From Parasitella parasitica NRRL 2501 (Eukaryota; Fungi; Mucoromycota), in the NCBI GenBank assembly GCA_025201805.1, contig MU619280.1, forward strand, positions 1-32,851: 32,851 nucleotides of DNA. Reading direction: 5' to 3'. The translations under genes and the position numbers were made by a program. The notes beneath the pieces were generated by a model. That model did not search any database, had not been told where the DNA came from, and worked only from the letters and a program-made list of their open reading frames with translations. Below are positions 1-32,851 of the stretch, piece after piece (position 1 is the stretch's first letter; each line of letters starts with the position of its first letter).

Positions 1-143
1 CCATAAATAAACTTTTACTCAAAACAGAGATGCGATCTTTGGAATGCAATGTCATAACGAATATTTGGTAGAAAATATTACTACAAGCACAAAAAAACAG
101 AAATGTCTCAGAAATAATATTATATAATTAAAAATGAGCTATC

Positions 144-1487
144 TCAACTTTTTTTTATAAACGCACAACATTCTGGGGCAAAATCATTTATGTTCTCACA
201 AGCACATAAATGCTCCCATGACCCTAATAATGTTCCCTTTTGAGCACATTTGTGTTCACCGAGAACATCCAGGAGGCCATAGTGGATATCCCTTTGAAAG
301 TGCCCAAAGCCTTCGCAATTATAACATCGTATATTGGTATGAGACGAACCACGACCACCAGAACTATTATCATTTCTAGCACCACGATTTGGATGGCCAC
401 CATGGCCACCACCATGACCACGAAGACCTTTGAATCCCCCACGGGAACCACCACGACCTCGGTAACCACTACGACCATGAGAACCACCACGACCAGACGA
501 ATGCCAAGAGCGCATGTAGTGGAGCAGCTCCTTGGACTCCGCGACTGAAAAATCCATGGGATCATCCACCTGATAATCCATTCCAAGAGAAGATGCCTTC
601 CGAACCGAAGATACACCATCTAAACGATTGCCTTCATAAATGTGCGCAGCCCGAATCACCTCGCTCAGGATCGGATTCTCCATGTCAACATGATCCTTGA
701 TACTGCCTCTAGCTGCCGAGTCCTTCAAACCAGCAATAAACTTATCGACGGCTTCCTCATCCGTCATGCGTGGAATAATCAACTTGATGGTCATGAAGTC
801 TTGTACGTATTGTGTAATAGTCGACAATTGCTTTAAACTACGCATCCTGTCTCGTGCTACGGAAACCGAGTTATCAGGCTTAAAGTAGGCACGCAACTCC
901 GTTTTTAGTTGTAACCAGTTATCCGGAGCAGAATTCAACAATCGCAGGTTTTGATACCATACTTTTGCGGCACCCGTAAGTAATGTTACACCCAATTTAG
1001 CTGACTTGATGTGATCGAGACTCTTGAGATCCGAGTAATCATCTATGGATAGAATCCATGCTTCAATTGTGTGAGGATCTCTGGAACCATCATATTTGCG
1101 AGGTTTTTCAACGAAATCAAAAGCATCATCTGTATGCTTCTTCGAAAGTATCACCTCTTTCAAAATTTCTGCGATTTTTAAGATATCACTGTTGTTGCCT
1201 GCTTCACCAGCAGATGAAGATTCACCTTTGTTCATTTTGTTGTTGTTGAGTGATCCTGGTCCAAAAAATTTACGTGCCAATTCACTTGCTAACTTGTGCC
1301 AATGTTCTTCTCTTTTTATTGTTGATGTCAATCTTTCTTCTTTAGTAAATTGACCACTTTTTGTCCTTCTTAATTTGCTGTTATAATAGTCAATATCGTC
1401 TTGATATTTAAGTTGTTTGATGACCTTTTCTTCAATTTCAAATTGGTTTTTTAACTTCTGGAGGTCTTCTTCAGGTATATTTGACAT
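144..1487 (-). CDS. gag: Ty3/Gypsy-type retrotransposon Gag (capsid domain, RGG-rich linker, broken CCHC zinc knuckle); no pol follows
   Basis: 447-aa ORF. It has a retrotransposon-gag-like core (PRKYDGSRD...EAWI...LLTGAAKVWY...W.QLK.EL...F...ARDRMRSLKQ...YV.DF...F.AGL), an RGG-rich tract, and CYNCEGFGHFQRD(I), which is CX2CX4HX4 with the last Cys missing. It starts just downstream of the PBS and LTR. Confidence 0.9.
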   Translation of the reverse strand: MSNIPEEDLQKLKNQFEIEEKVIKQLKYQDDIDYYNSKLRRTKSGQFTKEERLTSTIKREEHWHKLASELARKFFGPGSLNNNKMNKGESSSAGEAGNNSDILKIAEILKEVILSKKHTDDAFDFVEKPRKYDGSRDPHTIEAWILSIDDYSDLKSLDHIKSAKLGVTLLTGAAKVWYQNLRLLNSAPDNWLQLKTELRAYFKPDNSVSVARDRMRSLKQLSTITQYVQDFMTIKLIIPRMTDEEAVDKFIAGLKDSAARGSIKDHVDMENPILSEVIRAAHIYEGNRLDGVSSVRKASSLGMDYQVDDPMDFSVAESKELLHYMRSWHSSGRGGSHGRSGYRGRGGSRGGFKGLRGHGGGHGGHPNRGARNDNSSGGRGSSHTNIRCYNCEGFGHFQRDIHYGLLDVLGEHKCAQKGTLLGSWEHLCACENINDFAPECCAFIKKS

Positions 1488-1537
1488 TCACCAATCACTT
1501 GAATAAAATAAAAAAAAAAAAAACGATAAATTGGTTC

Positions 1538-1548
1538 AGATGCTACCA
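1538..1548 (-). promoter_or_regulatory. Primer binding site, probably complementary to initiator tRNA-Met
   Basis: TGGTAGCATCT begins 2 nt after the LTR end. It is complementary to a tRNA 3' end ...AGAUGCUACCA, and GCUA-CCA is typical of eukaryotic tRNAi-Met. The primer identity is inferred. Confidence 0.7.
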
Positions 1549-1550
1549 AA

Positions 1551-1705
1551 TGTCGTGTGCAGATAAATATGTTTTAGAGTAAAATTATAGGAAGTATGTA
1601 AAATGTTATATATGAGATAAAAAGATACCTTTATTATTTTAAGATACAATTGATATTTATATACTAATTAAAATGGTTACACACAAAGTCTGTGAGCAAC
1701 TGACA
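1551..1705 (-). repeat. 5' LTR, 155 bp
   Basis: TGTC...GACA termini. On the minus strand it has TATAAATA (1654-1661) followed by AATAAA (1630-1635). It is homologous to 32188-32340 (first 13 plus-strand nt identical, shared CAATTGATATTTATA and GTTACACACAAAGTCTGTG blocks). Confidence 0.9.
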
Positions 1706-1738
1706 ATGGCATTTGACATCGAAAAACATATTTTTTAT

Positions 1739-1748
1739 AAAAAAAAAA
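1739..1748 (-). terminator. Pol III terminator (T10) of tRNA-Leu
   Basis: Run of 10 T on the minus strand, 6 nt after the tRNA discriminator base. Confidence 0.8.
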
Positions 1749-1754
1749 TTATGT

Positions 1755-1836
1755 TGCCAACTGTGAGATTCGAACTCACGCCTCTCTCGAGATCGCAACT
1801 TGAGTGCGACGCCTTAGACCGCTCGGCCAAATTGGC
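1755..1836 (-). tRNA. tRNA-Leu (CAA), intronless
   Basis: Minus strand reads GCCAATTTGGCCGAGCGGTCTAAGGCGTCGCACTCAAGTTGCGATCTCGAGAGAGGCGTGAGTTCGAATCTCACAGTTGGCA. Anticodon arm TCGCA-CT CAA GT-TGCGA, long variable arm, T arm GTGAG-TTCGAAT-CTCAC. Confidence 0.96.
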
Positions 1837-4800
1837 TTTCGTAATATCGACAAATGCAAATATGGTTATTGAGTTTCTAAAGGGTGTAATGTAGATACAC
1901 AGAAATAGTAGATTTAAAATATAATACAATTGGCAATATTGTATTATAGGTTGTAACAAGATAAAAAGGTGTGTTTATTGTTTTATGTTTGTATCAATAG
2001 TATAAAGGGATTGTTCGTGTAATATGACATGTAACCTTTGTCTCATATTTTTAGTTCACGGGATTCTAGGTTTGGACCTACGTGTTAATGTCAAAATAAG
2101 TCAGTAAAATGAATCTGCCAAAGAGTTACACTTTTATTAGAAACACATCCTCTGGATGTATTTATATAAACTAACATTATGTGCTAACGTCATCATACAC
2201 AACTGTAACCAAGATTTATATATAGAGCATGCGGTGTAAATCCCTGATTTACCACGCACATTGGCTTTTAGCCCCTTGATCTTGCTACAAGGTCTATGAC
2301 ATGTTATTGATATAACACTACGCTTCTTTCCTTTATTTGAGTTTAAAGCTTGTATCACATCCTATAGTTCGTAATCACTATCTAATTTTCTCTCGACAAT
2401 GACAATGTGATACTTGCCGTTGTTTAGAATAACAGAATATAGCCAGAAAAATACAATTAGAATTGAATATATTTATTCTGCTATTCCAAGATTGAATGAG
2501 GATTTAACTTGGTGTGCACTTTGAAGGTACTTATAATTATTTGACAGTGCCGCAGCAATAAGACCATGATCTAGGATGAGGAATAATTGGGTACGCCTTG
2601 AACCAATACCTAGGAGCTGGATTGATCAGAGCTTCCAAGTTACCAGTAAGACAAGAGCGCAGATACGTATGAAGGATAGAATGTTCTTCATAGTGGTTTT
2701 GACGGAAGAACATTCATCAGAATTTAACACCGATTTTAGGAACCACATTGTTGTATCTATAGAATACCATGGTTACCACTATTTCAACTCAGTTGTCATG
2801 GCAACCGTTCCTAATCGGATTTAAGGTTAAATGGCATCGATTATTCTATCTAGTAAATAGAAGTATTCAATAGAATGTCTTGTATAAGAAACCATCTATT
2901 TGGGTTCTACTTATTCTAAATTGCGAAGCTCAACTTATCGATGAATGATTCACATTCGTAACGATTAGTTGATTAAATATAGAAATAGGTCTTGCTCTGA
3001 CTTCTGCTGTGTTATAATCTTGTTTGACAATTAAATGTCAAACATGACCTGATTGTATTTGTAATGAAATGGCACCTATTATATAGCACCACAATTACAT
3101 TAAAATAAAATCCAGATGGATCATGGCTGATCCATCCAAGAAAGAAATACATGAAAAGCACAAGTAAACATTAACAAGTGTTGGTAGAGGCTTGCACTCC
3201 TGATCAAAGTACAATCTCCTACAACCCTGGCACATGCTAATGTTGAACAACGCTACTCATAATTACAAATAAACAAATTCTAAACATGTATAAACAATGC
3301 AATTGTCAAAACAATTGCAATAATTCTAGATGCCAGAAATGGCTTGTTTATTACACAATAAGGAAAGCTCAGTCGCATTAGAAATAATCAGGATCCTCAA
3401 ATATGACAATCCTGCCCAAAACCATAGTATCAATTTCAATACCAACATATCGAAATCTCAACTACAATACAAGTGAGAGAATGTCAACAAAAGTCATTCT
3501 TCAAATAAGCTGTAAAATAAGCATTCTCACTGTAGCGAGGCAATTTTACAAGTAGTATAAATACAAGCTCTCTTAAAAATCATGTATCTTTTCTTCAGTT
3601 TTTCTTTTAATCGAAAATAAAGGTGGAAAGACTATAATTGTATTTCTCTGGCTTTATTTTTTTTATTTTTTTTATTTTCACATAAAATTGATCCCAATTT
3701 TATTGCAGTATTTTTTAGATTGATTTAGATTCTAATATAAATAGACAGCTTCTTGTCAATCAATAAATCAATAGTTTTGTATCTGGTAAACTAAGTCTTT
3801 ATTACATTCTTATATTTTTATATCACATACAATCACCTGCTGTGCTCATTTTCAAGACCTGGCACAACACACATGTCATAGGATATCACCACTTTGCACT
3901 GGGATAAAGATCAGCCATTCAATGGCACCACTCATGTTTCTTTGCCATATCTAAATAAAGTCATTCCATTCTACTACGCATTTCTACTCATGCTCGCTTT
4001 ATGATGTATTATACTTTGTATAATACATTGGCACTAAGATTTGATCTGTATCCTAAACATTTGTAACCCATTAGCTATTAACAAGCTGACAGATACTGTA
4101 CCAAAAGTTCTGGCTGAGCATAACAGGTGGTGGCGTTCTATTAGTATCTATTGAAATATAGTAGGTTATAAATAAATTTGCTTTAATAACTATCTCTTTA
4201 ATATTGGAGCATGCGAGCTGGATCTTTTGTTTTAACCCATTAAAACCAGCTTTGAGGATACTACCGAATGGAATTTTTCTTGTAAAGCCTTGTATTTAGC
4301 CCCAAGGTTATTACGCAGAATTTGACTTTACTTGAAATATTATATAGGCATGTAATCTTCCACATTTAATAGGTTTTGTAGCTTCATGTTTAGTTTTTGT
4401 GTTGTTTTGAATATTTCTTGTCTATTTTAGTTGCAGGGCTCTGCTTTCTTTTACTATTGGTTGTATCAACTTTTGATTTAAATGTTATATCTGAGTCTGC
4501 AGTTGGAGGTATAAGTAATTTGCATTTATAATAGTTTTTAAAATAGTGCCAACTTCGTTGCGATCAACACAAAGAACATCTGTTATGTATAATACATTTT
4601 AACTTTGACTGTGTAAGATTAAATGTATACCAACTGATCCAGCTGCTGCTTGGCCTTTCCGTGCTTCGAAAACATCTTTTTTAAAATGGTTATTTCATGC
4701 ATTTCTATGTACTAGTGCAAAGTAAAGATACAAAGCAACATGATTTTCACCATCAATTGCAAATATTGAGGTACTAACGCATAGTTACAGATGATTTGAA

Positions 4801-5055
4801 TATTATATATTAATGTCAAGCTGCGATTACTGTGCATGCTTTTTGAACGGAAGCTTAGGATACCAACTGCTTTTATTTTCTAAAATACGAGATGACTTAT
4901 AAATCAATGTATCTCAGGTTTCTCTACTTTTCCAAATGGCCTTTTCTTCACTTCCTTTTTCTAGATGCCTTCTATTTTTAATCCTCCCTCTAAATCTTTG
5001 TTTTTGCTTGCCACAGAATTAATGTATTCTTTTCTGAATGCGTATAATCGTCTAC

Positions 5056-5077
5056 AAAAAAAAAAAAAAAAAAAAAA
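5056..5077. repeat. Poly(dA:dT) tract, 22 bp, upstream of USO1
   Basis: Homopolymer A run about 130 bp before the USO1 ATG. A nucleosome-disfavouring promoter role is possible but inferred. Confidence 0.6.
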
Positions 5078-5207
5078 TCCAGTCTTGAAATCCTAAAGCA
5101 AGAACTCAAGGAGTCTGCCAACATGACTGATTGGCTGCTGGGACCCAGATACAATTATAATAGGAACCATCCGCTTTTTTTTACTTATTTATTTTCTCCA
5201 TAAACAA

Positions 5208-8200
5208 ATGGACTTTTTCTCTAGAGGATACACGGCCTTAAGAGGTGAGCGCGGACAGCCCCAATCTGCTGATGAGACGATTGAAAAGCTTGCCGACTGT
5301 CTCGAGACCGCGACTTTATTAGAAGATAGGCGTGCAGGCGTCTTAAGCCTGAAGGGCTTAGTTAGAGATTGGCCAGAGGTAAACTTCTACTTTTGTTGAG
5401 AAGAATACTAGCTATTGATCACGACATATTATATCAGGAAGTTGGAAATAAGAGCTTTCCTGGGTTGATTAAAGTTTTACACACTGACTATAAAGATGTG
5501 GACATAACAAAATCTCTTTTGGAAACCATTACAATTCTTTGCACTGTTCAACACCAAGTAAGACCACGTCAAGGCGAAAAATGAAAAATGAAAGATGAAT
5601 ACTGAATAATGACTTTCTAGCAAGATAAAGATGACAGAGGATTCAAATTCACAGATTATTTCATTGAGGTAAATGAGGTTGCCTAAACGAAACTAAAAGG
5701 AAGTAAAATTCAGTAACGAGTATACAGGATTCTAGCAACGTTACCATCCTTCTAGATGTTTTAGAGGAATTTGATTTCTATGTTCGATATAACACCATAA
5801 AATTACTATCGACACTATTAGCAAACAGAAGTAAACGAATTCAAGAATGCATCTTGACAAATCCCATGGGTATTTCTCGCCTTGTGGACATGCTGGATGA
5901 CAAAAGAGATATAATAAGAAATGGTAAACAGCTGTACTGCTACTGGAACCTGTGGATTAATATTATTTTTTAGAAGGGTTACTCTTGTTAATTGGTCTTA
6001 CCCGTAGCAATACTGAAGTGCAAAAGATTGTTACTTTCCAAGCTACATTTGAAAAATTATTGGCTGTAATTGAAGAGCAAGAAGGCATCTCGGGTGATAT
6101 TGTCGTACAGGATAGCTTAACATTAATGCACAATTTATTGAGATACAATGTATCTGACCAAGCATACTTTCGCGAAACGAGTTGCATTCAGCAAATTCCT
6201 GGTTTATTAGGTTACGTCGGCGACAGTGATGCCGACCATGTCCCTTATTCATTTGAAGACTGGCCACCTCAAAAGATTGCCAATACTGTTCTGGTTTTAC
6301 AATTGATTCGTATTTTGACCGAACCTGATAGCAGTAGCGCGCCCATTAATCAAAAAGTGATGGTGCAAAGTGGTATTCTTTTGCCTATCGTCCAATTAGG
6401 TCTTTGCTCTAACGCACCTTCCATTGTGCGTACCGAGGCTCTTTATTCGATTGCATATGTTGTAGCCTCTAATACTGAAAACCAAAGTATTTTTAGCAAA
6501 ATCGTAGTTGCTTGTCCGCCTGTTTTGACTCCAGAAGGCCAGATTGATCCTAATGCAGTGCCTGGTATTCCTCGACCTGCAATGGTTTCTCTTATTTCGA
6601 TTGCTGTAACTGAGGATCGTGGAATACCTTATAGCTATTCGAGTCGTGCCGCTGCTACTTATGCTGTATATTCGAGCCTGGAAGAGAACCCGGATGCCCA
6701 GCTTGTTTTGGCATCTACTCTCAGGACACCACCAGAAGATAACGTGAATAGCTCCTTTGCTGGCAAGTGCCATACATTTTTGACGTATTATTTATAATCC
6801 TAACTTTTGACTTTATAGACAAAGCGCACTCTGCCGGATCACTCTTGTTAGAAGTGATCGAGAATTGGGAGCAAACATTATCCGATCCTTACAAGGTGTG
6901 GTTTGCATGCGATATCTTGTCTCATATTATCAGAAATAATGAAAGGGCTAAGGAAATTGCTGGGAGTATTGTGTTTGGAGACGAGGCAAATGGTGAGGAT
7001 CCTGTTCCTTTATTACATCAAATTGTTGCACAATTGTTAATGTCGACCAAGAACCCTTCCACCAATGCACGTATCCCTATCGGCTATTTATGTTTATTGT
7101 GTACCTGGCTTCATGAAAGTCCTGCTTCGGTGAGTTTGTTTCTGGCTGAGAGTACTCATGTTCAGTTCGTAAGTGTGATTCAGTTTAGTGGTATTTGATT
7201 TGAAAGTAATTCTTGAAGTAGTTAATTCAAGAGATGCAATCATCCACCAACGATCCTACAGTACAGGGCCTTGTTGCATATTTACTGGGAATCACATATG
7301 AATATAACGATGACCCGTCTACGCCCTTGGATAGAGCTAAACTTCAGGCTATATTTTCAAGCCGTTTAGATCAATTTAATAGCTTTTTGGCTCGCCTTCG
7401 TGATAGTCCAGCTGTCAAAAATGTACCACAATATCTCCAAATTTCTGCAGAAGACGAATCCATCTCCAATACGACACATTCGCTACCCTCTTTACTTTTG
7501 GATAGTGTTTTTGTAGATTTGTTCAAGTCAAACTATGGTAATTCAATGCATTATAAAAAAGAAAAACATACTAAATTCTAGTAGAAAACATCCAAAAATC
7601 TATAAAAAAAAAACCTGCCAAGTTTAGTAAGGCCGAAAGTCGAACAAGTTAGTAACGACCCTTTTGACAATCATGCTCGCATTTATTAAATTTTATTTAG
7701 ATTCTCCTGCTCCTCCCAGCCCAGTTGTATCAGATCAAGTTGTTCAATCCTACAAGAAAACAATCGAGGAACAGGCCTCTCAAATCAAATCGCTCGAGGC
7801 AAATGTTGCAGAGTTAGAGGCATCTCTGCAGACTTTGGTAATAGAACCACATTTGCATGAATCCAGATTTTTGTTTTGTAACAAAATTTTATAGAAATTA
7901 AACGACGAGCTAATCAAAAGCGAGCTGACAGCAGCTGCTACATTAAAAACATCATTACAGCAACAAATTTCTGATTTGGAAGCTAAATTAGCTGCCGCAG
8001 AAGCCAAGGCTGCCGATAAACTATCGCAAGCCCCTTTAGTAGATAAAAATCAAGTTTCAAAAATTAAAGGATTAGAAAAACAACTCGCTGATGAAAAAGC
8101 CAAATTTGCAGATTTGGAAAAGGAACAAGAGGATCTCCTTGTATGCATGGGTAAGTTTTTTTTGCTTCTTTTTACTCAAAAGGGTATATTTGTCTGATGA

Positions 8201-8300
8201 TTTCGTTGCAGGTGAACAAGATCTGGAGGTTAAAAAGTACAAAAAGAGGCTGAGAGACATAAATGAGGCTGTAACAGATAGTGAAGAAGATGAAGAGTGA
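5208..8300 (+). CDS. USO1: Vesicle tethering factor Uso1/p115 (about 844 aa, 11 exons)
   Basis: Exons 5208-5378, 5438-5557, 5621-5668, 5728-5923, 5974-6762, 6819-7168, 7222-7537, 7585-7647, 7701-7837, 7895-8150 and 8212-8300 splice in frame (2535 nt). Motifs: QSADETIEKL...ATLLEDRR, DFYVRY...LL.LL, NPMGISRLVDMLDDKRDIIRNEGLLLL, QKIVTFQATFEKL, IVVQDSL.L..NLLRYN.S.Q.YFRET, and C-terminal KEQEDLLV plus an acidic tail. Confidence 0.93.
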
Positions 8301-9192
8301 AATAAAGATTGATTTTGCATCAATATACAATAGTAAACTAACCAAACCCAAATTTGATTGAAAGCGCACGCTTTCCAAATCAAAACATCTACTGATATAT
8401 TAATGCAGCATTATTAAATTTATCACGGTACTTTCATATTGATGCAATTTGTTTGAAGAAAAATTGAGAATATCAAAACTGGTTTCTAGATCAATTTTGA
8501 CAGGCTCTGCATGCTGTACACTTTTCGAATAAATATGAACAGTTTATTTGTGATACTCTGCATATCTCACACCTCAGAGCAAATAAATGTTGGCAAGGTG
8601 CAAAAACACATAGTGTTTTGTTTTCTAGCTTTTTGTAAACATTTGATGCGAAATCGTTTGCTGTGATTTAGAGGGATACAGGTGGCTAATATTTTCAGAA
8701 ATGCAACAATTCAGCACTGCTGCTGGCAAGATTTTACTGCCGTAGATTGCATTTATACCTTTAAATTTGTATATTACACTCTATACATTTATGTGTATAT
8801 CGGTATGCATAACTAATTTTTACACCACTGTCAACATTTATGTCTACCTAAAAAAAATATTGCAGCGTCTAATGAGACAACCGCATCTTCTGTGGATTAC
8901 TTGATGTTCTGGAAAAAAAAAGGCATGTAATTTTAAATGTGCTCAATCGAACCGAAAAAAAAAAACAAGAAGGATTATTTGTTATAACATTTTGACTCAT
9001 GAGTGTTACAAATTCAATGTTTAGTGATTCATTAAAGCTTCTATTATGCATTACCCATTGAGAAAAACCGTCCAGTTGGACTGTCTTAGTTACCTTGATA
9101 AAAACTGAAAATATTTTAAGATGAAGAAGCTCATCAACTCTTGTTTGATTCAACATCATCTTTTGAATCAAGAAAAAAAGCATACCTTCATA

Positions 9193-12100
9193 ATGATAGA
9201 CTCTGACATAATCATGACTAGTGTAACATCAGCTACAGAATCGCATGTCTTTAATCCGTTTGCCTTTGACATTTTCAAAGCAGTCAGTCAGCTGTCAACC
9301 CTCATAGGCAGTTCAACATTTGGCAGTGTCGACCTCGATTTCCTTCATGGAGCCAATACTTTAACACCCAAAAACCAATTGCTCGACACAGTCTCTAAGG
9401 CTATGATTAACCCTGAATGGACACCCAGCATTGTTCGTTTATTCAGACCCATCGTTATCGATCTCGTTGCTCGTTGGACTTTACCAGGTTTTACTGATTT
9501 CTTAGACTCTGCCCCTGCATCACCCAATGCAAGCAGAACTGTATATAAAATTGAATTAGTTGCAAAGGCCTTTAGTGTTGTGTTTCCTATTGTGCCTCAA
9601 GTGAAAAGGTAAATATCTTATATGGCGATACTACAACTGTTGTTCGCCTACTGACGCCTTCAATATTTTACAATGTAGCTTGGCTGTAACATACTTTACC
9701 CATTCAACCTCCTTATTTGAAAGATTGGACCATTTATGCAACTATAGAGAAATAGAGGTACGGAGCGAAATTCACATTGAATCATAGCCATTGACACTTT
9801 AGGCAGGTTACATCTTCGTTGACAGCTGAATTACAAGATTTACTACTGACAACTTACCGATTACTTGGAATTTCGACATCCACATTCATACCTCTCTGGA
9901 ATTGGGGATCTTTGGTTCAATTGCTTCAGTTTCAGAGCCCTTACATTCGCTACATCACTGTTTTGTGTCTTGGCAAAGTATATGGGCTAAGCGATGCGCA
10001 AATCAAAGGTTTATTGACATCTGTTGTTGGAGCTGGACACTCCTTGGATGAGTCTGACGAGCCTCTCTATACCACGATTGATGGGAATCGTGTTGATCTT
10101 AGATTTTTAAGGTAAGATACATATATCTGCATACGAGCATTTGCAGGGAGCGAGGCACTGATGACAGATAACGTAGTTTGTGGGAGCAGCAACAGTTGGC
10201 ATATGCTCAAATATCTCTTTTACACAATGATTACGATTTGAATAATGGACAGCACCCCGAATTATCAGAAGACGATCTCTGTTCACTTACATGCAACCTG
10301 TGTGGCGTATTGCTTAGTAAAACAGCTTCTGTGGATAAGGAATATTTTTACGACCCCAAGCTCGTGTTGACCAGCACCACATCAAAGAATCTGCATGTTG
10401 TCAGTCTTGCGTTATCAATTGGAGCACCCACATTGCTAGAAGGAGTCACTGGTGCAGGCAAAACAGCACTTGTTGAAGAACTTGCTAGTAGAACTGGGAG
10501 AGGGGCGCAATTGGTAAAAATTCATTTGGGAGATCAAACAGACCCTAAAGTGTTACTCGGTACATACGTATCTACCTCAACGCCTGGTTCATTCCGCTGG
10601 CAAGCCGGCGTATTGACAACCGCCGTTCTAGAAGGACGATGGGTTTTGATCGAGGATATCGATTTAGCTCCTGCTGAAGTTTTGTCTGTACTATTGCCCT
10701 TGTTGGAAACTAGACATTTATTTATTCCTTCTCGTGGTGAAAAGATTAAAGCCAAGGAGGGATTTCAGCTGTTTGGTACTAGGTCATTTGTGCCTACTCG
10801 ATCTGGAAAGAGCATGAGCTCCAGAGGAGGCGAATTAGTGACAGGCGCCAATCTGTGGACCCGAGTGCATGTTGAGCCATTATCCATCCAGGAACTTGAG
10901 ACCGTTGTGCGTCAAAAGTTTACGCATATCGGTGATTTTGCGACACATGTCATGACCCTTTTCCAATCTGTTGTAGGCATGTATCAAGACCCTAGTTTCT
11001 CGACTTTAGCTTCATCTACAATGGGACGATTTCTTTCTACAAGAGATCTAATGAAATGGTGCAATCGCGTCGACATCTTGATTGGAGAGAAATTGAATGA
11101 TAGCACAGAAGTCGGGATGGATTTGACTCTTCGCCAGGACTTATTCAGCGAAGCCAACGATTGTTTCTGTGGCATGATACCCGATTATAATGTGTGGGTA
11201 ACAGTACTAGAGACGCTTGGAAGACCCCTTCAAATCTCTGAAGAGCTAGTGCACAATTATGTTGACCAGTATAAGCCAGCTTTGGAAATTGATGAGTCTA
11301 CTATTCGCATTGGTCGTGTCAATCTTTCATCTCTCGCGGCTCGTGGCAAGCAGAAGCAAAAACAGGCCCTCATCAAAAGAGAAAAGAAGAGACCCTTTGC
11401 TACGACAGGCCATGCGTTGCGTTTAATGGAGAGAATTGCCATTTGTATACATTTGACTGAGCCTGTTTTGCTGGTTGGTGAAACGGGTACTGGTAAGACC
11501 ACTGTGATTCAGCACTTGGCTGATATGATCCATCAAAACTTGGTTGTTGTCAACTTGTCTCAACAGTCTGACAGCTCTGATCTTTTGGGTGGCTTTAAAC
11601 CTGTAGATGGAAAGGTGCTGGCCATTCCTATGAAAGACGAGTTTGAGAGATTGTTCGAAAAGACTTTCTCCGTAAAGAAGAACGGCAAGTTTTTGGACAT
11701 GGTGAGAAAGACGTTTATCCATCAGAAATGGCCCAATTTCGTTACACTTCTGAAGCAGGCTGTCAAAATGTCACAGCAGAAATTTGAAGGCGAGCAAAAC
11801 GCTGAAAGTAAAAGGGTATCTTCTCCCACTCTTCGCAACGCTTGGAAGACATTTTCCAAAAAAGTAGAGGAATTTGAGGTGCAACAGGTGCAATCGCAAA
11901 ACAAGTTTGTATTCAACTTTATGGAAGGCTCGCTTGTAAAGGCTGTTCGCCAGGGTGATTGGATTTTGCTCGACGAAATCAATCTAGCTACTACTGAAAC
12001 CCTAGAGTGTCTTTCTGGCTTACTTCAGGATGCTCATGGCTCACTTTTATTGACCGAAAAGGGTGATGTTGAACCCATAAAGCGTCATCCCAACTTCCGT

Positions 12101-15100
12101 CTCTTTGCCTGTATGAATCCCGCTACTGATGTCGGTAAGCGAGACTTGCCTCCTGGTCTGCGCAACAGATTCACAGAATTTTACGTCCATCCTCCTGATA
12201 ACCGTTATGATGATCTCTTGCAAATTGTTAAACAATATCTTGCTGGAATCGCTTTAGGTGACGAGAGATCGTACGATGATGTAGCTGAATTTTACATGAG
12301 CGCAAAGAAGCTGGCTGCCGAACATAAGCTTGTTGATGGTGCTAACCAACGCCCTCATTTCAGTATGCGTACGTTGGCTCGTGCTTTGACCTATGTTGTT
12401 CAAATTTTTCCAGTCTATGGCTTGAGACGTTCACTTTACGAAGGCTTCTGTATGACATTCCTGACGCAGCTTGACAAGGAAAGTGAAGTGTTGATGAAAG
12501 ATCTCATTTTCAACACTATTCTTCGTGGTGTTCAAAACCCTCAAAACCTCATCACCCAAATTCCTCGCCAACCTAACGAAGATTTCATTCAATTTGGTTA
12601 TTTCTGGTTACAGCAAGGCCAATTCCCTCCTGAAGACGACGCGCGCTACATCTTGACAAACTCTGTAGAAACTAAACTGTATAACCTTGCGCGTGTCATT
12701 ATGTCTAGAAAGTTCCCTGTGCTGATTCAGGGCCCTACGTCTGCGGGTAAAACATCCATGGTAGAATACATGGCAAAGAAGACGGGTCACAGATTTGTCC
12801 GTATCAACAACCATGAGCACACTGATCTTCAGGAGTATCTTGGGACCTATGTCTCAAATAACGAAGGAAAACTCGTCTTTCAAGAAGGTGTATTGGTTGA
12901 AGCCCTCCGTAACGGCTATTGGATTGTTCTTGATGAGCTTAATCTGGCTCCTTCTGATGTCTTGGAGGCCTTGAATCGTTTACTTGACGATAACAGAGAA
13001 TTACTGATACCCGAAACTCAAGAAATTGTGAAGCCCCATCCTCATTTCATGCTGTTTGCTACCCAAAATCCTGCTGGCCTCTACGGTGGTCGCAAGGCAT
13101 TGTCCAGAGCTTTCCGTAACCGTTTTCTTGAGCTTCACTTTGATGATATCCCTGAAGATGAACTAGAGACTATCTTATCAAGACGCTGTGCCATTGCTCC
13201 TTCGTACTGTAAAAAGCTTGTCAAAGTGTATAAAGAGTTGATGGAGCGCAGACAGAGTACTCGTATTTTTGAGCAAAAGCACGGTTTTATCACTCTTCGT
13301 GATCTTTTCCGCTGGGCTGGTCGTGATCCCCAAGGATATCAAGAATTAGCCGAAAATGGTTACATGCTCTTGGCTGAAAGATGCCGTAAGGACGAAGAAA
13401 AAAAGGTCGTGAAGCAAGTTCTCGAACAAGTGATGAAAGTCCAGCTCTCTGAAGATGCAATGTACGACTGCAATAATCTTGAAGAGTTTACCATTTATGA
13501 TCGAATGCTCAAAGAGCACGCGGCAAAGACTGGTGAGGATACCAAACTTGTGTGGACAAAGGCAATGCGTCGTTTGTTTAGTCTTGTAGCTCGTTGTCTT
13601 CGACACAACGAACCAGTGCTGCTTGTGGGCGAAACTGGCTGCGGCAAAACTACCGTCTGTCAGATGCTTGCTGAGACCTATCAGCGTGAACTTCATATTG
13701 TGAATTGTCATCAAAATACAGAAACTGGCGATTTACTGGGTGGCCAGCGTCCCGTTCGTAACAGAGAGGCCAGCGAAGATACTGATAAGCAACGGCAACT
13801 CTTTGAATGGCATGATGGCCCTCTTGTACAGGCCATGAAGGAAGGCCACTTGTTCCTGCTTGATGAAATATCTCTTGCTGATGACTCTGTTCTCGAAAGA
13901 TTGAATTCAGTCCTGGAGCCTAGCCGCCTTTTAGTGCTTGCTGAAAAAGGTGGCAAGCAAGTAGAAGAGCTCTATGGCGCTGCCAACTTTCAATTCTTGG
14001 CTACCATGAATCCCGGTGGTGATTATGGTAAAAAGGAGCTCTCCCCTGCTTTGAGAAACCGTTTCACTGAAATTTGGGTGCCTTCTGTTACTGACAGGGA
14101 TGATCTTACCAAGATTATTGATGAGCAAATGACACATCCTGCTTTGACTGGCTATAGTACCAAGATACTTGATTTCATTTCATGGTATACTCAGGCAATC
14201 GGCCAAAGCCGCACTGTAGTTTCCCTTCGTGATATACTCTCTTGGGTTAAATTCATTAATGTTGCTGTAGATTCTGGTCTCGATGCTGAGCTCAGTTTTG
14301 CTCACGGCGGTTGTATTGTCTTACTTGATGGATTGGGATCACATGGTTCATCCGGCTCATTTCTGTCTGGCCCTTTGCTCAAAGAGTTCAGATTGAAGTG
14401 TCTTCGCCATCTTTCTGGCAAGCCTAATGCAACCGAGCTTGAAATATTGGGTGAAACAAAGGACAAGGTACAGATTGCTGGCGATAAGTTTGCGATCGGT
14501 CCCTTCCATATTCCTCATGGTCCGATGGCCAAGACTAATATCAGATTCACATTGTTGGCTCCCACTACCGCTGACAATGCAATGCGTGTTATTCGCTCAA
14601 TGCAGCTCAAAAAGCCCATCTTGCTTGAAGGTAGTCCTGGTGTGGGTAAAACTAGCTTGGTGTCAGCACTAGCTGCTGCTTCTGGCCACAACTTGGTTCG
14701 TATCAATCTGTCTGAACAAACTGATTTGATGGATCTTTTCGGTTCAGACTTACCTGTTGAAGGCGGCAACAGCGGTGAGTTTGCTTGGAGAGATGCTCCA
14801 TTCCTACAAGCCATGAAGGCCGGTGATTGGGTTTTGTTGGATGAATTGAACCTAGCGTCTCAATCTGTACTGGAAGGTCTCAATTCTTGTTTGGATCATC
14901 GTGGGGCAGTGTATATTCCTGAACTTGACAGAGAGTTCTTCTGTGCCAAGGAATTCCGAGTATTTGGTGCTCAAAATCCCCTTCAGCAAGGTGGTGGTCG
15001 TAAAGGCTTGCCTAAATCGTTTGTCAATCGTTTTACGCAGGTCTATGTCGAGCAATTAACGTCTGACGATCTCCTCTTCATTTGCTCTCATTTGTTTTCT

Positions 15101-18100
15101 GAATTCGACCCTAGCGTAATGGTAAAAATGATTGAATTCAATAACAAAATGTACCAGGAAACCATGATACGTTGCAACTTTGGCCGCAAGGGTAGTCCTT
15201 GGGAGTTTAATTTGCGTGATGTCTTTCGTTGGTTAGAGCTGATGCAAAAAGATCGTGTAACTGATCCTGCTGAATACCTGGACATCATCTACATGCAGCG
15301 TATGCGCACTCACGAAGATCGTGGTCAGATTGTTCAGTTGTACGAATCTGTGTTCAATGTCAAATACGATCGCCCTGTCAAGCCCCATTACGAAGTCACT
15401 ACTACATCGTTCAATGTTGGTCATTCTCGCTTACCCAGAAAGCAAAATGGTAGTTCCATCGATGTATTTGAGCACCAGGATCATGTCCTTCAATCCTTTT
15501 TGTCTCCTCTCGAGTCTCTTATTAAATGCGTTGAATCTTCTTGGATGGCTATCGTTACTGGGCCCACTGCATCTGGTAAAACATCACTTGTTCGTCTCTT
15601 GAGTAAAATGACGGGCAATCGCCTCGAAGAATTTGCCATGAACAATAGTGTGGATACTATGGAACTTCTTGGTGGTTTCGAGCAGGTCGATCTCAATCGT
15701 CATCGTCAAGTTGCTATGGATACGCTCCATGAAATGACTAGTCTTGCATCCAAGAATCTGCTGATGTATTTTTCTACATTGCCTTCTGACAACGAACAGT
15801 ATGGCACAGTCTTGCAGCTCATTCGTCAACTGAATGACTCCTGGTACGCTCTAGAGAGCAAGCAGCAGATGCAACTCTTGGCTGCCGATATAGGGTCTGG
15901 AGAATTGGATTACGCATTGGTATCCAACGTTGTCAGTTGCTTGCAGTCTGCGTCTACTGTTGACCAAGGCGCACAAGCGTCCATTGAGGCTGTGTCTGCC
16001 CTTATCCAAAACCTCCAAAAACTTGAGAAGGAAACTGTTGCTGGTAAATTTGAATGGATTGATGGCCTCTTGATCAATGCTCTCGAAAAGGGCTACTGGC
16101 TTCTTATTGATAATGCCAACATGTGTAATCCTTCTGTCCTCGATCGTTTGAACCCTCTTTTCGAAAACGATGGTGTCCTCATGGTGAATGAACGTGGTCT
16201 TGTCGATGGCGCTGTCAAAGTCATCAAACCTCACCCCAACTTTCGTATGTTTATGACAGTGGATCCTCAAAATGGCGAGCTTTCTCGTGCTATGCGAAAT
16301 CGTGGTATCGAGATCTCGCTTGTGGACTCAAACTGGAACAAGAACTCGGAAGATGTCACCAAGCTCGCGAATTCGCTTGGTGTTCGTGGCCCTAAACTAC
16401 CCATGCTTTTAAATGAGTTGCAAGGAGAGGCTACTGTTCAGCGTAGACAGTTTGGTAAGGGCGAGAATGTTCGTGATTACTTGCTGTTTGCTACTTATTT
16501 GGTTGAACGTTTGCAACGTGGTCAATCCCTCAAGGTTGCTATCAGCGATTCTTTCTTCCAGGTGTTTGTTGATGTCAAGGAGGCTCCTCAGGTGCTTGTT
16601 TCGTTACTTGAATCCAATGTAGACCAAGATATACTGCAAACGATGCTCTCTCCTACAAACTCGCCTTTCCTGATTGGAGGCCAGATGCTTCAAGAAGACT
16701 CTGTGCTTGCTACCATTGCTCTCCAAGGCGCTTATTTGATATACTTGTTGCAGACTTTGAATCCTGAGGATGCTGAATCCGCCAAAAAGATTGAGATCGC
16801 GAGTGATTATTTCTTGGAGCACTTGTCATCCCAAGATTATGGTGTTCGTCTTCGCTGGTTGGGTTACATGTCTCAGCAAGCTGTTTCGACTAAATCCGCC
16901 ATTTTGGAGCGTCTGGGCTATATCATGAAAGAGGTGTATTCTCATCCCTTGTTTACAGAGCTCTCAAAGATTCAGTTAGAAACGAAGGAGGGTGTCACAG
17001 CCAATGCTGCCGTTTTAGGGTATATGCGAGGCGCATATCATTTGCTCATTCGACTTTGCAAACAGGAATACGCTGATAGGAATATGCGCAGTGCCACTCA
17101 GCGTCTTAAAGTCAACAGCTTAACATCTCTGCAACAATCTTATTGCTTTCACGAAGGTCGTTTGAGCGAGAGTCAACTGCTGCATCCTGTTGTATCCAAA
17201 TTGTACCCCTTTTTCGAATCTGTAAAGTCTGCTTTTGCGACTTGGATCAATCAAGGCTACTATCATACCTGTTCATTGTCTACATTTGATGCTTTCAACA
17301 AAATTCTGGATGCCCGCGATTATGCTTGGAACCTTACTCAACTGCAAAGCCTTAGCCTGGACAACCTGTTAATTATTCTAAGGATTATCAAGGACCTCAT
17401 GTCTGCTGATGGTGTAAAATGCGCGCAAATAGACCCTGTATTTGCCCACATTGAAGGCATCATGTCCGGTTTTGACTTCAACACGAGCAGATCAATGAAG
17501 GCGCTGTGGAAGTATTTTGGGCCGTCCACTCTGTCAACTCACTCTTTGCATGAGTTGGAACACGAATTGCACAAGATCAATGCAACCATGAACTGCTACA
17601 AGTATGACTCGGAAGAAACTCTGGAACCTAAATCACTTGTTTTGCGTGCCAAGATTGAAGCAAAGGAAGCTTTAGTTGAAGGTATAGCCACCTTGCATGC
17701 TGTTGATGAGAATGACACACAGAATGCTGAAAAGGTAATTAAATCGCTTGGCAAATTGCCCGAGTACATCAATCGCGAGCTTGAATCATCCGTGTCCAAC
17801 GACCCTTCTATCAGAAGAAATACCTACTGGGATACTGCTTTGATCCCATTGTATGACTACACTAGTATTGTAACTGAGATGGAGTTGATTGCTAATCTGT
17901 ACAATATTGCTTGTGATGCTTCTGATCTGGCTACCATGGAAAATTTGGTCGAGCGAATGCTTGATTTCAGAAAGTTTGCTTTTGATAAAACATCTCGTCC
18001 TCCTCTTGATATAGTCCCTTATCAGCGTCTGATTTGGTTCTTGGATTCCGGAAACACTGCAAACATTTCCACTGCTCTCCCTGGTATGGTTCAGGATGCA

Positions 18101-21100
18101 GCTTACACCTACCATCAACGCTTGTGGCGTACTAGTATGTTCCAAAAGAACCTCTTCCAATTGACACCATCAGAACATCCAGTTGTAAGTATCTGATCTT
18201 TCTGTTGCACATAATAACGATGGTTAATATTTCTTTACAGGATCTTGGGATTACGGAAGGCTCTCTTAGTCTTTTCGAAAGCGTAGAAACACTTGTTTGC
18301 TTGAATATCTTGAGCTCTGTCGAAAAGATGCCTGCTGATGCGTATGAAAATGCCCTTGAGCAACTAAAAAAGCTGCAGTGTTTCCTGACATCTCACGTCA
18401 ATTTGAAGGACAAGAAGGCACTCGAAGTAATAATGTTGATTTCCATGGCTCGTCAGGTAGTGTTGAACAACCATAAATTCATGAATACCTTCTCATTTTT
18501 ATTTTTATGCCTGTAATTTTAGTTATTGAAAGCATCTGCCGATGTTATTCCCAAGGACCATTTTGAAAGCATTTCTCTCGAATTTAACAAGATTGCTTCC
18601 TTCAGCAATGCTCTTTTGAGGACAACCATTTACTCTTCCGAGAATTCAAGTCTTCAATTCGACGCTGCGATGGATGTCTTGGAGAGCGTCATAAAAATGA
18701 TGGAAAAAGTCGATTTCAATGCCTATTACTCAACTGCCGTGTCTGCAATCTTGGGCTCCGTCCGTCATTTCAGAAGCAGAGATGATGCTTGCTTCTATTC
18801 TGCTGCTGGTAAGGCCCGAGTTCTTTTGGGCTTGGCATTTGTATCTGCTTATATTCCAGACTATCCAGTCGATCCTACTTCTGAGCCTCGACTTCACGTC
18901 AATCTGTTGACTACCAAAAAGAAGGAATATCTGGACAATATTCAAGTGCGCACGAGCATTGAAAAGATGTATACCGGCAACACTACCAACCAAGAAATCA
19001 AATCGCAGCAATCCGGTTTGGACGCGGTCAACAGTGAGCTTGCTCATAGCGCAACCGTTTTTTCTCTTCGCCCTGTGCAATCACAGCTGGAAGAAATCTT
19101 TGTGGATCTGCGCTACCTTCAAAAGAGCATGCTTGACAAGAATGTGGAAAGCCTATTGAATGACCTTGAAGCTGATGGTGTCGATTCTGTCCTGCAACGC
19201 GAGGCTCTTCTGCAAGGAAATGCTCTCCAGTTTATCGATAGAGTGCACCATAGATTCCCCTTGTATAGAGACATCCTCCAGCCCCTTGTTGTTGCTGTAG
19301 ATGACATCAAATATGGCTTGCGCATATTGACAGCCAACGCACGCAAGGATTCTGCTGATCAGTTTCTGTCTGATATTATTAGGCTTTTGGTGCGCGATCC
19401 TGACGTTTCTCATCACGCTCATGACCTTGATTGGCATACGCTGGCCACGCCTGACAAGATTACTACCCTCAAGCGAGTTGTCTTTGAGAGAGCCCCTACT
19501 AGCAGGAAATGGGCATTCTATCTTCGTCTTTTGATTGTTATTCTTCAACGTCTCGTTATTGGTGTCAACACCCACGCATACTTGAAGACAGACGATCTTG
19601 TTTCTGTCAATGTCTTGTTTAATGAAATTATTCAAGTTTGGAAGTCTGCTGAAGAGTACAAGCGTAAGATGGCTGTCGAAAAGGAAGCATTGTTCAAGAC
19701 GCGCGCTAGAAAGTACGAGCCTCCTACTGACCAAGAACTCGAAGAGGAAGATCTCAACAAGCTCTTTGCCAACTTCCATGAGGACTTTGCTGATCTGGCT
19801 CTTGAGGACGATGGACAATCCAGAAAGAGTAATGTACCTGATAAAGTTGAGGAAGAGTCCGTTCTTGACGATGAGGATATTTACCGTATTGGCCATCTCC
19901 ACCGTGTTCTCTTTGAAACTTACAGCCGCGATGCATGTGTGCGCTCCGACAAATCTTGGGATCGTGAAGCTATTCAATCTTATGCTGTTGCTAGTCAGTT
20001 GGCTTCTATGGCTAATTCTGCATTTAGTGATGCTACGGACCGTATCTGCAATGCTGGTCATCTTCGTGTCACTTCATTGACCATCAATCGACTCGAGTCT
20101 GAAAATTCGTTTGGTATGACCAGCGATAACATTTATGATTTCTATCAGAGCGAAAATGTGGGTGAAGCTAAGCGAGTCGAACCTGTTGTTAATCGTTTCA
20201 AGGCTCGTGTTGTTCAGCTGATTGAACAATGGCCAGAACATGCTATTTTGGAGCAACTGGTTGTCATCTGTGATCGTATCTTGACATTCTCAATCTTGTC
20301 GCCTGTTGCCAAGTTTTTGACCGGCATAGAGCTATTATTGCAAAAATCCGAAGATTGGGAAGCTTATGCTGCTAAACATGTCTCATTGAAGGATCAGCGC
20401 GAGGAATTGATCAGCTTGATTATCAGTTGGAGACAATTGGAGCTTAATTGCTGGCCAAAGCTCCTGGCTGCTCAGGAGCAGTACCATCAGGATGCTGCTT
20501 TCAAATGGTGGTTCCATCTGTACGACACTGTCAACAATACCTCTTTTGACTCTAATGACGAGGAGGAAAACGATAAGAATACGCGTGAATTACTCGGTGC
20601 TCTTGATCAGTTTGTCCAGACATGTTCCATTATCGAGTTGGAGCCACGTCTTAAAATGATTGACACTTTCTATCATCAAACCAAAGTCCAGGCACAGCTT
20701 TCAACGTTCGAAGGAGAAAAACTGAACTATGAGAGAACTGCTACCATTTTGCGTAACGTCTACTTGTATTATCATCAATTCCAGGAGCATGCAAACACGA
20801 TGCTCTCTCAACTACGTAAGCCTGTCGAGAAGGACCTGAAAGATTTCGTCAAGATAGCCACCTGGAAGGATGTCAATATTTACGCTCTTCGTCAGAGTGC
20901 TGCAAAGACTCATAGACAACTCCACAAATGCATTCGCAAGTATCGCGAAGTATTGAACAACTCCATGTTGACAGTTATTGCCAATTATAACGAGGAACAT
21001 GCCATGTATCAATACGGCGACGACAAGCGGTATGCCAAAGATATCAATCAAGGCCTTATGGATCAACTCTCTCGGCCTAGTGCATGGACTGGCGAAACCA

Positions 21101-24100
21101 TTATACCTAAAGCGATTGCAGCTGCAGAGTATGATTGGTCTCCTGCACCACCCGTCAAGCAACATCTTGGCAATCTTCAAGCTACTTTGAACAGGATGCG
21201 TCTTTACTGTCGCAAGGATATCTTTATTGCTGATGACGAAACCAAGGATCTTCCTCTAGAAAAATTTATGACCGAGATGATCGAACAAGTCAAGTATTTC
21301 CAAAAGGAAACGCCTTCAGTCATGACAGATGAAAACAAATCGCTTGTCAAGAACCAAAAGCTGCTCAAAAAGAAGGCCTTGGTTGACTTTTTGAAGGAAC
21401 TTCGTCGTCTCGGTCTCAAATCTCGCCCTGGAAAGATGAAGGAACAGAATGCTGATATCGCCATTCTTTTCCGCCTACAAGTTGCTAATTTGGAGTTGGT
21501 GATTCAAAACAGGGATCTTCAAAAGGAGCAACTGTCTAGCTACTCGTTGGCTTCGCCTGATATGCTGGAACAGTGGAAGAAGGCCAATGATTACTATTTC
21601 CGCTGTATCGCAAGGTTGACTCATCTGAGAAGTATCAGCGTCACTAACGTAAGCAAGGATCTCTCTATGCTTGAAGTAGAGCGTTCTTTGAGTGCAACTG
21701 AGCACATGTTCTCACTTATCAACAAGGAACGCAGTTTGATGGCCCGTTTTGAAGAGCGCATGCAAACACTTCAAGGTGCTGCTGTTCAACTTGCTTCCTT
21801 GTACGATTCCTTCTCTCAAGGTCAGACTATTGTTAATGATGCTGAATTGGGATGTCGCTTGACAAACCACAAGGTCCACATCGATAAGCTTGCCTTGTTC
21901 TTGAATCAAGCGGTTGCGGCCATCACTCTACAAGCTGGCTCCGTTGGCCAACACACTTTGAAAGATCTACAATCCATGTTCCGCGATGTTCAGAAGATTC
22001 AAAAGACTATCGATTATTGGTTTGTGCAGCGTTACCTTTATCCCAGAGCTACGACAGGGCTTGAATTCTCTCTGCTTTCCGCCGATGTCGAAAAGCTGAT
22101 TGACTCTCATTTGGAAAAGATTGAACTGATTCATACGCTGTTGGTGTCTGCCATGCAGGTCTTGCCTCAGTCTAGCCATGTGCTGTTTCCCATCACTCAG
22201 TTCATTCAAAACATGCAACTTGCTGTCACTGCTTCCAAGTCGGCTGATGAACCAGTTGATGTCGAGACGTCTATGGTGGATCTCCGTGAAAAGATTCATG
22301 GATTGGTGGACACTACTCTAGTCTCTATCCAAGACCTCAAGAAGGCTAATGCTCCTCCTGCAAAAGATAAATCTACGCTGACTCAAGACGCTGAAGATGA
22401 GGATGAGGATGAGAATGACACAGAAAGCATGTGCCAAGATTATATCCGTCTTCAAAATACCAAGCAATTTGCGCTTGCTAACGCACTTCATCTTGAAGCT
22501 GCTTCGAAGCGTTGCGTTGAAGTCCTAACTATTGCTCATAATTTGGCGGCTCGTTTCTCCAGCCAGCCTTCTATAGTGCAAGAAATCTCTCGTTTGTTGC
22601 AAGAAGCCTATCCTTTCCTTCAGCAATATATGCTTATTGCTCAACACACTCTTAGCAAAATACTGCTTCATCACAAATCCATGGCTAAAATGACGTATTG
22701 TTTGGTCAATTCATTCAGTATCATCATTACCAAGGGTTTCTGTATGCCTGCTGGTGCTGACGATGGCGAAGAAGGCGAGGCTGACGGTACAATGTCAGGT
22801 ACTGGTATGGGCGAAGGTGAAGGCACCAAGGATGTCAGCAACGAAATTGAAGATGAAGAGCAAGTCCTTGGGACTCAGAACGAAGAGCGCAATAACGATG
22901 ATAAGCAGGACACCAAAGAAGAGAAGAATGGTATGGATATGGAGAATGACTTTGATGGCAATCTCGAAGACATTGAACAAGACAAGGACAAGGAAGAGGG
23001 TGACTCTGAAGATTCAGACTCTGACGAAGAAGATCCTGATGAGCAAATCGGTGATGTCGATGACATGGATCCTGATGCTGTCGATGACAAGATGTGGGGC
23101 GACGAAGCAGAAGAGAATTTGAAAGAAAGTGACAAAACTGTTGATGATCAGGGTAACCAAGATCAGCAAAAAGAGTCTGAAATCGTTGCCAAGGAAGAGC
23201 AAGATCAACAAAATGATAATAAAGGTGAAAAACCAGAGAAATCAGACAAGAATGATAAGCAGCAGGAGGCTGACGGTGAAGAAGGAGATGGTGACGAGGA
23301 GATGGACGAGGAGGATCAAGACGGCGGTGAGGATGATGAGGAAAATGACGCTGAAGGAGAGGGCGAAGACGAAAATGACATAGAGAACAAGGCTGGGGAG
23401 CAATTGAATGCTGAAATCCCTGAAGCTGAAACACTTGAGTTACCGGATGATTTGAATATGGACGGTGACGACGATGGAGATGACGAAGGAGACGACGGGC
23501 AAGAAAAGAACGATCCCATGGATATGGACGAGCAGCCAGCTAAACAAAATGAAGAGGAGCAACTTCCCGAAGAAGATGAGAATGCCGAAGCATTCCATGA
23601 TGCCTTGGATGACGTTGATCAAAATCTTAACGAAGATGAAGAAATGGCTGATGCCTCTGCTCAAATGGACACAGAACAAGGTGAAGGCGAACAAGATGAA
23701 GAGAACAATGCCTCTGGTGATGACCAGAAGGAGGATGAAGAACTCGCACCTGAAGTCGGCGATTCTGAACAACAGCAAAAGAATGGCCAAATTGAAGAGG
23801 ATGAGCAAGATGGGGAAGAAGAGAATAAGGCTCAAAACAGAGAACAACCTAATAGCGATGCTACTGCTGATAACCAGTTTGGTGTTCAAGGTGAATCTGG
23901 AAAACAAAGCAGGAGCTCTGCTGGCAAAGAGGAAGGCCAAGATGACACTGCTGACATGAATGACGCCCAAGATGAAACTGCCGAAAAGAAAGAGCAAAAC
24001 GGCAAATCTGAACGAGGTGCTAATCAAGCCAATGAAGAAGAAGATGCCGAAAACGACAAACAAGGTGATCAGGAGACTGAGGAGCAAGAAGCTAAAGACG

Positions 24101-25524
24101 CACAGTCCAACCCTCAAAGAAGTCTGGGTGATGCTCTGGAAAAATGGCGTAAGAGATTAGCGGATCTGGACGACGAAGCTGACGATAGTGAAGAAGAAGC
24201 TGACGCTGATAAGGAAAAGAAGACTGATGATCCAGACACTGAAGAAGCCAAGGTAAACGAAGAAGACTCATTTGAATATGTCAAGAATGATGAAGATGCC
24301 CATGATATGCAAACAATGGGTAACGCTCAGCCTGATCAAGTGCAGGACCTCAAGATGGGTGGCATAGACGAAGAAAAGGAGGATTCCAAAGAGACATCTG
24401 GTGAAATGGATGTTGATCAACAAGCAGATGATGTCGATACCATGCCCTTGCCTCGCGATACCTTGGAAATGTCTGGTTCTACCGATATTCAAGGCGCTAT
24501 TTTGACCAAAAGGTTACCTGAACAGCCAGTAATGGACGAAAGTGAAGTGTTGACGGTGGACGAGTCTGTTGTAGCTCGTGAGCCTCTAGAACAAGAAGAT
24601 ATTGAGCGTATGAGAGATGAACTAGAGACTCAAGTGTCAGATTGGAGAGAGGATGGCCGTGATATCAATAAGGCTCGTGAACTCTGGCAAGGATATGAAA
24701 ATTTGACTCATGATCTTGCCATGAGATTGTGTGAACAGCTTCGTTTAATTCTGGAACCTACTTTAGCTACTAAATTAAAGGGCGACTATCGCACTGGTAA
24801 GCGTCTCAATATGAAGAAGATTATTCCATATATTGCTAGTCAGTTCAAGAAGGACAAGATTTGGTTGCGTCGTACCAAACCTAGTAAACGTCAGTATCAA
24901 GTTATGATTTCAGTGGATGATTCAAAGTCGATGTCTGAATCTCATTCTGTTCAACTTGCCTATGAAGCTCTGTCGCTCATCTCTAAAGCATTATCGCAGC
25001 TTGAAGTGGGTGATATTTCCATTACGTCTTTTGGTGAACGTGTCCGTTTATTGCATCCATTTGATCAGCCATTTACTACCGAATCTGGTGCTAATGTTAT
25101 TCAACAGTTCACATTTGCTCAACAAAAGACTTACGTCAAGAACTTGATAGAAACATCTGTCGGCCTGTTTGAAAGCGCCAAACACTTTTCTGGTGTTGGC
25201 AATGCTGAACTCTGGCAATTACAATTGATTATCTCGGATGGTATTTGTGAAGATCATAATACGCTGCGTGCACTTGTTCGAAACGCATTGGAGCAACAAA
25301 TCATGATGATATTTATCGTTGTCGATAACAAGCCTGAAAAAGATTCTATTTTGAACATGACGAATGTCAAATACACGATCAAGGATGGCAAATACGGTAT
25401 TCAAATGAACCCCTATCTTGAAACTTTCCCCTTCCAATATTTTATGGTTTTACGTGATATTAATTCACTCCCTGAAGTGTTATCTGATGCTCTGCGACAA
25501 TACTTTAGCTTTGTGTCTGCTTAG
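9193..25524 (+). CDS. MDN1: Midasin (Mdn1/Rea1), dynein-related AAA+ ATPase for pre-60S ribosome maturation (about 5,341 aa, 6 exons)
   Basis: Exons 9193-9608, 9679-9757, 9807-10111, 10177-18184, 18241-18456 and 18523-25524 splice in frame (16026 nt). It has six Walker A motifs (GVTGAGKT, GETGTGKT, GPTSAGKT, GETGCGKT, GSPGVGKT, GPTASGKT), a long helical linker, a D/E-rich region and a C-terminal MIDAS domain (GDYRTGKRLNMKKIIPYIAS, VDDSKSM). The start codon choice (9193 vs 9121 or 9214) is uncertain. Confidence 0.97.
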
Positions 25525-25950
25525 TTTTATAATTATCGTATTATTATATTTTGGGTTTTTTTTTCAAAGTAAATAAAAAAATGCTGTTTGAAAAAGCCAT
25601 CTTCAAGTCAACAATTGCCATGCCGTTATCTATCGATAACAGAAATAGCTGATTATCTATAACAAGCCATAAATGTACATACTTCGCCATGTATTTACCT
25701 AATTGTCATATATTTACGTTTCCCTTTGGTTCAATATTAGTTTTTATTTATATGAACACAGAAACAATATAATAATTTATTGTTTTATGACCAATAGCTA
25801 CGCTGGACATCACGTATACTGGGATATGTTTGTAATGAAGAGGATAGGACTTTCCAGCTTCGATTGGTAACTGTAGTATTGACATCTTGATTCAGGATTC
25901 AATATAAGCGCTATTCAGACATAACACAATGCTTCAAAATCACAGTTGAC

Positions 25951-25986
25951 TAAATGGTTACACGCAAAGTCTGTGTGTACCTGACA
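25951..25986 (-). repeat. Fragment of the same LTR family (U3-end 36 bp)
   Basis: TAAATGGTTACACGCAAAGTCTGTGTGTACCTGACA matches the last 36 plus-strand nt of the 32188-32340 LTR at 32 of 36 positions. Confidence 0.8.
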
Positions 25987-26423
25987 CCCCTGATTACAGT
26001 TCACAATGCGTAAAGTGAGCCGAAAAAGGTAGTTTATCTAAAATTTATTGAATTTTGCCAATAACACTGGATATATTATATTCAGAAAAGTAGCCAATGC
26101 GAACACTTGATAATACCAGTAATCTTTTACTGTATATAACTTGTAAAAATAAAACTTTATGTCAACAGCCGCCATTACCGTTCGCGAATGTTACACTTTT
26201 GATCCCCTACATGTGTTTTGCTCGGTATTTGAGCGTCATAACAAATTAGCCATATGGCATTTAATAGAATTATTTTTTTATTTGTATAATGAGAACGAGA
26301 TATTCGCAATTCTTTTATATCTCGCCAAAGTTAGACGTATGCCACTCAACCCGTGAAACTCACTGTTCACTTGTTTGTCTTTTTTGCCACATCTTGGTTG
26401 CATCTACTCCAAACTGATCATTT

Positions 26424-26499
26424 NNNNNNNNNNNNNNNNNNNNNNNNNNNNNNNNNNNNNNNNNNNNNNNNNNNNNNNNNNNNNNNNNNNNNNNNNNNN
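26424..26499. other. Assembly gap (76 N)
   Basis: Run of N characters. Confidence 1.
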
Positions 26500-26514
26500 T
26501 CTTATTTCACTGAT

Positions 26515-27766
26515 CTACATGATGTAGCTGATATGATGGTGTTCAATTTCGGTTTCATACTTGGGTAATCGATCATCCGTGTACACTGGCAAAGATTCTT
26601 CATATTCTACTACATCTAGAAACCTGGGTGCCGGTAGAGTAGTGCTGCTTGTTAGTGGCAATGATGAAGCTTCTGAAGAGCTACCTGCCGATTCAAATTG
26701 TTGCTCGAATGCAGTTTTAAATGTAGAATATAATTCAGTTTCTTCAGAAGACCGAATGCCATATCCTAAAGTACCTATTTTTATGGGCACTTCTGCTAGA
26801 TCAGAATCATACGACCATAGTTTTCCTCTTCGTTTGATATTAACTTTTAGTACATAAGAAAGCGAAAATACTGGACTATATGTAAATGTTGGTAAACTGT
26901 CGACAGGAATGTCTAGAGAGGTGTCCACAGTAAATTGGGACGTAATTTCGTTTGATTGATTTTTAACAACACTTTGAGATATTATGTGTTTTAGTTTTCG
27001 CTCGTTCCTTGTTGATTTTTCTTTCTTGGATGTTTTATTCCAGGTCTGGATTTGGTATAATCTTGTCGAAATTGACTCAATTGTCTTCTTTGGTATGTTG
27101 TTGATGGATAGGGTGACATGTAAAGTATCACCGAGCACGTAATCTAACGAACTCAAGTTGACATGGACAAGTGGAGCTGTTTCTGATGAGCTATTCTCAG
27201 TTCTGTCAATTGTAGTGATACTAATCGGCTTTTTTGATATGCTTGTTTCAATAAACGGCATGTAAATAATCGATTTATGGGATTTGATTATGTTGACTCT
27301 TCCTTGATCTTGATCCAGGTAGGCTGATAAAACAAAATTTGAATGATAGGACAGACCTTCTTTTTGAGATATCACATTTGCCGATGGTGGAAATTGAACC
27401 ATTGGGATTTGAATAATGAATGGAAACGAGCTCTCTGGATTTGTCATTCGGTCCTTTCTCTTCCAAAGTATCTTTTGTGTACCGAAAAACTGTTTACTGT
27501 AAGTTGGAGTTACATAGCCAGAATGGTATGTTGATTCAGATGCATGGAACACTATCCGGAGTTTGTCAGCCTTTTGTAGTTGCTCTTCAGTAGCATTTGA
27601 TAATTTCACAAAACCTAAATGTGCAAAATTAGGTGCTTTTAATATGAGCTAATAAAGCACATCGCAATACCATAAAGCTACCTTGAAATACTGATCCAGG
27701 ACCGTATACTGGTTGATTCTTCATAGACCATCCAAATTCAGGTAAAAGATTGATTTCTAATGACAT
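26515..27766 (-). CDS. Alpha-arrestin-like (arrestin-fold) protein with C-terminal LPxY motifs, about 394 aa, 2 exons
   Basis: Exon 1 is 27766-27682 (MSLEINLLPEFGWSMKNQPVYGPGSVFQ), then a GT-AG intron 27681-27615, then exon 2 at 27614-26515. Arrestin-like motifs include YGPGSVFQGFVKL, FPFIIQIP...FPPS and PIKIGT. The tail has LPVY and LPKY (PY-type motifs). Confidence 0.8.
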
Positions 27767-29181
27767 TGAAAGGATTGTGAAATAAAGAGAAAAAGCAAAT
27801 GATGTGTTGTTTGTACTGATTTTGTGTCCTTTTATACTTTTTACAACGATTGCGGACTTGGTGTCACAATTGGATGGAGTATTTGGCTTGCCTGACGATA
27901 TATCTGATAGTAATTGCTGTATAGAAAGCCTACAGATATCTACAAATATCATTAACTGGAAAACATACGTAGGCTACCGTCTAGTAAAATATACGTAATA
28001 GATACTCGAAACATGTGGGTTCCTTTAGTCAATTAAAGCAAATCCATTTCTGACGCCAAATTCTGCCAAGGTAGACCAAGACGTCGAGCACTTGGCAAAA
28101 GATCGACTGAATCTTTCAAAACCCGGTACAAGGAGTTTGCATATTTGGCGACTTTGATAATCTTGTATCACATTATGACACAAGTTGTAGCTTTTGTCGC
28201 AGTGCTTTGCCATGAAACATTATAGAAAAACATATCATTGATTTGCAGCAATTTAATTTTCTTAGCTGAATGAACATCAAATAAGGTAATGCTCGTGAAG
28301 TGTTTGTCCAAACAAATATTACTGCGGCTTTCTGCTCATTCTATTCGCATTGTAAACAGTATGAAGATTAACCGTTACATCCATGCATATAGGGTAGCAT
28401 TAGTGGCGTAGTAAATATAGGTCGAAAAAAAAAAGCTGATCATTTAAATGAAAAGGCGTATTGTTTTTACTATATTGTAGCAGATGATTATTACCGCTAT
28501 GTTAACCAAATTTAAAGCGTACGGCATGACACAACAGCAGAGCACAGTAAACAACGTAAGCAGTTTACACCCAAATTGTCTCTTTTGATCTCGCGGAAAG
28601 TATCGTAAATATAACATTGTTGCGCAAGGCACAAAAGGATCATATATTGCTATATTTGGTGAAGCTGTGAACCAGATAATATTGCCAGACTGCGATGACA
28701 ACAAAGATAATTGACAGCAAAAACTCATTATCCAAGAAAACACTGGAGAAAATTATTTTAGCAGTATTCTGACAAACAAGGACCAGAAACTGGCATTCAT
28801 GAACGATGCTGAGCAAAAGTGAACAAATACTGTTTCAGATATTGCTTGCCCTGCATCATGATTATTTTAAAGAATTGCCTGCGAGAATGATTTCCGAATA
28901 ATAATATACTACGTAAAATGACCCAGAAAAATAGCTAAATAGCTTATAGGATTTACACTTAGGATGCCAGATCAATTCACAATGAGTCATTCTTCGTATG
29001 TCATGTATCATTTTTATCAGCAGGTTTCGTTCATCTTTATCCCCACATGTACACAAACATCTGTATATCACAAATAACAAAACTGACTGTGCGTATTGTA
29101 TCGTTATTTAATTAAGACTGTAATGAATAAATGAGGGTATAAGGCACATATCTTGAAGAATGATGTTTAAAAGATAGGTTT

Positions 29182-30331
29182 CTATGAATGAATTGCATTT
29201 GGCGACTCGTAATCGGGCAACCGACTAGCATCATAAAGAGGTAAAGCGTCTTCATATTCTATTGCTTTCATAAATTTAGGCAACGGCATAAGTTTAGTAT
29301 TAGACGGCTCAGAATCAAATATGGAGTACATTTTGAGCCCATTGTAATTGGAAGTCGTTCCATATTGACATTGTAATTCCATATACCACCCAATGGGCCT
29401 TTTTGTTCGACATTGATGTAGAGTTTATCTGTGATTTCAACAAGACTGCCATAGTCATAAGAAGGAGTAATATTAGTCAGTAACTCTAGCTCCAAATCAG
29501 CGTGGCAGTAAGACCCTTTAGCGCTTAGGGATTTGACCATCAATAATTTATGAGCAACGTTAGCAACAGTTGCAGTTTGCTTGCTGATATCATTGAAATC
29601 ATGAATTTGTAAGGTTTGGACGAGCTTAAGATGTGCTGTAACATATTGGAATGAGCCGTTAGCGGGGCCGAGTTTGTTGCTCTTTACATCTAGACTTATC
29701 AGAATGGATATTCCAGGGATGAAGTCCTGTGAGCTCATCTTTACTTTAACTGAGAGGTGTGCTTTTGCAGCTTCCAGGGAAAGAAGCAATTTTAAAATAT
29801 TTGTTTCGATATATGGCATAAAGATAATAGATGTATCTCTACGCATAGGTTCCGTTAATTCAGCCATTGAAAAGAGGGAGTGTCTATGAAAGCAATGAGC
29901 TGAAATGTGCAATGATAAAAACTATGATCCATAGACGGAGGAAATTGAACCATTGGCATTTGAATTGTGAATGGAAACGAGTAATTGACATTTGTATTCA
30001 ATGTTGATACATGTTGTTTGGATTCCCAAAGCACTTGTTGGGTGTAGAACAATGTTTGTTTAGTAGTGCGTAATACACCTAGAGATAGCTCGAATGGAGG
30101 GATCATCTCAGCAGCGCAAAATGCAAGTGGGACTCTTTCGACCACTAAATCCAATAACTTTAAGTTTAATTTAACGAATCCTATAGGTCAACATATGAAT
30201 ATTCACTGAAATGCGTAAAATTTTAGAGAAACAAACCTTGAAACAGATCCAGGACTATATACTGGCAAATCTTTGACGGACCAACCGAATTCAGGCAATA
30301 GTTCTATAATGAACGAGCGAAAAAAAGACAT
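29182..30331 (-). pseudogene. Frameshifted paralog of the arrestin-like gene
   Basis: Same architecture as the intact copy (MSFFRSFIIELLPEFGWSVKDLPVYSPGSV / intron 30236-30181 / GFVKL...FPFTIQMPMVQFPPS...IIFMPYIET...EYEDALPLYDASRLPDY). Homology is split across frames at about 30240, 29870 and 29340. Confidence 0.8.
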
Positions 30332-30476
30332 TTCAAGATGGAAAAAGCTAAGGTTAGGGATCTGCATCCTACTTGACGTATTTATATTACAATGGAAAAC
30401 TTGGCCGCAGCGATGCAATGTAAACAGCCGCGGTTTACAGAAAATTGTGCAATTACAGTACATCCAAAATCCTTAT

Positions 30477-31386
30477 TTATTGAATATACTTGTGGAGAAA
30501 TTTTCTGTGAAAATCAGAACGCAACATGTCATTGACAAATCTCTTTTTAGGTTTATCGTCTAGTCCTCTTGCTTGGTTCTTGAAAATCACATCATCATCC
30601 CATCTACAACACAAAATGTTGGTTTTAGTGACTCAAAAAACTATTTTTTTTTTTTTTTGCCAAGATTGCAACCTCTCACGATCTTGTCAAAATACTGTAC
30701 CTTCTCTTGACGCTGAAATCACGTTTTTCGCCTCCAATGTTTAATAATGGGTTGCCCTCCATTGCCTCCTGTTCTTTTTCAGCTTCTTCTTCCTCTCTTG
30801 CTTCACGTTCTTGTCGTTCCTTTTCCTCTGCACGTTCTTTACGAATACGCTGTAACGTCGCTAGTAGTTCTGCTGCATTATCATCATCATCGTCGTCATC
30901 GTCGTCATCGTCATCACTGACAGAAGATAGAATGCTTTAAACACGAGTAGATCACAGTCGCGTATTGCAAGCTTACCTACTACTACTCCCACCGCCATCA
31001 CTCTCTCCATCACTATCATCTTTATCGAGTTTCGCTAACCTTTCAGCTTCTTCCATTAATTTTTGTTTCTCTTGGTTTATTGGTTCTTCCTCTTGCTTTA
31101 TCAAACGAGTTGTGGATGCACCACCTTCTTTTTCTTCATAATACTCCTTCTCTGCTCTTCTCAATTCCTCTAATAGCTGTTCTCTGTCACCAATTTCATC
31201 GACAGTACCTTGTCCAGGTTGTCTAAACTTGAGCTTTGTATGTGAAGCAATATCACGAGCACTGTATTGAAAACTGGGTGCTTTGCTATCATTGCCTCTG
31301 GCAGGATCAAATGTAGGACGAGCAGCGGTAGTCTATGATAAAATGTATTGGCATTTGTGATGCTTTCCTTTTACTTAGCTTACCAT
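30477..31386 (-). CDS. CWC15: Pre-mRNA splicing factor Cwc15/Cwf15 (about 233 aa, 4 exons)
   Basis: Exons 31386-31384 (ATG only), 31332-30977, 30916-30701 and 30603-30477 give 702 nt. Motifs: [14 protein letters not shown]...SHTKLKFRQ, poly-Asp, GNPLLN, and [17 protein letters not shown]...[18 protein letters not shown]. Confidence 0.96.
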
Positions 31387-32187
31387 GGTCTAATACGGAT
31401 TTTTTATACACTGCAAAGAGAAGGATAAAAGAAAAAAATTGCAACTGAAGCCTATATACTGTAATTGTTTATGTGACATCACTTTGAGCTTCTTACATTT
31501 GATTGAATGAAACTTGAAGCCTTAAATGTTCACAATGGAATTATATACAGTACAGGATGCGAGGTGATGAGTAAATTTCTCAGCTTTCTTTGTAGATTGA
31601 AGAAGTCTTATATATAATGCTAGCTTTTCTAGTATTTCCCATCAAAGCTGTGCGCCTTCCTTTTTTTATATCATAATCAGACTAATACATATTTTGATTG
31701 TTCATCTAACCCATTAGTATAGCTAATTCACCAAAGAACATCGATCCAATATGGAGCAAACACGGATTCATAGTTGTTTAACTTTCGAAATAAAAACAAG
31801 AGACGCTAACATAAAACGGTGTTTACAACTATATCAATATACGTATATATATTAAGGATATAATTTTATGACAAGAAAAGAAATAGAGACGAGTGTGGCC
31901 CACCTGCAATAGTAAGAAGTTATGTTGCATATAATAAAACTGGTTTCTAAGTAAATGTTGATCCAGAATGAATTTCAATCATATAACATTTGGTTTCATA
32001 AAAGCAATTAGCTGGAGTTATTATTTGATACTAGTGCAACATTAAAGTTTTACTTCAACGTTGTAACGAACATGATATCAGATCAGATGTACAAAAAAAA
32101 AGCAATGAGCGAAGGCTTGGGTAAGCGAAAACAAAAGACACAGTTCATAGCAAATCTTACAAAAGGCTAATCACAGAGTACTAAAAT

Positions 32188-32340
32188 TGTCGTGTGCAGA
32201 GATGTGTTAGTTTTGTGCTGCTTTAATAAGTGTATATAAAATATGAGTAAGAGATGAAAGATAGATCTTTATTCTTTTGTATTCAATTGATATTTATAAT
32301 AACTAAAATTGTTACACACAAAGTCTGTGTGTATCTGACA
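32188..32340 (-). mobile_element. Solo LTR (153 bp) with 4-bp target-site duplication AAAT
   Basis: TGTCGTGTGCAGA...TCTGACA flanked by AAAT at 32184-32187 and 32341-32344. Homologous to 1551-1705. No adjacent PBS. Confidence 0.88.
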
Positions 32341-32353
32341 AAATGAGAAAAAA

Positions 32354-32426
32354 TGGAGACACCGGGGATTGAACCCGGGGCCTTTCGCATGCAAAGCGAA
32401 TGTGATAGCCACTACACTATATCCCC
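32354..32426 (-). tRNA. tRNA-Ala (TGC)
   Basis: Minus strand reads GGGGATATAGTGTAGTGGCTATCACATTCGCTTTGCATGCGAAAGGCCCCGGGTTCAATCCCCGGTGTCTCCA. Anticodon arm TTCGC-TT TGC AT-GCGAA, G3-U70 Ala identity pair, and a T6 terminator at 32348-32353. Confidence 0.96.
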
Positions 32427-32490
32427 AATCGTTGGATTTTCAAATTTTTTATTTGATAAATTGGAGAGGTAGCGTAATGAGATATTGCAT

Positions 32491-32529
32491 TGGGTCGATG
32501 GTATCGATGGCATCGATACCATCGACTCA
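32491..32529. repeat. Near-perfect 39-bp palindrome
   Basis: TGGGTCGATGGTATCGATG-G-CATCGATACCATCGACTCA: 19-bp arms, 1 mismatch, 1-nt spacer. Confidence 0.9.
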
Positions 32530-32851
32530 TTTAATACTTAGCTCAAAAAGGGGTTATTCAAAAATAAACAAATCATTCGACTATATGATTTTTTTATCAT
32601 TAAAACCATACTCTTGAGTAAACTAAGCATTGCATCATCTTAACATCATATAATTTTGGTTCACTATATTTTTAGATTCTCGATATCTATCTTTGCTGTC
32701 GAGATATTCCCAAAGAACCAGATTTTGCAAATTTTGCAGATTTTACAGCATATGGTCCTATAACAAGTACCAAATTTTGCAATTAAATCATGTCCAAGTT
32801 CCTAAGTAAAGTAATAAAGCACGTTTTGTTACACCTACCGGTATTAAACAT

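Follow-up and report, generated by a model that had tools for sequence, protein, structure and literature searches.

We found that LTRs of a Ty3/gypsy retrotransposon family of Parasitella parasitica NRRL 2501 lie mostly in a narrow interval immediately downstream of tRNA genes. We explain this by a recently active lineage of Mucoraceae that has no chromodomain and whose integrase is directed to the tRNA 3' flank, possibly by a tether to TFIIIC. We estimate the probability of this reading at roughly 0.8. The pattern was read from copies fixed in the genome, in which we observed position, side, target-site duplications, orientation, repeated hits and protein domains. By the window we mean the whole stretch of DNA that was analysed first, 32,851 nucleotides of contig MU619280.1 (assembly GCA_025201805.1, positions 1 to 32,851 of the forward strand).

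The two tRNA genes of the window

The window holds two tRNA genes, both detected by ARAGORN and Rfam and both located on the minus strand, as are all the features described in this section. The tRNA-Ala(TGC) gene is at 32353..32427 (ARAGORN; Rfam RF00005 gave 64.1 bits at 32354-32426). Directly 3' of it there is a T6 run, the Pol III terminator (32348..32353). On the minus strand this run is followed by CTC, by the tRNA-proximal copy of a 4-bp target-site duplication (32341..32344, ATTT on the minus strand and AAAT on the plus strand), by a solo LTR of 153 bp (32188..32340, TGTCAG...CACGACA) and by the distal copy of the duplication, again ATTT (32184..32187). The terminator and the duplications were found by reading the sequence, the LTR additionally by BLAST and by an nhmmer profile. 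The distance to the solo LTR was 13 nt from the end of the tRNA and 7 nt from the end of the T6 run. The original prediction had described a 153-bp solo LTR with an AAAT duplication at these very distances and in the orientation of the tRNA, and we found the 13-nt and 7-nt spacings, the duplication and the co-orientation on the minus strand to be correct. We refer to this LTR as Ala-type. BLAST against the genome revealed 8 copies at least 95% identical to the one in the window.

We also analyzed reads from four sequencing runs. The contigs assembled from them broke at the repeat near the LTR at 32188-32340. Read contigs of X5 and X6 carried the LTR edge, and a contig ended at 32214. None of the contigs showed an empty site. 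For the divergent strains X10 and X12 the alignment was confined to the coding part at 30475-31349, and the contigs were broken by repeats.

The second tRNA gene, tRNA-Leu(CAA), is at 1755..1836 (ARAGORN; Rfam, 56.7 bits). It had been claimed that this sole other tRNA gene is likewise followed on its 3' side by a co-oriented LTR of the same family. We confirmed this, as a 5' LTR of 154 bp (1551..1704) starts 49-50 nt downstream of the tRNA. Two nt past this LTR there is a primer-binding site (PBS), TGGTAGCATCTGAACC (1533..1548), and further on a gag ORF of 447 codons with a degenerate zinc knuckle (147..1487). This copy of the element is incomplete because the contig ends at position 1. The final ~46 codons of the gag ORF match other repeats. 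With Pfam, Retrotrans_gag and zf-CCHC were found in a copy 86% identical to the window gag (locus L042). The same PBS, TGGTAGCATCTGAACC, was present 3' of the 5' LTRs on C179, C247 and C360. The LTR behind tRNA-Leu, which we refer to as Leu-type, had 11 genomic copies at 94% identity or more. For each of the two main subfamilies, eight copies were at least 95% identical to the window copies.

The Ala-type and Leu-type LTRs are approximately 76% identical. Their ends are common and their middles differ, as had been noticed before, and judged by sequence they are two subfamilies. In addition, a fragment resembling the 5' end of an LTR was found at 25950..25986, within a divergent LTR-like stretch at ~25800-25987. 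No tRNA gene adjoins this fragment.

Genome-wide position of the LTRs relative to tRNA genes

We used the two window LTRs as BLAST queries against the genome of the same strain and obtained 58 and 50 matches, which formed 58 clusters. Further, we built an nhmmer profile from 32 full LTR copies. The profile search covered 54 genomic loci and identified 73 LTR pieces, and these 54 loci contained 36 tRNA genes according to ARAGORN run with intron detection. For inspection we used 49 clusters, that is the 58 without C6, C20, C25, C96:109882, C191, C211:14280, C222, C278 and C11:4756. A tRNA gene adjoined 35 of these 49 clusters, far more than chance would give; the opposite outcome, with most copies lying away from tRNA genes, was not seen.

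In all 35 tRNA-adjoining clusters the LTRs lay 3' of the tRNA. The original prediction had called for LTR distances to be tabulated, and these fell into a narrow interval: the first LTR edge detected by the profile was 12-104 nt from the tRNA end (median ~50), with a single outlier of 186 nt. The spacer of this outlier was filled by a third LTR subfamily of ~135 bp, beginning near +55, which was also present 3' of at least 7 other tRNAs. When words from LTR termini were scored, 33 of the 36 tRNA 3' flanks contained one, the first being located between +12 and +92 (median +49). Upstream, such words occurred in just 8 of 36 flanks and were spread across 10-193 nt. Most insertions were 20-60 nt beyond the first T-run. 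C136 has two tRNA-Gly genes, with LTRs at distances of 53 and 67 nt downstream. Either the Pol III terminator or the 3' flank had been suggested as the target. Our data support the 3' flank but not the terminator itself, as the interval spans several tens of nt.

For a sample centred on tRNA genes, we took 63 of them from an Rfam RF00005 search of the genome, picked irrespective of LTRs, and scored them by coordinates. A family LTR was present within 300 bp downstream of 23 of the 63 genes and within 300 bp upstream of none (two-sided sign test, p ~2e-7). Among the 36 tRNAs inspected, no family LTR was observed within 300-400 nt upstream. Three of five control tRNAs carried LTR-derived sequence downstream when the third subfamily was counted, and therefore the true occupancy is probably higher than one third. 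If 500 tRNA genes are assumed, the intervals from +1 to +110 make up less than 0.2% of the 32.8-Mb genome.

The LTRs had the same orientation as the tRNA in 14 cases and the opposite one in 17. LTR orientation relative to the tRNA is random. The shared orientation that had been expected holds for both cases in the window, but fixed co-orientation is rejected by the genome-wide counts.

Independent insertions and recent activity

We observed at least 21 anticodon types among the LTR-flanked tRNAs. Perfect 4-bp duplications were present at 17 of the 33 full LTRs (chance of 1/256 for each) and had no consensus; examples are ATTT, CTAA, GATG, CCAG, CATG and GTAG. They show that the integration events were separate. 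Most of the LTRs without a duplication are the ends of longer elements, with the PBS after a 5' LTR or a purine tract before a 3' LTR.

At many loci, stubs of LTR termini, 8-15 nt in length, were found between the tRNA and an intact LTR. Some clusters were nested, with LTRs split by younger LTRs (e.g. C254). Stubs and nesting together form the pattern expected if new copies enter at a similar distance and displace the older ones outward. Copies at least 95% identical, from both main subfamilies, were located mostly in tRNA-adjoining clusters, and by sequence identity the lineage appears recently active.

Structure and classification of the element

The domain order and the termini assign the LTRs to an element of the Ty3/gypsy group (Metaviridae). 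The element is about 5 kb long and was pieced together from overlaps of separate copies as LTR-PBS-gag-PR-RT-RNaseH-IN-PPT-LTR. Its domain order was determined with Pfam on pieces of three copies, and no single uninterrupted copy was seen whole. Often its internal parts coincide with a contig end or are given as N. The first of these copies (C247, L042) contains a 5' LTR and the same PBS, then an ORF of 583 codons encoding Retrotrans_gag, a CCHC knuckle and an aspartic protease; RVT_1 follows. The second copy (C211, L035) contains RVT_1, RT_RNaseH, Integrase_H2C2 and rve, followed by the purine tract GGGAGGAAGGTAG and an LTR. In the third (C58, L043) the same integrase end is followed by an LTR. 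The order of the Pfam domains, namely gag, zf-CCHC, protease, RVT_1, RT_RNaseH, Integrase_H2C2 and rve, is that of Ty3/gypsy elements. The integrase follows the reverse transcriptase, in line with the Ty3/gypsy lineage that had been proposed.

The ends TGTCAG...CACGACA were present in the 33 full LTR copies, the PBS after 5' LTRs and the polypurine tract (PPT) before 3' LTRs. A target-site duplication of 4 bp, perfect in the 17 of 33 full LTRs mentioned above, lies within the range of 4-6 bp used for Ty3/gypsy elements. The genome contains at least three LTR subfamilies of this kind. The PBS of Ty3 is of the initiator-tRNA type and begins with TGGTAGC, and the PBS of the element studied here begins alike.

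The C-terminus of the integrase, whose inspection had also been recommended, extends only ~58 aa past the GPY motif and is free of a chromodomain. We searched the last 138 aa of two integrase copies for the chromodomain PF00385 and obtained no match at E values up to 10. PF00385 was also absent from the integrase homologues of Mucorales. A chromodomain or another known targeting domain in this part of the protein was rejected. The solved integrases closest by sequence were those of prototype foamy virus and Ty3 (7q5b, E 1e-21). In the alignment, a short motif is conserved at the very C-terminal end of the protein: Mucor and Rhizopus arrhizus have K-S-W-Y-I-P-R-x-A-R-A, Lichtheimia and R. microsporus have P-W-Y-D-P-T-x-S-R-A, and the residues W, Y, P and R hardly vary.

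Related elements in other Mucorales

Integrase homologues were found across Mucorales: in Rhizopus arrhizus (60-62% identity), Lichtheimia (~50%), Absidia (50%), Circinella (44%) and Mucor velutinosus (70%, partial). The elements of Rhizopus and Lichtheimia have the same LTR ends, TGTC..CACGACA, and a PBS that begins with TGGTAGC.

In a 24-kb locus of M. lusitanicus CBS 277.49 (L064), all four tRNAs were accompanied by LTR elements 35-71 nt downstream. This locus contains a complete element of a second family, ~5.5 kb long, with 126-bp LTRs and a gag ~29% identical, which starts 44 nt past tRNA-Leu(AAG). A 3' LTR was found 47 nt past tRNA-Thr in M. velutinosus (L055). The location 3' of tRNAs is present in three Mucor-type genomes. 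The loci from Lichtheimia, Circinella and Rhizopus (L056, L057, L061-L063) either had no tRNA within 10 kb or were collapsed repeat contigs; they were sampled via integrase proteins, and such anchoring mostly picks old fragments.

LTR clusters without an adjoining tRNA gene

Fourteen of the 49 inspected clusters had no adjoining tRNA, and several of these were far LTRs of elements or lay at contig ends or N runs. At C247 and C360 a long element with a 5' LTR runs off the contig, so that its other end and any tRNA would be beyond the assembly. Integrase coding sequence immediately precedes the LTR at C211, C58:1137 and C143:38k. LTRs at C11, C136:85.8k and C186 are beside N runs, and at C186 LTR-like sequence separates the LTRs from a tRNA-Asp at a distance of 1.8 kb. 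A few cases look like real off-target insertions, namely C12:360075-360232, C58:4376, C19 and the fragment at 25950 in the window. The clearest is that at C12, where no tRNA was found within 4.8 kb of a solo LTR flanked by the duplication ATTG.

We analyzed the tRNA-less loci for other Pol III genes as well. An Rfam scan at gathering thresholds found no other small RNA genes in them, and ARAGORN in the relaxed pseudogene mode gave only noise. The genome search gave no match to 5S genes. The single U6 gene had no LTR on its contig.

Proposed mechanism and alternative explanations

According to the reading that we prefer, the integrase would be directed to positions downstream of the mature tRNA 3' end, at a distance of ~12-100 nt and most often of 35-75 nt. 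Integration would proceed by a 4-bp staggered cut, in either orientation and without sequence preference. Repeated insertion into the same interval would displace older copies and leave 8-15-nt LTR-end stubs by the tRNA. Solo LTRs, that at 32188-32340 among them, would then arise by recombination between LTRs. Our best guess for the tether is binding of the integrase to TFIIIC, which as a component of the Pol III complex occupies the B box towards the 3' end of the gene, and the binding might involve the W-Y-x-P-x-x-x-R-A tail that follows the SH3-like GPY domain. The B box lies within the tRNA gene, about 20 nt from its 3' end, and in yeast the area covered by TFIIIC extends over the 3' portion of the gene and the terminator region. 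Therefore an integrase tethered to TFIIIC would reach exactly the 3' flank.

It is also conceivable, but in our opinion unlikely, that the Pol III machinery is not involved. Integration would then be guided by a conserved DNA element of the 3' flank or by local chromatin (a nucleosome-free edge or the first downstream nucleosome), read by the integrase or by a host partner. We did observe a motif in the flanks, A[G/T]A[C/T]GT, often ..GTGAGACGTTT and sometimes a palindrome AACGT-N3-ACGTT followed by Ts. It was present in 20 of 36 tRNA 3' flanks and in 2 of 36 upstream flanks, compared with a mean of 3.4 and a maximum of 9 in 500 shuffles. In 15 flanks, behind many different tRNAs, it was located at +23 to +36. 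Nearly all insertions were just distal to the motif, which was also found in M. velutinosus. However, approximately 16 of the 36 flanks had no motif and were hit nevertheless, including those of the window tRNA-Ala (insertion at +13), tRNA-Leu(TAA), tRNA-Arg(TCG) and tRNA-Leu(AAG), and the distance from motif to insertion varied from 0 to ~40 nt. The motif may be a protein-binding site that positions integration. It may also be a functional element protected by selection, e.g. a back-up terminator made of a hairpin and a T run.

We consider it very improbable that integration is random or weakly biased and that selection has spared only those copies which entered harmless space behind tRNAs. 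All our data come from fixed copies, none of them de novo, and some copies do lie away from tRNAs (C12, C19, C58 and 25950 in the window), as this explanation would allow. Nevertheless, other intergenic DNA is plentiful in the genome, while the occupied interval is ~90 nt wide and one-sided (23 downstream against 0 upstream among the 63 tRNAs). The youngest copies, 95-99% identical, are mostly already in tRNA-adjoining clusters, and repeated insertion at a near-equal distance has left LTR-end stubs. The narrow and one-sided interval, the lack of a consensus, the random orientation, the repeated hits and the young copies next to tRNAs therefore argue for directed integration rather than for retention.

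That segmental duplication or gene conversion spread whole tRNA-LTR blocks, or that tRNAs moved beside LTRs, can practically be dismissed: some tRNA-Leu(AAG) genes do have common flanks and occur as inverted pairs (C96:90576 and 90926), but a set of at least 21 anticodons, with unequal spacers and both orientations, is not explained by block duplication, and every solo LTR is bounded by a 4-bp duplication of its own, so that the LTR is the inserted part, in agreement with the independent insertions originally predicted.

Comparison with known systems

Insertion on the 3' side of tRNA genes had been said to be known mainly from TRE3 and Skipper-2 of dictyostelids, and in the open literature we found it described only for these two (PMC5006619, PMC5911963). 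We regard Skipper-2 as the closest analogue. Skipper-2 (formerly DGLT-P) is a dictyostelid Ty3/gypsy chromovirus and was the first LTR element found downstream of tRNAs, at 7-136 nt (Spaller et al. 2016, PMC5006619). The element described here is likewise a Ty3/gypsy LTR element located downstream of tRNAs, at 12-104 nt. The integrase of Skipper-2 has a C-terminal extension of 99-192 aa with a group II chromodomain (PMC5006619), whereas that of the present element has no chromodomain and ~58 aa after the GPY motif. In most Skippers a polypyrimidine tract replaces the PBS (PMC5006619), while here a canonical TGG PBS, TGGTAGCATCTGAACC, is located two nt past the 5' LTR. As the host is a fungus and not an amoebozoan, the downstream habit is most likely convergent with that of Skipper-2.

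TRE3 of Dictyostelium targets a region 40-150 nt downstream of tRNAs, and recognition of the B box or TFIIIC has been suspected (PMC5911963). The target interval is downstream of tRNA genes in both systems. However, TRE3 is an element of the LINE type, which uses target-primed reverse transcription and has a fixed orientation, unlike the LTR element with an integrase and random orientation studied here.

Among fungal elements, Ty3, Tj1, Tyl3/Ylt1/Tyl6 and beta/Tca8 insert 1-30 nt upstream of the tRNA start, Ty3 via TFIIIB (PMC5911963). The present element resembles Ty3 of Saccharomyces cerevisiae in being a fungal Ty3/gypsy element aimed at Pol III genes, with a homologous integrase (7Q5B) and both orientations. 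It differs from Ty3 and its fungal relatives in its downstream location (0 of 63 tRNAs with an LTR upstream), in the much broader interval and in the 4-bp duplication. According to a 2018 review, the tRNA-targeting elements of fungi all insert upstream, and downstream insertion occurs only in dictyostelids (PMC5911963).

Ty3/gypsy LTR elements of Rhizopus oryzae/delemar were reported to co-localise often with tRNA genes (Ma et al. 2009, PMC2699053). The main text of that paper gives no side, distance, orientation or mechanism (PMC2699053). The Rhizopus elements belong to the same fungal order and resemble ours in integrase (60-62% identity), LTR ends (TGTC..CACGACA) and PBS (TGGTAGC). We found no description of 3' tRNA targeting in Mucorales in the open full-text literature, which omits most subscription journals. 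Targeting of Pol III genes is known as such; what appears new here is a Ty3/gypsy element that does so downstream of the genes, has a fungal host and lacks a chromodomain.

Significance

Targeting of Pol III genes is the textbook case of retrotransposons that reach safe havens in a compact genome, and it serves as a model for the steering of integrases. Tentatively, and at somewhat less than even odds, we suggest that a Mucorales-wide lineage without a chromodomain independently evolved integration into the tRNA 3' flank, that its members are the first fungal LTR elements to do so, and that they use a new tether, possibly from the W-Y-x-P-x-x-x-R-A tail to TFIIIC or to a factor bound at the +23 to +36 motif. 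For annotation it matters that at least one third of the tRNA genes in the genome carry such LTRs and that LTR clusters break assemblies. Mucor lusitanicus is a tractable organism, with transformation and with RNAi and heterochromatin mutants available, and therefore the question of tRNA 3' targeting can be tested directly.

In summary, a young, abundant and strictly downstream fungal lineage would be a clear case of convergent evolution, and the lack of a chromodomain together with the very short integrase tail points to a different tether, one that the host would offer at Pol III gene 3' ends.

LTR families downstream of tRNA genes

We observed that the two main LTR subfamilies of the Ty3/gypsy lineage were not the only ones located 3' of tRNA genes. 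A third LTR subfamily of approximately 135 bp occupied the same side in at least 8 loci of the genome, among them L004 (contig C16, 319469-319609), L054 (C102, 105879-106002), L050 (C27, 266642-266703) and L042 (locus positions 4100-4230). The single "long" tRNA-to-LTR spacer, of 186 nt, is explained by this subfamily, as one of its LTRs fills it. In the window itself, positions 25800-25987 contain a divergent LTR-like stretch, the first ~37 nt of which match the 5' end of the main family (TGTCAGGTACAC..). No tRNA gene adjoined this stretch.

In Mucor lusitanicus CBS 277.49 we identified a complete element (locus L064, 9366-14922) that belongs to a second and distant family and is placed between convergent tRNA-Leu(AAG) and tRNA-Ser(AGA) genes. 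Its LTRs are 126 bp long, its PBS is TGGTAGCAGCAGC and its gag shows ~29% identity. The PBS of the main family also varies by species, being ..GCATCTGAACC in the Parasitella parasitica genome vs ..GCAGCAGAACC in M. lusitanicus.

Several LTRs without a tRNA gene adjoined runs of N of 1.2-2 kb (L044, 1-1956 and 3138-4787; L046, 6215-7650; L047, 2391-4113; L049, 3590-4805; L035, 5009-6370). These runs may represent assembly gaps within elements, and they limited the reading of full-length copies.

Sequence flanking the tRNA genes

We compared the flanks of 36 tRNA genes found by ARAGORN in the inspected loci. The motif A[G/T]A[C/T]GT was detected at +23 to +36 nt, 3' of tRNAs with many different anticodons. 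In total it was present in 20 of 36 downstream flanks vs 2 of 36 upstream (shuffle mean 3.4). Its common form is GTGAGACGTTT, and in some cases it forms the palindrome AACGT-N3-ACGTT followed by Ts. Examples are found in L005 (C179, 46600-46640), L032 (C226), L036 (C220), L050 (C27) and L054 (C102), as well as in Mucor velutinosus (L055, 20295-20305). The LTR insertions sit just distal to the motif. Its role may be to bind a protein or to serve as a back-up terminator for Pol III.

At L006 (C96, 90576-91009) two convergent tRNA-Leu(AAG) genes have identical 25-nt 3' flanks and enclose one solo LTR, at distances of 75 and 38 nt from the two genes. The M. velutinosus locus L055 additionally carries five 1.53-kb units in tandem (11503-19160); every unit includes a DDE_3 transposase gene, and the units are 98-99.5% identical.

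On the 5' side of tRNA-Ala in the window, ~70 nt upstream, a 33-nt near-perfect palindrome (32494-32526) was read from the sequence, with two 16-nt arms and one central base. Positions 32680-32851, on the same side, are a very high-copy repeat with many divergent copies; in public sequencing runs its contig depth was ~100-300x that of flanking unique sequence.

Integrase C-terminus

Alignment of integrase C-termini from Mucorales homologues revealed a short motif, W-Y-x-P-x-x-x-R-A, conserved across Mucorales at the extreme C-terminus. It directly follows the SH3-like GPY domain, in the last ~12 alignment columns with Mucor and Rhizopus residues. The tail motif is a candidate targeting peptide.
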